Shown here: piece after piece, positions 1-64,000 of the stretch
How positions within the stretch are numbered: the stretch's first letter is position 1
Layout: the number at the start of each line of letters is the position of its first letter
Origin: an uncultured Eubacterium sp.
Lineage (GTDB): Bacteria > Bacillota > Clostridia > Lachnospirales > Lachnospiraceae
Direction of reading: 5' to 3'
NCBI GenBank assembly: GCA_945910225.1
Contig: CAMDYG010000009.1
Location: 35 to 64,034, forward strand
Length of the DNA stretch: 64,000 nt
The notes under the pieces: model-generated
Database searches by the model: none
Told to the model about the DNA's origin: nothing
The model's input: the letters and a program-made list of their open reading frames with translations, nothing else
Made by a program: the position numbers and the translations under genes

Positions 1-47
1 TAACAAAAGGGGTTCACTTCAGTCTAGGCGGCTTTTATATATAAGAC

Positions 48-1466
48 CTACTCAATCTCTTTTTTCTTAATTCTTTCAAGATAATCTTTAGTTTCCTTAG
101 CAACCACACCATTTAAAGCGACAAGTGCGATAAGGTTAGGAATTGCCATCAGACCATTAAAGATATCTGCGATTGTCCATACTGCAGATACTGTCATGTA
201 AGGACCAATGAATACACAGAGGATATATAACCATCTGTATGCTTTGATACATTTCTTCTTGCCATTAGTAAGATATTCAAGGCAGCGTTCAGAGTAATAA
301 TCCCAGCCGAGAATAGTTGTAAATGCGAAGAATACAAGGCATAACATAAGTATAAATGAAGCAACTCCGTCAGGGAAAGGAAGTCCTAACTGGAATGCTT
401 TAGTTGTAACTGCTACACCTTCAAGTCCCATATCATAAGCACCTGTAACAACAATTGCAATACCTGTAATTGAACAGATGATGATAGTATCGATAAATGT
501 ACCTGTCATAGATACAAGACCCTGACGGACAGGTTCATTAGTACGGGCAGCAGCAGCAGCGATAGGTGCACTACCAAGACCAGCTTCGTTAGAGAAGATA
601 CCTCTTGCGATACCCTTCTGCATAGCTACAATCATGGCACCAAGAGCACCACCTGCAGCAGCCTTAACACCAAATGCACTCTGTACAATGGTAAGGAGAG
701 CAGCAGGAACATCAGTAATATTAAATATAATAATAAGAATTCCGGCAATAAAATATGTTGCAGCCATAAAAGGAACAACAACCTGTGCAACTTTGGAAAT
801 TCTCTTGATTCCACCAATAAGAACAAGGGCAACACAGAATGTAAGAATAAGACAGCTTATAACTACAGTCCATGAATATGTTCTGCCAAATAATGAAACA
901 GTCCATGAATTATTAGGATCAAAGAAATTATTAACAGCAGAAGAAATACCATTTACCTGTGTAAATGTACCGATTCCCAAAAGACCAACGCCAACACCGA
1001 AGAAAGCGAATATCTTTGCAAGCCATTTCCACTTAGGTCCCATACCATGTTCAATATAATTGAAAGGACCACCAACAACATGGCCATCTTCATCAACCTG
1101 TCTGAACTTTACAGCTAAGAGACATTCTGAATATTTGGTGGCAGTACCAACTAAGGCTGCGAGCCACATCCAGAACAATGCGCCAGGACCACCGGCAACA
1201 ATAGCAGTAGCAACACCGACAATATTACCAGTACCGATTGTTGCTGAAAGCGCTGTACATAATGCTGCAAAGCTGCTTACTTCACCATGCTTGCCATCAG
1301 TTTCATCTTTGAAAATGTACTTAAAAGCACGACCGAGATTGGTAAACTGGACACCCTTAAGTCTGATAGTAAGAAACAGACCAACTGCAAGGATAAGAAC
1401 AATGAGAGGGATGCCCCAGACATATGCGTCAATAGTATCGAGAATAGTATTGATTTTACTAAACAT
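48..1466 (-). CDS. Sodium:alanine/glycine symporter (AGCS family)
   Basis: 472 aa, highly hydrophobic. AGCS motifs ATIGTGNIVGVA, GGPGALFWMW and RGIFSNEAGLGS. RBS AAGGAG upstream. Confidence 0.93.
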   Translation of the reverse strand: MFSKINTILDTIDAYVWGIPLIVLILAVGLFLTIRLKGVQFTNLGRAFKYIFKDETDGKHGEVSSFAALCTALSATIGTGNIVGVATAIVAGGPGALFWMWLAALVGTATKYSECLLAVKFRQVDEDGHVVGGPFNYIEHGMGPKWKWLAKIFAFFGVGVGLLGIGTFTQVNGISSAVNNFFDPNNSWTVSLFGRTYSWTVVISCLILTFCVALVLIGGIKRISKVAQVVVPFMAATYFIAGILIIIFNITDVPAALLTIVQSAFGVKAAAGGALGAMIVAMQKGIARGIFSNEAGLGSAPIAAAAARTNEPVRQGLVSMTGTFIDTIIICSITGIAIVVTGAYDMGLEGVAVTTKAFQLGLPFPDGVASFILMLCLVFFAFTTILGWDYYSERCLEYLTNGKKKCIKAYRWLYILCVFIGPYMTVSAVWTIADIFNGLMAIPNLIALVALNGVVAKETKDYLERIKKKEIE

Positions 1467-1502
1467 ATTGTATACTCTCCTTTTTAAAAAAAATTAAGAC
1501 AA

Positions 1503-1531
1503 ATTCTACCATAAAATCACATACTTTTCAA
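1503..1531 (-). promoter_or_regulatory. Sigma70/SigA-type promoter of the symporter
   Basis: Minus strand reads TTGAAA-17 bp-TAGAAT with a TG extension. Confidence 0.6.
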
Positions 1532-1583
1532 TTAAATACAAGTATTTCCTAATATTATAAACATTTTTGTGAAATGTTGCTTA

Positions 1584-1612
1584 TTGACAAAAAGTTAGCA
1601 ATTATATATTAT
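1584..1612 (+). promoter_or_regulatory. SigA-type promoter for the fhs leader
   Basis: TTGACA (1584-1589)-17 bp-TATTAT (1607-1612). Confidence 0.7.
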
Positions 1613-1674
1613 GATTGAAAAATAAAGGCGTTTTGCAGACATGGCAAGACGCTTTTTTCCTATTAAGGGAATGT

Positions 1675-1872
1675 CCGGATGATATGACCGGGAGAGACTA
1701 CGAAAGTGGCGCCGAAGGTGATTGCAGAAACTCTCAGGCAAAAGGACCGGTTATGGACGGAACTCTGGAGAGCTGTGTGGATACAGCACCGAAGAAGCAA
1801 TTTCTAAGCAGAGGGATGAGAAATATAGAGACTTATTTGCTTGGGGAGAATCTTTCAGGTTTTTAACAGAGG
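1675..1872 (+). ncRNA. Tandem glycine riboswitch (two aptamers)
   Basis: Aptamer 1: GGAGAGAC...CGCCGAAGG...CTCTCAGGCAAAAGGACC, with P1 ATGACCGG/CCGGTTAT. Aptamer 2: CTCTGGAGAGC...CACCGAAGAAGCAA...CTTTCAGGT...CAGAG. Kink-turn-type leader GGATGA and linker GGACGGAA. Confidence 0.9.
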
Positions 1873-1900
1873 CATATGTGCCTGAAAGGAGAAGAACAGA

Positions 1901-3571
1901 ATGAAGACAGATATTGAAATTGCACAGGAAGCGGTAATGGAGCCAATTAAGAATGTTGCAGCCCAATGTGGCATAAGTGAAGATGATCTTGAGTTATATG
2001 GAAAGTATAAGGCTAAGATATCTGACGAGTACATCAATAGCATCAAGAATAATGAAGATGGTAAGTTAATTCTTGTTACAGCGATTAACCCAACTCCGGC
2101 AGGAGAGGGAAAGACAACAATTACTGTAGGACTTGGAGAAGCATTTGGCAAGCTTGGTAAGAATGCAGTTATAGCACTTCGTGAGCCATCCCTTGGACCA
2201 TGTTTCGGAATCAAAGGCGGAGCAGCTGGTGGTGGATATGCACAGGTAGTTCCTATGGAAGAACTGAATCTGCATTTTACAGGTGATTTCCATGCAATTA
2301 CATCAGCTAATAACTTATGTGCTGCACTGCTTGATAATCATATACAGCAGGGAAATGAACTTGGAATTGATCCAAGATGCGTTGCATGGAAGAGATGTAT
2401 GGATATGAATGACCGTGTCCTTAGAAATATTGTTGTAGGTCTTGGTTCTAAGGTTGATGGAACAGTTAGAGAGGATCATTTTGTTATCACAGTTGCTTCA
2501 GAGATTATGGCTGTATTATGTCTTGCAACAGACATGAAGGATTTAAAGGAAAGACTTGGCAAGATGGTAGTTGCTTATAATTATCAGGGACAACCTGTTA
2601 CAGCAGCAGATATCAAGGCAGTTGGCTCAATGGCAGCATTGTTAAAGGACGCATTAAAGCCTAATTTAATCCAGACACTTGAGCATACACCAGCATTAGT
2701 ACATGGTGGACCATTTGCCAATATTGCACATGGTTGTAACTCAGTAAGAGCAACTAAGACAGCGCTTAAGATGGCAGATTATGTTATCACAGAGGCTGGA
2801 TTTGGTGCAGATTTAGGCGCAGAAAAATTCTTCGACATTAAGTGCCGCAAGTCAGGCTTAAAGCCAGATGCAGTTGTACTGGTAGCAACAGCAAGAGCAC
2901 TTAAGTACAATGGCGGAGTAGCTAAGACAGAATTATCAGCAGAGAATCTTGATGCATTAAAGAAAGGTATCGTAAACCTTGAAAAGCATATAGAGAATCT
3001 TCAGAAATATGGAGTACCTGTAGTTGTTACGCTTAATGCATTTGTATCAGATACACAGGCAGAATTAGATTATATACAGAAGTTCTGTGAAGATAAAGGC
3101 TGTGAGTTTGCCCTTGCCAAAGTATGGGAAAAGGGTGGAGAAGGTGGAATTGAACTTGCAGAGAAAGTACTTAAGACACTTGAGACAAAGAAGAGCAATT
3201 TCCACTATCTGTATGATACAGACCAGCCGGTTAAAGCAAAGATTGAGACTATTGCCAAAGAAATATATGGCGCTGGAAGCGTTAATTATTCAGCAGCAGC
3301 TAACAAGCAGATTGCACAGCTTGAACAGTTAGGATTTGGTAATCTTCCAATCTGCATGGCTAAGACACAGTATTCACTTTCAGACGATCCAACATTACTT
3401 GGTCGTCCAGAAGGATTTGAAATGAATGTAAGAGAAGCATATGTATCTGCAGGTGCCGGCTTCATAGTAGTACTTACAGGTTCAGTAATGACAATGCCAG
3501 GACTTTCAAGGTCACCAGCAGCATATAATATTGATGTTAATGATGATGGAGTAATAACTGGATTATTCTAG
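1901..3571 (+). CDS. fhs: Formate--tetrahydrofolate ligase
   Basis: 556 aa. [46 protein letters not shown] and a C-terminal GLF. Confidence 0.98.
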
Positions 3572-3840
3572 AAAAGGCTTCCGTGAGTGGGAGGCAGGTG
3601 ATTTGTGTAGTGAGGTATCCTATGGGAAACTGTACTGCATAATAATAAGCATTGAGCGATTAGGTAATGACACCATCCGTGGAGTGTGTACGCTGGTGTT
3701 ATCTTTTGGCTCAATGCTTTTTTATTATGCGTACAGTTTATGGTCGGAATACCGCTATGTTGCAGCAGTGTAACTGGAATATGTAGCGATGTATTACAGT
3801 TACAAGAACACTGATTGCGACCGAAGTATGACAGTATAGC
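3572..3840. repeat. Structured palindromic intergenic repeat, related to the element at 47160-47720
   Basis: Long hairpin 3627-3739 with arms GCATAATAATAAGCATTGAGC / GCTCAATGCTTTTTTATTATGC. The same arms recur at 47184-47204 and 47307-47326. Confidence 0.75.
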
Positions 3841-3880
3841 AATTATCATAGAAATAATAAGCTCAAGATAGTGTTACAAA

Positions 3881-3925
3881 AATAAGCGGCTGTAGATCCA
3901 TTGATTTTGGAAACAGCCGCTTATT
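3881..3925. terminator. Probable bidirectional intrinsic terminator
   Basis: 13-bp inverted repeat AATAAGCGGCTGT/ACAGCCGCTTATT between the converging fhs and XRE genes. Confidence 0.65.
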
Positions 3926-4140
3926 GCTTGAAGAATTCATTGTAATCGCACTTGAAGATTTTGGTAAGTGCAATCAACATATCTACAGTTGGATTATTAT
4001 ATCCGTGTTCCACTTTACTGAATATGCCCGTTGTGACATTGACATTTTCACATTGAAGTTTGGCAATAACTTCAGTAGCTTTCATATTACGTTCCTTGCG
4101 AAGCCTTTTTATATTAGTTCCGATTAGTACGTTTTTTTGC
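3921..4140 (-). CDS. XRE-family helix-turn-helix protein, start uncertain (possible pseudogene); not in the ORF track
   Basis: Manual translation: ...KNVLIGTNIKRLRKERNMKATEVIAKLQCENVNVTTGIFSKVEHGYNNPTVDMLIALTKIFKCDYNEFFKQ*. This fits the HTH_3 pattern IG.NI..LR..R.....E.A......SK.E.G...P....L..L...F. The only in-frame ATG (4085) lies inside the domain. Confidence 0.7.
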
Positions 4141-4424
4141 GTGTCAGTTGCAAAAGGAGAATCATTAGAATTGGAATTGTGAGATGGAAAGCGTACTAAA
4201 GCAAGAGAAGAAAGCAGATTAGTATGTAATTATGTTAGTTAAGAGCAGGAGCGGAAGAAAAGGGCAGAATAAAGGCATACTAGATGAGGAGTTTATATGT
4301 GTTTAGGTTATAGCCATATAGTTGAACCTTACCATAGGCTTGTCCCAGGACTTACACCTCCCCCAAAACTTCCCAATGACTTACCTGGTGAGGAATTGTA
4401 AACTGCAGACAATGAAAAAGAAAA

Positions 4425-4448
4425 GTCCAGCCGTATACACGGCTGGAC
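4425..4448 (-). terminator. Intrinsic terminator of the yhgE operon
   Basis: Perfect stem GTCCAGCCGT/ACGGCTGGAC followed on the minus strand by TTTTCTTTTT. Confidence 0.85.
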
Positions 4449-4478
4449 GAATTTATAGGGTGGGGAACACTCGCGCTT

Positions 4479-6224
4479 TTACAGCATAACCCCTGACTTC
4501 TCCTTGCTTCTCTCAATCATATGATTCAACTTCTCAAATGGCTTCTGTAAGAACAAGCCAATAATAAGTGAAACAACTATATATATTGAAAGAAATGCAA
4601 GGTTTTTAATGTAATCGTATCTGTACATTCCTGCAATACATTCTCTTAAAGCATCCATAGAATATGGGAAGAGCAGGAACTTGTATATTATCTGGTAAGC
4701 ATTAGGAAGTACTTCTATAGGGAAAGTACCGCCCGAACCAGCAACCTGGATAACCAGGAGAACGATACCAAGAGCTTCACCAATATTACCAAATGCTACA
4801 GTCAGACTGTACATAAAGAAAGTAAATACAAAACTCGAAAAAGCACAGGCAAGCCAGTACAGGAACGGATGGTAACACTGGATTCCGATATAGAATAGAT
4901 TGCCAAGTGTAATAAGCAGAGCCTGAAGCTGTCCTACTGCAAAGAAGATGAAGTATCTTCCAAAGAATTTCTCATATCTTCTGGCATTCTCAGGAATGTC
5001 AGGAGCCGGGTGAACCGGTGTATGCATAATAGCTACAAGAATAAGTCCTCCAAACCATAATGCAAGAATAGTGTAGAATGGAGATGCTGATGTACCATAG
5101 CTTTTAACTGCATATACCTGTTCGGTGGTAATGTTAACAGGTGCAGAAAGAAAATCTCCTAAAGTATCAGCATTGGCATTCAGTATTTCAGAAAGAAGAC
5201 CATAAGTATCCTGTTCAGATATAGTATTCAGAGTGTCTATAGAATTATCAAGCTTTGTCTCAAGGTCAGCAAGAAGCTCTTTAGTCTGGTTAAGAGAGCC
5301 GGAAGTCATGCTGATAGCACTGGAAAGATCAGCAGCATCCCTGTTCATATCCGAATAAAGTTCTGTAAGTGAATTCATTATGCTCTGAATCTGTGCCATC
5401 TGGGAAGAAAGAGCAGAAGATAATTCATTCAGCGATTCTACAGAATTGGTGTCAACAAGAGCCTGTAACGTAAGCAGCTGCTGTTGCTGAAGCTGTAGCT
5501 GTGTATATATCTGCGGTGTAGCACTGCTGGAGCTACCACTTATTGATGATGATAAATCAGTTATCGCAATCATCGAATTAAGGATAATATCATAAGTTGA
5601 AAGTGTAGTTCTTGCAGATACAAGTCTTTCCGTAATGGCATCCATTAAAGAACCATTTTCTTTGTCAGCATCTTTAATAGCAGAATCACCTGTGTCAGCT
5701 ATAGTTGTAACAATTGTATCGATAAATGTCTGGTTAACCTGCTGCTGGACGGCTGTTTTAGCTTTATCAGTAATCTTAGGCGCAATAGCATTGGCCTTCT
5801 GGTTGCAATAATACTGAAGCTGTGGATGTTCCATAGTATCACTCAGAAAACTGATAAGATTTTTAGAAAAATCTTCTGGAACAACAAGAGCTGCATAATA
5901 TTCTCCACTATATACACCTGCAATGGCGGCATCTTTTGAATCGACAAACTGCCATCCAATCGTATCATTAGTTTCGAGGGCATCAATAATTGAATCACCA
6001 ACATTTAATTCCATACCTTCAAGAGCAGTACCTTTGTCTACAGATACTACAGCCACTTTTATTCTGCTGGTAGATGCCTGACCATAAGGATCCCAGTTTG
6101 ACAGAATATTAAACCATGAATAAAGAGCAGGAATAACCGTGAGTCCGATAATTACACACAATGCAATAACATTATTTTTTATATGGCTAAGGTCAGCCTT
6201 AATGATTTTAAAAATATTTTTCAT
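4479..6224 (-). CDS. YhgE/Pip family membrane protein (EsaA/ABC-2-like)
   Basis: N-terminal PALYSWFNILSNWDPY motif, coiled-coil middle region, and C-terminal multi-TM domain with YG...PFYT.LALW and QVAGSGGTFPIE. Confidence 0.92.
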   Translation of the reverse strand: MKNIFKIIKADLSHIKNNVIALCVIIGLTVIPALYSWFNILSNWDPYGQASTSRIKVAVVSVDKGTALEGMELNVGDSIIDALETNDTIGWQFVDSKDAAIAGVYSGEYYAALVVPEDFSKNLISFLSDTMEHPQLQYYCNQKANAIAPKITDKAKTAVQQQVNQTFIDTIVTTIADTGDSAIKDADKENGSLMDAITERLVSARTTLSTYDIILNSMIAITDLSSSISGSSSSATPQIYTQLQLQQQQLLTLQALVDTNSVESLNELSSALSSQMAQIQSIMNSLTELYSDMNRDAADLSSAISMTSGSLNQTKELLADLETKLDNSIDTLNTISEQDTYGLLSEILNANADTLGDFLSAPVNITTEQVYAVKSYGTSASPFYTILALWFGGLILVAIMHTPVHPAPDIPENARRYEKFFGRYFIFFAVGQLQALLITLGNLFYIGIQCYHPFLYWLACAFSSFVFTFFMYSLTVAFGNIGEALGIVLLVIQVAGSGGTFPIEVLPNAYQIIYKFLLFPYSMDALRECIAGMYRYDYIKNLAFLSIYIVVSLIIGLFLQKPFEKLNHMIERSKEKSGVML

Positions 6225-6598
6225 AACTGTACCTCACTTAAAAACGCTTTGATATTTTCTGCAAGAGAATCATCAGCCTGTTTTTCCTGAATTTCAATAT
6301 TCAGGTCATTGAGCTTTCTTGTAAGCTTATCATCTATATAATCAATTACTATAAGATATGCGCAGAAGATAAACAAAGATATAACCCATAAAAGCAGGTA
6401 TACTACTTTAGCTGTATCCATTGTAAACATGAGTACCATAAATACCAGAGGGATTATCATCATGCATCTTAAACATATTTTCTTTTTATGCTGGTTCTTG
6501 ACATGCATGCCTTCTGCAAATGCGGTTATTTCTTCGAGTATTACATCAATATCAACATTATTGTGACTATTATCTTTTATCTCATCTTCGTTAGACAT
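6221..6598 (-). CDS. Small two-TM membrane protein, translationally coupled to the downstream yhgE
   Basis: RBS GGAGG before MSNED. Two hydrophobic helices. Stop overlaps the next start (ATGA). Confidence 0.75.
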   Translation of the reverse strand: MSNEDEIKDNSHNNVDIDVILEEITAFAEGMHVKNQHKKKICLRCMMIIPLVFMVLMFTMDTAKVVYLLLWVISLFIFCAYLIVIDYIDDKLTRKLNDLNIEIQEKQADDSLAENIKAFLSEVQL

Positions 6599-6648
6599 AG
6601 TAACCTCCATTAGCTTCTATATTATTAAAGAGTTCATTGTTATGCATG

Positions 6649-8796
6649 TTACATAAAATGTGTTTCCTTCATTCTTCTTTCAAAGAACTCACGGACCTCA
6701 AGCAGGGATTTTCTTATTCCTAGTCCGAGAATAAGAGAAATGACTGCGTAAATGCATAATTTTACAAGGAATACAGCATAATCACACTGATATAATCCGC
6801 TTATAGCCTCACGCATAGCATTGATAGCATATGGGAAAGGGAAGTACAGATAAACGTTCTGGAAGAACTCTGGTAAAAGTTCAATTGGGTATGTTCCACC
6901 GGAACCAGCAATCTGAAGCACAATCATTACAACGGCAATAGCTTTTCCAAGGTCACCAAATGTAAGTACAAGGGTATAAATAAACAATGTAAAAACAAAA
7001 CTTGCAATTGCTGCAGCAAGCCATAGCATAAATGGATGTGTGCAGTCAATCTTTAATATGTATAAATCACCAAGTACAACAACGAGAGCCTGTAATTGTC
7101 CCATAGCAAGGAATAGTAAGGCGCGTCCAAAGTACTTCTGGTGTTCTGTTGCATCCTTAAATTCGTCATCATCATAGTCGACTTTTACTTTCATAAGGGC
7201 AACAAGTACAATTCCCCCAACCCACAAAGCCAGGGTAGTATAGAAAGGAGTCACGCTTGTTCCATAATTAGTCTGCATATATACATAGATTTCTTCGACC
7301 TGTACAGGTTCAGATAAGAAGGATGCAATAGAATCAGCATCAGAGTTAATGAAATCCATAACCAGCTTGTATGTTGATGAATTGCTGATATCGCCTACAG
7401 AACCAGATATAACAGATAATCTGTTGCTGAGGGAATCTAATAATGTCTTGGTGCTTTCAAGTGTAGTATTAACATTAACTGTTATGTCACTTACGCCCAG
7501 AAGCATCTGTGAAATACCGTTGATACTATTTCCTGCGCTGCTTATGCTTGCTGCAAGACTAGTGACGGCATTCTTGACAGAGGTTTTTAAAAGGCTGACA
7601 TTAGTTTTAGCGGTTGTCTGGATAATAGCCTGACTCTTTAATAATTCAGCACGGCACTGATCAAGAACAGATTTGACTACTTCATATCTGCCCTGAAGAG
7701 TCTCAGGTGAATTGGTAAGTGTATCAGCACACTGCTTTACCAGATTGTAAGCAATATTCTCCATGGCATTAACAGATGAAAGAGTTGATTTCAGAGCCTG
7801 GATTACGGCTGGGTCAACCCCCTGGATGTTACCAAGAGAATCAATGGTATCTTCAAGAGTTTTGTTCTGGTCGATAAGTTCTTTAAGCTTTTCATTGGCA
7901 TTATTAAGCTCAACACCAGCCTGTCCTACATCACTGATTGATAATTTAATAGCGTTATCAAGTGACTGCATTGCACTGTCTGACAAATCATTCATGGCCT
8001 TCAGCTCAGCATCAATCTTATTCATAATATCATCAGTTACATTATCAAGAGTGCTGTTGGCAATATCTGCAACATCTGTTGATTCAGAAAGAACATTCTG
8101 GATTTCTGGAAGAATTGCCTCAAGTGATGAAAGACTTTCAGAAAGATTAGAATTGCTCTTTATAAACATATTTATCATGGTGTCATATGAATTGACGTTA
8201 TCAGAGACACTTTTCAGATCTGCAATAGTTTTTTCAATGATTTCAGGGTCATTTTCAGCAATTTCATTAAGTCCCTGCATTATTGTTTTCACACATACGT
8301 CAATGAATTCAGAATTAATGGTGTTTTGAAGAGTGCTTTTGCCGGTATCAGTTATTTTGGATGCAACAGCATTCTTCTTGGAATTCTCATAGTAAGTTAC
8401 GGTAGGAGGATTAAGCCCGTTATCAAGGAAATCATACAGGCTGCGGGAAAAATCTTCTCCAACAACAATTACTGCATAATATTTTCCTGCATACAGCTTG
8501 TCCATTGCTTCCTGCCTGGTTTCCGGGAATCTCCATCCAAGCTTGTCATTAGAATGAAGCTGTTCAACAATCTGTTCACCCATATTAATTGTTGAATCAT
8601 CAGATTGCGAATATCCCTCATCTTCTGAAACAATAGCAATTTTAACGGATGCAGTGTTTGCGTAAGGATCCCAGTTAGAATATATGTTAAACCATGCATA
8701 GAGTGATGGGATAAGACATAATCCAAGAGCAATGGTTAATGCCAGAATGTTACGGCTAAGACCCTTTAAATCTCTTTTGAAAATCTTAAAAATCAT
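6649..8796 (-). CDS. YhgE/Pip family membrane protein (EsaA/ABC-2-like)
   Basis: PSLYAWFNIYSNWDPY, a long helical region and QIAGSGGTYPIE. Paralog of 4479-6224. Confidence 0.92.
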   Translation of the reverse strand: MIFKIFKRDLKGLSRNILALTIALGLCLIPSLYAWFNIYSNWDPYANTASVKIAIVSEDEGYSQSDDSTINMGEQIVEQLHSNDKLGWRFPETRQEAMDKLYAGKYYAVIVVGEDFSRSLYDFLDNGLNPPTVTYYENSKKNAVASKITDTGKSTLQNTINSEFIDVCVKTIMQGLNEIAENDPEIIEKTIADLKSVSDNVNSYDTMINMFIKSNSNLSESLSSLEAILPEIQNVLSESTDVADIANSTLDNVTDDIMNKIDAELKAMNDLSDSAMQSLDNAIKLSISDVGQAGVELNNANEKLKELIDQNKTLEDTIDSLGNIQGVDPAVIQALKSTLSSVNAMENIAYNLVKQCADTLTNSPETLQGRYEVVKSVLDQCRAELLKSQAIIQTTAKTNVSLLKTSVKNAVTSLAASISSAGNSINGISQMLLGVSDITVNVNTTLESTKTLLDSLSNRLSVISGSVGDISNSSTYKLVMDFINSDADSIASFLSEPVQVEEIYVYMQTNYGTSVTPFYTTLALWVGGIVLVALMKVKVDYDDDEFKDATEHQKYFGRALLFLAMGQLQALVVVLGDLYILKIDCTHPFMLWLAAAIASFVFTLFIYTLVLTFGDLGKAIAVVMIVLQIAGSGGTYPIELLPEFFQNVYLYFPFPYAINAMREAISGLYQCDYAVFLVKLCIYAVISLILGLGIRKSLLEVREFFERRMKETHFM

Positions 8797-8915
8797 AGTA
8801 TTCCTCTATTCTATATTTTCGTTTTAATGTCATATGTATTTTACTTAAGAAAATGGGGAAAATCAATAGAGAGAACAGTGTTTAGAGATATTTAATAGAA
8901 AGAGGGATTTTTGGA

Positions 8916-10691
8916 ATGAACATACTTTATTGTGGCGATAAGCTGATGCAGAAGGGAATAATGTTATCTGCAATGTCTGTTGTAAATAATGTGCATGAGC
9001 AGATAAATATATATATTCTGACAATAGATGATTGCAGACACACAGCTTTGGACGGACCAATAGAAAAGACATTTGCAGATTTTCTCCAAAAAGAACTGAA
9101 CCATAAAGACAAAAATGTAAGTGTCACGCTGATTGATATAACGCAGGAATTCACAGACTGGCTTCCGAAAGCTAATATGAATACGAGATTTACAGCATGC
9201 TGCATGCTCAGATTGTTTGCGGATAAAGCGGGATTACCGGACAGAGTGCTTTATCTGGATACGGATGTGCTGTGCAGAAATGACTTTACAACATTTTACT
9301 ATCAGGATATGAGTAATGTCGAAATAGCAGGCGTGTCTGATTATTACGGACGATGGATATTTGGGGATGGATACATTAATTCGGGCGTGATGCTGATGAA
9401 TATGGAGCAGATATGCAGAATGGGACTCCTTGAAAAATGCAGGATACAATGCAGGCAGAAGGAAATGTTTATGCCGGACCAGACAGCTATTAATACATTT
9501 GCAACAGGAATAAATCTGTGCAGCCACATTTTTAATGACCAGAGAAGATTGCACAGCAATACAGTGTTTCAGCATTTTACAACTACATTCAGAATATTTC
9601 CGGTTGTCAGAACAATAACAGTTAAGCCATGGGAGGTGGAAAAGATGCATCAGGTTCTGGATCTTCACGAATATGATAATCTTCTGGATGATTACAGCAA
9701 AAGTTATGAAAGATACATCAGAGAATCAGCTGTTCCTGTATTTTATTCCGTTAATGAAAAGTATGCACCATATCTGGCAGTAAGCATTAAGTCACTTGCA
9801 GAGAACTGTTCGGCAAAAGAGCATTATAGGATAATTGTAATGTGTGATGATGTGAAAAATATTACTAAAATCCAATTAACTAATGTACTGGATGGATATG
9901 AGAATATTGATATCCAGTTTGTGGATGTCTGGAATAAGCTGACTCAGCTGGCAAGAGAAGTGAATGATAAGATTACGGACAGAAAAGAAAACAGGCTGTA
10001 TTCGGGTGTATTTACTATGACGATTTACTTAAGAATATTTCTGGCTGATATATTTCCAGAGATAAATAAGGCTGTATACATTGATGCAGACACAGTGTTA
10101 AACAGTGATATTAAAGAACTGTTTGATACAGATATCGGGGAGAATATGTTTGGCGCCGTTAATGATACATTTGCAGCTAATCATCCTGTTTTGTCAGAAT
10201 ATATAGAAAATGTGATTGGCACACAGAAGGACAGGTATGTTAATTCGGGGGTTCTTCTTATGAATATGGATAAAATGAGAAAGGACAAATTATCTGCCAG
10301 ATTCTTAAAACTTCTGGACAAATATCATTTTGACAGCGTTGCACCTGATCAGGATTACATTAATGCAATGTGCAAAGATGATATATGCTATCTGGACAGA
10401 GAGTGGAATGTCATGCCTAATAAGGGCGGAGAATATATATCTTGTCCAAAACTGATACATTATAACTTGTTTGACAAGCCATGGAATTACAGGGAAATTC
10501 CGTATGAAGAATATTTCTGGTACTATGCATACCGGTCAGGATTTTATCCAATGCTGTTAAGGCAGCGTGAACAGTATGATGATGCACAAAAGCTGGATGA
10601 TAAGGAAAAACTGGATGAGCTGCTTAACAGGGCAGAAATGATAATTAGCGACAACTCTTTGAAATTTTCAGAGATACTGAAATGCGTATAA
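8916..10691 (+). CDS. Glycosyltransferase with two tandem GT8 domains
   Basis: Two repeats of the GT8 pattern: YLDTD..NSGVMLMN..DQ..IN..KPW and YIDAD..NSGVLLMN..DQDYIN..HY..KPW. Confidence 0.88.
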   Translation: MNILYCGDKLMQKGIMLSAMSVVNNVHEQINIYILTIDDCRHTALDGPIEKTFADFLQKELNHKDKNVSVTLIDITQEFTDWLPKANMNTRFTACCMLRLFADKAGLPDRVLYLDTDVLCRNDFTTFYYQDMSNVEIAGVSDYYGRWIFGDGYINSGVMLMNMEQICRMGLLEKCRIQCRQKEMFMPDQTAINTFATGINLCSHIFNDQRRLHSNTVFQHFTTTFRIFPVVRTITVKPWEVEKMHQVLDLHEYDNLLDDYSKSYERYIRESAVPVFYSVNEKYAPYLAVSIKSLAENCSAKEHYRIIVMCDDVKNITKIQLTNVLDGYENIDIQFVDVWNKLTQLAREVNDKITDRKENRLYSGVFTMTIYLRIFLADIFPEINKAVYIDADTVLNSDIKELFDTDIGENMFGAVNDTFAANHPVLSEYIENVIGTQKDRYVNSGVLLMNMDKMRKDKLSARFLKLLDKYHFDSVAPDQDYINAMCKDDICYLDREWNVMPNKGGEYISCPKLIHYNLFDKPWNYREIPYEEYFWYYAYRSGFYPMLLRQREQYDDAQKLDDKEKLDELLNRAEMIISDNSLKFSEILKCV

Positions 10692-10718
10692 AAAGTGTAT
10701 TCAGAAATGAGGATGTAT

Positions 10719-11543
10719 ATGATTGGGGACAGGGAGCAGGTATACGAGAATATTAAACTGGCGTTGCAGCGCAGGCAGTACAATTCAAAGGTTGAGATAA
10801 ATGATCCGGTGTTGTGCCTTAAGGATAAAGAAATTGTCCTGAAGAATTATCTGGAATCAAGACAGACAAGGAAGTTTATTATTAACAGAATGGTGGCAGA
10901 AATGATTCTGCATGCTGGAACAGCAGTGGTCGGACTGGTTACAAGTATAACCGGAAAAGAAAATCTGGCAGGAATAACAGGGCCGGCGATTGTTACCTGT
11001 AATCATTTCAGCCCGCTTGATCCGGCAATTGTGAGCTTTTGCATGAGGAAAAATGGATTTAAAAATATTAATTTTGTTAATCAGGATTCTAACCTTGCCA
11101 TGAAGGGATTGGTTGGATATATGCAAAGATATGCTGACACAATGCCGGTAAGCAGTATGCGTTGGTTTATGGAGACAGAATTTCCTGGCCAGATTAAGAA
11201 TGCACTTGATAAAAACAGACTTGTCCTAATCTATCCTGAGCAGGAAATGTGGTTTAATTACAGAAAACCACGTCCATGCAAAAGGGGAGCATATCTATAT
11301 GCGGTAAAGTTCAATGTGCCAGTGATTTCTCTTTTTGTAGAGCAGTCTGTTAAAAGTACACATTTGCACAGATTCAGGGTTCATATTTTGCCAGTAATAT
11401 ATCCGGACAGCCAGCTTGATGAAAGGACAGCGAGTTTAAAGATGCAGCATACAGATTACGAGCAGAAATGTTCTGCATATGTTAAAGCATATGGAAAGAA
11501 ACTGACGTATGATTTTGAAGATGGTGATATTGCAGGAAGATGA
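10719..11543 (+). CDS. PlsC-like lysophospholipid acyltransferase
   Basis: Catalytic HxxxxD (NHFSPLD), LIYPE motif and KRGAY..AVKFNVPVI. Confidence 0.85.
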   Translation: MIGDREQVYENIKLALQRRQYNSKVEINDPVLCLKDKEIVLKNYLESRQTRKFIINRMVAEMILHAGTAVVGLVTSITGKENLAGITGPAIVTCNHFSPLDPAIVSFCMRKNGFKNINFVNQDSNLAMKGLVGYMQRYADTMPVSSMRWFMETEFPGQIKNALDKNRLVLIYPEQEMWFNYRKPRPCKRGAYLYAVKFNVPVISLFVEQSVKSTHLHRFRVHILPVIYPDSQLDERTASLKMQHTDYEQKCSAYVKAYGKKLTYDFEDGDIAGR

Positions 11544-11645
11544 TATGCATGATGATAGTGTGGCAGGAGTATGAAAGCATTTGACGCAGGAAGAATAGAA
11601 GTGTATATATAATTGAGACTATTACAAAGATTGAGAGGAATATAT

Positions 11646-12605
11646 ATGAAGATACAATCAGTGGCAGTTCTTGGAGCAGGAGCAGTTGGTTCTTATGTTA
11701 TATGGGGTCTTTCAGAAAAGGAAGATATAAGTTTAAGTGTTATTGCAAAAGGAGAAAGAGCGGCAAGGCTTAAGGAAGAAGGATGCCTGATTAATGGAAA
11801 GACATACCACCCGGAGGTATTGACTCCGGCTGAAGCAAAGGGTGTTGATCTTCTTGTTGTGTCATTAAAGTATGGAGCTCTTGCAGGAGCATTAGACGAT
11901 ATAAAAGAAGCTGTTGGTGAGAATACAATTGTTATGAGTCTTATGAATGGTGTTGACAGTGAAGAAATAATATCTGCTAAGATAGATAAATCTCATATCA
12001 TTTATTCACTTATAAAGGTTGCATCACATAGAGAAGGAAAGGAATATGTGTTCAATCCTGAGACTACAATAGGAATTATATATGGTGAGGCAGATGCACC
12101 ATATGAGAGTGAAAGAGTTGTGGCAATAAGAGAGTTGTTTGATGGAACAGGAATTAATTACAGAGTGACTGAATATATCAAAGAAGAGATATGGAGCAAA
12201 TTCAGACTTAATATCTGTAACAATCTTCCACAGGCTATTATCGGAGCCGGAGTTGGCTGTTATACTGACAGTGAACATATGAAAGCAATCAGTGCAGGAC
12301 TGCGTAAGGAAGTTGAAACAGTTGCGCTTGCCAAAGATATTGATATGAGCAGATGTGCAGATAACTCAAGCCGAGGAAGTGCTGTTCCGCCAACAGCAAG
12401 GTATTCAACACTTCAGGATATAGATGCCGGAAGATATACAGAAATAGATATGTTTTCCGGAGCTATGATGAGAATGGGAAAAGAGCTTGGAATTCCTACA
12501 CCATATAATGAATATACATATCATATCATCAAGGCACTTGAAGAAAAGAATGATGGTGTGTTTGATTATGATGAGAATAGCGCAGCAGTGACCTATTCAA
12601 AGTAG
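11646..12605 (+). CDS. Ketopantoate reductase family (PanE/ApbA)
   Basis: GAGAVG Rossmann motif, SLMNG, IWSKF..N and STLQDI.AGR.TEID..SG. Confidence 0.88.
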   Translation: MKIQSVAVLGAGAVGSYVIWGLSEKEDISLSVIAKGERAARLKEEGCLINGKTYHPEVLTPAEAKGVDLLVVSLKYGALAGALDDIKEAVGENTIVMSLMNGVDSEEIISAKIDKSHIIYSLIKVASHREGKEYVFNPETTIGIIYGEADAPYESERVVAIRELFDGTGINYRVTEYIKEEIWSKFRLNICNNLPQAIIGAGVGCYTDSEHMKAISAGLRKEVETVALAKDIDMSRCADNSSRGSAVPPTARYSTLQDIDAGRYTEIDMFSGAMMRMGKELGIPTPYNEYTYHIIKALEEKNDGVFDYDENSAAVTYSK

Positions 12606-12706
12606 AGGGCGTGACTCTTTCCAGCCATTGGCCGTATACCTGATTATGGTATTCGGGTAATGAGCTTATGGAATATATAGAATAAATCATTGGTAATTTT
12701 GAAACA

Positions 12707-12998
12707 GCCTACTAAACACAGCAAATACACATGTTTAGTAGGTAGTTTTATGCCAGATATAACATGCCAGATTATATAACAACCTACTAAATTGCAAATG
12801 TTGTTGCATTTAGTAGGTTGTTTTCTTGTTTTTTGAAGAGGATTAAATATATGAAGCGAAAATATAATCCTATTTACATGTCAAATTACCTACGAAATAT
12901 CCGTAAGTTGGTCGATTAGTAGGTAATGGACAAGATAAACATCAATAAATCGTCTTAAAATACCTACTAAAAGGGGCAATATCACTTAATTAGTATGC
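12707..12998. repeat. Array of four 37-bp inverted-repeat units, consensus (A)CCTACTAAA-N17-(T/A)TTAGTAGG(T)
   Basis: Units at 12707-12743, 12782-12818, 12888-12924 and 12962-12998. The spacer is 17 nt in all four but differs in sequence. Confidence 0.85.
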
Positions 12999-13068
12999 TT
13001 GTCTGATAATTAATAGAATATCCTATAATCATATCTGGATTTACGATAAATAATATCAATAATTCTTG

Positions 13069-13132
13069 TTGACATATACCCTATATGGGTATATTATACA
13101 TCATGCAAGTGAATATACCCCACTAGGGTATA
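13069..13132 (+). promoter_or_regulatory. cop operon promoter with two CsoR-type operators
   Basis: TTGACA-17-TATTAT. Palindromes ATATACCCTATATGGGTATAT (13074-13094, between -35 and -10) and TATACCCCACTAGGGTATA (13114-13132) match the CsoR TACC-n-GGTA box. Confidence 0.85.
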
Positions 13133-13241
13133 CATCATGCGCTGCATACATTACATATATTACAGCTATAACAGATAAATATAAAAGAGTATTTATCAGG
13201 CACCAATATAATAATCAGACGAAGAAGAGAAAGGAAGACTA

Positions 13242-13541
13242 ATGGAAAAGGAATGTTGTTGTCATAAGACAAAAGAACGTGATGCCAGAGAATATAAAGA
13301 CCTCTGTAACAGACTCAGCAGAATTGAAGGGCAGATAAGAGGAATTAAGGGAATGGTCGAGAAAGATGCATATTGTATCGACATTCTTAATCAGGTGTCG
13401 GCAGCCCAGTCTGCGCTTAATAGTTTTACGAAGGTGCTCCTGGATAATCACATCAAGAGTTGTGTGGTTCAGGATATTAAAGAAGGCAAGGATGATACAG
13501 TGGAAGAACTTGTTAAGACAATAGGCAAATTCATGCGATAA
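13242..13541 (+). CDS. csoR: Copper-sensing repressor CsoR
   Basis: RLSRIEGQIRGIKGMVEKDAYCIDILNQ..A...H...C, with the Cys/His/Cys Cu(I) ligands. Confidence 0.93.
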   Translation: MEKECCCHKTKERDAREYKDLCNRLSRIEGQIRGIKGMVEKDAYCIDILNQVSAAQSALNSFTKVLLDNHIKSCVVQDIKEGKDDTVEELVKTIGKFMR

Positions 13542-13556
13542 GAATTATAAAAGGAG

Positions 13557-13943
13557 ATGTTAAATATGGGAACAGCTATAATAATCGGCATATTAGCCAT
13601 AATAGTAGTAATTGCAGTAATAAGCAGTGTTAAGCATATGAAAGGTGAAGACGGATGCTGTGGCGGCGGTGGAGATACTGTTGCAGAGGAGAAGAAGGTT
13701 CTTGATAATCCTGTAATTGCTGTCAAAACTGTAAATATTGAAGGTATGCATTGTGAGAACTGCAAGAACATTATTGAGAGATCTGTTAATAAGATTGATG
13801 GTGCTTCATGCCAGGTTAATCTTAAGAAGAAGCAGGCAACTATTGAAGTTGACAGAGAAATCGATGACGCTGATATAAGAATTGCAATAGAGAGACTTGA
13901 TTTCAAAGTTACAGGAATAACAGCTAACCATAAGGAGGGCTAG
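13557..13943 (+). CDS. Membrane-anchored heavy-metal-associated (CopZ-like) protein
   Basis: N-terminal TM helix, GCCGGG linker and HMA domain GMHCENC. Confidence 0.85.
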   Translation: MLNMGTAIIIGILAIIVVIAVISSVKHMKGEDGCCGGGGDTVAEEKKVLDNPVIAVKTVNIEGMHCENCKNIIERSVNKIDGASCQVNLKKKQATIEVDREIDDADIRIAIERLDFKVTGITANHKEG

Positions 13944-13949
13944 TGTGGT

Positions 13950-16493
13950 ATGGAACAGTACAATGTTACAGGAATGAGCTGTGCAGCTTGTCAGGCAAGA
14001 GTTGAGAAGGCTGTCAGCAAAGTACCTGGAGTGGAAAGCTGTTCAGTAAGTCTTCTTACTAATTCTATGGGGGTTGAAGGAACTGCAGCACCTGATGCAG
14101 TCATTAAAGCTGTGGAAGCTGCAGGATATGGCGCATCAGAAAAGGGAACTAAGAACAGCAGTCCTTCAATGCAGGAGCAGGAAGACGCACTGGCAGATAA
14201 GACAACCCCGGTTTTAAAGAAGAGATTAATAGCTTCATTAGTATTTCTGGTTGTGCTTATGTATTTCAGCATGGGACATATGATGTGGGGCTGGTCGCTT
14301 CCATCAGTGCTTGAAGGCAATCATGTGGCCATGGGTTTAATACAAATGCTGCTTACAATAATGATAATGGTTATTAACCAGCATTTCTTCATAAGTGGAT
14401 TTAAGGGTCTGTTACATCGTTCACCTAATATGGATACACTTGTTGCGCTTGGTTCAGGGGCTGCATTTGTGTGGAGCACATATGCACTTTTTGCCATGAC
14501 AGACTGTCAGGTAAGAGGCGATATGGCAGGCGTAATGCACTACATGGACGAATTCTATTTTGAATCGGCAGCCATGATTCTTACACTTATTACAGTAGGA
14601 AAAATGCTTGAAGCCCGCTCAAAGGGAAAGACAACCGATGCATTAAAGAGTCTTATGAAGCTTGCTGCCAAGACAGCAGTACTTTATGTTGACGGACAGG
14701 AAAAGGAAGTTCCTGTTGAACAGGTTATGACAGGCGACATATTTGTTGTAAGACCGGGGGAAAATATACCTGTAGATGGTGTCATCATTGAAGGTAACAC
14801 AGCAGTTAATGAATCAGCGCTTACAGGTGAGAGCATTCCTGTTGATAAACAGGAGGGAGATCCGGTAAGTGCAGCTACACTTAATACATCTGGATTTATA
14901 AAATGCAGGGCTACAAGAGTAGGAGAAGACACAACACTTTCCAAGATAATACAGATGGTAAGTGATGCGGCTGCGACTAAGGCGCCAATTGCAAAAATAG
15001 CAGATAAAGTTTCAGGGGTATTTGTACCTGCAGTTATTACAATAGCAGTTATCACAATAATAGTATGGCTGTTATGTGGTAAAGACCTGGGATTCGCACT
15101 TGCAAGAGGAATATCGGTGCTTGTAATAAGCTGTCCTTGTGCATTGGGGCTTGCAACTCCTGTTGCAATTATGGTTGGTAACGGAGTTGGCGCTAAGAAC
15201 GGAATTATGTTCAAGACGGCAGTTTCTCTGGAACAGACAGGTAAGATGCAGATAGTTGCACTTGATAAGACTGGTACAATCACAGAGGGTGAACCAAAGG
15301 TTACAGACATTGTGACCGGTGATGGAATTTCACAGAAAGAACTAGTTGCCATAGCATATGGTCTTGAAAAGAAAAGTGAGCACCCACTTGCAAAGGCTGT
15401 TGTTAATTATGTAGAAGAGAGTGCGGATAAGAACACATTTACAGAAGAAGTAACTGACTTTAAGGCGGTTTCCGGTAACGGACTTAAAGGAAAGCTTGAT
15501 ACCAATGTGGTGGCAGGTGGTAATCTTAAGTTCATATCAGAATACTGCAATGTCTCTGATGATTTAAGAAATAAGGCTGACGATTTGTCATCAGAAGGAA
15601 AGACACCACTTTTCTTTGCGAGAGATAACGAGCTTCTTGGAATAATAGCTGTTGCTGATACGATTAAGAAAGACAGCCCACAGGCTATCAAAGAACTCCA
15701 GAATATGGGAATCAAGGTTGTAATGATTACCGGAGATAATGAAAGAAGTGCGAAGGCAATCGGAAAGCTTGCCGGAGTTGATGAAGTTATTGCAGGTGTT
15801 CTTCCGGAAGGAAAAGAAAAAGAGATTGCAAGACTTAAGGAGCAGGGAAGTGTTATAATGGTCGGTGATGGAATTAATGATGCTCCGGCACTTACAAGAG
15901 CTGATATCGGTATTGCAATCGGAGCTGGCACAGATGTTGCCATAGATGCAGCAGATATAGTTCTTATGAAGAGCAGATTATCAGACGTGCCTGCTGCCAT
16001 AAGACTTTCAAAGAGAACACTTACCAATATACATGAGAATCTGTTCTGGGCATTCTTCTATAACTGTATAGGAATCCCGCTTGCAGCAGGTGTGTGGATA
16101 CCATTATTTGGATGGACACTCAATCCGATGTTTGGTGCAGCAGCTATGAGTTTATCAAGCTTCTGCGTAGTAACGAATGCATTAAGACTTAATCTCGTAA
16201 AGATATATGATACAGGAAAAAACCATATTTACAAGAAAAAGTTAGGCAAAATAAAGAATAAAACGACAAAAGGAGACAAAACTATGACAAAGACTATGAA
16301 TATTGAGGGTATGATGTGCGGACACTGTGAGGCTACAGTTAAGAAGGCACTTGAGGCTGTTGACGGAGTTACAGAGGCAGTTGTAAGCCATGAGAACGGA
16401 ACAGCGGTTGTGACACTTTCTAAGGAAGTTGATAATGATGTGTTAAAGAAGACTGTTGAAGATAAGGATTACAAGGTAACAGCAGTTAAATAA
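13950..16493 (+). CDS. copA: Copper-translocating P1B-type ATPase with N- and C-terminal HMA domains
   Basis: GMSCAAC, TGES, CPC, DKTGT, SEHPL, GDGINDAPAL, ENLFWAFFYN and a C-terminal GMMCGHC. Confidence 0.96.
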   Translation: MEQYNVTGMSCAACQARVEKAVSKVPGVESCSVSLLTNSMGVEGTAAPDAVIKAVEAAGYGASEKGTKNSSPSMQEQEDALADKTTPVLKKRLIASLVFLVVLMYFSMGHMMWGWSLPSVLEGNHVAMGLIQMLLTIMIMVINQHFFISGFKGLLHRSPNMDTLVALGSGAAFVWSTYALFAMTDCQVRGDMAGVMHYMDEFYFESAAMILTLITVGKMLEARSKGKTTDALKSLMKLAAKTAVLYVDGQEKEVPVEQVMTGDIFVVRPGENIPVDGVIIEGNTAVNESALTGESIPVDKQEGDPVSAATLNTSGFIKCRATRVGEDTTLSKIIQMVSDAAATKAPIAKIADKVSGVFVPAVITIAVITIIVWLLCGKDLGFALARGISVLVISCPCALGLATPVAIMVGNGVGAKNGIMFKTAVSLEQTGKMQIVALDKTGTITEGEPKVTDIVTGDGISQKELVAIAYGLEKKSEHPLAKAVVNYVEESADKNTFTEEVTDFKAVSGNGLKGKLDTNVVAGGNLKFISEYCNVSDDLRNKADDLSSEGKTPLFFARDNELLGIIAVADTIKKDSPQAIKELQNMGIKVVMITGDNERSAKAIGKLAGVDEVIAGVLPEGKEKEIARLKEQGSVIMVGDGINDAPALTRADIGIAIGAGTDVAIDAADIVLMKSRLSDVPAAIRLSKRTLTNIHENLFWAFFYNCIGIPLAAGVWIPLFGWTLNPMFGAAAMSLSSFCVVTNALRLNLVKIYDTGKNHIYKKKLGKIKNKTTKGDKTMTKTMNIEGMMCGHCEATVKKALEAVDGVTEAVVSHENGTAVVTLSKEVDNDVLKKTVEDKDYKVTAVK

Positions 16494-16591
16494 TAATAAA
16501 GCGGTTAAATAAAGAGTTTGTATTGTGAATGTCATTTGAAAATGTTAAAATCATCAGATAGAAGGTATTACTTAATGTATGGAGGAAGAAG

Positions 16592-18061
16592 ATGAACATA
16601 ACATTTTTGGTGCTGTATATAATTGCAGCAGTGGTTCTTGCATATGTTCTGGTAAGAACATATCTTGAAAAAGACAGAATGAGCAAGTTCGTTGCTGTCC
16701 CAGTGATTCTGGCTTTAGTATGTGTACTTGGATATTCTGTGAACTTTATGACAGATGACTATAAGAAAATGTCCTGTGCTACCAGCATTATGATGGTAGC
16801 TCAGGATTTTGCGCTTGTTGCGGTACTTGTGTATACGAGGGAATTTACGAGAATATGCAATAAAGCAACAAAGATAATGGCAGGAGTGTCATCGGTTCTT
16901 GCGATTGCAGATTCGGTGATTTTTATAATTAATATTTTTGATGAGATAGCGTTAAAGTACAGCCTTAACAAATGTAATGGTGGTTACGTTCTTGGATATG
17001 AAGGAGAAGTCTGGTTTGCTGTTCATGCGATTATCAACCTGATAATAGTTGCAATGGTAATAGGACTGCTTGTTGTAAAATGTATGAGAATTCCCGGAGC
17101 ATATTGGGGAAGATATACATTTATGGGGATAGGATTATTTATAATACTTATATTTAAGTTCATATTTATAGCGAAAATGATAGATCTCAGAGTGGATATA
17201 TCAATATTATTATATGCATTTCTGGGAGTTCTTATATATTGGAATACATTCTGGTATTCTAAAAAGACAATGCTTAATGTTACACATGAGATGATAATAG
17301 ACCATATGCAGGTACCTGTTATATTATTTGATTACGAAGGGGTTGTAGCAGATTTTAATGTGCCAATGCATAATATATTTGATGATCTTATGTATGATAA
17401 CAGGGAACAGACATATTCATGGTTTATAGAGAATAAGCATGTTCCGGTAGAAGAAGGAAAAGACACATTTGAGTGGAATCTCAAAGAACACAGCTACGAC
17501 TGCAGGATTGTCAATCTGTCAGATAATAAGGGAAGACTATTAGGGAAAATCATAGTAATGCAGGATGTCAGCGAGCTTAAGAAAGCATACAGGGAATTGC
17601 AGGACATGGTTGTATACGATCCGCTTACGGGTGTGTTCAGCAAGCTCAGTTATCTTGATAACTGTAAGAATTATGATGATTTTAAGGGACCGGTAAGTGT
17701 TGCAGTGTGCAATGTTAACAGCCTTAATGATATTAACATAAGATTTGGACAGAAGATTGGAGATTCTGTAATGATAAATGTTGCTGATGTTCTTAAGTCC
17801 GAGTTAAAGAATAATGCATACATTGCAAGGCTAAACGGAAGTGATTTTGCAATAGTTCTTAAGAATTATACTAAAGAAAAGTCAGAAACATTAATAGCGG
17901 GAGTGAAAGATAAAATAACCAGACAGTGTTCAACTAAAGACTATAAGGTTACTGTAGAATATGGAATATCAGTGCGTGATAATAATAACAAGTGGATGAT
18001 GGATGTCACTAATAAGGCAGCAGCAATTATGAAAGAAAAGAAGGCATCAAGAACACATTAA
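16592..18061 (+). CDS. 7TM (HisKA_7TM-like) sensor with a PAS-like region and a degenerate GGDEF domain
   Basis: About seven TM helices, then YDPLTG, IN.RFG..IGD and ARLNGSDFAI in place of RxGGDEF. Confidence 0.8.
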   Translation: MNITFLVLYIIAAVVLAYVLVRTYLEKDRMSKFVAVPVILALVCVLGYSVNFMTDDYKKMSCATSIMMVAQDFALVAVLVYTREFTRICNKATKIMAGVSSVLAIADSVIFIINIFDEIALKYSLNKCNGGYVLGYEGEVWFAVHAIINLIIVAMVIGLLVVKCMRIPGAYWGRYTFMGIGLFIILIFKFIFIAKMIDLRVDISILLYAFLGVLIYWNTFWYSKKTMLNVTHEMIIDHMQVPVILFDYEGVVADFNVPMHNIFDDLMYDNREQTYSWFIENKHVPVEEGKDTFEWNLKEHSYDCRIVNLSDNKGRLLGKIIVMQDVSELKKAYRELQDMVVYDPLTGVFSKLSYLDNCKNYDDFKGPVSVAVCNVNSLNDINIRFGQKIGDSVMINVADVLKSELKNNAYIARLNGSDFAIVLKNYTKEKSETLIAGVKDKITRQCSTKDYKVTVEYGISVRDNNNKWMMDVTNKAAAIMKEKKASRTH

Positions 18062-18075
18062 AATATGACGCAGAA

Positions 18076-18657
18076 ATGGAAGAGAATATGAAATTTGATG
18101 GGATTAAAAAGGTCAGTGATGGCAAATTTATTAACAGATATGACCTGTATTATACAACAGAAGATGACAGACATAAGGTGTACGAAATTATAAGCAGAAA
18201 CGATAATCTCAGTACTATTGAGGATGTGAGAAACAGCAGTACAGATGGTGTTGTTATAGTTGCAACCGATGAGAAGAATGAGAGAATACTTATTAACAAA
18301 GAATACAGAATGTCAGTTGGTGGTTATGTATACAATTTTCCGGCTGGGCTTATAGATGAAGGAGAGACTCCTGAGATTGCAGCCAGAAGAGAGTTAAAGG
18401 AAGAGACCGGACTTGATCTGGTTACTATTGAGGACAAGCTGTATGACAGTTATAGTGCGATAGGTTTTTCTAATGAAACCAATGCAGTGATAATTGGAAA
18501 GGCAGCAGGAGAATTTGCTCCAAGTACATCCACATTTGAAGAGATTAAGGCTGGATGGTATACAAGACAGGAAGTTAAAGAACTGTTAAAGGATAAGCAT
18601 TTTGCAGCAAGAACACAGGCGTTCTGTTATATGTGGGCAAAGAACGAGAACGTTTGA
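18076..18657 (+). CDS. NUDIX hydrolase
   Basis: Nudix box GLIDEGETPEIAARRELKEETG. Confidence 0.92.
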   Translation: MEENMKFDGIKKVSDGKFINRYDLYYTTEDDRHKVYEIISRNDNLSTIEDVRNSSTDGVVIVATDEKNERILINKEYRMSVGGYVYNFPAGLIDEGETPEIAARRELKEETGLDLVTIEDKLYDSYSAIGFSNETNAVIIGKAAGEFAPSTSTFEEIKAGWYTRQEVKELLKDKHFAARTQAFCYMWAKNENV

Positions 18658-18688
18658 TGGAATTATATGATTAGGTGAGAGGTTGATA

Positions 18689-19468
18689 ATGTTCTGGAAG
18701 AAGACAGTTGTGTCAGTATGTATAGCTGCGCTGGCTGCTATTGTAGTGGCAGGATGCGGAAAGCATGTTAAGGCAGCAGTGTATACATATGAAGAGAATG
18801 ATGAAGGAAAGCTTGTAATTACAGGGCTTACCGATAAGGGAAAAGAGGATATGGTGCTTAAAGTTCCTGCCAGTATAGATGGTAAGGAAGTTATTGGAAT
18901 AGGAAGCGGGGCATTCAGGGAAGATACTAAGGTAACAGAGGTAGTAATAGCAGATGGAATAACATATGTATCTGAAAATGTATTTCTTAACTGCTATAAT
19001 CTTAAGAATATTGATATCCCTGAATCCGTGAAAACAATTGGAACCAATACATTTACAGGAACCGAATGGGAATATCAGATATTTAAAGACAAAGATGAAG
19101 TTGTTGTTAATGATATCCTGTGTGCAGTCAACAAGGATGAAGGTTCTTACACAGTGCCGGATGGAGTAGTTACTATAGCATCAGGTGTGTTTTATAATAA
19201 AACAGGCATAACATCAGTGAATATACCTGATTCTGTGGAGGAGATAGGAACATATGCATTCTCAGGATGTACAGGAATAGAAAAAATAGAACTGCCGTCG
19301 GGACTTAAAAGAATAGGATATGGCGCATTTGCCAATATGTCATTGAAAAATATGAATGTGCCGGCAAGAGTTGACAGCATAGGAAATGAAGCATTCCTTG
19401 GAATACAAGAGATTAATTATCAGGGAAAAGCACAGGGAAGTCCATGGGGAGCAGATACGGTTCAATAA
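18689..19468 (+). CDS. BspA-type leucine-rich-repeat (LRR_5) lipoprotein
   Basis: Lipobox VAG-C, and repeats of I.IP.SV..IG..AF..C..L. Confidence 0.85.
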   Translation: MFWKKTVVSVCIAALAAIVVAGCGKHVKAAVYTYEENDEGKLVITGLTDKGKEDMVLKVPASIDGKEVIGIGSGAFREDTKVTEVVIADGITYVSENVFLNCYNLKNIDIPESVKTIGTNTFTGTEWEYQIFKDKDEVVVNDILCAVNKDEGSYTVPDGVVTIASGVFYNKTGITSVNIPDSVEEIGTYAFSGCTGIEKIELPSGLKRIGYGAFANMSLKNMNVPARVDSIGNEAFLGIQEINYQGKAQGSPWGADTVQ

Positions 19469-19484
19469 GAAAGCGAGGATTAAT

Positions 19485-20423
19485 ATGATAAAAAAGAAAA
19501 CTAATACATTTCTTTCATGCGACCAGAAAACATCTATACATGTTGTTATGTGGTGTCCGGATGAAGATAAGTATGAACAGCCGGTTGCAATTCTTCAGTT
19601 GTGTCATGGAATGATAGAATATATAGACAGATATGATGGATTCGGAAAGTTCATGGCTGAAAAGGGAATACTTGTGGTTGGTAATGACCATCTTGGACAT
19701 GGAAAGTCGGTTGCATCAGAAGATGATTACGGATATTTCAAGAAGAAACATCCACAGGAGGCACTTGCAAAAGATGCGCATCATCTTACAGTCTTAATGA
19801 AGAAAATGTATCCTGGCGTAAAATATTATCTTGCAGGACATAGCATGGGATCATTTGTTACAAGAAAATATATCTGTGACTATGGTAAAGAACTTGATGG
19901 AGTTATTATAATGGGAACCGGACATCAGCCAACACCAGTAGTACTGGCAGGTAAGGCGCTTGCACAGATAACTAAGCTCATAAAGGGAGACAGGTATAGA
20001 AGCTCATTCTTATCAAAGGTAATGTTTGGCAGCTACAATAAAAAGATAAAAAACGTAAGAACTGCCAATGACTGGCTTACAAGAGATGAGAAGATAGTTG
20101 ATGAATACAATGCAGGAAAGCTTACTACTTTTTTATTTACAGCTAATGGATATATAGGCCTTATGAATATGATACTGTATGTAAGGAATCCTAAGAATAT
20201 AGCACGTATTCCAAAGGAACTTCCTATGCTTATGATGTCAGGTCTTGATGATCCTGTTGGTGAATATGGCAAGGGTGTGTATCGTGCATATAATACTTAT
20301 CATGGACATATAGAGGATATAGATTTAAGACTGTATGAAGACTGCCGTCATGAATTGTGCAATGAACTTAATAAAGAATTCATATATGAAGAAATGTATG
20401 ACTGGATCAGACAGCATATGTAA
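19485..20423 (+). CDS. Alpha/beta hydrolase (lysophospholipase-like)
   Basis: HGMIEY, DHLGHG, nucleophile GHSMG, SG..DPVG and RHEL. Confidence 0.9.
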   Translation: MIKKKTNTFLSCDQKTSIHVVMWCPDEDKYEQPVAILQLCHGMIEYIDRYDGFGKFMAEKGILVVGNDHLGHGKSVASEDDYGYFKKKHPQEALAKDAHHLTVLMKKMYPGVKYYLAGHSMGSFVTRKYICDYGKELDGVIIMGTGHQPTPVVLAGKALAQITKLIKGDRYRSSFLSKVMFGSYNKKIKNVRTANDWLTRDEKIVDEYNAGKLTTFLFTANGYIGLMNMILYVRNPKNIARIPKELPMLMMSGLDDPVGEYGKGVYRAYNTYHGHIEDIDLRLYEDCRHELCNELNKEFIYEEMYDWIRQHM

Positions 20424-20433
20424 TGTTATATAT

Positions 20434-20472
20434 AAAAATCCCGTGACTGGAATATGTAGTCACGGGATTTTT
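20434..20472. terminator. Bidirectional terminator
   Basis: AAAAATCCCGTGACT...AGTCACGGGATTTTT between converging genes. Confidence 0.85.
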
Positions 20473-20479
20473 ATAAGTA

Positions 20480-21379
20480 TTATAACTTGATTGTTGTATA
20501 TTTAGGGATACATGCAATTCCAAGTGCATAAGGACCTGTGTGGCAGCCTGATATAATACTGATTCTTGTCTTGAAGTCAGCTCTTCTTTCAAGCAGAGTA
20601 GTTCCAAGAGCAGCTTCTACAGCATCACGATACTCGTCAGCTTCTTCAGGATTAGTACAATAACCTACAGTAATATCCCAATCTTCAATAGGTCTTCCCT
20701 TTGATTCAATATATTTCTTGATCATATCAATAACATTGGACTTACCTTTGTTACGTGTTCTTGTAAAACCGCCAAGACCAATCTCGCCCTCTTTCATGAC
20801 GATGATAGGTCTGAGGCTTAACTTGCTTGTAATAGTGATAGCAGTCTTGGCAAGTCTGCCGCCTTTGCTCAGATATTCAAGAGACTCTGTTGTGAACATG
20901 ATTCTTCCGTCATTTCTTAAAGCCTCAAGTACTTTAATTGTATCCTCATAAGAATATCCAGCTTTTCTCATTTCAAGAGCCTGGTATATAAAAAGAGAAA
21001 ATGATGCAGAATTAAGTAATGAATTGATTACAGTAACTTTGGCATCAGGATGATCCTCTAATATTATATCTTTAGCCGTGCATGCTGAATTGTATGAACC
21101 TGAAAAATACGAAGTAATAGTGCACACAATTGCAGGTCTGCCAGCCTCAACACTTGGCATGATAGCATCTACAAAGTCCTGTACGCTAGGAAGGGATGAT
21201 TTAGGAAAAGCTCCTTCGTCGGTCATTCTTCTGTAGAATTCATCATGTGTTATATCGTATTGTTCCTTAAGGTAATTAACTCCGTCAAAAGTAGTATAGA
21301 GTGGTACAAGCTTAAGGTTGTGTGTCTCTGCGTATTCTCTTACTATGTCGCAAGCGGAATCTGTAATTATATCAAACAT
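20480..21379 (-). CDS. DegV family fatty-acid-binding protein
   Basis: IITDSACD, PKSSLPS, SGSYNSA and ESLEYLSKGGR. RBS GGAGG before MFDII. Confidence 0.93.
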   Translation of the reverse strand: MFDIITDSACDIVREYAETHNLKLVPLYTTFDGVNYLKEQYDITHDEFYRRMTDEGAFPKSSLPSVQDFVDAIMPSVEAGRPAIVCTITSYFSGSYNSACTAKDIILEDHPDAKVTVINSLLNSASFSLFIYQALEMRKAGYSYEDTIKVLEALRNDGRIMFTTESLEYLSKGGRLAKTAITITSKLSLRPIIVMKEGEIGLGGFTRTRNKGKSNVIDMIKKYIESKGRPIEDWDITVGYCTNPEEADEYRDAVEAALGTTLLERRADFKTRISIISGCHTGPYALGIACIPKYTTIKL

Positions 21380-21559
21380 AAATATATTATCCTCCAAGTT
21401 GTGAAAACGATTTGTTTTGTTAATTGATATGGTAACACATAGTATTCAAAACTACAATACATAAATATTAATATTTTGTTAAATATGCATTTATAATTAG
21501 AAAATTATGTTGTATAATATTTTTCGTGTGAATTAATTCCGATAATGGAGGACATTATA

Positions 21560-22108
21560 ATGAAGGTATGTACATTTCTTACCGAGGGCTTTGAAACAGT
21601 TGAAGCTCTTGCTGTTATTGACATATTGAGAAGAGCAGATATACAGGTTGATACAATATCTATTACTGGAGACAGGCTTGTTAAGAGCGCACAGGGAATT
21701 ACAGTAATGGCAGATGAATTATTAGATGAATATGAATTTGATGGAAGCGAAATGCTTTTTTTACCGGGAGGACCGGGACACCAGTCATATTATAAGTGTG
21801 ACAGGCTTATTGAATTGTTAAAGGATTATAATGCTAAGAATAACAGAATTGCAGCTATATGTGCTGCTCCGTCTGTGCTTGGCAGTCTTGGATTATTAGA
21901 AGGCAGAAAGGCAATGGCATTTCCGGGATTTGAAGACAAGCTTAAGGGAGCGGAAGTATTAAAAGCTCCGGAACGTGTTGTTACGGATGGCAATATTACG
22001 ACATCAAGAGGAATGGGAACTTCAATAGATCTTGGACTCGAGATGGTAAGACTTTTAAAGGGTGAGGCTCTTGCGGAGCAGCTCAGGGCATCAACACAAT
22101 ATATATAA
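21560..22108 (+). CDS. DJ-1/YajL/PfpI family protein
   Basis: GFETVEA..IDILRRA, LPGG, AAICAAP and TSRGMGT. Confidence 0.93.
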   Translation: MKVCTFLTEGFETVEALAVIDILRRADIQVDTISITGDRLVKSAQGITVMADELLDEYEFDGSEMLFLPGGPGHQSYYKCDRLIELLKDYNAKNNRIAAICAAPSVLGSLGLLEGRKAMAFPGFEDKLKGAEVLKAPERVVTDGNITTSRGMGTSIDLGLEMVRLLKGEALAEQLRASTQYI

Positions 22109-22125
22109 TAATTCAAGAGGTTAAT

Positions 22126-23259
22126 ATGAGTTACGATAATTATGATTATGAAGAGGCATACAGACATAGTCAGTATAGACGAAAAAGAGCGATTGCAATG
22201 AAGAAAAAAAGAAAGCAGATTCTTAAGAAAAGGTTAATGCTTCTTATATCAGTGGCAGCAGTTGTGGTCATTGCAGTTTTAGTAATCAGCATAACATCAT
22301 CAATAAGAAAGTCCGCTAAAAGCAAAGAAGCATTTGCGTCAGACATAACACAAGAAACTAATGAAGAAACACAGACACAGGAAGAAACAAAGCCATCACT
22401 TATCTATTCGCAGATGGCAGCAGATTATAAGGATCTGTCATCAGATAGCAATATAGGTTCTCCATACGCAGCACTTATAGATGTTACTAATCATAAGATA
22501 ATAGCAGGAAAGGGAGCAACGGAAAAGATATATCCGGCTTCAATGACTAAAGTTATGACACTGATTGTTGTAACAGAGAATCTTAAAGATATGTCACAGA
22601 CATATACATTTGGTTTTGAAATGCTTAACAGATTATATATAGAAGAGGCATCAAGGGCAGGATTTGAACAGGATGAAACAGTTGATGTAGAAGATCTGCT
22701 TTATGGACTTATTCTCCCATCCGGAGCGGATGCGGCAGAAGCTCTTGCAATAATGGTTGCAGGATCTAATGAAGATTTTGCCAAGCTTATGAATCAGAAA
22801 TGCGAAGAATTAGGACTTAAGAATACACATTTTGCCAATCCATCTGGATTGTATGATGATAATCAGTATACTACACCTGCTGAGATGGCAATGATAATGG
22901 AATATGCCATGCAGGACGAATTAAGAGCAAAGGTGCTTGGAACATATCAGTATACGACTAAGGCGACAACACAGCATCCGCAGGGAATTCCTCTTACAAG
23001 CACAATGTATTCAAGAATATATGGCAATGAGGCACCTGGCGTTAAGGTAACTGGAGGAAAGACTGGATATGTCAATGAATCCGGAAGCTGTCTGGTAAGC
23101 TATGCTGTTACAGATAATGGACATGCATATGCGTTCTGCACCAGTGGGGCTACATATAAGTGGGCACCTGTATATGATGAAATATATGTTTACAAGAATC
23201 TTATACCAGATTCAGAGAAAAACATTGAAACAGCTTCGACTGCAAAAGTTAATAATTGA
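22126..23259 (+). CDS. D-alanyl-D-alanine carboxypeptidase (peptidase S11), membrane-anchored
   Basis: Basic N-terminus plus TM, PASMTK (SxxK), HFANPSGL and GGKTG. Confidence 0.88.
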   Translation: MSYDNYDYEEAYRHSQYRRKRAIAMKKKRKQILKKRLMLLISVAAVVVIAVLVISITSSIRKSAKSKEAFASDITQETNEETQTQEETKPSLIYSQMAADYKDLSSDSNIGSPYAALIDVTNHKIIAGKGATEKIYPASMTKVMTLIVVTENLKDMSQTYTFGFEMLNRLYIEEASRAGFEQDETVDVEDLLYGLILPSGADAAEALAIMVAGSNEDFAKLMNQKCEELGLKNTHFANPSGLYDDNQYTTPAEMAMIMEYAMQDELRAKVLGTYQYTTKATTQHPQGIPLTSTMYSRIYGNEAPGVKVTGGKTGYVNESGSCLVSYAVTDNGHAYAFCTSGATYKWAPVYDEIYVYKNLIPDSEKNIETASTAKVNN

Positions 23260-23377
23260 CAGCCAGAATATGTCATAATAATTAGAATTAAAGACCGCAT
23301 AATAACAGTAAGACGATAAGTTATGGCGCCATAGCTTTTCGCCTGAACCAAATTGTTTATTAAGGAGGCATATTATT

Positions 23378-23587
23378 ATGGCTAAATCAACAAGTTCTAA
23401 TTATAAGACTAAGAAGGAAGCACAGAGTGCACTTGACAGATTCAAGATGGAAGTTGCATCAGAGATAGGTGTTAACTTAAAGGATGGTTATAACGGAGAC
23501 CTCACATCAGCAGAGGCTGGATCAGTTGGTGGTAACATGGTTAAAGAGATGATCAGAAGACAGGAAGAGCAGATGAGCGGCAAGTAA
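23378..23587 (+). CDS. Alpha/beta-type small acid-soluble spore protein
   Basis: ALDRFKMEVASEIGV..GYNGDLTS..AGSVGG.MVK. Confidence 0.95.
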   Translation: MAKSTSSNYKTKKEAQSALDRFKMEVASEIGVNLKDGYNGDLTSAEAGSVGGNMVKEMIRRQEEQMSGK

Positions 23588-23627
23588 TCTGCCAGTAACA
23601 TCTTAGAATATACAACACTGACAAACA

Positions 23628-23688
23628 AGGGCTGCAGTAATTGTGTTTTTAGAAAATACAAGGGCTGCAGCCCTATCTTTTATTTTTT
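23628..23688 (+). terminator. Terminator after the SASP gene
   Basis: AGGGCTGCAG...CTGCAGCCCT stem with an inner hairpin, followed by a T-rich tract. Confidence 0.6.
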
Positions 23689-23785
23689 AAAAATATTACT
23701 GGTAATCTTACAATACTTATGTTATAATTCGTGGGTATGTTGTACGATAGTAACATTACATATATCATAGGAGGATTAATTTATA

Positions 23786-25075
23786 ATGAGTTTCACAGTT
23801 GAGAATTTAGAAGAGAAGAATATGGTTAAGCTTGTTATTGAGTCTACTGCAGAAGAATTTGAGGCAGGTCTTAATACTGCATATAATAAGAATAAGAGTA
23901 AGATCAGCCTTCCAGGTTTCAGAAAAGGTAAAGCACCTAGAAAGATGATTGAGAAGATGTATGGCGCAGAAGTATTCTACGAAGATGCAGCTAATTCAAT
24001 TATTCCAGATGCATATGCTAAGGCTGCTGATGAGTGTGGTCTTGAGCTTGTTTCTCAGCCTAAGATCAATGTAACACAGTTAGAGGCTGGAAAGCCATTT
24101 ATCTTTGAAGCTGTTGTAGCTACTAAGCCAGAAGTTGAGCTTGGACAGTACAAGGGCGTTGAGGTAACTAAGGCTGATACAGAAGCAACAGATGCTGATG
24201 TAGAAGAAGAGTTAAAGAGAGTTCAGGATCAGAATTCAAGAACAGTTGCTGTAACAGACAGAGCTGTTAAGGATGGCGATAATACAGTTATTGATTTTGA
24301 AGGATTTGTTGATGGTGTTGCATTTGAAGGCGGTAAGGGAACAGATTATCCACTTACAATCGGATCTCATTCATTCATTGATACATTTGAAGATCAGATT
24401 ATCGGTATGAATATCGGTGATGAGAAAGAAATCAACGTTACATTCCCAGAAGAGTATCATGTAGATGAGCTTAAGGGAAAGCCAGCTATGTTCAAGGTTT
24501 CTGTTAAGGAGATCAAGGAGAAGCAGCTTCCAGAACTTAATGATGAGTTCGCTCAGGATGTATCTGATTTCGATACACTTGCTGAATATAAGGATGATTT
24601 AAAGAATAAGATTGCTGACAGAAAGTCAAGAGAAGCTAAGTCTAAGCAGGAAGATGAAGCAATCGCTAAGATCATTGAAACATCTAAGATGGATATTCCA
24701 GATGCTATGGTTGACACACAGGTTAACAGAATGGTTGAGGATTTTGCTCAGAGATTACAGCAGCAGGGATTATCAGTTGAGCAGTACTTCCAGTACACAG
24801 GTATGACAGCTGATAAGATTATGGATGAGATGAAGCCAGAGGCTGTTAAGAGAATCCAGTCAAGACTTGTTCTTGAGGCAGTTGTTAAGGCTGAGAACAT
24901 CGAAACTTCAGATGAAGAATTTGAAGCAGAGTTAAAGAAGATGGCAGAAGCTTACAAGATGGAACTTGATCATATCAAGGAATTCATGGGAGACTATGAG
25001 AAGAAGCAGATTAAGGAAGATCTTGCAATTCAGAAGGCTGTAGATGTTATCGTTAATTCAGTTGTTGAAAAGTAA
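23786..25075 (+). CDS. tig: Trigger factor
   Basis: PGFRKGKAP ribosome-binding motif and an FKBP-type domain (IDFEGFVDG..FEGGK). Confidence 0.98.
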   Translation: MSFTVENLEEKNMVKLVIESTAEEFEAGLNTAYNKNKSKISLPGFRKGKAPRKMIEKMYGAEVFYEDAANSIIPDAYAKAADECGLELVSQPKINVTQLEAGKPFIFEAVVATKPEVELGQYKGVEVTKADTEATDADVEEELKRVQDQNSRTVAVTDRAVKDGDNTVIDFEGFVDGVAFEGGKGTDYPLTIGSHSFIDTFEDQIIGMNIGDEKEINVTFPEEYHVDELKGKPAMFKVSVKEIKEKQLPELNDEFAQDVSDFDTLAEYKDDLKNKIADRKSREAKSKQEDEAIAKIIETSKMDIPDAMVDTQVNRMVEDFAQRLQQQGLSVEQYFQYTGMTADKIMDEMKPEAVKRIQSRLVLEAVVKAENIETSDEEFEAELKKMAEAYKMELDHIKEFMGDYEKKQIKEDLAIQKAVDVIVNSVVEK

Positions 25076-25117
25076 TTGGATTGATAAGAAACATTTTAGT
25101 ATATTGGAGGTTGTGTA

Positions 25118-25699
25118 ATGAGTTTTGTACCTTATGTCATAGAACAGAACAGCAGAGGCGAGAGATCATATGATATTTACTCAAGACTGCTTAAAGACAG
25201 AATTATATTCTTAGGAGAAGAGGTAACAGATGTTTCTGCTAATCTTGTAGTAGCACAGATGCTATTCCTTGAAGCAGAAGATCCAAGCAAGGATATACAT
25301 TTCTACATTAACAGCCCGGGAGGATCTGTATCAGCAGGTTTTGCTATTTATGATACAATGCAGTACATCAAATGTGATGTATCTACAATATGTATTGGTA
25401 TGGCTGCAAGTATGGGTGCATTCCTTCTTTCAGGCGGTGCTAAGGGAAAGAGACTTGCTCTTCCTAATGCAGAGATTATGATTCACCAGCCATCAGGCGG
25501 TGCAAGAGGTCAGGAGACTGAGATCAGAATCGTTGCTGAGAATATACTTAAGACAAGAAATAAGTTAAATGAAATACTGGCTGCTAACACAGGTAAGTCA
25601 GTTGAAGAGATTTCACGCGACACAGAAAGAGATAATTACATGACAGCACAGGAGGCTGTTGCATATGGACTTATCGATAGTGTTGTAGAAAAGAGATAA
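25118..25699 (+). CDS. clpP: ATP-dependent Clp protease proteolytic subunit
   Basis: [24 protein letters not shown] and MIHQP. Confidence 0.98.
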
Positions 25700-25806
25700 T
25701 TGCTTATGATAAGGAAGGCGTCTGCAGATTGACATCGGCAGATGTCTCCCTTGTTTTTGCATGATAAGATATTTCATGCATATATGAAAGGTATTTGGAG
25801 GATAGT

Positions 25807-27075
25807 ATGGCAGGCAGAAATATAGACGAGAAGCTTAGATGCTCATTCTGTAATAAGACACAGGATCAGGTTAAGAAGCTTATCGCAGGACATAATGGTG
25901 TATACATTTGCGATGAATGTGTAGAAATATGCAGTGATATCCTTGATGAAGAGTTTGAAACAGAAGATGGCAGCAATGATGTGGTTGAAGGCATGAATAT
26001 TAATCTGCTTAAGCCAAAGCAGATAAAAGAATTCCTTGATGATTATGTTATTGGACAGGATGAGGCAAAGAAGGTGCTTGCAGTTGCTGTATATAATCAT
26101 TACAAGAGAATTATGTCACAGGCAGATCTTGACGTAGAATTACAGAAGAGTAATATTCTTATGCTTGGACCTACAGGTTCAGGAAAAACATTTCTTGCAC
26201 AGAATCTTGCAAGACTTCTTAATGTTCCATTTGCAATTGCAGATGCAACAACTCTTACAGAAGCGGGATATGTTGGCGAAGATGTAGAGAATATTCTTTT
26301 GAAGCTTATACAGGCTGCAGATTATGATGTTGAGAAAGCACAATATGGAATTATATATATTGATGAGATAGATAAGATTACCAAGAAGTCAGAGAATGTA
26401 TCTATAACAAGAGATGTATCTGGTGAAGGCGTACAGCAGGCACTTCTTAAGATATTAGAAGGAACAGTTGCATCAGTTCCACCACAGGGAGGAAGAAAGC
26501 ATCCACAGCAGGAGCTTATTCCTATTGATACAACTAATATCCTTTTCATATGTGGTGGTGCATTTGACGGACTGGAGAAGATAATAGAGTCAAGAATGGA
26601 TAAGAGCTCAATCGGCTTTAATTCAGAGCTTAAAGAAAAGAGTAATGATGATGTTGGAGAGATGTTCCACAAGGCTCTTCCACAGGATCTTATTAAATTC
26701 GGTCTTATACCGGAATTCGTAGGACGAGTACCAGTTGTTGTTTCTCTGGATTCTCTTGATGAAGAAGCTCTTGTAAGAATATTAATAGAGCCTAAGAATG
26801 CTATTATTAAGCAGTATCAGGCATTATTCGGGCTTGATGAGGTAGCGCTTGAATTTACAGATGAAGCTGTAGAGGCAGTTGCACATAAGAGTTTTGAAAG
26901 AAAGACAGGGGCAAGAGGTCTTCGTTCTATTCTGGAATCAGTCATGAATGAAGTAATGTATGAGATTCCATCAGATGAGACAATTGCCAAATGTATAATA
27001 ACTAAGGAAGCTGTAGAAGGTACGGCTAAGCCTCTGTTAGAATACAGAACAGATGCTGTTAAAAAAGCACAGTAA
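25807..27075 (+). CDS. clpX: Clp protease ATPase subunit ClpX
   Basis: C4 zinc finger CSFC...[12 protein letters not shown] and [10 protein letters not shown]. Confidence 0.98.
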
Positions 27076-27083
27076 GATTATTG

Positions 27084-27119
27084 AGGCGGACTGTTCGTGG
27101 ATGGACAGTCCGCTTTTTT
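27084..27119 (+). terminator. Intrinsic terminator after clpX
   Basis: GCGGACTGT/ACAGTCCGC stem plus T6. Confidence 0.8.
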
Positions 27120-27141
27120 AGGGTAAAGGGAAAATAAATAT

Positions 27142-29499
27142 ATGAAAAAGAATACAGATAACAGATATTATCCGGTTATTCCATTAAGGGATACAACAGT
27201 ATTTCCAGGGATGGTTATGCATTTTGATGTCAGCCGTAAAAAGTCAATAAAAGCCATACAGTCAGCGATGACATCAGACCAGTATATATTTCTGGTAACA
27301 CAGCGTGATTCACAGGTTTCAGAACCTGATATATCAGATATATATACAGTGGGAACACTGGCTGTAATTAAACAGATAATTAAAATGCCGGGCAAGATAT
27401 TAAGAATACAGGTTGAAGGAATCTGCAAAGCTGTAGTTAACAGTTTTGAAGAGGCTTCCGGAATGATGGTTTCGTCTATAACGAAAACAGAAGATATTCC
27501 AAAGCCTGATGCGGTACTTGGAAGAGCTATTCTTGTTGGAATGAGAGAACTGTTAATGCAGTATGCAAGGGTTAATAGCAAGTTCTCCAAGGATACAATA
27601 AAAAGATGGCTTGAATTAAAAAAAGCAGATGTACTCATGAATGAATTTGCTGCCGAATTTCCTATGGAATATGATAAGAGACAGCAGTTTCTTGAGATGG
27701 AAGATTATGAGCAGATGTATACCTGTGCAGCGACATTGCTTATAAATGAAACCAATGCATACAGGATTAAAGAAGAACTTGGCAATATAGTCAGGGAAAA
27801 GGTAGAGAAAAACCAGAAAGATTATATATTAAGGGAAGAACTGGCTGCAATCAATGAGGAACTGGATGGTTCAATGTCAACAGAAGCTGATGATTTCATG
27901 CAGGCTGTTGAAAATATGGATGCACCGCAGTATGTAAAGGATAAGCTTACAAAGGAAATAAAAAGGCTAAAGAACCTTTCAGGAAATAACTCAGAGGCTA
28001 ATGTGGAAAGAACCTATATTGAGACATGCCTGCAGCTTCCATGGAATATTGGAACACAGGATAACAAAGATATTGAGAATGCAAGAAAAGTTCTGGATGA
28101 AGATCATTACGGAATGGATGAGATCAAGGACAGAATAATTGAATCGCTTGCGGTAAGAAATATAACCAGCAAAGGAAAAGCACCGGTTATATGTCTTGCA
28201 GGTCCTCCGGGAACAGGAAAAACGTCTATAGCAAAATCTGTTGCAAGAGCGTTAGGCAGGCAGTATGTGCGCATATGCCTTGGCGGTGTCAGGGATGAGG
28301 CTGAGATAAGAGGACACAGGAAAACATATATAGGAGCTATGCCGGGAAGGATTATTGATGGGCTTATACAGGCGAAGGCTAATAATCCATTAATGCTTCT
28401 TGATGAGATAGACAAAATAAGCAGCGATTACAAAGGTGATACGTCATCGGCTCTTCTTGAAGTGCTTGATGGCGAGCAGAATGTCAATTTTGCAGATCAT
28501 TATATTGAGATGCCGGTAGATTTATCAAATGTTCTGTTTATAGCTACAGCTAATGATTTATCAAAGATAAGCCGTCCGCTGTTAGACAGAATGGAAGTTA
28601 TAGAAGTGAGTTCATACACTGCGAATGAGAAGTTTCATATAGCAAAGGAACATCTTGTAAAGAAACAGATTAAAGGAAATGGACTTATGGCGCAGGATGT
28701 TAAATTTACTGATAAAGTAGTTAAAACGATAATATCATCATACACAAGAGAGGCAGGAGTGCGAGGACTGGAAAGACAAGTGGCAAAGGTGGTAAGAAAA
28801 GCTGTCCGCCAGTTGTATGACGAAGGCGTATTTATGCCGGATGGTTCAAGAAATAAAAACATAAAAAAGACAATAAGCATATCCGACAAGAATATAACAG
28901 AATATCTGGGTAAGATAAAATACCGTGCAGATAAAAAGAATGATAAAGGTGATGTGGGAATTGTCAGAGGTCTTGCATGGACACAGGCAGGAGGAGATAC
29001 GCTTGAAATCGAAGTTATAACCATGCCGGGAAAGGGAGAATTCAAGCTTACAGGTAACATGGGTGATGTTATGAAGGAATCAGCAAGTATAGCTATATCA
29101 TACGTTAAGTCCATAACAGAAACTGGCAGATACAGAGTGCCAATAGAATTCTATGAGAAACATGGATTCCATCTTCACATACCAGAAGGGGCAACACCAA
29201 AGGATGGTCCATCAGCCGGAATAACAATGGCTACTGCCATACTTTCTGCGGTTACAGGCAGACCGGTACGCGCCGATATTGCAATGACAGGAGAACTTAC
29301 TCTGAGTGGAAAGATACTTCCAATAGGCGGACTTAAAGAAAAACTGATTGCAAGCAGAACAGCCGGAATATACAATGTGTGTGTTCCAGAGGATAACAGG
29401 CAGGATGTAGAAGAACTGGCTGATGAGATTACAGAAGGCATGAACATAATATATGTCAGAAAAGCAACAGATGTTTTTGAACAGGCATTTGTCAGATAA
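27142..29499 (+). CDS. lon: Lon protease
   Basis: LAN N-domain, GPPGTGKT, RGHRKTYIGAMPG and catalytic PKDGPSAG. Confidence 0.97.
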   Translation: MKKNTDNRYYPVIPLRDTTVFPGMVMHFDVSRKKSIKAIQSAMTSDQYIFLVTQRDSQVSEPDISDIYTVGTLAVIKQIIKMPGKILRIQVEGICKAVVNSFEEASGMMVSSITKTEDIPKPDAVLGRAILVGMRELLMQYARVNSKFSKDTIKRWLELKKADVLMNEFAAEFPMEYDKRQQFLEMEDYEQMYTCAATLLINETNAYRIKEELGNIVREKVEKNQKDYILREELAAINEELDGSMSTEADDFMQAVENMDAPQYVKDKLTKEIKRLKNLSGNNSEANVERTYIETCLQLPWNIGTQDNKDIENARKVLDEDHYGMDEIKDRIIESLAVRNITSKGKAPVICLAGPPGTGKTSIAKSVARALGRQYVRICLGGVRDEAEIRGHRKTYIGAMPGRIIDGLIQAKANNPLMLLDEIDKISSDYKGDTSSALLEVLDGEQNVNFADHYIEMPVDLSNVLFIATANDLSKISRPLLDRMEVIEVSSYTANEKFHIAKEHLVKKQIKGNGLMAQDVKFTDKVVKTIISSYTREAGVRGLERQVAKVVRKAVRQLYDEGVFMPDGSRNKNIKKTISISDKNITEYLGKIKYRADKKNDKGDVGIVRGLAWTQAGGDTLEIEVITMPGKGEFKLTGNMGDVMKESASIAISYVKSITETGRYRVPIEFYEKHGFHLHIPEGATPKDGPSAGITMATAILSAVTGRPVRADIAMTGELTLSGKILPIGGLKEKLIASRTAGIYNVCVPEDNRQDVEELADEITEGMNIIYVRKATDVFEQAFVR

Positions 29500-29510
29500 A
29501 GGAGGATTCT

Positions 29511-30101
29511 ATGGTTGTAAAGAAAGTTAATCTTGATATAGTAGTGGGCGTTACGAGTACTTTGCCAGAAACTGAATATCCAGAAGTAGCATTTGCAGGG
29601 AAATCCAATGTTGGCAAATCATCTCTTATTAATGCGCTTATGAATAGAAAGTCATATGCGAGAACATCGTCACAGCCTGGTAAGACACAGACAATTAATT
29701 TCTATAACATTAATGACAGTATGTATCTGGTTGATCTGCCTGGATATGGCTATGCAAGTGTAAGTGCATCGGTTAAAGCCAAATGGGGTAAAATGATCGA
29801 GAAGTATTTAAGAAAGAGCAGCCAGTTAAGACAGGTATTTCTTCTTATAGACATAAGACATGATCCATCAGATAATGACAGAATGATGTATGACTGGATT
29901 GTTAATAATGGATACAGACCAGTTATAGTTGCTACCAAGCTTGATAAGATAAAAAGAAGCCAGGTGGCAAAGCAGGTTAAAGCTGTAAGAACAGGACTTG
30001 GATTAAAGCAGGAAGATATTCTTATTCCATTTTCGTCACAGACCAAGCAGGGATTAAAAGAACTGTGGGAACTTATAGATTCATATGTGGTTGAAGAATA
30101 A
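29511..30101 (+). CDS. engB: Ribosome biogenesis GTPase YihA/YsxC
   Basis: GKSNVGKSS, PGKT, DLPGYG and TKLD. Confidence 0.96.
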   Translation: MVVKKVNLDIVVGVTSTLPETEYPEVAFAGKSNVGKSSLINALMNRKSYARTSSQPGKTQTINFYNINDSMYLVDLPGYGYASVSASVKAKWGKMIEKYLRKSSQLRQVFLLIDIRHDPSDNDRMMYDWIVNNGYRPVIVATKLDKIKRSQVAKQVKAVRTGLGLKQEDILIPFSSQTKQGLKELWELIDSYVVEE

Positions 30102-30102
30102 C

Positions 30103-30143
30103 AATAACGGCAGACAGTGGTAATTACTGTCTGCCGTTATTTT
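30103..30143. terminator. Bidirectional terminator
   Basis: AATAACGGCAGACAGT/ACTGTCTGCCGTTATT, 16-bp perfect stem between converging genes. Confidence 0.88.
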
Positions 30144-30657
30144 ACATAAGCTTGTGTATAATATAGTCATATAATTCCTGACTGTTTTCTCTCCATCTGG
30201 CACATATTATTTCAGCCTGTTCCTCCATAGGAACATTGAGATTCAGCTCAATGAGGGTTGTGTCACCTTCCTTGACCTGGCAGTGTGCTATATAATTTCC
30301 ATTAGACAGCTTGTAGCAGTCTGTCACAGTTCCAGCTTCATTTTTAAGTTCGTATTTATTCTCAGCGAGATATTTTTCAATATCATCACGGATTCCGGTT
30401 GATATCTTGGTGTAGAAGAATGCAATTGTTTCTTCCCCTTCTTTAGTTAATGTGTACTGGGTACTGCTCTGGTGAGTTACTCCACGGATGAAACCATCTT
30501 CAACCAGAGAGTTGATGGCTTCCTGGAAAGTGAAATAATCCGTATACTGCTTGTCTAACATGAAAGAAGATAACTGTGTGTTAGACAGAGGGAAATTCAC
30601 TTTGTTCAGCATATATAAAATCATTAACTTGTATAAAGTGGTTGAGTCTGTATTCAT
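30142..30657 (-). CDS. DUF4364-like conserved clostridial protein (winged-helix-like N-terminus)
   Basis: LYKLMILYML.KV.FPLSN.Q...F...YTDYF..Q pattern, recalled from DUF4364. Confidence 0.75.
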   Translation of the reverse strand: MNTDSTTLYKLMILYMLNKVNFPLSNTQLSSFMLDKQYTDYFTFQEAINSLVEDGFIRGVTHQSSTQYTLTKEGEETIAFFYTKISTGIRDDIEKYLAENKYELKNEAGTVTDCYKLSNGNYIAHCQVKEGDTTLIELNLNVPMEEQAEIICARWRENSQELYDYIIHKLM

Positions 30658-31541
30658 AAATCTTTTCCTTGATAAATATTATTGTCTTTGAGGTAATGAG
30701 TAAGAGTGTTAAGAACTCTTTTCTTGTTGGCAGTCCATAATGGAGCTGCGAGTAAATCTTTAGGTCCATCCCCTGTGAGTCTGTGTATTACCATGTCTTC
30801 TGGAAGCACAGATATAATCTTTCCTGTTATATCAAGATAATCATCCATGGACATAGCTTCAAATAAGCCTGCACAATAATCCTTGTATAGATCAGTGTCT
30901 TTAAGAATGTGCAATAACGAAACTTTGATGCCCCATGCGCCGCTGTCAGCAATATACCGGGCAGTAGCAACTGCATCATCAGCATTTTCAAAAGGAAGTC
31001 CCATTATCATGTGGACAATAGGACGTATTCCTATCTGTTTAAGGTTATATACAGCTTCATCGTATACAGAAAGGCCGTAACCACGCCTTATATATCTGGC
31101 TGTATCTTCACGAATAGTCTGGAGTCCTAATTCAATCCAGACAGGTTTGATAGTGTTTAATTCTTTTAACAAATCAAGAATATCAGAGCCGAGACAATCA
31201 GGTCTTGTAGCAATTGAGAGTATCCGTATATCATCCCGCATAATTACAGGAGTAAACAGACGGCGCAGATATTCTGCATCAGCATAAGTGTTAGTAAATG
31301 ACTGGAAATAAGCTATATACTCGCTGCCTTTGTATTTATCAGCAATGACAAGCTTGGCTTTATCAATATCCTGAACAGCAAAATCACCGGAACCATGACC
31401 GCTGCAGAAAATGCATCCTCTGGTATCGAGAGTACCATCTCTGTTTGGACAGGTCATGTTTCCGGAAAGACTCAGCTTGTATAGCTTATGACCATAAGTG
31501 TTCTTCAGATATTCACTGACTGAATAATAGTATGGTAACAT
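30654..31541 (-). CDS. TIGR01212/YhcC-family radical SAM protein
   Basis: TCPNRDGT...GCIFC, AYFQSFTNTY, ATRPDCL and ELGLQT. Confidence 0.92.
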   Translation of the reverse strand: MLPYYYSVSEYLKNTYGHKLYKLSLSGNMTCPNRDGTLDTRGCIFCSGHGSGDFAVQDIDKAKLVIADKYKGSEYIAYFQSFTNTYADAEYLRRLFTPVIMRDDIRILSIATRPDCLGSDILDLLKELNTIKPVWIELGLQTIREDTARYIRRGYGLSVYDEAVYNLKQIGIRPIVHMIMGLPFENADDAVATARYIADSGAWGIKVSLLHILKDTDLYKDYCAGLFEAMSMDDYLDITGKIISVLPEDMVIHRLTGDGPKDLLAAPLWTANKKRVLNTLTHYLKDNNIYQGKDL

Positions 31542-31553
31542 ATCAGCTCTTAA

Positions 31554-32708
31554 TTATTTCTCAATGTGGTCAATTACAGCCTTGCTTACAACGTCTGCAA
31601 CTCTTGGATCAAATGCTTCTGGAAGAATGTTAACATCACTGACTTCATCATCTGGAACAAGGTTGGCAATTGCAAGAGCAGCAGCAAGTTTCATATCTTC
31701 TGTAATCTGTTTTGCACGTCCCTCAAGAGCACCTTTAAATATACCAGGGAAAGCAATAACGTTGTTAACCTGATTAGGAAAATCAGAACGTCCTGTACCA
31801 ACGACTCTTGCACCAGCAGCCTTGGCAACGTCTGGCATGATTTCAGGAACCGGATTAGCCATTGCAAATATAATTGCATCCTTATTCATAGTCTTAACCA
31901 TATCAGCAGTTACTATATTAGGAGCAGAAACTCCGACAAATATATCAGCACCACAGAGGGCATCAGCAAGAGTACCTGTTTTGCCTTCAAGATTAGTAAC
32001 ATCCATCATTGACTTCTGCATCCAGTTAAGTCCTTCAGATGACTTGGAAAGGATTCCTGACTTGTCACACATAGTAACATGCTTAAAGCCGTATGTAAGA
32101 AGCAGCTTAGTGATAGCGACACCGGCAGAACCAGCACCATTAACTACAACATTGCACTCTTCCTTAGCCTTGCCTGTAACCTTAAGACCATTAATAATTC
32201 CTGCGAGCACTACAATTGCTGTACCATGCTGGTCATCATGGAAAACAGGAATATCAAGTATCTCCTTAAGCCTTGACTCGATTTCAAAACATCTAGGGGC
32301 AGATATATCTTCAAGATTGATACCTCCAAATGCAGGGGCAATATTGACAACTGTCTTAATGATTTCTTCGGTATCCTGTGTGTCAAGGCAGATAGGTACT
32401 GCATTAACATTACCAAATTCCTTGAAAAGAACAGCTTTGCCTTCCATAACAGGCATAGCTGCATGTGCACCTATGTTACCAAGTCCAAGAACTGCACTTC
32501 CATCAGAAACAACAGCAATAGTATTGGCTTTAATGGTATACTTATAAGCTGCTTCCTGATCCTTAGCGATTACTTTACATGGTTCTGCTACACCTGGTGT
32601 GTATGCAAGCGCAAGATCTTCTCTTGTCTGAATCTTCATTTTAGGAGTCGTTTCAAATTTGCCATTCCATTCTTCATGGAGCTGTAAGGCTTTCTCTGCA
32701 TTAGTCAT
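31554..32708 (-). CDS. NAD(P)-dependent malic enzyme (short type)
   Basis: LAYTPGVAEPC, MPVMEGKAVLFK, FHDDQHGT, FAMANP and SDFPNQVNN. Confidence 0.95.
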   Translation of the reverse strand: MTNAEKALQLHEEWNGKFETTPKMKIQTREDLALAYTPGVAEPCKVIAKDQEAAYKYTIKANTIAVVSDGSAVLGLGNIGAHAAMPVMEGKAVLFKEFGNVNAVPICLDTQDTEEIIKTVVNIAPAFGGINLEDISAPRCFEIESRLKEILDIPVFHDDQHGTAIVVLAGIINGLKVTGKAKEECNVVVNGAGSAGVAITKLLLTYGFKHVTMCDKSGILSKSSEGLNWMQKSMMDVTNLEGKTGTLADALCGADIFVGVSAPNIVTADMVKTMNKDAIIFAMANPVPEIMPDVAKAAGARVVGTGRSDFPNQVNNVIAFPGIFKGALEGRAKQITEDMKLAAALAIANLVPDDEVSDVNILPEAFDPRVADVVSKAVIDHIEK

Positions 32709-32900
32709 GATATCTATAATCTTCCTTTCAAAATATAATATGCTTTTTAACAGCAATATATATAATAGCATAACATATCACTTAAAAAAAGTATTTTAGA
32801 CTTTTCTTTTAGAATAATATGATGTATAATTAAAAAAGTCTTTGATGCAATTTCTGCATCAGTTCCCAGAAACATTTATAAGTTAATATGAGGTTAAAGT

Positions 32901-34289
32901 ATGAGAGCTAAATTAGAAACGTTATCTGTCAGCGTATTAAGAGAATTCGCTAAAGATAAAAAAATCAAAAACATATCATCAATGAGAAAAAATGAGCTGA
33001 TAGACGCACTTGTAGAAGCAACAGCTAAAGCAGAGGGGAAAGGAAGAACGGAAGAAAAGGGGAATCCTGAAGCTAAGGCGGCAGCAGAAGAAAAAAAGAA
33101 TGGTGACCAATATGTAAGAGAAGAACACAAGGAAGCATATCATGCACAGCCAAAGGCAGAACCTGATGCGCCACAGGCTGATGGTATACTTGAAGTCATG
33201 CAGGATGGATATGGATTTATTAGATGTGAGAATTTCCTGCCGGGAGAGAATGATGTATATGTATCACCATCACAGATAAGAAAGTTCAATCTCAAGACAG
33301 GAGATATAATACATGGTCCTAAAAGAATGAAAGCGTCAGGTGAGAAGTTCTCGGCGCTTATGTATCTTGAGTCAGTTAATGGAAAAGATCCGTCAGCAGC
33401 GCAGAGAAGACCTGCGTTTGAAAGCCTTACACCTATATTTCCTAATGAAAGAATTCATTTGGAAAAGAACTCGAATACAGTTGCAATGAGAATAGTGGAT
33501 CTTATCTCTCCTATAGGAAAGGGCCAGAGAGGAATGATTGTTTCACAGCCTAAGTCAGGTAAGACAACCCTCCTTAAGCAGATAGCTAATGCAATTACTA
33601 AGAATAATCCTGAAATGCATCTTATGATTCTTCTTATAGATGAAAGACCTGAGGAAGTAACAGATATTAAAGAATCAATTGTCGGAGAGAATGTAGAAGT
33701 TATCTATTCAACATTTGATGAGCTTCCAGAAAGACATAAGAGAGTTTCAGAGATGGTTATAGAACGTGCTAAGAGACTTGTTGAACAGGAGACGGATGTA
33801 ATTATTCTTCTGGATAGTATAACAAGATTAGCAAGAGCGTATAACCTTACAGTCCAGGCAAGCGGAAGAACACTTTCTGGAGGACTTGATCCAGCCGCCC
33901 TGCACATGCCAAAGAGATTCTTTGGTGCAGCAAGAAATATGAGAGAGGGAGGAAGTCTTACAATACTTGCTACTGCACTGGTTGAGACAGGAAGCAAGAT
34001 GGATGATGTTGTATTTGAAGAGTTCAAGGGAACAGGTAACATGGAACTTGTACTTGACAGAAAGCTTTCAGAAAAGAGAGTATTTCCTGCCATAGATATA
34101 GCCAAATCAGGAACAAGAAGAGAGGATCTACTTCTTGATAAAGAAGAACTTGAGGCAGTTGATATAATGAGAAAAGCTCTTAATGGATTGAAGACAGACG
34201 AGGCAGCAGAGAGAATTCTTGACATGTTTGTTAAGACAAGAAGTAACGAAGAACTTGTAAATACGGTAATTAAGAACAGGTATATATAA
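32901..34289 (+). CDS. rho: Transcription termination factor Rho
   Basis: Rho_N helix, [24 protein letters not shown] and [11 protein letters not shown]. Confidence 0.98.
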
Positions 34290-34338
34290 TAATCGATATA
34301 TATATAATATTAATTGTTATATCTTTTTGAAAAAATGC

Positions 34339-34367
34339 TTGCATAACATATTGTGTCGTGATACAAT
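34339..34367 (+). promoter_or_regulatory. SigA-type promoter of rpmE
   Basis: TTGCAT-17-TACAAT. Confidence 0.6.
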
Positions 34368-34495
34368 ATGAAAGCTGTTTATAACAGATAAAGAGGTCAT
34401 TGTGTCTAATGCGCATAGATTCCATCGGGCTAGAAAGGGAATCTAAGGCGGAATTCACAATTGTAATACTTAATAATTTGTAAAGAGGTGAAATC

Positions 34496-34702
34496 ATGAG
34501 AGAAGGAATCCATCCAGATTACTATCAGGCAAAGGTTGTTTGTAACTGCGGTAACGAGTTCGTAACAGGTTCAACTAAGGAAGAAATCCACGTAGAGATC
34601 TGTTCTAAGTGCCATCCATTCTACACAGGACAGCAGAAGGCATCATCAACTCGTGGACGTATTGATAAGTTCAATAAGAAGTATGGTGTATCAAACAATT
34701 AA
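34496..34702 (+). CDS. rpmE: 50S ribosomal protein L31 (Zn-binding type)
   Basis: [23 protein letters not shown]. Confidence 0.98.
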
Positions 34703-34711
34703 TTTTGAGAT

Positions 34712-34746
34712 AAAGGTTGAGGTTGATAATGACCTCAACTTTTTTT
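34712..34746 (+). terminator. Terminator after rpmE
   Basis: GTTGAGGT/ACCTCAAC stem plus a T-run. Confidence 0.8.
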
Positions 34747-34781
34747 GAATGTATACATAACATTTTGAGTTGGAGGTATAT

Positions 34782-36236
34782 ATGAAGCCATCAGGAATTG
34801 GGGGACAAGCTGTAATTGAGGGAATAATGATGCGCAATAAGGATAAATATTCTATTGCTGTCAGAAAACCAGATAACGAAATAGAAGTTGTTGTAAGAGA
34901 AAGCAGGCTTATAACAGAGAAACATCCATGGCTTAATTTGCCAATAATAAGAGGAATAGCCAGCTTTATAGATTCACTCGTTACAGGTATTTCTACAATT
35001 AATTATTCGGCGTCTTTTTATGATGATCCATCAGAACAGGAAAAGACTAAAGTAGATGAAGTTGGGAAGAGCATCCTGAAAGATAAGTTTGAGTCAGTAT
35101 TAATGGCTGTAACAGTTATATTTTCTATATTCTTTGCAATTGGATTATTTATGGTACTTCCATATCTTGCAACAAGGCTTGTATCGAAGTACATAGTATC
35201 AAAGACACTTCTTAATTTTATAGAAGGAATTGTAAGACTTCTGATATTTGTTGCATATATATCACTGATATCCATGATGAAAGACATTAAGAGAACTTTT
35301 ATGTATCATGGTGCAGAGCATAAATGTATCAACTGTATAGAGAATGGTGCGAGACTTACACCAGAGAATGTCAAGAACAGTTCAAGATATCATAAGAGAT
35401 GTGGAACAAGCTTTTTGTTCTTTGTAATGTTTATAAGCATAATTTTCTTTATATTTATACGAGTAGACAATACAATTCTTCAGATAGTAATAAGGATACT
35501 CCTTATACCTGTTATAGCAGGTGTGTCATACGAGGTAATCAGATGGGCAGGAAAGAATGATAACGCATTTGTCCGTGTCTTAAGTAAACCGGGTATGTGG
35601 TTTCAGAAGCTTACAACAAGAGAACCTGATATGGATATGATTGAAGTAGCAATTAAAGCAGTTGAAGAAGTATTTGACTGGAAAGAGTATCTTGCTGAAT
35701 ATTATGCCGAGTCAGATAATCCTGTTGAAGAACTTGTTGCATCAGAAGCAGTTCTTGCAATTTCGGGAAATCTTATGCATGAAAAGGAATCAACAAGAAC
35801 AATTGATGTTCAGGAAAAAGAAGACGGAGAACAGCAGCCAGAGAAGGAACTTTCTGCAGAAGAAAGATACATTCAGACTGGAAAAGAATTTGGCATGAAT
35901 GAGACAGACAGAGAGTCGTTCTCATCAATGTATGAAGTAAGCGACGAGTCAGAAAGTACAATATATGATTATGATAACCAGAATTCAGAAGAGGAAGATG
36001 AATCATATGGTTATGGAGAAGAAGGATATGATGCCCCTTCAGCTATAGAGGGATTTGAATTCATGGACAATCCAGCACCTTATATTGTTGAAGAGCATGG
36101 TGACGAAGCTGAGAAAACAGAGGAACTCAGTGAAGAAGAAGTAGTCGCTGGATTTGAATTTGAAGAGGAACAGGAAGCGGAAGAATACCCGGAAGATGTT
36201 CCGATGTTTAAACAGAAAAGACTGGATGATAAGTAA
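34782..36236 (+). CDS. DUF1385 (YqhQ-like) membrane protein with a long acidic C-terminal tail
   Basis: IGGQAVIEGIMM, YHGAEHK, HKRCGTSF and LTTREP, then about 180 Glu/Asp-rich residues. Confidence 0.88.
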   Translation: MKPSGIGGQAVIEGIMMRNKDKYSIAVRKPDNEIEVVVRESRLITEKHPWLNLPIIRGIASFIDSLVTGISTINYSASFYDDPSEQEKTKVDEVGKSILKDKFESVLMAVTVIFSIFFAIGLFMVLPYLATRLVSKYIVSKTLLNFIEGIVRLLIFVAYISLISMMKDIKRTFMYHGAEHKCINCIENGARLTPENVKNSSRYHKRCGTSFLFFVMFISIIFFIFIRVDNTILQIVIRILLIPVIAGVSYEVIRWAGKNDNAFVRVLSKPGMWFQKLTTREPDMDMIEVAIKAVEEVFDWKEYLAEYYAESDNPVEELVASEAVLAISGNLMHEKESTRTIDVQEKEDGEQQPEKELSAEERYIQTGKEFGMNETDRESFSSMYEVSDESESTIYDYDNQNSEEEDESYGYGEEGYDAPSAIEGFEFMDNPAPYIVEEHGDEAEKTEELSEEEVVAGFEFEEEQEAEEYPEDVPMFKQKRLDDK

Positions 36237-36238
36237 AT

Positions 36239-37084
36239 ATGATGACAATTAGGGAAGCTGTTGAATGGGGCAGCCATGAGCTTGAGGAACATGGCGTTGA
36301 TAATGCAAAACATGACAGTTATGAGTTGCTGTCAGCTGTTAATGGGATGACAAGAACATTTTATCTGGTCAATCAGGACAGTATGTTATCAGAGGAAGAT
36401 TTTTTATCTTTTGAGGAGTACATTGATAAAAGAGCGGCTCATGTACCACTTCAGCATATACTTGGAAAAACGTATTTTTATGGATATGAATTTGAGGTAA
36501 ATGGAGATGTTCTTGTTCCAAGACCGGATACCGAAATTCTTGTTGAAGAGGTTATGAAAGTCACAAGAAATGGAGATTATATACTGGATATGTGTACCGG
36601 ATCAGGATGCATAGGAATAACACTTGCCAAGAAATTTCCAGAGATTAAGGTGCTTGGTGTGGATGTTTCAGAAAGGGCACTGGCTGTGGCTGAAAAGAAC
36701 AGGCACAATCTTGAGGCATATAATATCGACTTTATGTTAAGTGATCTTTTTACTGAATTAAATCAAGATATAATATTTGATACAATAGTGTCGAATCCTC
36801 CATATATTCCTACATCAGTAATTGATGGATTACAGGAAGAGGTAAGGCTTCATGATCCGGTACTTGCTCTTGATGGAAAAGAAGATGGCCTTGATTTCTA
36901 TAGAAGAATATCTGAAAGTGCAGGGGCACATTTAAGGCAGGATGGTTATCTGTGTTTTGAAATAGGATGTGAGCAGGCGGATGCTGTATCAGATATAATG
37001 GAAAAGGCAGGATTTAAAGATATCAATGTGGTAAGAGATCTTGCTGGACTTAACCGCGTTGTAATGGGCAGAAAGAATAATTAA
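36239..37084 (+). CDS. prmC: Release factor glutamine methyltransferase
   Basis: [24 protein letters not shown] and DGKEDGL.FY. Confidence 0.96.
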
Positions 37085-37115
37085 GATTTTGATAATGAAA
37101 GGAACGGGTGTTTAT

Positions 37116-38189
37116 ATGTTTGACAAGCTGGAAGATACAGTCAACAGATATGAGGATATAACTGCAGAACTTGGTAATCCTGATGTTGTTAATGATCAGG
37201 AAAAGTTCAGAAAGCTTATGAAGGAGCAGAGCAGTCTTGCACCTCTTATAGCAACTTATACAGAATATAAGAACTGCAAGAAGAATATAGAAGATAGTCT
37301 TGCAATTCTTGATGAAGAAACTGATGAAGAGCTTAAGGAAATGGCAAAGGAAGAACTTAATGAGTCTAAAGCCAGAGTTGAAGAGCTTGAGCATGAACTT
37401 AAGATACTTCTTCTTCCAAAAGATCCTAACGATGACAAGGATATAGTAGTTGAAATCAGAGCTGGTGCCGGTGGAGAAGAGGCAGCCCTTTTTGCTGCTG
37501 AGCTTTTCAGAATGTATGTACATTATGTTGAATCAAAGGGATGGAAGGTAGAAGTCCTTAGTGGAGATGAGACTGGAATTGGTGGAATGAAGGAAGTTGA
37601 GTTCATGGTTAAAGGCCAGGGAGCATATTCAATTATGAAATATGAGTCAGGAGTTCATCGTGTACAGAGAATTCCGGTAACTGAATCCAATGGAAGAATC
37701 CAGACATCTACAGCGTCAGTTGCAGTTATGCCTGAGGCAGAAGAAGTTGATATCCATATAGATGAAAAGGATATCAGAATTGATGTTATGAGAGCTTCTG
37801 GTAATGGTGGACAGTGTGTCAATACAACAGATTCAGCTGTAAGACTTACACATTATCCAACAGGAATTGTTATCTATTCACAGACAGAAAAGTCACAGAT
37901 ACAGAATAAAGAGAAGGCATTTGCACTTCTTAGAGCCAAGTTATATGATCTTGAAACACAGAAGGCGCATGATGCTGAAGCAGACGCAAGAAGAAGCCAG
38001 ATTGGTACAGGTGATAGAGCTGAGAAGATCAGAACATATAATTTCCCACAGGGAAGAGTTACAGACCATAGAATCGGACTTACTTTATATAAGCTTGATA
38101 AGATAATGAATGGAGATATTCAGGAAATTATTGATGCATGTATCGCAGCTGACCAGGCTGCAAAGCTTGCCAAGATGGGTGATGATTAA
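37116..38189 (+). CDS. prfA: Peptide chain release factor 1
   Basis: GGQ motif, RF1 tripeptide RIPVT and [11 protein letters not shown]. Confidence 0.98.
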
Positions 38190-39535
38190 TGAAAGATAAG
38201 AAATCCAATGCGATAGCACTACTGCCGATACTTGTATTTCTTATATTATATCTTGGAACAGGGATAACATTGGAATATGTGTTGAAGATACCAATGGGAT
38301 TCTATAATGTTCCTATTATTGTAGCATTTCTTATTGCAATACTGGTTGCGTGTATCCAGAACAGGTCATTAAGCTTTAATGACAAGCTTGAAGTCATGGC
38401 AAAGGGGCTTGCAGATAAGAATATTATTACAATGCTTCTGATATTTCTTGTGGCAGGGGTATTTGTAGGAGTTGTTGGACGTAGCAGTGCTGAAAGTGTA
38501 GCATATTTTATGCTTAGTATTATACCTGCCAGATTTTCCGTTGCTGTACTATTTATAGTTGCATGTTTTGTATCGACAGCTATGGGAACATCTGTTGGAA
38601 CAATAACGCTTATCACACCTATAGCTGTTGCTGTTTCTGAGGCATCGGGTTTTCATACAGCGCTTTGCATAGCATCTGTTATGGGAGGAGCTATGTTTGG
38701 TGATAATCTGTCTTTTATCTCTGATACAACAATTGCTGCATGTAACGGACAAGGATGTGCAATGAAGGATAAGTTCAGGGAGAACTTCTGGATAGCATTT
38801 CCGGCAGCTATTGTTACACTGGTTATAATATTAGTGCTGTCGTTTAATACAGATATTTCAGGTGAAGTGACACACTCATATAATCTTGTTCAGATTATTC
38901 CATATATTCTTGTTATGACAGGTGGAATAATTGGAATGAATGTGTTTATTGTTCTTATAACCGGAATTATATCAGGTACATTTATAATGCTTGTAAGTGG
39001 ACAGATTAATGCAGAACAGCTTCTGGTTAATATGGGAAGCGGGGCATCAGGCATGTTTGAAACATGTATGGTGGCTGTTTTAGTATCTGCAATGTGCGCA
39101 CTTATTAAGGAATATGGAGGCTTTGAAGCTTTGCTTAATGCAATTAGAAAGCTGTTTTGTGGCAAAAAGAGCGGACAGTTTGGGATGGGAATACTGGTTG
39201 GTGCTATGGATATAGCAACTGCTAATAATACGGTGGCTATTGTGATGGCTAACCCAATTGCTAAAGAGATGGCATCAGATTATGGAATAACACCCCGAAA
39301 GACGGCTTCACTGCTTGATACATTTTCCTGTATATTTCAGGGTATTATACCTTATGGAGCACAGATGCTGGTTGCAATCTCGGCTGCATCTGAACTTGGA
39401 TATAATGTAACCGCATTTGAAATATTACCGAAAATGTTTTATCCAATGTTTTTACTTGTAAGTTCTTTAATATGGATATATATTATTCCTGAGAGAAAAA
39501 GAACAGCTACTCTGGAGGATTCTATTGAAGATTAA
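38189..39535 (+). CDS. NhaC-family Na+/H+ antiporter or amino-acid transporter
   Basis: Multi-TM. MGTSVGT, GGAMFGDNLSFISDTTI.A and ANNTVAI. Confidence 0.85.
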   Translation: MKDKKSNAIALLPILVFLILYLGTGITLEYVLKIPMGFYNVPIIVAFLIAILVACIQNRSLSFNDKLEVMAKGLADKNIITMLLIFLVAGVFVGVVGRSSAESVAYFMLSIIPARFSVAVLFIVACFVSTAMGTSVGTITLITPIAVAVSEASGFHTALCIASVMGGAMFGDNLSFISDTTIAACNGQGCAMKDKFRENFWIAFPAAIVTLVIILVLSFNTDISGEVTHSYNLVQIIPYILVMTGGIIGMNVFIVLITGIISGTFIMLVSGQINAEQLLVNMGSGASGMFETCMVAVLVSAMCALIKEYGGFEALLNAIRKLFCGKKSGQFGMGILVGAMDIATANNTVAIVMANPIAKEMASDYGITPRKTASLLDTFSCIFQGIIPYGAQMLVAISAASELGYNVTAFEILPKMFYPMFLLVSSLIWIYIIPERKRTATLEDSIED

Positions 39536-40940
39536 CAGAAATATATATGGTGGAATATTAAGCATAGCATTGTTTAATTTCGTATTCTTAGGAATAGAAT
39601 ATATGTATGATAATATGATGATGTATGTTACTGATGCAGGAAATGTAGTTACAGCCCAGAATTATGTTTTGGGAATAAGTGTAATAGGTTTCCTACTTTT
39701 TCCGGTTGTAAACAGAATTCTTGAACGATATGATTGTTGCATTATTAATGCAATTATGCGATTATTTATGATTGCCGCAGGCATTGCATGCATATGTTTA
39801 ATAAACATTCATGCATCATATGGCAGCGTACTTGTAGGCGGATGTGTTGTATTTGTAATGCTTGGCATAGTAGGAAGCGAAATGCATTATATATTGGCAA
39901 AGAACATAGATGAAACAGGGAAAATACCGGTGTATATTGGTATTGCGTATGCACTCGGTATAGCGCTGCAGTTTATTAATAATAATCTGGTTAATAATGA
40001 TAAGGCAGAAGCAATAGTTTTAGGGACATGCTATGTGATCATTGTGGTGTATGGATTATATTGCAGAATATCAGATGCACAACGCTATAATACATCTAAT
40101 GAAATACAGAGTGATGGGAAAGATGCAATACAAAAGCCGGCGGTTGCAGCGGCAGCATTGATAGTTACAGTGCTTTTTATGACATGCATATTTTCAACTC
40201 TGGACAATGCAGTTACAATTGTTCATGCTAATGGAAGTATTGATATAGGGCAATGGCCAAGAATAATGCTTGCACTGAGTGGATTAGCAGCAGGAGTGTT
40301 ATATAACATTGCTGATGGGAAATATATGAATATAATCATGTATTGTGTAACACTTTTGTCGGTAATATGCGTTGTTGTAATAGTATTTGGAGGACCATTT
40401 ATTGCAGGCCTGCTTGCTTTCTATATGTCTGCAGGATTCTTTGTTGTATATTTTACAACTACATTTATGCGGTTATCGTATTATCTGAAAGTCCAGCCGT
40501 TATGGGCCGGGTTAGGCAGGGCTGTTAATAATATTGCGGCTGTAATAATGACACATATATCTATAAAGGTGCTTGAGACGAATAATGAGATGGCTCTTAT
40601 AATATCAGCATTAATATTATTCACAGTTATAAGTATATCTATGTATATATATTCGCAGCAGATAAATAAAAATGAAGAGATACATAAAGAATTAAAACAT
40701 GATTTAATAAATGATAATAATGATAAACTGCAAATGTTTTCAGAATATTTTCATCTGACTTCCAGAGAGAAAGATGTTTTACAGGCATTATTATCGTCAG
40801 AGGAGAGCGTATCAAAGATAGCAGAAAGTCTGTATATGTCCAGAACGGCTTTATATAATCATATATCAAGCATTAATGATAAGACTGCAACATCTAAGAG
40901 AATGGGACTGATACAATTTTATTACGCATGGAAAATGTAG
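39525..40940 (+). CDS. 12-TM membrane protein with a C-terminal LuxR-type HTH
   Basis: TTG start with GGAGG RBS. About 12 hydrophobic segments in a 6+6 layout. C-terminus HLTSREKDVLQALL...SKIAESLYMSRTALYNHISSI..K. Confidence 0.85.
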   Translation: MKINRNIYGGILSIALFNFVFLGIEYMYDNMMMYVTDAGNVVTAQNYVLGISVIGFLLFPVVNRILERYDCCIINAIMRLFMIAAGIACICLINIHASYGSVLVGGCVVFVMLGIVGSEMHYILAKNIDETGKIPVYIGIAYALGIALQFINNNLVNNDKAEAIVLGTCYVIIVVYGLYCRISDAQRYNTSNEIQSDGKDAIQKPAVAAAALIVTVLFMTCIFSTLDNAVTIVHANGSIDIGQWPRIMLALSGLAAGVLYNIADGKYMNIIMYCVTLLSVICVVVIVFGGPFIAGLLAFYMSAGFFVVYFTTTFMRLSYYLKVQPLWAGLGRAVNNIAAVIMTHISIKVLETNNEMALIISALILFTVISISMYIYSQQINKNEEIHKELKHDLINDNNDKLQMFSEYFHLTSREKDVLQALLSSEESVSKIAESLYMSRTALYNHISSINDKTATSKRMGLIQFYYAWKM

Positions 40941-41046
40941 AAAAATCAGATATGCAGGACATTTTGGACATTTGTCAACTTCAATTAAATAAATATCAGA
41001 TATATAATTCTCCTACAATATTGATGAACGTAGGAGGATTATTTAT

Positions 41047-42747
41047 ATGAAAAAGAAACCGATGAAAATATCAGCAATTTTAATGATGCTGATATTAATA
41101 GCTGCGTCAGCGGCTTTTCCAGTTAAAGCGGTTGCTGATGGTGGTAATTCACAGGCGGCTGGTTTTACTGTTGGAATAATTCTTGATGATGCAGCAAGTG
41201 GCAGTGATTATAATGCTGCATATCAGAAAGACTATGGTAAGTTACAATACACATATGATAATAACACATGGTATGACATCAATGTTTCAAGTGCCAATGT
41301 GACAGTAAGCAAAAGTGATAATGGTAATGGCAGACTGAAATATACACTTGTGGTTAGTGATAATAGTGTTAAGGTTAAATGCAGTGCTGTTTCAGGGAAA
41401 AGAGCTGTATCAACAGGTGCCCAGTTAAGTGGAAATGGGGAAATTACATTTACATCTGGGGCGGAAACGCATATTGAATTTAAGGATGATGCGGGACAAG
41501 GTGGACAGAATCCACCAGTACAGGGAAATCATATTGATATCCGTGTAGACGGACTGGCAGATAATAACGCTAAAGTACAGTATAAGTTAAAAAATGCATC
41601 TGTATGGGAAGATCTTACAGCTGGAATGAAATCAATACAATATACAGAAGGAGATGTGTATGTTGTAAAGGTAACATATGATGAATCAAAATATATGGTT
41701 CAGAATCCGGATGGATTATTATCTGGAGATGGTGTACTTAAGAATGGAAGAGAATATGAGATAAAGAATAGCGGGGAATATGCTATTCAGATAGACAGGA
41801 AGGTTAATACAGTTACCTGGAATAGTGATGACAGGCTGGGTGAAGATGCTAAAGTATCTCACGGAACAGTAGAGATTCTTTCCGCTGTTAAACCTGGAGA
41901 GACAGGTCAATGGTCAGGTCTTACGCCGGTAGAGGGGAATAACAGCCAGAATAATAAAGATGGCAGGGTCGTTATTGAACCGGGAAGTATAGTTACAGTA
42001 AAGCTTACTCCAGAATATGGTTATCAGTTTGTAGCGGGTTCGCTTAATGGAAATACAGTAACAGCAGGAAGCGATATAAGTACATTTACATTTACGATGC
42101 CAGATACTAATCTGCATCTCAGTGCAGTATTTGCCAAGACAGATGACATATGCAGTGTGCAGGCAGATGGAATAGAAAGTGCTTCTATTGCAGGAGGAGC
42201 ATCAGTTATAGCATCAGGTAATCTCAGACTTACAGTTAAAGATTCCGAATTAACAGATGTACAGAAGGCGACAATGGGAAACAGCAGTGCAGGACAAGGA
42301 GTAACATTAAGCAGCTGGGTTGAACTTGATCTTGAGCAGATAGTTAATAAGGGTAATACAACAGATGTATGGACTAATAAGCTGGAGGAATTAAACAATA
42401 AAGTTACAATAACTCTAAATGTAGGAAAAGGACTTGATGCATCTAAGGAATATGTTGTTATAAGAGAACATAAAGGTGAATATGAGAAACTTCCTGCTAC
42501 ATACAACAAAGCTGAAGGAACACTTACATTCCAGTCAGATCGTTTTTCTGAGTATGCCATAGGAACAGTTGAAAAATCTGCAGAGATAACAACAGGAGGA
42601 GATACAACAGAAGGAGATACAACCGGGCAGCAGTCAGAGGATGTAACAAAGACAGGTGACAGCAATGCAATATACTACATCAGTATTATGATGCTTGTTG
42701 CTGGAGCCGCGTTGATTGTATCTTTGAAAAAACTTCAAAAATTATAA
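41047..42747 (+). CDS. Secreted cell-wall-anchored beta-rich protein
   Basis: Signal peptide, InlB-B-repeat-like segment (VTVKLTPEYGYQF...FTMPDTNLHLSAVF), and a C-terminal KTGD motif plus TM plus KK tail (sortase-type signal). Confidence 0.8.
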   Translation: MKKKPMKISAILMMLILIAASAAFPVKAVADGGNSQAAGFTVGIILDDAASGSDYNAAYQKDYGKLQYTYDNNTWYDINVSSANVTVSKSDNGNGRLKYTLVVSDNSVKVKCSAVSGKRAVSTGAQLSGNGEITFTSGAETHIEFKDDAGQGGQNPPVQGNHIDIRVDGLADNNAKVQYKLKNASVWEDLTAGMKSIQYTEGDVYVVKVTYDESKYMVQNPDGLLSGDGVLKNGREYEIKNSGEYAIQIDRKVNTVTWNSDDRLGEDAKVSHGTVEILSAVKPGETGQWSGLTPVEGNNSQNNKDGRVVIEPGSIVTVKLTPEYGYQFVAGSLNGNTVTAGSDISTFTFTMPDTNLHLSAVFAKTDDICSVQADGIESASIAGGASVIASGNLRLTVKDSELTDVQKATMGNSSAGQGVTLSSWVELDLEQIVNKGNTTDVWTNKLEELNNKVTITLNVGKGLDASKEYVVIREHKGEYEKLPATYNKAEGTLTFQSDRFSEYAIGTVEKSAEITTGGDTTEGDTTGQQSEDVTKTGDSNAIYYISIMMLVAGAALIVSLKKLQKL

Positions 42748-42825
42748 AATATGTGGCTTTAAATTGCAGTTTTATGATATATTATATACGAATAAACATA
42801 TAGAATGGTTTAAGGAAGTGATAAT

Positions 42826-43215
42826 ATGTCAGATGCTGCACACATGTTAATGAATAAGATTGAGAACCTTAAGAGATTTGGAATAGACATATCCAATTCA
42901 AAGTTTAAAAATAACGATTTAGAAGATGTGAGGGTTATGTCAGCTTATATACGCGAAGTTATGGAGTTTTTCGGCAGTTTTGATTTTAAGAGGCTTGAAC
43001 AGACATTAGCTAACGCGCAGTGGCAGGCATCAGCGACATCAATAACAAGGCTTGAACAGAAGGCACAGGAACTTGGAATCAACAGCTTTCTTAAGCCGTT
43101 TGAGGGAATAAGGGTTTCAATTATACAGAAAAATATGAGATCAGCACGCCAGAGCCTGGTAGTTGCTAACAATAAGAAATCTCAGATAATACGTTATATA
43201 GGGCAGTCAAGATAG
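42826..43215 (+). CDS. Hypothetical helical protein, HPt-like
   Basis: Good RBS. L..FGID start and ...ITRLEQKAQELG resemble the HPt pattern, but the His is missing. Confidence 0.6.
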   Translation: MSDAAHMLMNKIENLKRFGIDISNSKFKNNDLEDVRVMSAYIREVMEFFGSFDFKRLEQTLANAQWQASATSITRLEQKAQELGINSFLKPFEGIRVSIIQKNMRSARQSLVVANNKKSQIIRYIGQSR

Positions 43216-43343
43216 GCTGCTCTATATTTTTGCAATAAAATAACGTGATACGACAAAATTTTAACAAATGTCTTGAATTATTAATAAAAATAAGATAAAA
43301 TATTTATAAAATAAAATCAATCAATTGATTGGAGGCGTGAACA

Positions 43344-44441
43344 ATGTTATTTCAACTTTATGGCAGCACAGCAATGACCCAGTTGCTTGGATGGGTGCTT
43401 GTGTTTGCGGGATTAGTTATTCTCAATGAATTGGGACGTCGTACTAAGATAGGCGGTATAATAATGTTTGTTGTTATACCAGCAATCCTGACAGTTTACT
43501 TCATTGGAATTCAGGCAGGTCTGTTTGGAGGACATAACAACCAGACATATGAGTATATGAATGGATGGTTTCATTATGCTAAGTTATATGCAGCAGATAT
43601 TGGAGTTGTTGGTTTCCTTATGCTCAAGTACAAGTGGGGACTTGGTAAGAAACAGTGGTTTAAGCCATGGCCATTTGTAATCGTTGCGATTAATATTCTT
43701 ATTGCTGTTGCATCTGATTTTGAATCAGCAATAAGAGCATACCAGATTACCGGAGATTTCTCTGGTGCATGGTGGGCATCTAACGAAGGTGTATTCCTTT
43801 ATGGCGGCTGGTGGAATATCGTTAATGGTATTGCCGGACTTATCAATATTTTCTGTATGACGGGATGGTGGGGAATATATTCATCTAAGAAGAAAGATGA
43901 TATGCTCTGGCCAGATATGACAATATGGTTTATTGTTGCATACGATATCTGGAATTTCGAGTATACATACTGTAACCTTCCAACACATACATGGTACTGT
44001 GGTGTTGCTCTTCTTCTTGCTCCTACATTTGCTAATGCATTATGGAACAAGGGTGGCTGGATTCAGAACAGAGCAATGACACTTGCTACATGGTGTATGT
44101 TTGCACAGGTATTACCATTATTCCAGCTTAGCAATGCATTCAGTGTATTGCCTTCATTGTATGGTGGAGCAACTAAGGCTGGAGTTAAGGCACTTGATCT
44201 TTACAATGCGGCTATTACATGCCACAACACGGGAGCGAGTGCAGGAGATGCAATCGCAAACTTTGGCATAACAGCTAATCCGACAGCACAGGGTGTTGTT
44301 GCAATGCTTGCATTAGTAGCGAATGTAATCTGCATTTCAGTTATTATCAAGCGTTCAATTGAACAGAAGAAGTGTCCATATACTAAGGAAATCTGGGTTG
44401 GTACAAGAGATTACGATCAGGCTATGTCAAGAGCAGAGTAA
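43344..44441 (+). CDS. DUF5692-like polytopic membrane protein
   Basis: WFHYAKLYAA, INILIAVASDFE, DMLWPDM..WFI.AYD.WNF.Y and WIQNRA.TL. Confidence 0.8.
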   Translation: MLFQLYGSTAMTQLLGWVLVFAGLVILNELGRRTKIGGIIMFVVIPAILTVYFIGIQAGLFGGHNNQTYEYMNGWFHYAKLYAADIGVVGFLMLKYKWGLGKKQWFKPWPFVIVAINILIAVASDFESAIRAYQITGDFSGAWWASNEGVFLYGGWWNIVNGIAGLINIFCMTGWWGIYSSKKKDDMLWPDMTIWFIVAYDIWNFEYTYCNLPTHTWYCGVALLLAPTFANALWNKGGWIQNRAMTLATWCMFAQVLPLFQLSNAFSVLPSLYGGATKAGVKALDLYNAAITCHNTGASAGDAIANFGITANPTAQGVVAMLALVANVICISVIIKRSIEQKKCPYTKEIWVGTRDYDQAMSRAE

Positions 44442-44583
44442 TCTGATAAGCAGAATTTAATGATTGAATAATTAATAATAAAGAACATCACTGACAGATA
44501 AGAGCATATAATATGCATATCTTGAAGTGGTGTTCTTTTTTGTGTATAATGAAGAAACCAAAAAATGTAAGGAGATGGGAATT

Positions 44584-45189
44584 ATGAATGGTATTTATAA
44601 GAAGTTGAAAACAATAAAACTGGAAATAATAATAGTAGCTGTTGCATTATTTGTGTTAGGACTGTTTCTGGTAATATTTCCGGCAGCATCACAGGAAATA
44701 ATATGCAAGGCGATTGGAGTTGCACTATGTGTATGGGGAGTGCTCAGATTAATTAATTATTTCAGGATTGCAGGTAATGAAGTACTTGGATCATATGGAC
44801 TTGTCCAGGGAGTTACGCTTTTGGCATTTGGAATGTTTTTTGTAATCAAACCTCAGGTTATAGGGGTGTTCCTCGGAACAGCACTTGCTATAATAATTAT
44901 TGTTGATGGAATACTTAAGTTACAGTATGCAGTTGATTTCTATCATCTTCAGTCAGACAAATGGTGGATTGAGCTGATAGGTGCTGTATTTATGGTCGTT
45001 ATTGGCGTGATAGCGCTGTTAAATCCATTTTCTACAACAACAGCACTTACAGTGTTTATTGGAATTGCACTTATGGTAGAAGGAGTATGGGATTTTATAT
45101 CTCTTATGAGAATTGTTTCAGTAACAAAGAAAGCGGGAAAGGCAATATCCAACATAAAAGACCAGATGGATGCGGTTGATATGAAATAA
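44584..45189 (+). CDS. HdeD/DUF308 family membrane protein
   Basis: Six TM helices with repeated G...LL.P and G..L..DG patterns. Confidence 0.8.
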   Translation: MNGIYKKLKTIKLEIIIVAVALFVLGLFLVIFPAASQEIICKAIGVALCVWGVLRLINYFRIAGNEVLGSYGLVQGVTLLAFGMFFVIKPQVIGVFLGTALAIIIIVDGILKLQYAVDFYHLQSDKWWIELIGAVFMVVIGVIALLNPFSTTTALTVFIGIALMVEGVWDFISLMRIVSVTKKAGKAISNIKDQMDAVDMK

Positions 45190-45216
45190 TATACAGAAAT
45201 GAGGGCAGAGAAAGTA

Positions 45217-46497
45217 ATGAGCAGAAAGATCTATGCAGCAATATTAGGAGCAGGAACAGTTGGAACCGGAGTATATAAGTTATGCCAGAGTATGAAAGAA
45301 GATGTTGTTAGTAAAACGGGAGCAGAACTTGTAATTAAGAAGGTTCTTGTGAGAAATCTTGCTAAAGACAGAGAACCAATAGACAGACAATTACTTACAG
45401 ACAACTGGAAAGATATCATAGAAGATAAAGAAATAGAGATTGTCATAGAACTTATGGGTGGTATTGAACCAGCAAGACAATATATACTGGAGGCTCTTAA
45501 TGCTGGGAAGCAGGTCGTAACAGCTAATAAGGATCTTCTTGCGGAGTGCGGAGAGGAAATTATGGGAACAGCAGACAGAATGCATGCTGATCTTCAGTTT
45601 GAAGCGGCAGTTGCAGGTGCTATACCTATAATAAGACCATTAAAGCAGAGCATGGCAGGTAACAGTATCACAGAGATTATTGGTATTGTTAACGGAACAA
45701 CTAATTATATCCTTACCAAGATGACAGAGTCAGGAATGAATTACAAGGATGCTCTTGCCAAGGCTACAGAACTAGGTTATGCAGAAGCAGATCCAACAGC
45801 AGATGTTGAAGGATATGATGCAGGACGAAAGATGGCTATTATGTCGTCAATTGCATTTAATTCAAGGGTAACATTTAACCAGGTATATACGGAGGGTATC
45901 ACTAAGATTACCGCGGAAGATATTAAATATGCCAAGGAATTCGGCTATGTAATCAAGCTTCTTGGTCTTGCAAGAAATACAGAAGATGGAATTGAAGTTA
46001 AGGTTCACCCTATGCTTATAGATGAGAATCATCCGCTTGCTACAGTAAGAGATTCATTCAATGCAGTATTTGTTCGAGGAGATGCTAGTGATGATACTAT
46101 GTTTATGGGAAGAGGCGCAGGACAGATGCCAACAGCTTCTGCTGTTATGGGAGATATAATTGATGTCTGCCGTAATATTGTTCATGGCTCATGTGGCAAG
46201 ATTGGCTGCTCATGTTATAAAAAGCTTAATGTTAAGGATATATCTGAAACTAAGAGCAAATTCTTCTTAAGAATAGAAGCATTAGACAAACAGGGAGTTC
46301 TTGCAAATATTGCAAGTGTACTTGGAAATAATGATGTAAGTATTGCACAGGTAGTCCAGAAGAGCCGTAAGGATGGAGTGGCAGAACTTGTTATTATCAC
46401 AGATGACGTTGCAGAAAAGAATTTTAATGATGCAATGACAGTTTTTGACGGACTTTCAGTGGTTAAAGAAATTGCAGGTGTGATAAGAGTATATTAA
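45217..46497 (+). CDS. hom: Homoserine dehydrogenase with ACT domain
   Basis: LGAGTVGTG, VVTANK, FEAAVAG.IP, GIVNGTTNYIL, GYAEADPT.DVEG.D and a C-terminal ACT domain. Confidence 0.96.
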   Translation: MSRKIYAAILGAGTVGTGVYKLCQSMKEDVVSKTGAELVIKKVLVRNLAKDREPIDRQLLTDNWKDIIEDKEIEIVIELMGGIEPARQYILEALNAGKQVVTANKDLLAECGEEIMGTADRMHADLQFEAAVAGAIPIIRPLKQSMAGNSITEIIGIVNGTTNYILTKMTESGMNYKDALAKATELGYAEADPTADVEGYDAGRKMAIMSSIAFNSRVTFNQVYTEGITKITAEDIKYAKEFGYVIKLLGLARNTEDGIEVKVHPMLIDENHPLATVRDSFNAVFVRGDASDDTMFMGRGAGQMPTASAVMGDIIDVCRNIVHGSCGKIGCSCYKKLNVKDISETKSKFFLRIEALDKQGVLANIASVLGNNDVSIAQVVQKSRKDGVAELVIITDDVAEKNFNDAMTVFDGLSVVKEIAGVIRVY

Positions 46498-46531
46498 CTG
46501 CATATTAAATGTGTGAATAGGTGAGGAATAT

Positions 46532-47158
46532 ATGGCTAAGAAATATTATGCTGTGCGAGTAGGAAAAGTTCCCGGGATATATCAGACATGGGATGAGTGT
46601 AAGAAGAACGTACATGGCTTTCCGGCAGCTGAATATAAGAGTTTTACATCCATGGAAGAGGCGAAGGCCTATATGGGGCAGGAGGCTGTACAGGAAATTA
46701 ATGGAAAAAACGGGAATGGCAATATGGAAGATGTAATGCCTGATGATGATTATGCATTTGTCGATGGATCTTTTAATATTGCAACCGGAGTATATGGATA
46801 TGGCGGTTTTCTTATGCATGATGGTGTAAGATATGAACTGTCAGGTAATGGCAGCGACAAAGAGATGGCATCTATGCGTAATGTTGCAGGAGAGATTCTT
46901 GGAAGCATGGCTGCAATACAAAAGGCAACAGAATTAGGACTTAAAGATGTTTCTGTATTCTATGATTATGCAGGTATCAAGGCATGGGCAGCAGGAGAAT
47001 GGAAGAGAAACAAAAAAGGAACTATAGAATATTATAATTATATCCAGTCGGTAAAAGAAAAGATTACCATAAGATTCGTGAAAGTAAGAGGCCATTCAGG
47101 AGTTGAAGGTAATGAGGAGGCTGACAGGCTGGCAAAGAGAGCAGTAGGGTTGTGTTAG
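46532..47158 (+). CDS. rnhA: Ribonuclease HI with N-terminal hybrid-binding (caulimovirus VI) domain
   Basis: KYYAVRVG..PGIY.TW.EC, FVDGS, RNVAGE and KVRGHSGVEGNEEAD.LA. Confidence 0.92.
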   Translation: MAKKYYAVRVGKVPGIYQTWDECKKNVHGFPAAEYKSFTSMEEAKAYMGQEAVQEINGKNGNGNMEDVMPDDDYAFVDGSFNIATGVYGYGGFLMHDGVRYELSGNGSDKEMASMRNVAGEILGSMAAIQKATELGLKDVSVFYDYAGIKAWAAGEWKRNKKGTIEYYNYIQSVKEKITIRFVKVRGHSGVEGNEEADRLAKRAVGLC

Positions 47159-47159
47159 G

Positions 47160-47720
47160 TAAGACTTCCGGACAAACTAAGCTGCATAATAATAAGCATT
47201 GAGCAATGAAATTTGTTTATGTGTCCGTTACGCCGCCAACGCACATCCGTGTGCGTGGCAGCTCACGCGTCCGTCCATGGACGCGTGTACACTAGACTAT
47301 ATACATGCTCAATGCTTTTATTATGCGCATAGTTTGTAGTCAGTCTGTACCTGACACAACCTACTGCTATATCTCCAAATGGCGGACTACCATATACAGA
47401 ATTTATTACAGTGCTAAAAAACAACGCGCTTCGCTTGGACGCGTTTTTTAGCACTGAATTTTTGTATATGGCAGTCCTAACTCCCACACAGCTCGTAAAA
47501 AATCAAGCTTGTGTTACGACAGCGTACCACTTGGAAAATAGACTGACACAACATGCGGGAGAGATGGTACACTAGACTATATACATGCTCAATGCTTTTA
47601 TTATGCGCATAGTTTGTAGTCAGTCTGTACCTGACACAACCTACTGCTATATCTCCAAATGGCGGACTACCATATACAGAAGTTATGGCAGTCCTAACTC
47701 CCACACAGCTCGTAAAAATA
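47160..47720. repeat. Nested palindromic intergenic repeat with a 280-bp-offset direct duplication
   Basis: 47287-47401 is identical to 47567-47681, and 47467-47501 to 47684-47718. Multiple GC-rich hairpins. Shares arms with 3627-3739. Confidence 0.88.
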
Positions 47721-47813
47721 TTGTTGACAAATCCTCTTATGAGTAATAACATATAAACATACCAAACAAGTATGATATAGAAAATGATAGATATTATATG
47801 GGAGGATATGGTG

Positions 47814-48440
47814 ATGAGAAATATTTTGTTTTTTGGAGATTCTAATACTTACGGATATAAGCCTGATAAGTCAGGAAGATATGATTTTGATGTAAGATGG
47901 ACAGGAAGAATATCTAAAATACTTGGAAGTGAATATAATGTTATTGAAGAAGGATTGTGCGGAAGAACAACTATATTTCCAGATGCTGTAAGAGATGCAA
48001 GAAAGGGAATTGACCTTATCGGGGTGGTTGTAGAATCGCATAAACCTGTGGATGTTGTATCTATCATGCTTGGAACGAATGACTGCAAGACAGAATTTCA
48101 TGCTGATGCTGCAGCAATAGCAAAGGGAATGGAAGCAGTTGCAAGAAAGGCTAAAGAGACAGCCGGAGAACAGGCAAAGATTGTAATAGTTTCTCCGATA
48201 CTCCTTGGAAAAGGTGTTGGGGAAGACGGATTTGATCCTGAATTTAATGAAAGTTCGGAGAATGTTTCAAAGCAACTAGCAAGGGAATATAAGAAGGTGG
48301 CGAAAGAGAGCGGGTTTTATTATTTTGATGCAGCCAGTGTTGCTGTGCCAAGCGAGATTGACAGACAGCATCTTGATGAAGAAGGACATAGAATATTTGC
48401 AGAAAAATATAGTGATTTTTTGTTGACAGAAGTTTTATAG
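47814..48440 (+). CDS. SGNH/GDSL hydrolase (arylesterase-like)
   Basis: FGDSNT, EEGLCGRT, MLGTND and D..H. Confidence 0.92.
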   Translation: MRNILFFGDSNTYGYKPDKSGRYDFDVRWTGRISKILGSEYNVIEEGLCGRTTIFPDAVRDARKGIDLIGVVVESHKPVDVVSIMLGTNDCKTEFHADAAAIAKGMEAVARKAKETAGEQAKIVIVSPILLGKGVGEDGFDPEFNESSENVSKQLAREYKKVAKESGFYYFDAASVAVPSEIDRQHLDEEGHRIFAEKYSDFLLTEVL

Positions 48441-48480
48441 GTGTTATAATGACATTGAACATATGAATGAATGTTCATAT
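48423..48480 (+). promoter_or_regulatory. Promoter with SmtB/ArsR-type operator
   Basis: TTGACA-16-TATAAT followed by the palindrome ATATGAATGAATGTTCATAT (48461-48480), resembling the SmtB/CzrA/CadC 12-2-12 box. Confidence 0.8.
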
Positions 48481-48530
48481 GAAAGAGTTTTGATTAATCA
48501 ATGAATTTATTTTATTTAAAGGAGATTATT

Positions 48531-48749
48531 ATGAAGAAGACTTATAAGATTGATGTTGATTGTGCTAACTGTGCTAACAAGATGGAAGATGCTGCTAAGA
48601 ATACAGCAGGAGTCAAGGATGCTACTGTTAATTTCATGGCACTTAAGATGATTGTTGAGTTTGAGGACGGACAGGATCCTAAGATTGTTATGCAGGATGT
48701 GCTTAAGAACTGTAAGAAAGTAGAAGATGATTGCGAGATATATCTGTAA
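48531..48749 (+). CDS. Small heavy-metal-associated domain protein
   Basis: VDCANCANKME. Equivalent to a detached N-terminal HMA domain of CadA. Confidence 0.88.
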   Translation: MKKTYKIDVDCANCANKMEDAAKNTAGVKDATVNFMALKMIVEFEDGQDPKIVMQDVLKNCKKVEDDCEIYL

Positions 48750-48789
48750 TCTAAAGCTGTGAGATTATTCCGGCAGATTGGAGTAGAAT

Positions 48790-50685
48790 ATGAATAAAAA
48801 GCAGAAAAAGATGCTTATAAGAATCATTATTGCTGCTGTTCTTATGATTGGCTTCAAGATTTTAAGCGCATTTGTTGATATTCCTACAGTTATTCTTTTT
48901 ATAATGTACATGGTTCCATATGTTGTTATTGGATATGACATTTTAAGAAAAGCGGTTAAGGGAATTCTTAACAAGCAGGTATTTGATGAGAATTTTCTTA
49001 TGGCAGTTGCAACTGTCGGTGCGATTATAATTGCACTTGTGGATGATGGCGATTTTACTGAAGCTATTGCGGTTATGCTCTTTTACCAGATTGGTGAGCT
49101 GTTCCAGAATATTGCAGTTGGAAAGAGCCGTAAGAACATAAGCGAGCTTATGGATATCAGACCTGATTATGCTAACATTGAGGTAGATGGTAAGCTTGAG
49201 CAGGTGGATCCTGATGAGGTTGAGGTTGGTACAATTATTGTTGTTCAGCCAGGAGAGAAAGTTCCTATTGATGGTATTATTGAAGATGGTAGTACAACAC
49301 TTAATACAAGCGCACTTACAGGTGAAAGCCTTCCTAGACAGGCAAAGGCTGGTGATGAGGTAATAAGCGGTTGTATTAATATGTCAGGTGTGCTTAAGAT
49401 CCGCACAACTAAGGAATTTGGCGAGTCTACAGTATCTAAGATACTTGATCTTGTTGAGAACGCAAGTTCCAAGAAGTCACGTTCAGAGAATTTCATTAGT
49501 AAATTTGCTAAGATATATACACCAGCAGTCTGTTATGGTGCACTGGCACTTGCTATAATCCCACCGCTTGTAAGCATGATATTCCTTGGAATATCTCCTC
49601 AGTGGGGAGTGTGGATATATAGGGCACTTACATTTTTAGTAATAAGCTGTCCTTGTGCACTTGTCATCAGTATTCCGCTTAGTTTCTTTGCCGGAATCGG
49701 TGGTGCTAGTAATCAGGGCGTTCTTGTAAAGGGTTCAAGTTATCTTGAAGCTCTTGCAGAGACTGATGTTGTTGTATTTGATAAGACAGGAACAATGACA
49801 CAGGGAGTATTTGAGGTCAGTGGAGTATACAATAATACTATTGACCAGGATGAACTTATTAAATATGCTGCATTTGCAGAAAGCTATTCAACACACCCTA
49901 TAAGCAAGAGTCTGCAGAAGGCCTACGGAAGAGAGATTGACAAGACACTGGTTACTGATGTCGAGGAAATCAGCGGAGAAGGTGTTAAAGCCAATGTATC
50001 AGGACATGAAGTGGCAGCAGGTAACAGAAAGCTTATGAGAAGACTTGGGCTTGAATATGCAGAATGTAACGAGGTCGGAACTCAGGTTCATGTGGCAGTT
50101 GACGGATCATATGCAGGACTTATCCTTATATCAGATCTGTTAAAGCCTCATGCAAAGCAGGCTATAGAAGAACTTAAGAAAGCAGGAGTTCACAAGACAG
50201 TAATGCTTACGGGTGACGCTAAGAATGTAGCGGATGCTGTGGCAAAGGAACTTGATATAGATGCTGTATTCAGTGAATTACTTCCAGCAGATAAGGTTTC
50301 CAAGGTTGAAGAATTATTAATCCAGAAGAAGCCAAAAGAAAAGCTTGCATTTGTAGGTGACGGTATCAATGATGCTCCTGTTCTTTCAAGAGCAGATATT
50401 GGAATAGCAATGGGAGCGTTAGGAAGTGACGCCGCCATAGAAGCAGCAGATATAGTATTAATGGATGATGATCCGTTAAAGATATCTAAGGCAATAAAGA
50501 TATCAAGGAAATGCTTGAGAATTGTTTACGAGAACATTTATTTTGCAATAGGTGTAAAGCTTATATGCTTAGTGCTTGGTGCATTAGGCATAGTCAACAT
50601 GTGGGTAGCAATATTCGCAGATGTAGGAGTAATGGTAATAGCTGTAATCAACGCAATAAGAGCATTATTTGTAAAGAACTTATAA
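48790..50685 (+). CDS. cadA: Cd/Zn/Pb-translocating P1B-type ATPase
   Basis: FDENFLM, TGES, SCPCAL, DKTGT, STHP and GDGINDAP. Confidence 0.92.
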   Translation: MNKKQKKMLIRIIIAAVLMIGFKILSAFVDIPTVILFIMYMVPYVVIGYDILRKAVKGILNKQVFDENFLMAVATVGAIIIALVDDGDFTEAIAVMLFYQIGELFQNIAVGKSRKNISELMDIRPDYANIEVDGKLEQVDPDEVEVGTIIVVQPGEKVPIDGIIEDGSTTLNTSALTGESLPRQAKAGDEVISGCINMSGVLKIRTTKEFGESTVSKILDLVENASSKKSRSENFISKFAKIYTPAVCYGALALAIIPPLVSMIFLGISPQWGVWIYRALTFLVISCPCALVISIPLSFFAGIGGASNQGVLVKGSSYLEALAETDVVVFDKTGTMTQGVFEVSGVYNNTIDQDELIKYAAFAESYSTHPISKSLQKAYGREIDKTLVTDVEEISGEGVKANVSGHEVAAGNRKLMRRLGLEYAECNEVGTQVHVAVDGSYAGLILISDLLKPHAKQAIEELKKAGVHKTVMLTGDAKNVADAVAKELDIDAVFSELLPADKVSKVEELLIQKKPKEKLAFVGDGINDAPVLSRADIGIAMGALGSDAAIEAADIVLMDDDPLKISKAIKISRKCLRIVYENIYFAIGVKLICLVLGALGIVNMWVAIFADVGVMVIAVINAIRALFVKNL

Positions 50686-50701
50686 AGAAAGAGGTAATAT
50701 A

Positions 50702-51061
50702 ATGGCAGATTGTGAATGCTGTGAGTCAGTAGAAGTACACGAGGAATTATTAAAGATAGTGAATGAAACAATGCCAGATGAGAATGAATTATACGACCTT
50801 GCGGAATTATTCAAGGTATTCGGTGATTCAACAAGAATAAGAATATTGTATGTATTATTTGAGGCAGAAGTGTGCGTGTGTGACTTAGCACAGGCTCTCA
50901 ATATGACTCAGTCAGCAATATCTCATCAGCTAAGAATATTAAAGCAGAACAAGTTAGTAAAGAACAGAAGAGAAGGTAAATCAATATTCTATTCACTTGC
51001 AGATGACCATGTAAGAAGTATAATCGCGCAGGGAAGAGAACATATTGAGGAAGATTTGTAA
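50702..51061 (+). CDS. ArsR/SmtB family metal-sensing repressor
   Basis: LAELFKVFGDSTRIRIL, EVCVCDLA..SAISHQL and alpha5 DDHV...HIEE. Confidence 0.93.
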   Translation: MADCECCESVEVHEELLKIVNETMPDENELYDLAELFKVFGDSTRIRILYVLFEAEVCVCDLAQALNMTQSAISHQLRILKQNKLVKNRREGKSIFYSLADDHVRSIIAQGREHIEEDL

Positions 51062-51149
51062 GTCCTGATATGATTGAAGCTTCAGGAAGTTATTGATTGT
51101 CCGACTTGATGCATGGATAACGCACGATATGAGTTACGAAAGCTGCAAA

Positions 51150-51185
51150 ACCTGCTAAATATATTAAAATGTAATATTAGTAGGC
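51150..51185. repeat. Isolated variant copy of the CCTACTAAA inverted-repeat unit
   Basis: ACCTGCTAAA-N16-ATTAGTAGGC. Confidence 0.6.
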
Positions 51186-51218
51186 AAAATGTGACAATCA
51201 GGATACAAAATTATAAGG

Positions 51219-51268
51219 AAAAGTCCCCGGAGAAATCAGTGAAGAAATGATTTCCCCGGGGCTTTTTT
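51219..51268 (+). terminator. Terminator of the cadA operon
   Basis: AAGTCCCCGG...CCGGGGCTT stem plus T6. Confidence 0.8.
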
Positions 51269-51324
51269 GCGTCCATTGGAAATATGTGCCACACATAATT
51301 TTTATATCAGTGTACAGAAAATAT

Positions 51325-51363
51325 TACAACTGTCTTGTCACATGTAAACATTCATGGTATACT
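51325..51363 (+). promoter_or_regulatory. NiaR operator overlapping the nad promoter
   Basis: TACAACTGTCTTGTCACATGTA (51325-51346) resembles the NiaR palindrome TACA.GTGTC..GACAC.TGTA. Promoter TTGTCA-17-TATACT. Confidence 0.75.
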
Positions 51364-51426
51364 CTAACGCAATGTATGTAAAACACAAGTCAAGCATATG
51401 TAAACAACAACGATTGGAGAAGTAAT

Positions 51427-52332
51427 ATGTCAGTAACAAGCGATATTTTAAAATTAAAAAAAGAAAAGAATGCAGTTATTCTTGCACATTATTATGTAGA
51501 TGAGGATGTTCAGGAAGTGGCAGATTATGTTGGCGATTCTTTTTATCTTAGTAAGGTAGCTACGAAAGTGAATCAGGATATTATAGTGTTCGCAGGTGTT
51601 GAATTCATGGGAGAGAGTGCCAAGATTCTTAATCCGGGAAAGAAAGTCCTTATGCCAGAGCCGGGAGCTGACTGCCCGATGGCACATATGGCAACGAAGG
51701 AAGAGATTCTTAAGATGAGAGAGCAGTATGATGACCTGGCTGTAGTCTGTTACATTAATTCAACAGCAGAATTAAAGACATATTCAGACGTATGTGTAAC
51801 ATCATCCAATGCAGTAAAGATTGTAAAAAATCTTCCTAATAAGAATATATTCTTTATTCCTGACCAGAATCTTGGAAGATTCGTTGCTAAGCAGGTTCCA
51901 GAGAAAAATGTGATTCTTAATAAGGGCTTCTGCCCAAGACATGTTGCAATAACAGAGGATATGGTTATTGAGGCTAAGAAGAAATATCCACAGGCAAAGC
52001 TTGCTGCACATCCAGAGTGTACAGAGGAAGTGCTTAAATATGCTGATTACATAGGAAGTACATCAGGAATTATCGATTATGTAGTAGATACAGATAACGA
52101 AGAATTCATAATAGCAACAGTAGATGGTGTATTTGGAGAGATAAGAAAGAAAGCACCGGGAAAGAAACTGTACACATTAAAGCCAGACCAGGTATGTGTC
52201 AACATGAAGATGGTAACTCCGGATAAAGTGCTTGATGTGCTTGAGCAGGAAAACAACGAAGTATTTGTTGATGAAGAAGTTGCACAGAAAGCAATGAAGC
52301 CGCTTACAAGGATGTTGGAACTTGCTAAGTAA
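51427..52332 (+). CDS. nadA: Quinolinate synthase
   Basis: ILAHYY, GVEFMGESAKIL, ADCPMA, CYINS, FCPRH, AHPEC and C.NMK. Confidence 0.97.
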   Translation: MSVTSDILKLKKEKNAVILAHYYVDEDVQEVADYVGDSFYLSKVATKVNQDIIVFAGVEFMGESAKILNPGKKVLMPEPGADCPMAHMATKEEILKMREQYDDLAVVCYINSTAELKTYSDVCVTSSNAVKIVKNLPNKNIFFIPDQNLGRFVAKQVPEKNVILNKGFCPRHVAITEDMVIEAKKKYPQAKLAAHPECTEEVLKYADYIGSTSGIIDYVVDTDNEEFIIATVDGVFGEIRKKAPGKKLYTLKPDQVCVNMKMVTPDKVLDVLEQENNEVFVDEEVAQKAMKPLTRMLELAK

Positions 52333-52373
52333 GACAGATATCTGATATAGAGCAGAAAGAATGGAGGTATCCC

Positions 52374-53711
52374 ATGAATAAAACAATTAAAACAGATGTG
52401 CTGATAGCCGGATGTGGCTGTTCAGGCCTTTATATGGCAATGAATCTGCCTTCTGATAAGAACATACTTATGATAACCAAGTCTGATTGTGAGAGCAGTG
52501 ATTCATTTCTCGCACAGGGTGGTATGTGCATGTTAAAATGTGAAGAAGATTATGACAGTTATTTTGAAGATACAATGAAGGCTGGTCATTATGAAAATGA
52601 TAAGAAGTCCGTTGAAATAATGATCCGTTCATCAGCAGAGGTTGTAAAAGATCTTGTTGCATGTGGTGCAAGATTTGCAAGAGAAGCTGACGGAAGTCTT
52701 GCATATACAAGAGAAGGAGCACACTCATCTAACAGAATAATATTTCACAAAGATGTAACAGGTAAAGAGATAACAAGCCATCTGTTAGAGAAGGTGAGAA
52801 CACTTCCTAATGTGACGATTATGGAATACACAAGACTGCTTGATATAATAAGCAGGGATAACAGATGTCTTGGTGCGGTTATAAGAACTGAAGATGGAGA
52901 ACTTGTGAAGGTAGAGGCTTCAGATGTTGTGCTTGCCACAGGTGGAATTGGAGGGTTATACAGACATTCAACTAATTTCAGACATCTTACAGGTGATGCA
53001 ATAGCCATTGCAATAAAGCATGGTGTAGAATTAAAAGATATTAATTATGTCCAGATTCATCCTACAACATTTTACTCTGATAAAGAGGAGGACAGGAGTT
53101 TTCTTATATCTGAATCAGTAAGAGGTGAGGGCGCAAAGCTTTATGATAAGAATGGAAAGAGATTTGTTAATGAGCTGCTTCCAAGAGACCTGCTAACAGA
53201 GGAGATTAGAAAGCAGATGGCAAAGGATAATACAGATTTTGTATGGGAAGACTTAAGAACAATTCCAGAAGAAGAATTAAAGACACATTTTCCTAATATC
53301 GTGCAGCATTGTCTTGATAAGGGATATGACCCATTTAAGGAATGTATTCCGGTTGTTCCTGCACAGCATTATTTCATGGGAGGAATCAAGGTAGACCATG
53401 AAAGCAGAACAACAATGGATAATCTGTATGCGGTAGGAGAGACTGCGTGCAACGGGGTTCATGGAAGAAACAGGCTTGCAAGCAATTCACTTCTTGAAAG
53501 TCTTGTATTTGCCAAGAGGGCAGCTCTTGATATTACTGAAAATGCAGTGACAGGACCGACACAGGAAGAACTTGCGTACTTTAATACATTTGATGCGGGA
53601 AAATATGCAGACGAGTCAAAAATTGACGGAGAATATGCAGAATTAGTCAATAAAAAGATTGAAGAGGCAGATAAAGCCTATGAAGAGAGACAGAAAAAGA
53701 ATTATGCATAA
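52374..53711 (+). CDS. nadB: L-aspartate oxidase
   Basis: SFLAQGG, TREGAHS, QIHPT, LISESVRGEG, HYFMGG and HGRNRLASNSLLE. Confidence 0.96.
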   Translation: MNKTIKTDVLIAGCGCSGLYMAMNLPSDKNILMITKSDCESSDSFLAQGGMCMLKCEEDYDSYFEDTMKAGHYENDKKSVEIMIRSSAEVVKDLVACGARFAREADGSLAYTREGAHSSNRIIFHKDVTGKEITSHLLEKVRTLPNVTIMEYTRLLDIISRDNRCLGAVIRTEDGELVKVEASDVVLATGGIGGLYRHSTNFRHLTGDAIAIAIKHGVELKDINYVQIHPTTFYSDKEEDRSFLISESVRGEGAKLYDKNGKRFVNELLPRDLLTEEIRKQMAKDNTDFVWEDLRTIPEEELKTHFPNIVQHCLDKGYDPFKECIPVVPAQHYFMGGIKVDHESRTTMDNLYAVGETACNGVHGRNRLASNSLLESLVFAKRAALDITENAVTGPTQEELAYFNTFDAGKYADESKIDGEYAELVNKKIEEADKAYEERQKKNYA

Positions 53712-53737
53712 TATTAATATAGAAATGGAGAAATGAT

Positions 53738-54598
53738 ATGTTTGATAAAGTTACTTTAAAGTTAAATGTAGACCCACTTATTCTTGGAGCGCTTAAAGAG
53801 GACATTACAAGTGAAGATGTTTCAACTAACAGTGTTATGCCAGAACCAAAGCTTGGAGAGGTAGAACTTATATGCAAGCAGGATGGAATAATATGTGGTC
53901 TGCAGGTGTTTGCAAGGACATTTGAACTGCTTGATGAAGATACCGAGATTACATTTTATGCAAAAGACGGGGATGAAGTTAAAAATGGACAGAAAATGGC
54001 AGTCGTAAGAGGAGATATCAGAGTGCTTCTGTGTGGAGAGAGAACAGCACTTAATTATCTTCAGAGAATGAGTGGAATCGCTACATATACTAATGGAGTT
54101 GCGAAGCTGCTTACAGGAACTAAGACAAAGCTTCTTGATACAAGAAAGACATCGCCTAACAATCGTATATTTGAAAAATATGCAGTAAGAGTTGGTGGCG
54201 GTAACAATCACAGATATAATCTTACGGACGGAGTACTTCTTAAAGATAATCATATAGGAGCAGCAGGAGGAGTACGTCAGGCAGTCACAATGGCAAAGGA
54301 ATATGCGCCATTTGTAAGAAAGATAGAGGTGGAAGTTGAGAATCTTGCAATGGTAAGGGAAGCTGTAGAAGCAGGAGCAGACATAATTATGCTAGATAAT
54401 ATGAGCCATGAAGATATGAAAGAAGCCATGGGAATAATCAACGGCAAGGCATTAGTCGAAGTATCAGGTAATGTAACCAAAGAAAATATTGCCAAACTGA
54501 CAGATCTTGGTGTAGACTTTGTATCAAGTGGTGCATTAACACATTCAGCACCAATAATGGATATTTCATTAAAGAATCTTCATCCTGTAGAAGAATAG
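53738..54598 (+). CDS. nadC: Nicotinate-nucleotide pyrophosphorylase (carboxylating)
   Basis: ERTALNYLQRMSGIAT, DTRKT, HRY.L.D..LLKDNH and IMLDNM. Confidence 0.97.
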   Translation: MFDKVTLKLNVDPLILGALKEDITSEDVSTNSVMPEPKLGEVELICKQDGIICGLQVFARTFELLDEDTEITFYAKDGDEVKNGQKMAVVRGDIRVLLCGERTALNYLQRMSGIATYTNGVAKLLTGTKTKLLDTRKTSPNNRIFEKYAVRVGGGNNHRYNLTDGVLLKDNHIGAAGGVRQAVTMAKEYAPFVRKIEVEVENLAMVREAVEAGADIIMLDNMSHEDMKEAMGIINGKALVEVSGNVTKENIAKLTDLGVDFVSSGALTHSAPIMDISLKNLHPVEE

Positions 54599-54642
54599 AA
54601 ACGGATATCTGCAGAGACTGCATTAATAGAGGAGAGGTAGTC

Positions 54643-55185
54643 ATGAATGGTGATGAAAGAAGAAAACAAATAATTGATATATTAAAACATTCGTCAAGTC
54701 CTGTTCCGGGAACACAATTGGCACAGATATTAGATGTCAGCAGACAGGTAATAGTTCAGGACATTGCACTGATCAGGGCTAAAGATATAGACATATTTTC
54801 TACTAATCGTGGCTATGTAATCAATGATAAGAAAGAATATAGCCGTATATTTAAGGTGATTCATGAAGATGATGAGGTGGAGACAGAACTTGGAGCAATA
54901 GTTGATATGGGAGGCTGGATAAGGGATGTTTTCGTATATCATAAAGTATATGGTGTTATAAGAGCTGACATGAACATACATTCAAGGAGGGATATTAAGA
55001 AGTACCTTGAAGAGATAGCAAGCGGTAAGAGTAGTTTGTTGAAAAATGTAACATCAGGATATCATTATCATACGATAGTTGCGGATGATGAGCAGACTCT
55101 GGATATTATTCAGGAGGAACTTGGAAGGCTTGGATTCCTTGCAAAATTAAAAGAGTATGAACCTGTTGACTTTTGGAATAAATAA
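54643..55185 (+). CDS. niaR: Niacin-responsive repressor (HTH_11 plus 3H domain)
   Basis: G..LA..L.VSRQVIVQDIALIR, H...H 3H motifs and LKNVTSGYHYH. Last gene of the nad operon. Confidence 0.9.
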   Translation: MNGDERRKQIIDILKHSSSPVPGTQLAQILDVSRQVIVQDIALIRAKDIDIFSTNRGYVINDKKEYSRIFKVIHEDDEVETELGAIVDMGGWIRDVFVYHKVYGVIRADMNIHSRRDIKKYLEEIASGKSSLLKNVTSGYHYHTIVADDEQTLDIIQEELGRLGFLAKLKEYEPVDFWNK

Positions 55186-55223
55186 TGATATATTAGTCAG
55201 GACGGAATAATAATTAATAACGG

Positions 55224-55265
55224 AAAAGGCGCAGGCTGTATTTTGCAGCTTGTGCCTTTTCTTTT
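55224..55265 (+). terminator. Terminator of the nad operon
   Basis: AAAAGGCGCAGGCTG/CAGCTTGTGCCTTTT stem plus a T-tract. Confidence 0.8.
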
Positions 55266-55284
55266 ATTTTTTTAGTCTTTTCTC

Positions 55285-55313
55285 TTGAAAAAAATGTCGA
55301 ACAATGATACTAT
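55285..55313 (+). promoter_or_regulatory. SigA-type promoter of the T7SS locus
   Basis: TTGAAA-17-TACTAT with an extended -10 TG. Confidence 0.6.
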
Positions 55314-55380
55314 TTGTCTGTGTGTTTAGAATGACTTCAAAATAAGTTGTTTACACATTGAACGGGAGGGGAAAATTAAT

Positions 55381-58300
55381 ATGCATGTATCATTGGTCAA
55401 GAGTGCAAGGATATTTGAACTTGTGCTTCCACACACTATTAATGGAGTATATTGGGTAACAGATGTTGATGCAGCAGGTGCATCAAGAAAGTTACTGTCT
55501 ATAGAAGCATCAGAAGGAGGATGGCTCCTTAAGAATACACAACTCGCTTCGGTAAAATCACATAATGATGATATGTTATATCTTAATCCAGGCTCGTTTT
55601 ATAATGTGCAGATTAAAGGAGAAAATGATAAAGTACTTCTTTTTGTTGAAGAAACAACAAAGGACAGAGAAGAATACTATAAGTATGTAACACTGGGGAA
55701 GGTATCAGTTACAATTGGACGTGAGAATTGTGATATAACATACAATAACGCATACACATCTGCACAGCATGCGGTTCTTGAATTTGATGGAAAGAACTGG
55801 ACAATATGCGATAATCAGAGTACTAATGGAACTTATGTTAATGGATACAGAGCAGATAAACAGATGCTCAGACCAGGAGATGTTATATTTATTCTTGGCT
55901 TGAAGATAATAGCAGGTAATGGTTTTGTAGCTGTTAATAATCCTGATGGAAATGTGAAAGTGAACACATCAATACTTGTTCCATATATTAAGCAGGAATC
56001 ACAGGAGAAAGGAGAACTGGTTGTTCCTGTTAAGAAATATTTTTACAGATCTCCGAGATTTAAAAGAGACATATCTAATATCAAAATATCTATTGATTCT
56101 CCACCGCAATCGCAGGTAAAAGAAGATGTTCCAATGGCAATGGTTCTGGGACCTTCTATAACTATGGGATTGGGTTCTGTTTCAATGGCTGTATTTACAA
56201 TAATTAATACAGTAAGTTCGGGCAGATCAATAATGACAGCTATACCAACAATAGCTATGTCATTCTTTATGCTGCTTGGAATGATTTTATGGCCTATTCT
56301 TACGAGAAAACTTAATGATAAGAAAATTCTCAATGAAGAACGTATGCGTCAGGAAAAGTACAGAGAATATCTGAGCAGTATTAATGACGACATAGTAAAA
56401 GAATGTGCAAAGCAGTCAGAAATCCTTAATGAAAATGGCATATCACTTGAAGAGTGCGAAAACAGAATAATGAGTGGCAGTCCTAAGCTCTGGGAAAGAA
56501 TGATATCACATGATGACTTTCTTAAGCTTAAGGTTGGTATGGGAAACCTGAAAGCTGACATTGATATAGATTACCAGAAAAAGAAGTTTACCTTGACAGA
56601 GGATAATCTTTGGGATGACATGCTTGCGCTAGCAGCTGCTCCAATAGTACTTAGAAATGTGCCAGTAACAGTTTCACTTAAAGATAATAACATAGTGGGT
56701 CTGGTCGGCGATAACAGTCAGGAAATTCAACAATATACCAAAGACTGCATTATCCAGCTTTCTGCATTACATAGTTATGATGAACTCAAAATAGTCTATG
56801 TAGGGGATGAACAGACAGATACAGACTGGGAGTTTCTTAAGTGGCTTCCACATTGCTGGGATAACGAAAGAAAGAAAAGATATGTATTAGAATCAGTTAA
56901 TGACTTTAAAGAAATAATTGCAACATTAGATAAAGAATATGATGAGAGAAATGCAATTGTAAATAATACAAGCAAGGCTCCGGAATTCTCGCCATATTAT
57001 CTTATTATTATGAATTCCACTAAAACAGCTAACAAATGTGAGCTTATCAACAAAATATTGAATTCAGACCATAATGCTGGATTTAGTCTGTTATATATAA
57101 GCAGCAAGATCAGCGAACTTCCTAAAGAAACATCAATGGTTGTGGAACTTAATAATGGTAAGGCAAGATTATATAACAAGAATGATCTTTCTGGAGAAAT
57201 AATAGAATTCCAGAAGAATGAGAGTGTAAGAAATCAATATGACATACTTGCAAAGAAGATGCTCAATACAACACTTGATCTTTCTAAGAACTTATATACA
57301 CTGCCTGATATGCTTGATTTTCTGAGCATGTTTAATGTTGGAAAAATAGAACATCTTAATCCATTTGAAAGATGGAAAAATAATGATCCTACATTAAGCC
57401 TTCAGGCTCCGGTAGGTGTTAATACAACTGGAGATCTTTTTATGCTGGATCTTCATGAGAAATTTCAGGGACCGCATGGACTTGTAGCTGGAATGACAGG
57501 ATCAGGAAAAAGTGAGTTTATTATAACATATATATTATCAATGGCTGTTAATTACCATCCGGATGAGGTCGCATTTATCCTTATTGATTATAAAGGTGGC
57601 GGACTTGCAGGTGCGTTTGAGGATGCAGAAAAAGGAATCAAATTACCACATCTTGCCGGTACAATAACTAACCTGGATGGTGCAGCAGTCAAGCGTTCAC
57701 TTATATCAATACAGAGTGAGCTCAGAAGAAGACAGGCTGTATTTAATGAAGCAAGAAAAGTATCTAACGAGGGAACGATAGATATATACAAGTATCAGAA
57801 ATTATACAGGCAGGGAATTGTGAAAGAACCAGTACCACATCTGTTTATAATATCAGATGAATTTGCTGAATTAAAAACACAGCAGCCGGAATTCATGGAA
57901 CAGCTTACAAGTGCAGCCAGAATAGGACGAAGTCTGGGTGTACATCTTATTCTGGCGACACAGAAACCTAATGGAGTGGTTGATGACCAGATATGGAGTA
58001 ATTCACGTTTCAGAGTATGCCTTAAGGTTCAGGATAAAGCAGATAGTAACGACATGATTAAACGCCCGGATGCAGCAGAAATATCTAATACGGGACGTTT
58101 TTATCTGCAGGTCGGATTCAATGAATATTTCGATATGGGACAGTCAGCATGGTGTGGAGCACCTTATTTGCCTACGGATATAGTTAAAGATACAGTGGAT
58201 GATAATGTAGAGATAATAGATAGAATAGGACATGTATTATCGTCAAGTCCGGCAAAGAAAGTGCAGAAGCCAAAGTCAACATCAAAACAGATTGTTGCGA

Positions 58301-59967
58301 TTGTTAAGTATCTGTCTGATATTGCAGAAAAAGAATCAATAAGTGTAAGACCATTGTGGATGAAGGAAATTCCTAAGTTCATAAAGGTTGATGATATAAG
58401 AAATAAATACAACGTAACATATTCTGATGAATATGTCCTTGAACCATTAATTGGTGAACTGGACGATCCATTCAACCAGAGACAGCTTGCAGTAAGAATA
58501 CCATTATCATCAGAAGGCAATGCAGCAGTATATGCATCTTCTGGCGGAGGAAAAACATCATTTATAACAACAATGATGTATGATTTACTGCTCCATCATA
58601 CAGCCAGAACACTTAATGCATACATTATAGATTGCGGAGCAGAGACATTAAAAATGTTTGAAAAGGCGCCACAGGTTGGTGATGTAATATTATCAGGCGA
58701 TACAGAGCGTGTCATTAATTTATTTAAGATGATAAAGAAAGAGATATCATTCAGAAAGAAGTTGTTCTCAGAGTATGGCGGAGATTATGAGAGCTATTGC
58801 AAGAGAAGCAGCAAGAGTCTGCCTAACATATTAGTTGTTATACATAATTATTCTGGCTTTGCTGAGAATTACGAAACACTTGAAGATACAGTTGGATATT
58901 GTACGAGAGAGTGCACTAAATACGGTATATATTTCGTCATTACAGCTTCTGCAACTAATGCAATTAAGTTCAGAATCTTACAGAATATTAAACAGATATA
59001 TCCATTACAGCTTAATGATCAGATGGATTATGTAACACTCCTTGGAACAACACATGGAACATATCCATCATCGGCTAAAGGAAGAGGCTTGATAAAGAAA
59101 GATGAAGTATATGAATTCCAGACAGCATTTGTAGACAAAGAAGATGTAATTCAGGACAGAATTATGGATATGTGTATCAGGCTTAAGGAGGAGAATAAAG
59201 AGCATGTTGCCAGAAAAATACCAATAATGCCAGCAAAGGTTGATGCAGAATTTCTTGCTGATACAGAATTTACGTTGGCAAAGGTTCCAGTTGGTATAGA
59301 CAAGAGCAGTCTTGAAATAGTAAGGCATGACTTCCAGAACAGATGTCTTTCATTAATACTTGGACAGGTATATGAAGATGTAATCTGTACAGCACAGGCA
59401 TTAGCAGAGATTATCAGCATGAACAAAGAGACAGATGTATGTGTCATTGATACAAATGATAATTATGAAGATGACCAGAACAGACAATACACATATATTA
59501 ATTCGGATTATGAAAAAACTGTGGTTGAAATGTTTAATCTGCTTGTCACAAGAAATAATGAATATAAGAAAACAAGAGATAATAGTTCATACAGACATAA
59601 AGTATACATCATTAATTCAATAGCAGATCTGATAGAAAAGCTTACACCTGATGGGAAAGAGAAACTCTCATTACTGCTTGAAAAAACAGAGAAAGAGTAC
59701 AATGTCCATTACATAATAAGTGAACCGCTTACTAATATATCAAAGATAAGCATGACACCATGGTATAAGAAGCATTTTATTATTACAGATGGTATATGGC
59801 TTGGAAATGGATTTACCGATCAGTATACATTAAAGCTTAACAGAACTCCGACAGAATTATATAAGGGCATTGAGGAATGGCAGAGTCTTGATGTGGCGAA
59901 AGGTAATTACAGCCTTATGAAAGCAATCCAGTCAGTAACTAAGGTAGTAGAAGAAGAAACAATATAA
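55381..59967 (+). CDS. essC: Type VII secretion ATPase EssC-like (FHA, TM, FtsK/SpoIIIE domains)
   Basis: 1528 aa. FHA core (IGR...S..HA...D.QSTNGTYVNG), FYRSPR, two TM helices, GPHGLVAGMTGSGKSE, IISDEFAEL, RIGRSLGVHLILATQKP, and a second P-loop ASSGGGKTS. Confidence 0.93.
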   Translation: MHVSLVKSARIFELVLPHTINGVYWVTDVDAAGASRKLLSIEASEGGWLLKNTQLASVKSHNDDMLYLNPGSFYNVQIKGENDKVLLFVEETTKDREEYYKYVTLGKVSVTIGRENCDITYNNAYTSAQHAVLEFDGKNWTICDNQSTNGTYVNGYRADKQMLRPGDVIFILGLKIIAGNGFVAVNNPDGNVKVNTSILVPYIKQESQEKGELVVPVKKYFYRSPRFKRDISNIKISIDSPPQSQVKEDVPMAMVLGPSITMGLGSVSMAVFTIINTVSSGRSIMTAIPTIAMSFFMLLGMILWPILTRKLNDKKILNEERMRQEKYREYLSSINDDIVKECAKQSEILNENGISLEECENRIMSGSPKLWERMISHDDFLKLKVGMGNLKADIDIDYQKKKFTLTEDNLWDDMLALAAAPIVLRNVPVTVSLKDNNIVGLVGDNSQEIQQYTKDCIIQLSALHSYDELKIVYVGDEQTDTDWEFLKWLPHCWDNERKKRYVLESVNDFKEIIATLDKEYDERNAIVNNTSKAPEFSPYYLIIMNSTKTANKCELINKILNSDHNAGFSLLYISSKISELPKETSMVVELNNGKARLYNKNDLSGEIIEFQKNESVRNQYDILAKKMLNTTLDLSKNLYTLPDMLDFLSMFNVGKIEHLNPFERWKNNDPTLSLQAPVGVNTTGDLFMLDLHEKFQGPHGLVAGMTGSGKSEFIITYILSMAVNYHPDEVAFILIDYKGGGLAGAFEDAEKGIKLPHLAGTITNLDGAAVKRSLISIQSELRRRQAVFNEARKVSNEGTIDIYKYQKLYRQGIVKEPVPHLFIISDEFAELKTQQPEFMEQLTSAARIGRSLGVHLILATQKPNGVVDDQIWSNSRFRVCLKVQDKADSNDMIKRPDAAEISNTGRFYLQVGFNEYFDMGQSAWCGAPYLPTDIVKDTVDDNVEIIDRIGHVLSSSPAKKVQKPKSTSKQIVAIVKYLSDIAEKESISVRPLWMKEIPKFIKVDDIRNKYNVTYSDEYVLEPLIGELDDPFNQRQLAVRIPLSSEGNAAVYASSGGGKTSFITTMMYDLLLHHTARTLNAYIIDCGAETLKMFEKAPQVGDVILSGDTERVINLFKMIKKEISFRKKLFSEYGGDYESYCKRSSKSLPNILVVIHNYSGFAENYETLEDTVGYCTRECTKYGIYFVITASATNAIKFRILQNIKQIYPLQLNDQMDYVTLLGTTHGTYPSSAKGRGLIKKDEVYEFQTAFVDKEDVIQDRIMDMCIRLKEENKEHVARKIPIMPAKVDAEFLADTEFTLAKVPVGIDKSSLEIVRHDFQNRCLSLILGQVYEDVICTAQALAEIISMNKETDVCVIDTNDNYEDDQNRQYTYINSDYEKTVVEMFNLLVTRNNEYKKTRDNSSYRHKVYIINSIADLIEKLTPDGKEKLSLLLEKTEKEYNVHYIISEPLTNISKISMTPWYKKHFIITDGIWLGNGFTDQYTLKLNRTPTELYKGIEEWQSLDVAKGNYSLMKAIQSVTKVVEEETI

Positions 59968-59984
59968 AACTATAGGAGCAGACT

Positions 59985-60239
59985 ATGGAAGATAAAGTAT
60001 TAGTGGACATATATGTTCCGGCTTCAGGAAAACAGTATGATGTAAGAATTCCGTTAATAAGTTCAATTGGAGATGTAATCAAAACGATAGCAAGGATGAT
60101 TACAGATATGTCAGATGGAACATTTACGGCATCAGATGACACAATCCTGTGTTTCAGAGATACAGGAACTATCTTAAATATTAACATATCAGTCTATTCT
60201 GCTGGAATAACCAACGGGACTAAGCTGATGTTAATATAG
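59985..60239 (+). CDS. YukD/EsaB-like ubiquitin-fold T7SS protein
   Basis: 84 aa directly after essC. VDIYVP...YDVRIP...I..VIK...GITNGTKLMLI. Confidence 0.8.
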   Translation: MEDKVLVDIYVPASGKQYDVRIPLISSIGDVIKTIARMITDMSDGTFTASDDTILCFRDTGTILNINISVYSAGITNGTKLMLI

Positions 60240-60265
60240 ATTAAACTAAAGAAAGGAGAAATATC

Positions 60266-60577
60266 ATGGCATTAGGTATGATCAAAGTAAGCTTTGAAAG
60301 ACTTAGAAATACATCAAAGAATGTATCTTCAAAGGCTTCAGATTATGAATCAAGTTATAAGCAGCTGTATAACAAAATTGATGAGTTAAAGAGCGCATGG
60401 GATGGAGCGGACAACAAAGTTTACACAGAAAGAATTGAAGGCTTCAGAAATGATTTTGAGTATATGAAGTCATTAATGGATGAGTATGCTTCATATTTAT
60501 CTGCTACAGCAGCAAAGTATGAGGATACACAGAATGAAATTGCAGCAAATGCTAAGAGTCTTAGAATTGACAGATAG
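60266..60577 (+). CDS. WXG100 family protein 1
   Basis: 103 aa helical hairpin with a central W-D-G. Confidence 0.9.
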   Translation: MALGMIKVSFERLRNTSKNVSSKASDYESSYKQLYNKIDELKSAWDGADNKVYTERIEGFRNDFEYMKSLMDEYASYLSATAAKYEDTQNEIAANAKSLRIDR

Positions 60578-60591
60578 GAGGGAAAGAAAAA

Positions 60592-60888
60592 ATGGCAGAT
60601 ATTAATATTACATTTGCCGAGGTGCGAACAAAAGCCTCAGAAATAAGGGGATTAAATGCCGACCTTACTACTAAGTTAGCTGAAATTCAGTCAGAGATCA
60701 AAAAACTTGAAGCTGAGTGGACATCAGACGCTTCAGTAGAGATCAGATCTAAAATCACTAATCTGCAGACTCGTTTTGACGAGTATCAGCAGATTATTGA
60801 GGAATATGCAAAGTTCCTTGATGATACAGCTAATAAGTATGAATCAACAGAGAGTACATTAACTAATAATCTTGGCGCATTTGAATAA
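60592..60888 (+). CDS. WXG100 family protein 2 (W-T-S variant, with YxxxE)
   Basis: 98 aa. I.ITFAEVR..A..I, central EWTSDAS and C-terminal YESTE. Confidence 0.85.
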   Translation: MADINITFAEVRTKASEIRGLNADLTTKLAEIQSEIKKLEAEWTSDASVEIRSKITNLQTRFDEYQQIIEEYAKFLDDTANKYESTESTLTNNLGAFE

Positions 60889-60909
60889 AAAGCGGTGAGA
60901 TAGTTATTG

Positions 60910-60939
60910 GCCATGAACCGGTGAAAGCCGGTTCATGGC
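60910..60939 (+). other. Strong intercistronic hairpin without a U-tract
   Basis: GCCATGAACCGG-TGAAAG-CCGGTTCATGGC, a 12-bp perfect stem. Confidence 0.8.
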
Positions 60940-61017
60940 GTGATTATAAATTAAGAAAATAACAGCCTCACAGCAGGTTGTTCATATAGAAACAGGATGA
61001 CAGATGGAGGGAATAGC

Positions 61018-61344
61018 ATGGCAGTAGGAAAAATAGTTGTAACACCAGAAAGACTTGAAGCGGTGTCAACAAAGGTTAATGGATTAGCAGATGAATATAA
61101 GAGTGATTATGAAAAATTATACAAGGAAATTGAAAAGCTTACCAAATTCAAACAGTGGGAAGGAATTGATAATAAGGCATTTTTGGATCAGGTAAAGGCT
61201 TTCGAGGATGATTTGACATATATGTATAATCTCATGAAACAGTATGCGACTTATCTTAAAAAAACAGCCGCTGCTTACAGAGGAGTACAGACAACAGTAA
61301 AAGGTGAGGCAAAACAGAGACTGAAAACAGATGCCACATATTAA
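61018..61344 (+). CDS. WXG100 family protein 3
   Basis: 108 aa. I.VTPERLE..S and a central W-E-G. RBS GGAGG. Confidence 0.9.
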   Translation: MAVGKIVVTPERLEAVSTKVNGLADEYKSDYEKLYKEIEKLTKFKQWEGIDNKAFLDQVKAFEDDLTYMYNLMKQYATYLKKTAAAYRGVQTTVKGEAKQRLKTDATY

Positions 61345-61389
61345 TCATAAAGTTAATCATGAAATGAAATAAAAGGATGAGGTAGGAAG

Positions 61390-62253
61390 ATGAAGAAATT
61401 AATTGAATTATGGGCAGAGAAAAAAGCGTTATGCATAGGAGTAATAGCGGGAGCTGTAATTGTAATAGCCGGAGGAATAACAACCGCAGTAATCATAGGA
61501 AGTAATCACACAGGAAAAGAGACAGCGGTAGCAAGTGAAGAGACAAGCGGTCATAGTAAAGAAACAGATAAGAATAAAAAGAATAACCAGACAACCCAGT
61601 CAGTAACGGAGATATCAACAGAAGTAACAGAAAGTGCCACAGAGGAAGTGACAGACGAGAGCAAGGAAGATAACACAGAAGAAAAAGAAAATGTAAAAGA
61701 AGTAGCAGCAGATAATGACAATACAGTAGAAGAAAAGCCAGGCAACGTGCAATCAGAGAATACAGATAGTAATAATGTATCAGGCAATGAATCATCAGAT
61801 AATGGGGAAAACAGTAATAGCAACAGTGGCAATAATAGTACATCAGAACCAGTAAAACCAGAAGAACCAGTAACACAGGCACCTGTGGTAATTCATGGAA
61901 AAGATGGAGTTATATTGGATGAGCTGACAATGTATAAAAAAAATGGGATCACATTAGTATTGCCTAAAAATGTAGATGAATTAGGGAGCAAATATCGTGG
62001 GCTTAGATGTGAGGAAGATAAAACTGAACTAGAACCTATGAGGGATTCAATATATCTTGAAAAATCATCAGAGCAAGATGTTGTAAATAGATATGGTAAT
62101 CCATATGAGATATCTGAAAATCCAAGAGAAGGAACACAGATATATAAGTATTTTTATTATAAAAGGATTGATGATGATCAACAGGTTATCGTTGAGTATG
62201 TTTTTTTGGATAATGTTTTAAAGCTAATATTTGTAGGCAGTTATAAAGAATAG
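61390..62253 (+). CDS. Membrane-anchored protein with a low-complexity E/T/N/S stalk and a small C-terminal globular domain
   Basis: One N-terminal TM, an acidic/Asn-Ser-rich linker, and C-terminal ...VVNRYGNPY...YKYFYY...VEYVF. Confidence 0.8.
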   Translation: MKKLIELWAEKKALCIGVIAGAVIVIAGGITTAVIIGSNHTGKETAVASEETSGHSKETDKNKKNNQTTQSVTEISTEVTESATEEVTDESKEDNTEEKENVKEVAADNDNTVEEKPGNVQSENTDSNNVSGNESSDNGENSNSNSGNNSTSEPVKPEEPVTQAPVVIHGKDGVILDELTMYKKNGITLVLPKNVDELGSKYRGLRCEEDKTELEPMRDSIYLEKSSEQDVVNRYGNPYEISENPREGTQIYKYFYYKRIDDDQQVIVEYVFLDNVLKLIFVGSYKE

Positions 62254-62303
62254 GAGATAGTATGAAAAATCTTTGATTTTTCACACGCAAGAATGGAGAT
62301 AAT

Positions 62304-64000
62304 ATGAAAAATATACTAAGCAGGGTGGCAGCGGTAATATGCGCATTAATATTATTATTAGTATCAATACCTGTATACAATATCTTTGTATATGCTGGAG
62401 AAGAAAGCATTACAGTTAAAGTTAAGGTGTTAGATCCTAAGGGAACTTCAATAATTCCATATAAAGATACAGAAGGAAATTTGACAGGAGGGGCTGATTT
62501 AACATTTGTCAGTGATACTAATGATACAATAATTACTGAAGTAAAAATTCAATATAATGATGAAGATAAAACATACACTTTACAGGCGAAGGTGTCCAAA
62601 ACATCTTCTTTGTATATACAGGCTGAATATAATGGATTTAAGGGGAAAACTGTATATGAAAAAGATAATAATGCATATACTGTAGGGATAGAAGCTGAGA
62701 AGCTTACATTAAATGATAATGAGAACTATAAAGACGGAGTATATACAGCAGACTACAATAAAGATAATAGCAGGATTACACCGCTAGGGGTAAGCAACAA
62801 TAAAGTCAAAGCATATTATGAGATTGACAATGCACAGGATAATACATGCGGAGCAACTGTGAATTCAGGGGTTATAACATATACAAAAGTAGGAGATGCT
62901 ACAATTATAGTTAAAACAGATGATCCGTTTTATGAGGAAACGAGATATACGTTACATATCAGGAATGTACTTACAAGTAAAGAAAAGTATGAGCAAGAAT
63001 GGGGCGGAGATAGTCAGGATAAAAAATATAATGAAGTTAACCTTGATGAATTAGTTAATAAAGGATATTCAGATGAAGAAATCAAATATACTATAGATAA
63101 TACAGATGGCTTCTCATTGAATAAGAATGTCCTTTCATGGTCACGGGCAGATATACAGACAACAGTAAATGCAGAAACAGAAAGCGGTGGAAAAACACAA
63201 TTTGATTTTAGTGTGAACCGAAAACAATTGAAATTAACTGTCAGTTATGAATCTGACAAAACAGATGAAAAAGTAAATGTCAAATCAGGTGATACGATTA
63301 ATTTATCTTATGGAGATTATTATAATAATACATTAAAGTTTAAATATGAATATGAGCCGGATGATAAACAGAAAGTAAAAGTTAGCAGTGATAATGAAAA
63401 TGTGCTGAAAGTTGATGATGGAGTAGTGACCATAAAAGGAGTGGGAACAGCAAATCTAAAGTTTACAATAGATAATGCTAACTATGAAATCGAATCAGAC
63501 ATGAATTGTACGATTAATGTATTGCCGGTAAAAGCTGAAGCCATAATCTCATATAATGGAGAAACAATTAATAATACAACGAATACATGTGAAATATCTG
63601 AAGAAAAGATTAAATCAGACAACACAATAGATAAATGCTGGGATATCAGATATGAAGGTTTATTGAAAGATTCAGATGAGAATAATCTTAAACCACAATA
63701 CACATGTTCTGACAGTACACTCACAATTAATAGAGACACTGGCAATATATCTGATACAGATGAAATTGAAAGAAATAAAGAATACACAATTAAAGTGTCA
63801 TGGGATAATGGCATATATTCAGTAGCAGAAACATCATTTATATTTAAGATCAAGGGTGAAAATAAATCTGAAGATCCTGATATAAAATATTCAAAGCTTG
63901 AAGTAAAGGATCCATCTAATCCAACAGAGGAGGAAGCAAAATCTCCTTTTAATGAATATATAAGCAGGGATGGGGGAAGATGGACAACAACAAAGGATAT
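62304..64000 (+). CDS. Large secreted Ig-like (Big_2-type) repeat protein, truncated by the window end; not in the ORF track
   Basis: Manual translation is open from ATG 62304 to the end (>565 aa). Sec signal MKNILSRVAAVICALILLLVSIPVYNIFVYA. Big_2-like segments VSSDNENVLKVDDGVVTIKGVGTANL and ATVNSGVITYTKVGDATIIV. Confidence 0.85.
   Translation, partial: MKNILSRVAAVICALILLLVSIPVYNIFVYAGEESITVKVKVLDPKGTSIIPYKDTEGNLTGGADLTFVSDTNDTIITEVKIQYNDEDKTYTLQAKVSKTSSLYIQAEYNGFKGKTVYEKDNNAYTVGIEAEKLTLNDNENYKDGVYTADYNKDNSRITPLGVSNNKVKAYYEIDNAQDNTCGATVNSGVITYTKVGDATIIVKTDDPFYEETRYTLHIRNVLTSKEKYEQEWGGDSQDKKYNEVNLDELVNKGYSDEEIKYTIDNTDGFSLNKNVLSWSRADIQTTVNAETESGGKTQFDFSVNRKQLKLTVSYESDKTDEKVNVKSGDTINLSYGDYYNNTLKFKYEYEPDDKQKVKVSSDNENVLKVDDGVVTIKGVGTANLKFTIDNANYEIESDMNCTINVLPVKAEAIISYNGETINNTTNTCEISEEKIKSDNTIDKCWDIRYEGLLKDSDENNLKPQYTCSDSTLTINRDTGNISDTDEIERNKEYTIKVSWDNGIYSVAETSFIFKIKGENKSEDPDIKYSKLEVKDPSNPTEEEAKSPFNEYISRDGGRWTTTKD

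Follow-up and report, generated by a model that had tools for sequence, protein, structure and literature searches.

A glycine riboswitch that lies between two divergent genes raises the question of which gene it serves, how it came to serve that gene, and whether it still does so. The window analysed here, a stretch of 64,000 nucleotides from an uncultured Eubacterium sp. of the Lachnospiraceae, contains such an RNA between a gene of the Na+/alanine-glycine symporter family (AGCS) and fhs, which encodes formate--tetrahydrofolate ligase. The answer that we favour, and regard as probable on the comparison of related sequences, is that an ON switch of the gcvT type was inherited on fhs, that its expression platform has been truncated in the window, and that the remaining control, if there is any, would be translational.

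When the whole window was scanned with Rfam 15 (cmscan, gathering thresholds), the Glycine family (RF00504) matched twice, at adjacent positions on the plus strand separated by a gap of 3 nt. Both aptamers score above the gathering threshold of 32 bits (61.0 and 34.2 bits) and the distance from the end of the riboswitch to the start of fhs is 30 nt, so that the Rfam covariance model bears out what an earlier note had read from the letters, namely a tandem glycine riboswitch on the plus strand directly 5' of fhs. The locus comprises the following elements:

48-1466, minus strand: AGCS gene, divergent from the riboswitch (TIGR00835, 469.9 bits)
1503-1531, minus strand: predicted promoter-like site for AGCS, TTGAAA-17-TAGAAT, TG-extended (consensus scan)
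1584-1612, plus strand: predicted promoter-like site for the fhs leader, TTGACA-17-TATTAT, 11/12 (consensus scan)
1624-1656, plus strand: terminator-like 13-bp hairpin with a U-run, between the predicted start site and aptamer 1 (-20 kcal/mol, z=-3.2)
1674-1682, plus strand: P0 leader strand, UCCG at 1674-1677 with a GAU bulge and a GA step, pairing with the linker at 1756-1761 (GA, CGGA)
1679-1759, plus strand: glycine aptamer 1, canonical (RF00504, 61.0 bits, E=3.5e-10)
1763-1871, plus strand: glycine aptamer 2, degenerate (RF00504, 34.2 bits, E=0.0042)
1885-1891, plus strand: Shine-Dalgarno motif AAAGGAG of fhs, 9 nt 5' of the ATG at 1901 (read from the sequence)
1901-3571, plus strand: fhs, formate--tetrahydrofolate ligase (NF010030, 947.7 bits against a cutoff of 652)

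The cores of the three-way P1-P2-P3 junction are complete in aptamer 1, with GGAGAG, CCGAAGG and CUCAGGCAAAAGGAC all present in the RF00504 alignment, and partial in aptamer 2, the score of which is marginal against the threshold. Aptamer 2 keeps GGAGAG, CACCGAAGAAGCAA and the helices P1 (1763-1767 with 1867-1871), P2 and P3, and all 19 of its 19 modelled pairs are standard base pairs; its alterations are a long insert in P3b and a J3/1 core that reads UUUUAAC, where the consensus is AaaaGGAC. With this degenerate core aptamer 2 may not bind glycine, and stabilization of P3 would then come indirectly from aptamer 1.

In the MFE fold as well as in the RNAalifold consensus, UCCG (1674-1677) pairs with CGGA (1758-1761) to form helix P0, which carries one compensatory U-A to C-G change. 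Inspection of the sequence against the published K-turn of tandem riboswitches predicts that P0, the 3-nt bulge and the GA/GA steps form such a leader-linker K-turn. Across seven aligned sequences, compensatory double changes keep the pairing in 7 of 54 predicted pairs, which lie in P0, in both P1/P2 sets (P1 and P2 of aptamer 1 among them) and elsewhere. The support from covariation appears modest, as the diversity of the clade is low and most of the seven compensatory pairs are owed to a single contig (L166) from an unrelated lineage of Clostridia. Judged by its covariance-model matches and its predicted fold, this element of the 5' UTR of fhs, here a monocistronic gene, is a genuine tandem glycine riboswitch and would be expected to bind glycine.

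Two further RNA-family matches were rejected. The glycine-GGAnGA variant family (RF03166) gave 77.4 bits over 1675-1832 on the plus strand in a permissive scan, below its gathering threshold of 110; this is a cross-match within the same clan, and both aptamers carry the canonical GGAGAG. A match to the trpB motif (RF04312) at 1560-1664 with E=0.97 was set aside as a chance match. It should also be noted that an 83-aa open reading frame on the plus strand (1615-1866) lies over the riboswitch and is annotated as a gene in the tables of public assemblies (L081, L087). It is almost certainly spurious, and gene callers that place it over the riboswitch are a practical concern.

The AGCS gene is divergent from the riboswitch, as had been noted before, and appears to have a promoter and a short leader of its own: its promoter-like site (1531 to 1503) predicts a 5' UTR of about 30 nt and stands back to back with that of the fhs leader. 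On the minus strand, the Rfam scan gave no RNA-family match even at E<=1. Both hexamers of the promoter-like site of the fhs leader are invariant in the aligned sequences that cover the region (the window, L001, L082, L083 and L087-L089). The hairpin at 1624-1656 has an invariant stem and a variable loop across three lineages and has no counterpart in L166; a 5' stabilizer, a bidirectional terminator and a roadblock are possible roles. Downstream of fhs lie genes of the YhgE/Pip family on the minus strand, with no folD. Elsewhere in the window, the genes are ordinary housekeeping ones (tig, clpPX, lon, rho, prfA and others), and genes of glycine or C1 metabolism were not found among them.

The 80 closest fhs loci in GTDB, with one genome per species and amino acid identities of 63-97%, were searched for glycine riboswitches with a regular expression, and the 22 closest also with Rfam. 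Only a single one (L001, 97% identity) has a glycine riboswitch, and it shows the same layout as the window, with AGCS on the minus strand followed by the tandem switch and fhs on the plus strand. This genome is labelled Ruminococcus sp. CAG:382, and the closest other fhs genes come from metagenome-assembled genomes of Lachnospiraceae. No match of ZTP, THF or fhsA type was found in the window or at the 22 closest fhs loci.

Beyond this set, tandem RF00504 matches 5' of fhs were found in L082-L084 and L087-L089. The homologous aptamer 1 was scored at 58.5-65 bits in L001 and in the relatives of L082 type and at 63.9 bits in L166; aptamer 1 reaches 61-65 bits versus 33-40 bits for aptamer 2. AGCS orthologues that are 94-97% identical occupy the same position in L001, L082, L087 and L089. 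The cluster of fhs proteins at 90% identity that includes the protein of the window has 2212 members in the protein database, and the contigs that encode the cluster representative (L082-L084) carry the riboswitch. A metagenome scan with a pattern that extends from the core of aptamer 1 across the linker into the beginning of aptamer 2 returned 120 contigs; fhs is the first downstream open reading frame in 84 of them and is almost always 97-98% identical to that of the window. In long contigs of a sister lineage from the human gut, collinearity with the window extends from AGCS past fhs to both YhgE/Pip genes and beyond (75-92% DNA identity), and pig-gut runs contain a further, more divergent relative with AGCS, switch and fhs.

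Outside this clade, one contig of an unrelated Clostridia lineage, the above-mentioned L166, has a tandem switch (63.9 and 39.7 bits) 5' of an fhs that is 64% identical to that of the window. It has no AGCS nearby, its neighbours being DUF5685 and DnaJ-domain genes, and the nearest relatives of its fhs (80-82%) have no riboswitch. Thus, the pairing of switch and fhs, as far as the surveyed sequences indicate, is inherited within a genus-level clade and sporadic elsewhere, and its sporadic occurrence among the surveyed fhs loci means that it is not a family-wide trait.

An fhs-folD operon under the control of the switch, as suggested by L087-L089, was considered and rejected as a chimera of metagenome assembly. 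In sliding windows, the fhs genes of these contigs match the L082 type at 98-100% identity over the first ~750 nt and at 61-84%, mostly 65-75%, thereafter; L085 and L086 show the reciprocal pattern of identity to L087-L089. The fhs proteins of L087-L089 are singletons in the protein database, and long contigs have the layout switch-fhs-YhgE/Pip, which contradicts switch-fhs-folD. The arrangement fhs-folD is the usual one in other Lachnospiraceae. More widely, L085-L089, L109, L165 and L202 are mosaics whose joints lie in conserved parts of fhs or at the aptamer core CUCAGGCAAAAGGAC, and such contigs are likely to be assembly chimeras that give false relatives of fhs at 85-92% identity and a false link of fhs to folD.

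A TwoAYGGAY RNA (RF01731, 67.8 bits) is present in the window at 47171-47338 on the minus strand, between the genes for an RNase H and a GDSL lipase, and a full copy lies directly 3' of fhs in the relatives L001 and L086. Fragments resembling the ends of TwoAYGGAY occur at ~3627-3745 and ~47587-47621, with no Rfam match at E<=1; the fragment 3' of fhs resembles a copy with an internal deletion. The intergenic region between fhs and YhgE (3680-4479) exceeds that of the sister lineage from the human gut by ~370 nt and is without a match there, and it contains short open reading frames at 3568-3849 (minus strand, no NCBIfam match) and 3924-4127 (plus strand).

How the switch would act is best read from the relatives. 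In every relative, the 3' strand of aptamer-2 P1 (ACAGAG) runs directly into a hairpin, AGAGGCAUAGGUG...CGCCUGUAGCCUCU, that is followed by UUGUUUUUAUG or UAUUUUUAUG. In L001, the terminator AGAGGC...GCCUCU with its U-run has a free energy of -26.3 kcal/mol (z=-4.2), and in L166 it is formed by CAGAGGCGUC...GACGUCUCUG followed by U8. The terminator sequence is kept in all relatives, and its 3' arm recurs in 87 of the 120 contigs of the metagenome scan. Aptamer-2 P1 shares its nucleotides with the base of the terminator, and because the 5' arm is shared in this way, the glycine-stabilized aptamer would exclude the terminator, as expected of an ON switch. Glycine binding in the relatives would therefore stabilize aptamer-2 P1, block the terminator and turn fhs on. 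We infer from this design that the ancestral platform was glycine-ON and of gcvT type. The claim that glycine controls fhs, made in the earlier note, thus gains from a pairing that is conserved in the sister lineages and recurs in L166, all of which have terminators of ON design, but for the window itself such control is uncertain, as its platform is truncated.

The truncation concerns exactly this terminator. A terminator scan found no intrinsic terminator 3' of the aptamers in the window. The absence of a terminator after the aptamers is unusual for a Firmicute riboswitch, and the window alone is without the terminator 3' arm, the T-run and the spacer. Compared with the L082-type sequence, about 101 nt are missing (blastn), with the break at 1885-1888 and an AAAG microhomology at the junction, which the alignments with relatives place at about 1880-1888. 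The following two elements flank or take part in the new arrangement:

1851-1859, plus strand: UCUUUCAGG, 3' strand of aptamer-2 P3, candidate anti-Shine-Dalgarno, pairing with 1881-1889 in MFE structures
1870-1883, plus strand: residual 5-bp hairpin AGGCA-UAUG-UGCCU, remnant of the ancestral terminator stem (alignments with relatives), abutting the Shine-Dalgarno motif AAAGGAG

The short platform of the window is absent from all 120 metagenome contigs, and the 87 contigs with a terminator arm include those whose aptamer 2 is closest to that of the window (L115, L130); therefore, the deletion is derived. The deletion allele is real and not an artefact of assembly: an independent ENA contig (L081) shows no difference over the 423 nt that were compared, and three pig-gut metagenome runs yielded contigs that cover 1450-2113 or 1450-2150 with zero differences. 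In total, 19 runs, mostly pig-gut metagenomes, contain 89-100% of the window's sampled words. From the sequence of the allele it follows that transcriptional control is lost in the window lineage of the pig gut, and since the deletion removed the terminator, any remaining control by glycine in the window would have to act on translation.

A route to such control would be offered by the deletion itself. In the window lineage, the loss of ~100 nt fused the terminator stump to the ribosome-binding site, and CCUGAAAGG (1881-1889) arose at the junction, a sequence complementary to the strand UCUUUCAGG (1851-1859), which is conserved among relatives. The duplex of the two has a free energy of -13.3 kcal/mol, versus -6.4 to -8.9 kcal/mol for the equivalent regions of relatives. 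Without glycine, UCUUUCAGG would pair with CCUGAAAGG and cover the first half of the Shine-Dalgarno motif; in the presence of glycine, the UCUUUCAGG strand would be held within the aptamer and the motif would be freed, so that excess glycine would lead to more Fhs. The predicted pairing probability of A1885-G1888 is 0.72-0.79 without constraints versus 0.03-0.27 when the aptamer-2 helices are enforced, and the polarity suggested by the folds and by the relatives is ON. That one deletion took a glycine-ON switch from transcriptional to translational control in a single step, with UCUUUCAGG becoming the anti-Shine-Dalgarno, is a tentative proposal that we consider somewhat doubtful.

The main competitor of this proposal is that the riboswitch of the window is a recent relic, that the deletion uncoupled fhs and left the same promoter to drive it constitutively, and that the complementarity of CUUUCAGG and CCUGAAAGG is fortuitous. 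The missing terminator 3' of the aptamers would fit such a relic. The helix covers only A1885-G1889, leaving A1890 and G1891 unpaired (pairing probability <0.1), so the Shine-Dalgarno core GGAG is only half covered. A duplex of equal strength arises in 5% of dinucleotide shuffles of aptamer 2, and the helix may be fortuitous at this frequency. The absence of the platform from the 120 metagenome contigs (0/120) would mark a young, lineage-restricted allele that has had little time for aptamer decay. On the other hand, no substitution specific to the window is found at conserved core positions of the aptamers, the junction sets the Shine-Dalgarno motif exactly opposite a conserved aptamer strand with a duplex stronger than in any relative, and the allele is established in many pig-gut samples. 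We think it possible, albeit with a likelihood well short of even, that the window riboswitch is such a relic. In assembled contigs of metatranscriptomes, the depth over the riboswitch was 12 and 4.1 versus ~3 for pieces of coding sequence, which shows that leader RNA is present and is no demonstration of regulation. On the predicted folds, the chance that residual translational switching is functional in the window seems to be about even, and for the window copy an uncoupled relic is roughly as likely as an ON switch that acts weakly on translation.

The inherited ON switch leaves the question of its source. The most economical origin, as suggested by the shared designs, would be the recruitment of a gcvT-type ON switch to fhs. 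Several gcvT-linked switches from the same metagenome scan (L160, L180, L191, L203) have a ACAGAGGC...GCCUCUG-Un design, as in the fhs relatives, and L203 and L185 share AAUCUUUCAGGU-AAAGAAC-AGAGGCAU with the window. Within the 120 contigs, those with the same linker type but without fhs have gcvT or malate synthase as the downstream gene, and never AGCS. Tandem glycine riboswitches 5' of malate synthase were seen in L090, L117, L167, L200 and similar contigs from soil and peat; an association of glycine riboswitches with malate synthase has already been reported for environmental bacteria.

A different history, raised in the earlier note as a possible local rearrangement, is that the switch first controlled the adjacent AGCS gene and was redirected to fhs by that rearrangement or by an inversion. 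AGCS genes are indeed common targets of glycine riboswitches, and one directly adjoins this switch. However, the layout with AGCS on the minus strand and switch and fhs on the plus strand is kept throughout the clade and stays collinear, the switch also precedes fhs in L166, which has no AGCS nearby, and the ancestral platform is of ON type, whereas the single experimentally characterized AGCS-linked switch, that of Streptococcus pyogenes, is an OFF switch. In addition, a survey of glycine riboswitches has shown that aptamer 1 is the better conserved one in gcv (ON) switches and aptamer 2 in transporter switches (Crum et al. 2019, PMC6944388), and here it is aptamer 1 that is conserved; finally, the 120 contigs with the same linker include gcvT-linked relatives and no AGCS-linked ones. 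The proposed rearrangement is therefore very improbable, and we abandon it in favour of the recruitment of a gcvT-type switch.

The metabolic meaning of glycine-ON control of fhs depends on the direction in which Fhs works. In a catabolic scheme, the one put forward in the earlier note, glycine would be converted to methylene-THF, 10-formyl-THF and finally formate with the gain of ATP. In an assimilatory or detoxifying scheme, formate would be converted via 10-formyl-THF to methylene-THF, with which serine hydroxymethyltransferase would convert excess glycine to serine. Both directions fit the sequence, and the AGCS neighbour and a gene of the formate/nitrite-transporter family that lies beyond AGCS in L082 and L087 are compatible with either. 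Fhs is also the entry enzyme of the reductive glycine pathway, and an OFF switch by which glycine represses fhs as feedback on the route from formate to glycine would suit that role, but it is highly unlikely, as the terminator 5' arm is the 3' strand of aptamer-2 P1 in every relative, so that the ligand-stabilized fold excludes the terminator, and enforcing the aptamer of the window frees the Shine-Dalgarno motif in the predicted fold.

While the RNA class and its mechanism are well known, the regulated gene, fhs, is new with respect to the two gene-naming surveys consulted. A RegPrecise-based survey of glycine riboswitches lists grdABCDEX, glyA, abgB, gcvTHP and gcvB together with transporters and serine genes, and fhs is absent from it; fhs and COG2759 are likewise absent from the available parts of the supplements of a 2025 survey of contiguous riboswitches. 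Within these sources, fhs is thus an uncatalogued target of glycine riboswitches. Crum et al. (2019, PMC6944388) binned the contexts only as GCV, TP, GLY_MET and OTHER and mention neither formate nor folate, and a full-text search of the literature found no paper linking glycine riboswitches with fhs.

Formate-THF ligase would thereby join the genes under glycine-riboswitch control, in a clade that is common in gut metagenomes, as seen from the 2212 members of the fhs cluster and the ~84 of 120 scanned contigs. The link is relevant to how an abundant gut bacterium, still uncultured, couples its glycine, formate and folate-C1 metabolism. The allele with the deleted terminator and the sister species that bear the terminator form a natural pair for studying the loss or rewiring of an expression platform. 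If the one-step conversion were true, the sister species and the window lineage would represent the states before and after a turnover of the expression platform, and an abundant gut clade would gate Fhs by glycine, possibly in place of the glycine cleavage system.

Among known systems, the closest is the gcvT-type tandem switch of Bacillus subtilis, a transcriptional ON switch (Mandal et al. 2004), which likewise combines two aptamers, a short linker and a single platform; the overlap of the terminator with the 3' strand of aptamer-2 P1 in the relatives of the window is a further likeness. The better conservation of aptamer 1 in the window switch conforms to the gcv pattern (Crum et al. 2019, PMC6944388), and the gcvT-linked metagenomic switches L160, L180, L191 and L203 resemble the fhs relatives through their ACAGAGGC...GCCUCUG-Un design. 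In contrast to the B. subtilis switch, that of the window regulates, if it still does so, fhs and not gcvT/H/P, its aptamer-2 J3/1 is degenerate, and its terminator has been lost altogether.

A second comparison concerns the type-1 singlets with a 3' ghost aptamer (Ruff & Strobel, as described in PMC6944388), which are associated with gcv in 93% and are mostly linked to ON regulation of glycine catabolism (Crum et al. 2019, PMC6944388). Like these, the window switch has one canonical 5' ligand-binding aptamer, and its 3' partner may serve mainly as a scaffold and for coupling to the platform. Unlike in a true singlet, aptamer 2 of the window scores above the Rfam threshold and has retained P1, P2 and P3, and the window switch is thus an intermediate form.

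The switches linked to AGCS and other transporters share the RNA family with the window switch, and an AGCS gene adjoins it, but theirs lie upstream of the transporter in sense orientation, conserve aptamer 2 and, in the case of S. pyogenes, are OFF, whereas the window switch is antisense to AGCS and its lineage conserves aptamer 1 with an ON-type design. The features of a transporter-type OFF switch are thus missing, given the antisense orientation, the far higher score of aptamer 1 than of aptamer 2, and a ligand-bound fold that, in the relatives, excludes the terminator.

With respect to the regulated gene, the ZTP (pfl) riboswitch has also been reported upstream of fhs. The fhsA motif is a weak riboswitch candidate 5' of fhs in Leptotrichia (PMC11109978). 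Both resemble the window switch as cis-regulatory leaders controlling formate-THF ligase and differ from it in their folds and ligands, and they illustrate that bacteria do place fhs under the control of RNA sensors.

What the first reader, a model, noticed from the sequence alone, without database searches (positions are those of the whole stretch)
16270..16493. Internal RBS and in-frame ATG in copA could release a stand-alone CopZ
Seen: inside copA, AAGGAG (16270-16275) lies 8 nt before an in-frame ATG (16284). That ATG starts a complete 69-aa HMA protein, MTKTMNIEGMMCGHC...VTAVK. The preceding linker is A-rich and Lys-rich, like former intergenic DNA. Established: E. coli copA yields a CopZ-like chaperone from its N-terminal domain by programmed -1 frameshifting. 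Inference: this lineage may reach the same one-gene, two-protein result by internal initiation at the C-terminus.
Basis: partly seen in the sequence, partly recalled or inferred. Interest (0 to 1): 0.72.

Follow-up and report, generated by a model that had tools for sequence, protein, structure and literature searches.

The report
Conserved internal start inside copA
A copper-pump gene of gut Clostridia carries, just before its last domain, a ribosome-binding site and start codon conserved across at least 80 species, so one gene very probably makes both the pump and a free copper chaperone; the small protein itself has not yet been observed.

Summary
AAGGAG (16270-16275) lies 8 nt before an in-frame ATG (16284) inside copA (13950-16493). 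That ATG opens a complete 69-aa HMA (heavy-metal-associated, CopZ-like) domain.

It is not a chance motif. In 80 other species whose CopA has the same C-terminal HMA:
- The linker after the last membrane helix varies freely in length (25-60 codons) and sequence.
- The ATG is invariant.
- A GGAGGA-type Shine-Dalgarno (SD) motif sits 6-8 nt upstream in 80 of 81 sequences, against 7% at other internal ATGs of the same genes.

The constraint acts on the nucleotides, not the peptide:
- The motif occurs in two reading frames (K-E-E, K-G-G, K-G-D).
- The Glu codon at -4 is GAG in 63 of 67 cases, while the next Glu is GAA in 40 of 44, whatever the genome GC.
- Recoding with synonymous codons gives 27±4 strong motifs, against 59 observed.
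- The site is unstructured (-1.9 versus -13.2 kcal/mol).
- In three species the SD-ATG pair has moved upstream together.

The reading frame across the linker is also always kept, so both products seem to be selected: the pump with a tethered domain, and a free chaperone. I found no published description. Direct proof of the small protein is still missing.

The parts
13069..13097 (+). Operon promoter (TTGACA-17-TATTAT). A CsoR-type operator palindrome ATATACCC-N5-GGGTATAT (13074-13094) lies inside its spacer.
   Evidence: Promoter scan, 11 of 12 matches; inverted repeat I3; sequence.
13113..13133 (+). Second CsoR-type operator-like palindrome (ATATACCCCACTAGGGTATAC).
   Evidence: Inverted repeat I1 pairs it with the first box; sequence.
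13242..13541 (+). csoR-family copper-sensing repressor, 99 aa.
   Evidence: Pfam Trns_repr_metal, E = 3.2e-31; best NCBIfam match is RicR, below its cutoff.
13557..13943 (+). Membrane-anchored HMA protein, 128 aa: N-terminal transmembrane helix, Cys/Gly-rich stretch, then an HMA domain.
   Evidence: Pfam HMA, E = 6e-12, plus a weak FeoB_associated match. Present upstream of copA in only 2 of the 80 homologous loci, L006 and L073; L017 has a comparable 119-aa HMA ORF downstream of copA.
13950..16493 (+). copA, a P1B-1 Cu(I)-exporting ATPase, 847 aa. It has an N-terminal HMA (aa 4-60), the ATPase core, a linker and a C-terminal HMA.
   Evidence: ORF; Pfam E1-E2_ATPase, Hydrolase and HMA x2; TIGR01511 588.7 bits against a cutoff of 397; signature motifs.
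16194..16283 (+). A-rich, Lys-rich linker after the last membrane helix (30 codons, 56% A). Hypervariable among homologs but always in frame.
   Evidence: Composition. Linker lengths of 25-60 codons, with no stop, in 80 of 80 species. Information content near zero upstream of -14.
16269..16275 (+). Internal Shine-Dalgarno sequence AAAGGAG, encoded here by Lys-Gly-Asp codons, 8 nt before the ATG.
   Evidence: Sequence. The homologous GGAGGA peaks at -13..-8 in 81 sequences. Anti-SD duplex energy averages -10.4 kcal/mol, against -3.3 at other internal ATGs.
16284..16286 (+). Internal in-frame start codon ATG (codon 779 of copA).
   Evidence: Met is invariant in 120 of 120 protein homologs and in 81 of 81 DNA sequences.
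16284..16493 (+). Nested ORF for a 69-aa CopZ-like HMA protein. It uses the same frame and the same stop codon as copA.
   Evidence: Pfam HMA covers the full model. Nearest solved relatives are ATP7B metal-binding domains and the CopZ structure 6ff2. The region -30..+30 around the start has a minimum free energy of 0 kcal/mol.

Best explanation
copA is a dual-output gene.

Ribosomes starting at 13950 make the full 847-aa pump, with an HMA domain tethered to its cytoplasmic C-terminus. Other ribosomes load directly on the unstructured, A-rich linker at the internal SD (16269-16275). They start at ATG 16284 and make the same HMA domain as a free 69-aa, roughly 7.5-kDa CopZ-like protein.

Both products come from the CsoR-controlled operon mRNA, so both would be induced together by copper.

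What is shown:
- The SD, its spacing, the ATG and the low local mRNA structure are under purifying selection at the nucleotide level across at least 80 species.
- The fusion frame is also preserved in all of them.

What is inferred:
- The site is used for initiation in vivo.
- The free product acts as the soluble Cu(I) chaperone that most of these loci otherwise lack.
- Traffic of elongating ribosomes from the copA start would compete with internal loading, and so set the pump-to-chaperone ratio.
For: 1. Conservation against a variable background. In 81 sequences (80 GTDB species representatives plus the window) the linker is 25-60 codons long and unalignable. Anchored on the ATG, information content is near zero from -45 to -14. 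It peaks at GGAGGA (-13..-8; G at -12 in 90%) and at the invariant ATG.

2. Specificity.
- An SD core with 4-11 nt spacing is present in 80 of 81 sequences, and a GGAGG or AGGAG 5-mer in 64 of 81.
- At 2355 other internal in-frame ATGs of the same copA genes, 7% have any core and 1% have a 5-mer.
- Anti-SD duplex energy is -10.4 versus -3.3 kcal/mol (p = 2e-51). Only 0.3% of the other ATGs reach the median of the conserved site.

3. The constraint is on nucleotides, not on the peptide.
- Synonymous recoding that keeps every amino acid gives 26.9±4.0 GGAG-containing sites (maximum 38 in 1000 trials), against 59 observed.
- Glu at -4 is GAG in 63 cases and GAA in 4. Glu at -3 is GAA in 40 and GAG in 4. 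Elsewhere in copA the counts are GAG 2095 and GAA 2237. In the rest of the linker they are GAG 19 and GAA 88.
- This holds in every GC3 tercile: GAG 23 of 23 where the background is 38% GAG, and GAA 15 of 16 where the background is 38% GAA.
- Codon -5 ends in G in 60 of 81 sequences, across six different amino acids.
- The motif also occurs in another frame: AAA GGA GGA in L056, GAA GGA GAA in L005 and L008, and AAA GGA GAC in the window.

4. Features of an initiation region. The fold energy of -30..+30 is -1.9 kcal/mol, against -13.2 at other internal ATGs (p = 1e-50). GC is 33% there, against 51% for the gene. In the window it is 0 kcal/mol.

5. Compensatory relocation. In L031, L036 and L029 the SD-ATG pair lies 4-6 codons further upstream, with the same 8-nt spacing.

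6. Met is not needed by the fold.
- CopAs with 2-4 tandem C-terminal HMAs have Met only at the last one (P0258, P0140, P0131).
- The neighbouring membrane-anchored HMA protein has Ala at that position.

7. Need. Only 1 of 80 loci has a separate small HMA gene within 5 kb, and the 64-kb window has none.

8. Natural split alleles keep the nested ORF intact.
- L089-L092: a +1 frameshift in an A11 run of the linker, in close relatives of the window strain.
- L098: an in-frame TAG in the linker, with no Ns.
Against: - There is no direct evidence of the 69-aa product or of initiating ribosomes. The only RNA data are metatranscriptome contigs, which say nothing about translation.
- The 80 species share ancestry, so the counts are not fully independent. 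A few other conserved Glu/Lys columns also reach 86-89% for one codon.
- Whole genomes were not scanned, so a soluble copZ could be encoded elsewhere.
- The 69-aa sequence scores below the NCBIfam CopZ-specific cutoffs.
- Most stand-alone 69-aa entries in public protein sets are artefacts of scaffold gaps or contig ends. They are not evidence of separate genes.
- The split alleles could be pseudogenes or assembly errors.
Confidence: 0.78

Rival explanations
1. Evolutionary relic. An ancestral copA-copZ gene pair fused when a stop codon was lost. The old copZ ribosome-binding site and start codon persist without being used, and only the fused protein matters.
For: - The architecture looks like a fusion: the Met sits exactly where stand-alone CopZ proteins begin, and the linker resembles intergenic DNA.
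- Rare split alleles exist.
Against: - The surrounding linker has diverged beyond alignment and changed length from 25 to 60 codons, while the SD, its spacing and the ATG stayed fixed in 80 of 81 species.
- Synonymous positions inside the SD are constrained against both local and genomic codon bias.
- In three species the SD-ATG pair moved together.
- An unused relic would not survive this much divergence.
Confidence: 0.06
2. Peptide-level constraint. The K-E-E-x-x-M residues form a structural cap or docking motif of the tethered C-terminal domain, and the SD-like DNA is a by-product of those codons.
For: The commonest peptides at that place are KEE, QEE and MEE, followed by two residues and then Met.
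Against: - The residue at -5 varies (K, Q, E, M, L, A), yet its third base is G in 60 of 81 sequences.
- The same nucleotides are read as G-G, E-G-E or K-G-D in other species.
- Glu codon choice is extreme and opposite at adjacent positions.
- An amino-acid-preserving null model gives less than half the observed number of motifs.
- Inner HMA domains of tandem arrays lack the Met.
Confidence: 0.04
3. Elongation pause site. The SD-like sequence slows ribosomes that are translating copA. This would give the last membrane helices time to insert before the C-terminal domain is made. No initiation would occur.
For: The motif lies about 30 codons after the last membrane helix, roughly the length of the ribosomal exit tunnel.
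Against: - Pausing does not need an ATG at a fixed 6-8 nt downstream, yet the ATG is invariant and moves together with the SD.
- The distance from the helix to the motif varies from about 20 to 55 codons.
- From my own knowledge: SD-induced pausing has been disputed as a profiling artefact.
Confidence: 0.04
4. Separate transcript. An internal promoter in the 3' part of copA produces a short mRNA, and the HMA protein is translated from that. This is a variant of the main explanation, not an exclusive alternative.
For: - There is a weak promoter-like match at 16182-16211 (TTAAGA-18-TATGAT, 9 of 12).
- E. coli also uses differential transcript formation for CopA(Z) (Drees 2017 title, cited).
Against: - The number of promoter-like matches in the region equals the chance expectation: 11 found, 10.4 expected.
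- No position upstream of -14 is conserved in the 45 nt examined.
- One metatranscriptome contig spans the junction (X33 15960-16494).
Confidence: 0.12

Closest known systems
E. coli copA / CopA(Z): programmed -1 ribosomal frameshifting (Meydan et al. 2017; Drees et al. 2017)
   Same: One copper-pump gene yields both the P1B ATPase and a roughly 70-aa HMA chaperone identical to one of the pump's own metal-binding domains. The two products are regulated together.
   Different: - E. coli releases the N-terminal domain, by a slip on C CCA AAG followed by an immediate -1-frame stop.
- Here the C-terminal domain would be made by fresh initiation.
- The window has a T TTA AAG heptamer after its N-terminal HMA (14213). 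It has no -1-frame stop for 31 codons, and slippery heptamers appear near that place in only about 10 of the 79 homologs scanned.
Internal in-frame translation of a small subunit from a larger gene: Cas11 from within cas8 in type I CRISPR systems, and secondary C-terminal products of phage endolysins such as CTP1L (papers listed)
   Same: A conserved internal SD plus start codon, in frame, at a domain boundary. The free C-terminal domain is produced alongside the full-length protein from one ORF with a shared stop codon.
   Different: - Different protein families and different functions.
- In those cases the short product has been demonstrated experimentally and assembles with the long one.
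- Here the product, and any complex it forms, are only inferred.
[quoted passage not shown] 2010, cited)
   Same: A P1B-1 ATPase carrying an HMA domain after the last membrane helix, in addition to an N-terminal one.
   Different: That domain is described as a tethered domain. I found no report of it being translated separately. The conserved bacterial SD-ATG seen here is the new element.
Stand-alone copZ genes of Firmicutes (B. subtilis copZA, E. hirae copYZAB)
   Same: A small cytosolic HMA protein with an MxCxxC site, encoded in the same copper-regulated operon as copA. The internal Met is at the position where these proteins start. The solved CopZ 6ff2 is among the best structure-database matches.
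   Different: - Here the coding sequence is nested in frame inside copA, with no stop codon between the two.
- NCBIfam CopZ-specific models score below their cutoffs.

Membership tests
P1B-1 copper-exporting ATPase (CopA) | CPC metal site in a membrane helix, DKTGT phosphorylation motif, SEHP and GDGxNDxP motifs | tested here: met
   CPC 395, DKTGT 439, SEHP 476, TGES 292, GDGINDAP 639.
P1B-1 copper-exporting ATPase (CopA) | Score above the curated family cutoff | tested here: met
   TIGR01511 588.7 bits (cutoff 397) and TIGR01525 631.1 bits (cutoff 346). The E. coli-specific equivalog PRK10671 is below its cutoff of 1316.
HMA-fold metallochaperone (CopZ-like) | Complete HMA domain with a GMxCxxC metal-binding loop | tested here: met
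   Pfam HMA 1-62 of 62, E = 2.5e-15; GMMCGHC at aa 787-793 of CopA.
HMA-fold metallochaperone (CopZ-like) | Score above curated CopZ-specific model cutoffs | tested here: not met
   CopZ_AFE_1862 57.4 bits (cutoff 85); chaper_CopZ_Bs 53.5 (cutoff 91); chaper_CopZ_Eh 41.5 (cutoff 95). It is therefore an HMA domain with a CopZ-like layout, not a member of those named CopZ subfamilies.
HMA-fold metallochaperone (CopZ-like) | Exists as a free soluble protein that binds Cu(I) and hands it to CopA | not testable with these tools
   Needs a western blot or proteomics, and metal-transfer assays.
In-frame internal translation initiation site giving a C-terminal isoform | SD 5-10 nt upstream of an in-frame start codon inside an ORF | tested here: met
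   AAGGAG, 8 nt, then ATG in the window. Found in 80 of 81 homologs.
In-frame internal translation initiation site giving a C-terminal isoform | SD and start codon conserved beyond what the encoded protein requires | tested here: met
   Synonymous-recoding null 27±4 against 59 observed; GAG/GAA asymmetry; motif present in two reading frames; relocated SD-ATG pairs.
In-frame internal translation initiation site giving a C-terminal isoform | Locally unstructured mRNA at the start | tested here: met
   -1.9 against -13.2 kcal/mol, p = 1e-50; window minimum free energy 0.
In-frame internal translation initiation site giving a C-terminal isoform | The short product, or initiating ribosomes, detected | not testable with these tools
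   No Ribo-seq or proteome was available. The RNA contigs are uninformative.
E. coli-type CopA(Z) by -1 programmed frameshifting | Conserved slippery heptamer after the first HMA, with an immediate -1-frame stop | tested here: not met
   CCCAAAG is absent. T TTA AAG at 14213 has its -1-frame stop 31 codons away. Slippery heptamers appear near that place in only about 10 of the 79 homologs scanned.
CopA with a tethered C-terminal metal-binding domain (A. fulgidus type) | HMA domain after the last membrane helix in the same ORF | tested here: met
   Continuous frame from NALRLN to the stop codon in the window and in 80 of 80 species.

The most novel reading that the evidence does not exclude
Across gut Clostridia the 'missing' copper chaperone is encoded inside copA, and both forms are needed: a tethered C-terminal HMA and a free copy of the same domain. 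The free copy would load or regulate the pump through Cu(I)-bridged pairing with the tethered one. The pump-to-chaperone ratio would be set by competition between ribosomes elongating through copA and 30S subunits loading on the linker. This would be a route to the E. coli CopA/CopA(Z) solution that arose independently and works by a different mechanism.
Probability: 0.35. Interest if true: 0.82.

Novelty: new variant of a known kind. Interest (0 to 1): 0.72.

Why it matters
- **Annotation.** Genomes with this arrangement show a pump but usually no chaperone gene near it. If the internal start is used, thousands of Lachnospiraceae and related genomes encode an unannotated CopZ.
- **Evolution.** It would be a second, mechanistically different case of a copper pump and its chaperone coming from one gene: internal initiation on the C-terminal domain, rather than frameshifting on the N-terminal one. 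That would argue that coupling the two products is itself advantageous.
- **Method.** It is an unusually clean case for finding internal starts by comparative genomics. A hypervariable linker makes the conserved SD-ATG stand out.
- **Biology.** Copper is used by hosts, and in pig feed, against gut bacteria, so the expression logic of this operon is relevant to gut ecology.

Tried and rejected
- **RNA evidence.** The look-up of sequencing runs returned only pig-gut DNA runs and a few metatranscriptomes kept as contigs. Laying them on the locus showed transcription across the junction in a relative. It gave no information on 5' ends or on translation.
- **Stand-alone 69-aa proteins as proof of split genes.** The protein databases hold hundreds of 69-70-aa entries that start at this Met. 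Inspection showed that most come from scaffold N-gaps, low-coverage indels, or contigs that break in the A-rich linker. I rejected them as evidence, apart from L089-L092 and L098, which I treat as weak support.
- **Internal promoter.** The match at 16182-16211 is at chance level, and nothing upstream of -14 is conserved.
- **E. coli-type frameshift signal after the N-terminal HMA.** It is present by chance in the window but is not conserved.
- **Literature.** Six full-text searches found nothing on internal initiation at a C-terminal HMA of CopA.
- **Not done.** Structure prediction, because Pfam already covers the whole domain. A metagenome-contig scan, because 80 species gave enough power.
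Full report
**1. The observation**

The window carries a copper operon on the + strand:
- a promoter at 13069-13097, with two CsoR-type palindromes;
- csoR at 13242-13541;
- a membrane-anchored HMA protein at 13557-13943;
- copA at 13950-16493, 847 aa.

CopA has an N-terminal HMA, a complete P1B-1 core (CPC, DKTGT, SEHP, GDGINDAP) and a second HMA at the extreme C-terminus.

AAGGAG is at 16270-16275, followed by an 8-nt spacer and an ATG at 16284, which is codon 779 and in frame. From that ATG, 69 codons cover the whole Pfam HMA model. The 30-codon linker before it is 56% A and one-third Lys.

Among 460 internal in-frame ATGs of the window's 35 large ORFs, this is the only one preceded by AAGGAG at a usable distance.

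**2. Relatives**

A protein search with the last 147 residues found 4,653 homologs. In all 120 listed (52-97% identity) the linker differs in length and sequence, but the Met that opens the C-terminal HMA is invariant. It is preceded by K/E/G-rich residues.

A scan of one genome per species returned 80 loci, mostly Lachnospiraceae and other Clostridia, with 59-74% identity over this region. In all 80 the reading frame runs without a stop from the last membrane helix into the HMA domain.

The window itself comes from a pig-gut organism. Its near-identical sequence is found in many pig-gut metagenomes.

**3. The nucleotide-level signal**

When the 81 sequences are anchored on the ATG, a GGAGGA block appears at -13 to -8, and nothing is conserved further upstream.

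- *Frequency.* An SD core at 4-11 nt is present in 80 of 81 sequences, and a 5-mer core in 64 of 81. At 2,355 other internal ATGs of the same genes the figures are 7% and 1%. Anti-SD pairing energy is -10.4 versus -3.3 kcal/mol.
- *Recoding test.* The signal cannot be explained by the encoded peptide. Recoding the eight upstream codons synonymously, with each gene's own codon usage, gives 26.9±4.0 strong motifs (maximum 38), against 59 observed.
- *Codon choice.* The Glu codon at -4 is GAG in 63 of 67 cases. The adjacent Glu at -3 is GAA in 40 of 44. The rest of copA is about 50:50, and the rest of the linker is 82% GAA. The asymmetry holds in low-, middle- and high-GC3 genomes.
- *Variable amino acids, fixed bases.* The codon at -5 ends in G in 60 of 81 sequences, although it encodes six different amino acids.
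- *Two reading frames.* In some species the same nucleotides lie in another frame, giving K-G-G, E-G-E or, in the window, K-G-D.
- *Caveat on single columns.* Across 51 conserved Glu/Lys/Gln columns, a few reach 86-89% for one codon. Single-column bias is therefore not unique. The adjacent, opposite, GC-independent pattern is.

**4. Other properties of an initiation region**

- The 60 nt around the site fold at -1.9 kcal/mol on average, against -13.2 around other internal ATGs. GC is 33% there, against 51% for the gene. In the window the minimum free energy is 0.
- In two Fusicatenibacter genomes (L031, L036) and in L029, the homologous position has lost its SD. A new SD-ATG pair with 8-nt spacing lies 4-6 codons upstream.

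**5. Is the Met required by the fold?**

No.
- In CopAs with two to four tandem C-terminal HMAs, only the last one starts with Met preceded by K/E residues.
- The HMA of the neighbouring membrane-anchored protein has Ala at that position.

**6. Is there another chaperone gene?**

- Within 5 kb of copA, only 1 of 80 loci has a separate small HMA gene.
- Two loci, L006 and L073, have a membrane-anchored HMA upstream of copA as in the window. L017 has a comparable 119-aa HMA ORF downstream of copA.
- The 64-kb window has no soluble HMA gene.
- Whole genomes could not be scanned.

**7. Split forms**

Public protein sets contain hundreds of 69-70-aa proteins that begin at this Met. Looking at their DNA shows that most are artefacts: scaffold N-gaps, indels in low-coverage assemblies, or contigs that end in the A-rich linker. 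They show only that gene finders accept this site as a start.

Two cases look real:
- an allele in close relatives of the window strain, with an A11 run and a +1 frameshift in the linker, seen in four assemblies (L089-L092);
- a different species with an in-frame TAG in the linker, on a 66-kb contig without Ns (L098).

In both, the nested ORF and its SD are intact. This is weak support for independent expression.

**8. Mechanism**

The best reading is one mRNA with two products.

The frame across a freely evolving linker is kept in 80 of 80 species, which argues that the tethered form is selected. The SD, spacing, ATG and open structure are kept at the nucleotide level, which argues that separate initiation is selected too. 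Operon control by CsoR would induce both products with copper.

The steps from 'conserved initiation signals' to 'a free chaperone that serves the pump' are inference.

**9. Rivals**

- *Unused relic of a copA-copZ fusion.* Inconsistent with the decay of everything around the motif.
- *Peptide motif.* Inconsistent with the synonymous and frame evidence.
- *Elongation pause site.* Does not need an ATG that is invariant and moves with the SD.
- *Internal promoter.* Possible in addition, but has no support.

**10. Comparison with known systems**

- *E. coli CopA(Z).* It works like this in outcome: a pump plus a chaperone identical to one of its domains. It differs in which domain is used and in mechanism. 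The frameshift signal is not conserved here.
- *Cas11-within-cas8 and two-product endolysins.* It works like these in mechanism.
- *Named CopZ subfamilies.* The 69-aa sequence is a full HMA domain but falls below the cutoffs of the curated CopZ models. I call it CopZ-like, not a member of those subfamilies.

**11. Novelty and verdict**

Six full-text searches found no description of internal initiation at a C-terminal HMA of CopA.

I rate it a new variant of a known kind, and well supported by comparative genomics. Confidence that the site is a functional internal start is 0.78. The product itself remains to be shown.

Noticed in passing
window 13557-13943: The gene just upstream of copA encodes a 128-aa protein with an N-terminal membrane helix, a CCGGGG Cys/Gly stretch (weak match to FeoB-associated Cys-rich membrane protein) and an HMA domain. 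This would be a membrane-anchored chaperone-like protein. A similar gene lies upstream of copA in only 2 of the 80 related loci (L006, L073); L017 has a comparable 119-aa HMA ORF downstream of copA.
   Followed up: partly
window 13069-13133: A near-consensus promoter (TTGACA-17-TATTAT) has a palindrome ATATACCC-N5-GGGTATAT in its spacer. A second similar box lies 20 nt downstream. These look like two CsoR operators controlling the whole operon.
   Followed up: partly
window 14213-14219: A slippery heptamer T TTA AAG lies just after the N-terminal HMA, reminiscent of the E. coli copA frameshift site. The -1 frame stays open for 31 codons, and slippery heptamers appear near that place in only about 10 of 79 homologs. 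It is probably chance.
   Followed up: yes
L089-L092 (linker, about 35 nt before the internal ATG): Close relatives of the window strain carry AAAAATAAAAAAAAAAACGAC in place of AAAAATAAAAATAAAACGAC. That is an 11-A run with a +1 frameshift, which ends copA out of frame and leaves the HMA reachable only from the internal start. A run of that length could also allow transcriptional slippage.
   Followed up: partly
L098 around 3374 (66-kb contig, no Ns): In another species copA ends at an in-frame TAG early in the linker. The former linker continues in the same frame for 42 codons, up to AAAGGAG-N6-ATG and an intact 70-aa HMA ORF. This is a candidate natural split of the fusion.
   Followed up: partly
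proteins P0269-P0386 and loci L081-L103: Public protein collections hold hundreds of 69-70-aa 'proteins' that start at this Met. Most arise because assemblies or scaffolds break in the A-rich linker (N-gaps, contig ends, low-coverage indels). This is a database artefact worth knowing about.
   Followed up: yes
proteins P0258, P0140, P0131: More distant CopAs carry two to four HMA domains after the last membrane helix. Only the last domain begins with Met preceded by K/E-rich residues, which suggests the same internal start may exist there.
   Followed up: partly
L031, L036 (Fusicatenibacter) and L029: The SD-ATG pair lies 4-6 codons upstream of its usual place, with the same 8-nt spacing. The free product would therefore carry a short N-terminal extension in these species.
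   Followed up: yes
window 16491-16499: copA, and the nested ORF with it, end with three consecutive in-frame TAA codons.
   Followed up: no
window 16592-18061: The next gene downstream encodes a 7TM-sensor GGDEF diguanylate cyclase. The same neighbour follows copA in the closely related contigs L081-L094, but it has no evident link to copper.
   Followed up: no

What the first reader, a model, noticed from the sequence alone, without database searches (positions are those of the whole stretch)
55381..64000. Minimal, non-canonical type VII secretion locus in a gut clostridium
Seen: promoter, essC (FHA, TM, ATPases), yukD/esaB-like, three WXG100 genes, a TM-stalk protein and a large Sec-exported Ig-like protein. 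Established: T7SSb of Staphylococcus and Bacillus needs EsxA, EsaA, EssA, EssB, EsaB and EssC, and usually lies near LXG toxin/immunity genes. None of essA, essB, esaA or an LXG gene is visible between the upstream terminator and the window end. Inference: a stripped-down or distinct T7SS subtype in which the two downstream surface proteins may replace the wall-spanning parts or be functional partners. The locus may continue past 64000.
Basis: partly seen in the sequence, partly recalled or inferred. Interest (0 to 1): 0.8.

Follow-up and report, generated by a model that had tools for sequence, protein, structure and literature searches.

The report
Front half of a T7SSe cluster
The genes are real, but this is not a stripped-down secretion system: it is the first third of a roughly 23-kb or longer type VII secretion cluster of the already described "T7SSe" kind, from a gut Lachnospira, and the remaining parts (kinase, phosphatase, FHA protein) lie just past the end of the window.

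Summary
Window 55381-64000 encodes an FHA-bearing EssC-type ATPase, a YukD-like protein, three WXG100 proteins, a single-pass membrane protein and the start of a large exported protein. No EssA, EssB, EsaA or LXG gene is present.

The "minimal" interpretation fails. The ATPase is 48-50% identical over its full length to four proteins that Garrett, Higginson & Palmer 2024 (PMC11217815) list as TseC, the ATPase of subtype T7SSe.

Contigs from conspecific strains (94-99% nucleotide identity, one overlapping the window's last 473 bases) continue downstream as follows:
- the rest of a ~1660-aa Ig-like protein with a C-terminal anchor (TseI)
- Big_2 lipoprotein(s), 4-TM proteins and two small helical proteins
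- a DUF6382+FHA protein (TseJ)
- a TM/zinc-ribbon protein (TseK-like)
- a PP2C phosphatase (TseF)
- a Ser/Thr kinase (TseD)

The features particular to this lineage are modest:
- a duplicated TseA1
- the TM-protein/TseI pair moved to just behind the WXG100 genes
- a strain-variable region downstream

No T7SSe has been tested experimentally, so the mechanism is inferred. Verdict: new member of a known kind, interest about 0.3.

The parts
55222..55262 (+). Intrinsic-terminator-like hairpin after niaR. It marks the upstream boundary of the cluster.
   Evidence: 19-bp stem with 8 GC pairs followed by a T run. Upstream genes are nadA, nadB, nadC and niaR, plus unrelated housekeeping genes.
55285..55313 (+). 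Candidate sigma-70-type promoter (TTGAAA-17-TACTAT with an upstream TG), 68 nt before the tseC start. A GGGAGGGG ribosome-binding site lies just upstream of the ATG.
   Evidence: Consensus scan. Weak support: such sites are not enriched over shuffled sequence. Sequence read.
55381..59967 (+). tseC: EssC/EccC-type membrane ATPase, 1528 aa, with an N-terminal FHA domain, two TM helices (~250-310) and FtsK-like ATPase domains.
   Evidence: TIGR03928 at 998.5 bits, plus FHA and FtsK_SpoIIIE hits. It is 48-50% identical over full length to WP_268058027.1, WP_138755922.1 and WP_229263772.1, all on the published TseC list. The FHA residues G113-R114, S127-x-x-H130 and N149-G150 are conserved in at least 95% of 121 homologues. 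B. subtilis YukB aligns only over residues 218-991.
59985..60239 (+). tseB: small YukD/EsaB-like (ubiquitin-like) protein, 84 aa.
   Evidence: PF08817 at 27.3 bits, cut-off 27. It is 86% identical to the L004 orthologue and 46% to the TseB-position protein of Caproiciproducens. The single-sequence AF2 model has pLDDT 57, and the fold search gave no significant match.
60266..60577 (+). WXG100 protein, 103 aa, TseA1-like paralogue (motif W-D-G).
   Evidence: PF06013 at 52.3 bits and TIGR03930 at 50.9 bits. It is 38% identical to Caproiciproducens TseA1 and ~40% to the third WXG100 protein. A 151-nt gut metatranscriptome contig lies at 60328-60478.
60592..60888 (+). WXG100 protein, 98 aa, TseA2-like. 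NCBIfam places it in the 'pore-forming ESAT-6 family'.
   Evidence: PF06013 at 53.7 bits and NF035934 at 111 bits, cut-off 100. It is 44% identical to Caproiciproducens TseA2. A 158-nt gut metatranscriptome contig lies at 60692-60849.
60997..61344 (+). Third WXG100 protein, a second TseA1-like paralogue (motif W-E-G). The true start is probably the ATG at 61018, giving 108 aa.
   Evidence: PF06013 at 36.7 bits. It is 45% identical to Caproiciproducens TseA1. Orthologues in L001, L004 and L005 are called at 106-108 aa and begin MAVGKIVV.
61390..62253 (+). 287-aa type II membrane protein with an N-terminal TM helix, a disordered acidic linker and a strain-variable ~100-aa C-terminal domain. It is the conserved upstream partner of tseI.
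   Evidence: One hydrophobic segment at 7-40. No family hit. It is 38% identical to L012 p290 and 24% to L005 p323, each of which lies directly upstream of the large Ig-like protein. Only 14 representatives were found among 1.84 billion proteins. The C-terminus diverges between strains that are 98% identical elsewhere.
62304..64000 (+). tseI, N-terminal 565 codons only. The full protein is a ~1660-aa exported Ig-like repeat protein with a C-terminal membrane anchor. It is cut by the window end.
   Evidence: Open frame with a signal-peptide-like start. It is 96% identical to L003, where the full protein has Big_13/OmpL47-type repeats and a C-terminal TM helix. It is 52% identical over ~1690 aa to the L012 protein and 26% over 484 aa to the Caproiciproducens TseI-position protein.

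Best explanation
Window 55381-64000 is the promoter-proximal part of a T7SSe-type type VII secretion gene cluster (nomenclature of Garrett, Higginson & Palmer 2024) in a human-gut Lachnospira species.

Shown:
- The window encodes TseC (FHA-ATPase), TseB (YukD-like), one TseA2-like and two TseA1-like WXG100 proteins, a single-pass membrane partner protein, and the start of TseI.
- In conspecific strains the same transcriptional direction continues with the rest of TseI, a 165-aa membrane protein, one or two Big_2 lipoproteins, 4-TM DUF3592-like protein(s) and two ~95-aa helical proteins.
- After those come TseJ (DUF6382 + zinc ribbon + FHA), a TM + zinc-ribbon protein (TseK-like), TseF (PP2C phosphatase) and TseD (membrane Ser/Thr kinase).

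Inferred from what is established for T7SSa and T7SSb and proposed for T7SSe:
- TseC multimerises in the membrane and uses ATP to export folded WXG100 dimers, probably TseA1/TseA2 heterodimers. It would also export any larger helical-domain substrates that pair with small WXG-like partners.
- TseB binds the ATPase.
- TseD and TseF set the threonine-phosphorylation state of a membrane component. That state is read by the phosphothreonine-competent FHA domains of TseC and TseJ, switching assembly or activity.
- TseI is anchored by its C-terminal helix. Together with the 287-aa stalk protein it spans the wall in the role that EsaA plays in T7SSb.

EssA, EssB and EsaA are absent because this subtype does not use them.
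For: - Family of the ATPase: the top 120 homologues are full-length at 48-53% identity, apart from a 99% and a 78% relative. Those with RefSeq accessions (WP_268058027.1, WP_138755922.1, WP_229263772.1, WP_255807589.1) are all on the published TseC list.
- Listed reference locus: in Caproiciproducens galactitolivorans the order is C-B-A1-A2-p108-J(DUF6382/FHA)-F(PP2C)-D(kinase)-p206-p149-I. Each of C, B, A1, A2, J, F, D and I has a homologue in the Lachnospira cluster.
- Closest relative: the 78%-identical TseC in a Eubacteriales MAG sits in the full set C-B-WXGx3-Big2-p96-p293-p92-J-p116-PP2C-kinase-p172-p290-TseI(1688 aa)-p166.
- Conspecific continuity, L003: it is 98% nucleotide-identical to the window over the locus.
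- Conspecific continuity, L006: it overlaps window 63528-64000 at 97% and reaches a TseJ that is 74% identical to the relative's.
- Conspecific continuity, L007: it continues through p116, PP2C (73%) and the first 188 aa of the kinase (98%).
- Conspecific continuity, run X3: a 45.5-kb contig is 98% identical to window 54500-64000, is colinear with this layout, and extends 6.4 kb beyond p97.
- FHA domain: the phosphothreonine-binding residues GR, SxxH and NG are conserved, as the paper reports for TseC.
- TseI: signal peptide, Ig-like repeats and a C-terminal TM helix, matching the published TseI description.
- p116: TM helix plus C-terminal zinc ribbon, matching the TseK description.
- Transcription: short contigs in two gut metatranscriptomes match the first two WXG100 genes.
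Against: - The kinase, phosphatase and TseJ were seen in conspecific strains and a close relative, not in the window's own DNA, which stops at 64000.
- No tree was built that includes all TsxC subtypes. The assignment rests on best hits to listed accessions and on gene content.
- Gene order differs from the reference T7SSe. The stalk-protein/TseI pair lies directly after the WXG100 genes.
- Several genes conserved in this clade are not in the published core list: the Big_2 lipoprotein, the 4-TM DUF3592-like proteins, p97/p92, p165 and p287.
- A TseH-like protein (p172) was seen only in the 78% relative.
- No LXG, Rhs or other toxin candidate was seen.
- No T7SSe has been tested experimentally, so every mechanistic step is inference.
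- The transcription evidence is two short contigs only.
Confidence: 0.85

Rival explanations
1. One reading: a minimal T7SS made only of EssC, a YukD-like protein, WXG100 proteins and two surface proteins.
For: Within the window nothing else is visible, and no EssA, EssB, EsaA or LXG model matches.
Against: Conspecific contigs continue with TseJ, a TseK-like protein, PP2C and a kinase on the same strand. The 78% relative and the listed Caproiciproducens locus carry the same set. The FHA phosphothreonine pocket of the ATPase is intact, which fits a kinase-regulated system.
Confidence: 0.03
2. A canonical T7SSb whose essA, essB and esaA genes lie elsewhere in the genome.
For: The ATPase passes the NCBIfam 'T7_EssCb_Firm' model, and RefSeq names such proteins EssC. 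The whole genome could not be searched.
Against: That model also covers published TseC proteins. B. subtilis YukB aligns only over residues 218-991 at 430 bits and not over the FHA region, whereas TseC relatives score ~1600-1780 bits over the full length. No YukC, EssA or EsaA hit was found in ~25 kb of cluster across L003, L007 and L012. The gene content matches T7SSe instead.
Confidence: 0.03
3. A separate, still unnamed subtype that is sister to T7SSe. It would be defined by the extra conserved genes (Big_2 lipoprotein, p97/p92 helical pair, 4-TM DUF3592-like protein, p287 stalk protein, p165) and a third WXG100 protein.
For: These genes recur in L004/L012, L005 and L003/L006/L007. Most are not obviously present in the Caproiciproducens reference locus; only p108 resembles p97, at 26% identity. 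No Lachnospiraceae genus name appears in the text held for the paper's supplements.
Against: All ten published T7SSe component types except TseH have counterparts in Lachnospira itself, and TseH has one in the 78% relative. The ATPase is about as close to listed TseCs from Caproiciproducens, Paenibacillus and Cohnella (48-50%) as it is to most clostridial relatives (49-53%), so there is no sign of a separate deep branch. The published definition already allows accessory genes.
Confidence: 0.09

Closest known systems
T7SSe (Garrett, Higginson & Palmer 2024, microLife, PMC11217815). Reference example seen here: Caproiciproducens galactitolivorans, TseC WP_268058027.1.
   Same: It has an FHA-bearing ATPase with conserved phosphothreonine-binding residues and a YukD-like TseB. 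It has a non-identical WXG100 pair (TseA1/TseA2) and DUF6382+FHA TseJ. It has PP2C TseF and membrane kinase TseD. It has a large signal-peptide/Ig-like/C-terminal-TM TseI and small single-TM proteins.
   Different: There are three WXG100 genes, because TseA1 is duplicated. tseI and its 287-aa partner lie directly behind the WXG100 genes rather than at the end of the cluster. Extra genes lie between tseI and tseJ: Big_2 lipoprotein(s), 4-TM DUF3592-like protein(s) and two small helical proteins. That region is strain-variable.
T7SSb of Staphylococcus aureus and Bacillus subtilis (EsxA, EsaA, EssA, EssB, EsaB, EssC).
   Same: It shares an EssC-type ATPase with an N-terminal FHA region, a ubiquitin-like EsaB/YukD protein and WXG100 substrates. 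The ATPase core (residues 218-991) aligns with YukB.
   Different: There is no EssB/YukC, EssA or EsaA. The FHA region does not align with YukB, and it keeps the phosphothreonine pocket that the paper reports as lost in T7SSb. It has a WXG100 heteropair rather than a single EsxA. A kinase/phosphatase/FHA module is present.
T7SSj and T7SSd (same paper).
   Same: Both share the TsxI Ig-like protein, the TsxD kinase and an FHA-bearing ATPase. T7SSj also has F, J and K.
   Different: T7SSd is actinobacterial and lacks TsxB. T7SSj is confined to a few Clostridium species, lacks TseH and has a TPR C-terminus on its kinase. Here the relative's kinase has no TPR hit, is 46% identical over full length to a T7SSe TseD, and is followed by a TseH-like protein.

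Membership tests
T7SSe | TsxC ATPase belonging to the TseC group, with an N-terminal FHA domain | tested here: met
   It is 48-50% identical over full length to four accessions on the published TseC list. FHA covers residues 110-169. No multi-subtype tree was built.
T7SSe | Phosphothreonine-binding consensus conserved in the TseC FHA domain | tested here: met
   G113-R114, S127-x-x-H130 and N149-G150 are present and conserved in at least 95% of 121 aligned homologues.
T7SSe | Two non-identical WXG100 proteins (TseA1 and TseA2) | tested here: met
   Three PF06013 proteins are present. Two match TseA1 (38% and 45%) and one matches TseA2 (44%) of the reference locus.
T7SSe | Ubiquitin-like TseB | tested here: met
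   PF08817 at 27.3 bits against a cut-off of 27. It occupies the same position as, and is 46% identical to, the reference TseB. The fold test was inconclusive.
T7SSe | TseI: Sec signal peptide, Ig-like repeats, C-terminal TM helix, ~1650-1700 aa | tested here: met
   The N-terminus lies in the window. The full-length conspecific protein (L003) has Big_13/OmpL47-type repeats and TM segments at 1-33 and 1628-1647.
T7SSe | TseJ: DUF6382 N-terminal domain plus C-terminal FHA domain | tested here: met
   Found in conspecific contigs L006-L009 (393 aa; PF19909 and PF00498), about 10 kb beyond the window end. It is not in the window itself.
T7SSe | TseF: PP2C/PPM phosphatase | tested here: met
   L007 11555-12325 carries PF13672. 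It is 73% identical to the L004 protein and 41% to the reference protein. It is not in the window itself.
T7SSe | TseD: membrane Ser/Thr kinase | tested here: met
   L007 12335-12898 is a kinase N-terminus, 98% identical to L004 and 72% to the reference, but the contig ends there. The full-length L012 kinase has a TM helix at 278-303.
T7SSe | TseK: single TM helix, zinc-ribbon-like | tested here: met
   L007 p116 has a TM helix at 27-63 and a C-terminal CxxC...CxxC motif. The L012 orthologue gives a weak Zn_Ribbon_1 hit.
T7SSe | TseH: single TM helix with a short unstructured cytoplasmic part | tested here: inconclusive
   A candidate (p172, N-terminal TM helix, 38% identical over 58 aa to reference p206) was seen only in the 78% relative L012. 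The Lachnospira contigs end before that position.
T7SSb | EssB/YukC pseudokinase membrane protein | tested here: not met
   No PF10140/YukC or EssB model matched any protein of the cluster in the window, L003, L007 or L012. The rest of the genome was not searched.
T7SSb | EsaA (polytopic protein with a large extracellular domain) and EssA | tested here: not met
   No EsaA or EssA model matched in the same scans. TseI has a different topology, with a signal peptide and a single C-terminal TM helix.
T7SSb | EssC FHA region homologous to that of T7SSb EssC | tested here: not met
   B. subtilis YukB (PDB 9qks) aligns only from residue 218 onward.
T7SSj | Kinase with a TPR C-terminal domain, and no TseH | tested here: not met
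   The L012 kinase has no TPR hit at E<0.01 and is 46% identical over full length to a T7SSe TseD. A TseH-like p172 follows it. No TsjC sequence was available for direct comparison.
T7SSf | TsfV AAA+/TadZ-like ATPase, with no kinase and no TsxI | tested here: not met
   A kinase and TseI are present. No AAA+/TadZ protein was seen in the cluster.

The most novel reading that the evidence does not exclude
This clostridial branch of T7SSe may carry a strain-polymorphic surface module that is not part of the published core.

- The extracellular ~100-aa C-terminal domain of the 287-aa stalk protein is replaced between strains that are 98% identical elsewhere.
- The block between tseI and tseJ (Big_2 lipoproteins plus 4-TM DUF3592-like proteins) differs in copy number and order between conspecific strains.

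If this is real rather than an assembly artefact, the outer part of the machine would be under diversifying selection. That could mean it acts in target or kin recognition, acts as a phage receptor, or is an effector/immunity cassette.
Probability: 0.3. Interest if true: 0.45.

Novelty: new member of a known kind. Interest (0 to 1): 0.3.

Why it matters
Lachnospira is an abundant commensal of the human gut. T7SSe has so far been defined only by comparative genomics and has no experimental work behind it. This record shows that a full T7SSe, with its kinase/phosphatase/FHA control module, is present in gut metagenomes, with only slight evidence so far that it is transcribed there. It gives a concrete gene list for testing whether such systems mediate competition between gut Bacillota. 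It also shows that an automatic 'EssC' annotation does not imply a T7SSb, and that a cluster cut by a window edge can look deceptively minimal.

Tried and rejected
- Exact look-up of the 287-aa protein returned only 1.5-3 kb contigs.
It returned one conspecific MAG contig with 10 kb downstream, which stopped just short of tseJ.
- The look-up of Cohnella TseC (P0111) was not on record.
- The metagenome-contig scan with the Lachnospira PP2C found only relatives at 43-46% identity, not the species itself. Those loci again show J-F-D-(H)-...-I.
- Single-sequence AlphaFold2 models were too poor to use: the 287-aa protein had pLDDT 44 and TseB had pLDDT 57.
- A Foldseek PDB search with the TseB model gave nothing below E=0.7. 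Ubiquitin-like folds and EccD5 appeared only among insignificant hits.
Laying it on L003 showed colinearity only as far as p97.
- Literature searches for Lachnospira or Lachnospiraceae with T7SS terms found nothing specific. No subtype beyond T7SSa-j was found.
- T7SSf, T7SSj, T7SSd and T7SSb were considered and rejected on gene content (see the membership tests).

Full report
**What is in the window**

On the + strand, a strong terminator-like hairpin (55222-55262) follows the nadA-nadB-nadC-niaR genes. Seven co-directional reading frames come after it.

1. 55381-59967 encodes a 1528-aa EssC-type ATPase.
   - TIGR03928 scores 998.5 bits against a cut-off of 778.
   - The FHA domain covers residues 110-169 and FtsK_SpoIIIE covers 671-863.
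   - Walker A motifs lie at 704 and 1052.
2. 59985-60239 encodes an 84-aa YukD-like protein. PF08817 scores 27.3 bits, just above the cut-off of 27.
3. 60266-60577, 60592-60888 and 60997-61344 encode three WXG100 proteins.
   - The third probably starts at 61018, as its orthologues do.
4. 61390-62253 encodes a 287-aa protein with one N-terminal TM helix, a long acidic/Ser/Asn-rich linker and a ~100-aa C-terminal domain. It has no family hit.
5. From 62304 an open frame with a signal-peptide-like start runs off the window.

No EssB/YukC, EssA, EsaA or LXG model matches any of these proteins. The promoter call is not statistically supported: the region has 33 promoter-like sites against 42.9 expected from shuffles.

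**Organism and what lies beyond the window**

The TseI N-terminus located one contig in the species-representative genome collection. It is from an uncultured Lachnospira sp. MAG (CAKRIN010000009.1, locus L003). L003 is 98% identical to the window at the nucleotide level across the locus.

In L003 the large protein is ~1660 aa. It has Big_13/OmpL47-type Ig-like repeats and a C-terminal TM helix. It is followed by a 789-aa Big_2 lipoprotein, several 4-TM proteins with weak DUF3592 similarity, and a 97-aa helical protein. The fetched stretch ends there.

Two further steps extended the view in conspecific strains.

- **L006.** The 97-aa protein led to Logan contig L006. Its first 473 bases match window 63528-64000 at 97%. 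It runs on to a 92-aa protein and then to a protein 74% identical to a DUF6382/FHA protein.
- **L007-L009.** That protein led to contigs L007-L009. L007 shows this order: TseI, p165, Big_2 (767 aa), Big_2 (780 aa), a 293-aa 4-TM protein, p97, p92, DUF6382+FHA (393 aa), p116 (TM helix plus zinc ribbon), PP2C (256 aa), and the first 188 aa of a Ser/Thr kinase.

In window-equivalent coordinates the DUF6382-FHA gene starts about 10.1 kb past position 64000, and the kinase about 12.4 kb past it. These figures apply to strains with the L006/L007 layout.

A 45.5-kb contig in a 2025 run (X3) is 98% identical to window 54500-64000. It is colinear with the L007 layout and extends 6.4 kb beyond p97. I could not read that contig directly.

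**Relatives and the published classification**

Apart from a 99% and a 78% relative, the best 120 homologues of the ATPase are all full-length at 48-53% identity.

- The 78% relative is from a Eubacteriales MAG (L004/L012). It sits in a complete cluster: C-B-WXGx3-Big_2 lipoprotein-p96-p293-p92-DUF6382/FHA-p116-PP2C-kinase-p172-p290-Ig-like (1688 aa)-p166.
- The window's 287-aa protein is 38% identical to p290.
- The Lachnospira large protein is 52% identical over ~1690 aa to the 1688-aa protein.
- The stalk-protein/Ig-protein pair is therefore conserved, but in Lachnospira it has moved to just behind the WXG100 genes.

Garrett, Higginson & Palmer 2024 (PMC11217815) divide type VII systems into T7SSa-j. 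Their T7SSe is found in Bacillota and consists of these parts:

- TseA1 and TseA2 (WXG100 proteins)
- TseB (YukD-like)
- TseC (FHA-ATPase with a conserved phosphothreonine pocket)
- TseD (membrane kinase)
- TseF (PP2C phosphatase)
- TseH (single TM helix)
- TseI (signal peptide, Ig-like repeats, C-terminal TM helix)
- TseJ (DUF6382+FHA)
- TseK (single TM helix, zinc-ribbon-like)

Four of my hits carry RefSeq accessions (WP_268058027.1, WP_138755922.1, WP_229263772.1, WP_255807589.1). All four are on that paper's TseC list.

The listed Caproiciproducens locus (L010) reads C-B-A1-A2-p108-J-F-D-p206-p149-I. Identities between its proteins and the Lachnospira set are as follows:

| Component | Identity |
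|---|---|
| TseC | 49.5% |
| TseB | 46% |
| TseA1 | 45% and 38% (two paralogues) |
| TseA2 | 44% |
| TseJ | 31% |
| TseF | 41% |
| TseD (N-terminal part) | 72% |
| TseI | 26% over 484 aa |

The FHA residues GR, SxxH and NG are conserved in at least 95% of 121 aligned homologues, as the paper reports for TseC. In contrast, B. subtilis YukB (T7SSb) aligns only over residues 218-991, at 430 bits, and not over the FHA region.

**Conclusion on identity**

The locus is a T7SSe cluster, not a minimal system and not a T7SSb with missing parts. The absence of essA, essB and esaA is expected for this subtype.

- T7SSf is excluded because it has no kinase and no TsxI, and has a TadZ-like AAA+ protein.
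- T7SSj is excluded because its kinase has a TPR C-terminus and it lacks TseH.
- T7SSd is excluded because it is actinobacterial and lacks TsxB.

These exclusions rest on gene content.

Three caveats remain.

1. The kinase, phosphatase and TseJ genes were seen in conspecific strains, not in the window's own DNA.
2. No tree with all TsxC subtypes was built.
3. A TseH candidate was seen only in the 78% relative.

**How it probably works (inference)**

The reasoning is by analogy with T7SSa and T7SSb and follows the published proposal.

- TseC oligomers export WXG100 dimers, probably TseA1/TseA2 heterodimers, and any larger substrates.
- TseB binds the ATPase.
- The TseD kinase and TseF phosphatase set a phosphothreonine mark. 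The FHA domains of TseC and TseJ read that mark, gating assembly or activity.
- TseI, together with the 287-aa stalk protein, spans the wall in the place EsaA occupies in T7SSb.

No toxin or immunity candidate was recognised in the stretches seen. Two gut metatranscriptome runs each contain one short contig matching the first or second WXG100 gene. That is slight evidence of transcription in vivo.

**What is particular here**

- There are three WXG100 genes rather than two.
- The stalk-protein/TseI pair has been relocated.
- A set of clade-conserved extras lies outside the published core: a Big_2 lipoprotein, 4-TM DUF3592-like proteins, the p97/p92 pair and p165.
- The block between tseI and tseJ differs between L003 and L006/L007/X3.
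- The C-terminal ~100 aa of the 287-aa protein differ sharply between strains that are otherwise 98% identical. Overall identity for that protein is 67%, with a near-identical N-terminal part.
- That family is very small: 14 representatives among 1.84 billion proteins.

These points justify 'new member of a known kind', with some lineage-specific variation. They do not justify a new kind of system.

**What led nowhere**

Single-sequence structure models of the 287-aa protein and of TseB were of low confidence, and the fold search was uninformative.

Noticed in passing
window 61390-62253; L003 8972-9871 and 19270-19929: The 287-aa stalk protein has a nearly invariant N-terminal TM helix and linker. 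Its C-terminal ~100 aa diverge between strains that are 98% identical elsewhere: overall identity to the L003 orthologue is 67%, and a run X3 contig replaces the same segment. L003 also carries a 219-aa chimera made of this protein's N-terminal part and the last ~28 codons of tseI.
   Followed up: partly
L003 14988-21314 compared with L007 3183-9361 (downstream of the window): The block between tseI and the p97 gene differs between conspecific strains. L003 has Big_2 (789 aa) followed by proteins of 295, 241, 219, 165 and 301 aa. L007, L006 and the run X3 contig have p165, Big_2 (767 aa), Big_2 (780 aa) and p293. In L003 a 4.86-kb segment is bounded by a ~25-nt repeat. This could be real recombination or a MAG assembly artefact.
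   Followed up: partly
L007 12335-12898 compared with L004 22368-24101: The first 188 aa of the TseD kinase are 98% identical between the Lachnospira strain and the Eubacteriales MAG. Neighbouring proteins are only 66-78% identical. The same stretch is 72% identical to the Caproiciproducens kinase, against 31-50% for the other components. This points either to very strong constraint on the kinase domain or to recent exchange.
   Followed up: no
window 60997-61344: The longest ORF of the third WXG100 gene starts at 60997. Orthologues start at the position equivalent to 61018 (MAVGKIVV, 106-108 aa), which leaves a ~130-nt gap after the second WXG100 gene.
   Followed up: partly
window 60328-60478 and 60692-60849: Two 2017 gut metatranscriptome runs (X1, X2) each hold one short contig (151 and 158 nt, with 0 and 1 mismatches) on the first and second WXG100 genes. 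Nothing convincing was found elsewhere in the locus.
   Followed up: partly
L014, L016, L017 (metagenome loci): More distant T7SSe-like loci show the TseJ-PP2C-kinase order, with a p172-like gene in L014 and a later TseI-like protein in L014 and L017. They have no TseC or WXG100 hit within the 10 kb upstream, so gene order in these lineages differs again.
   Followed up: no
window 41047-42747: A 566-aa protein with a divergent InlB B-repeat (Flg_new_2) domain lies among otherwise housekeeping genes upstream (homoserine dehydrogenase, RNase H, GDSL lipase, P-type ATPase, nadABC, niaR). It is unrelated to the T7SS cluster as far as can be seen.
   Followed up: no
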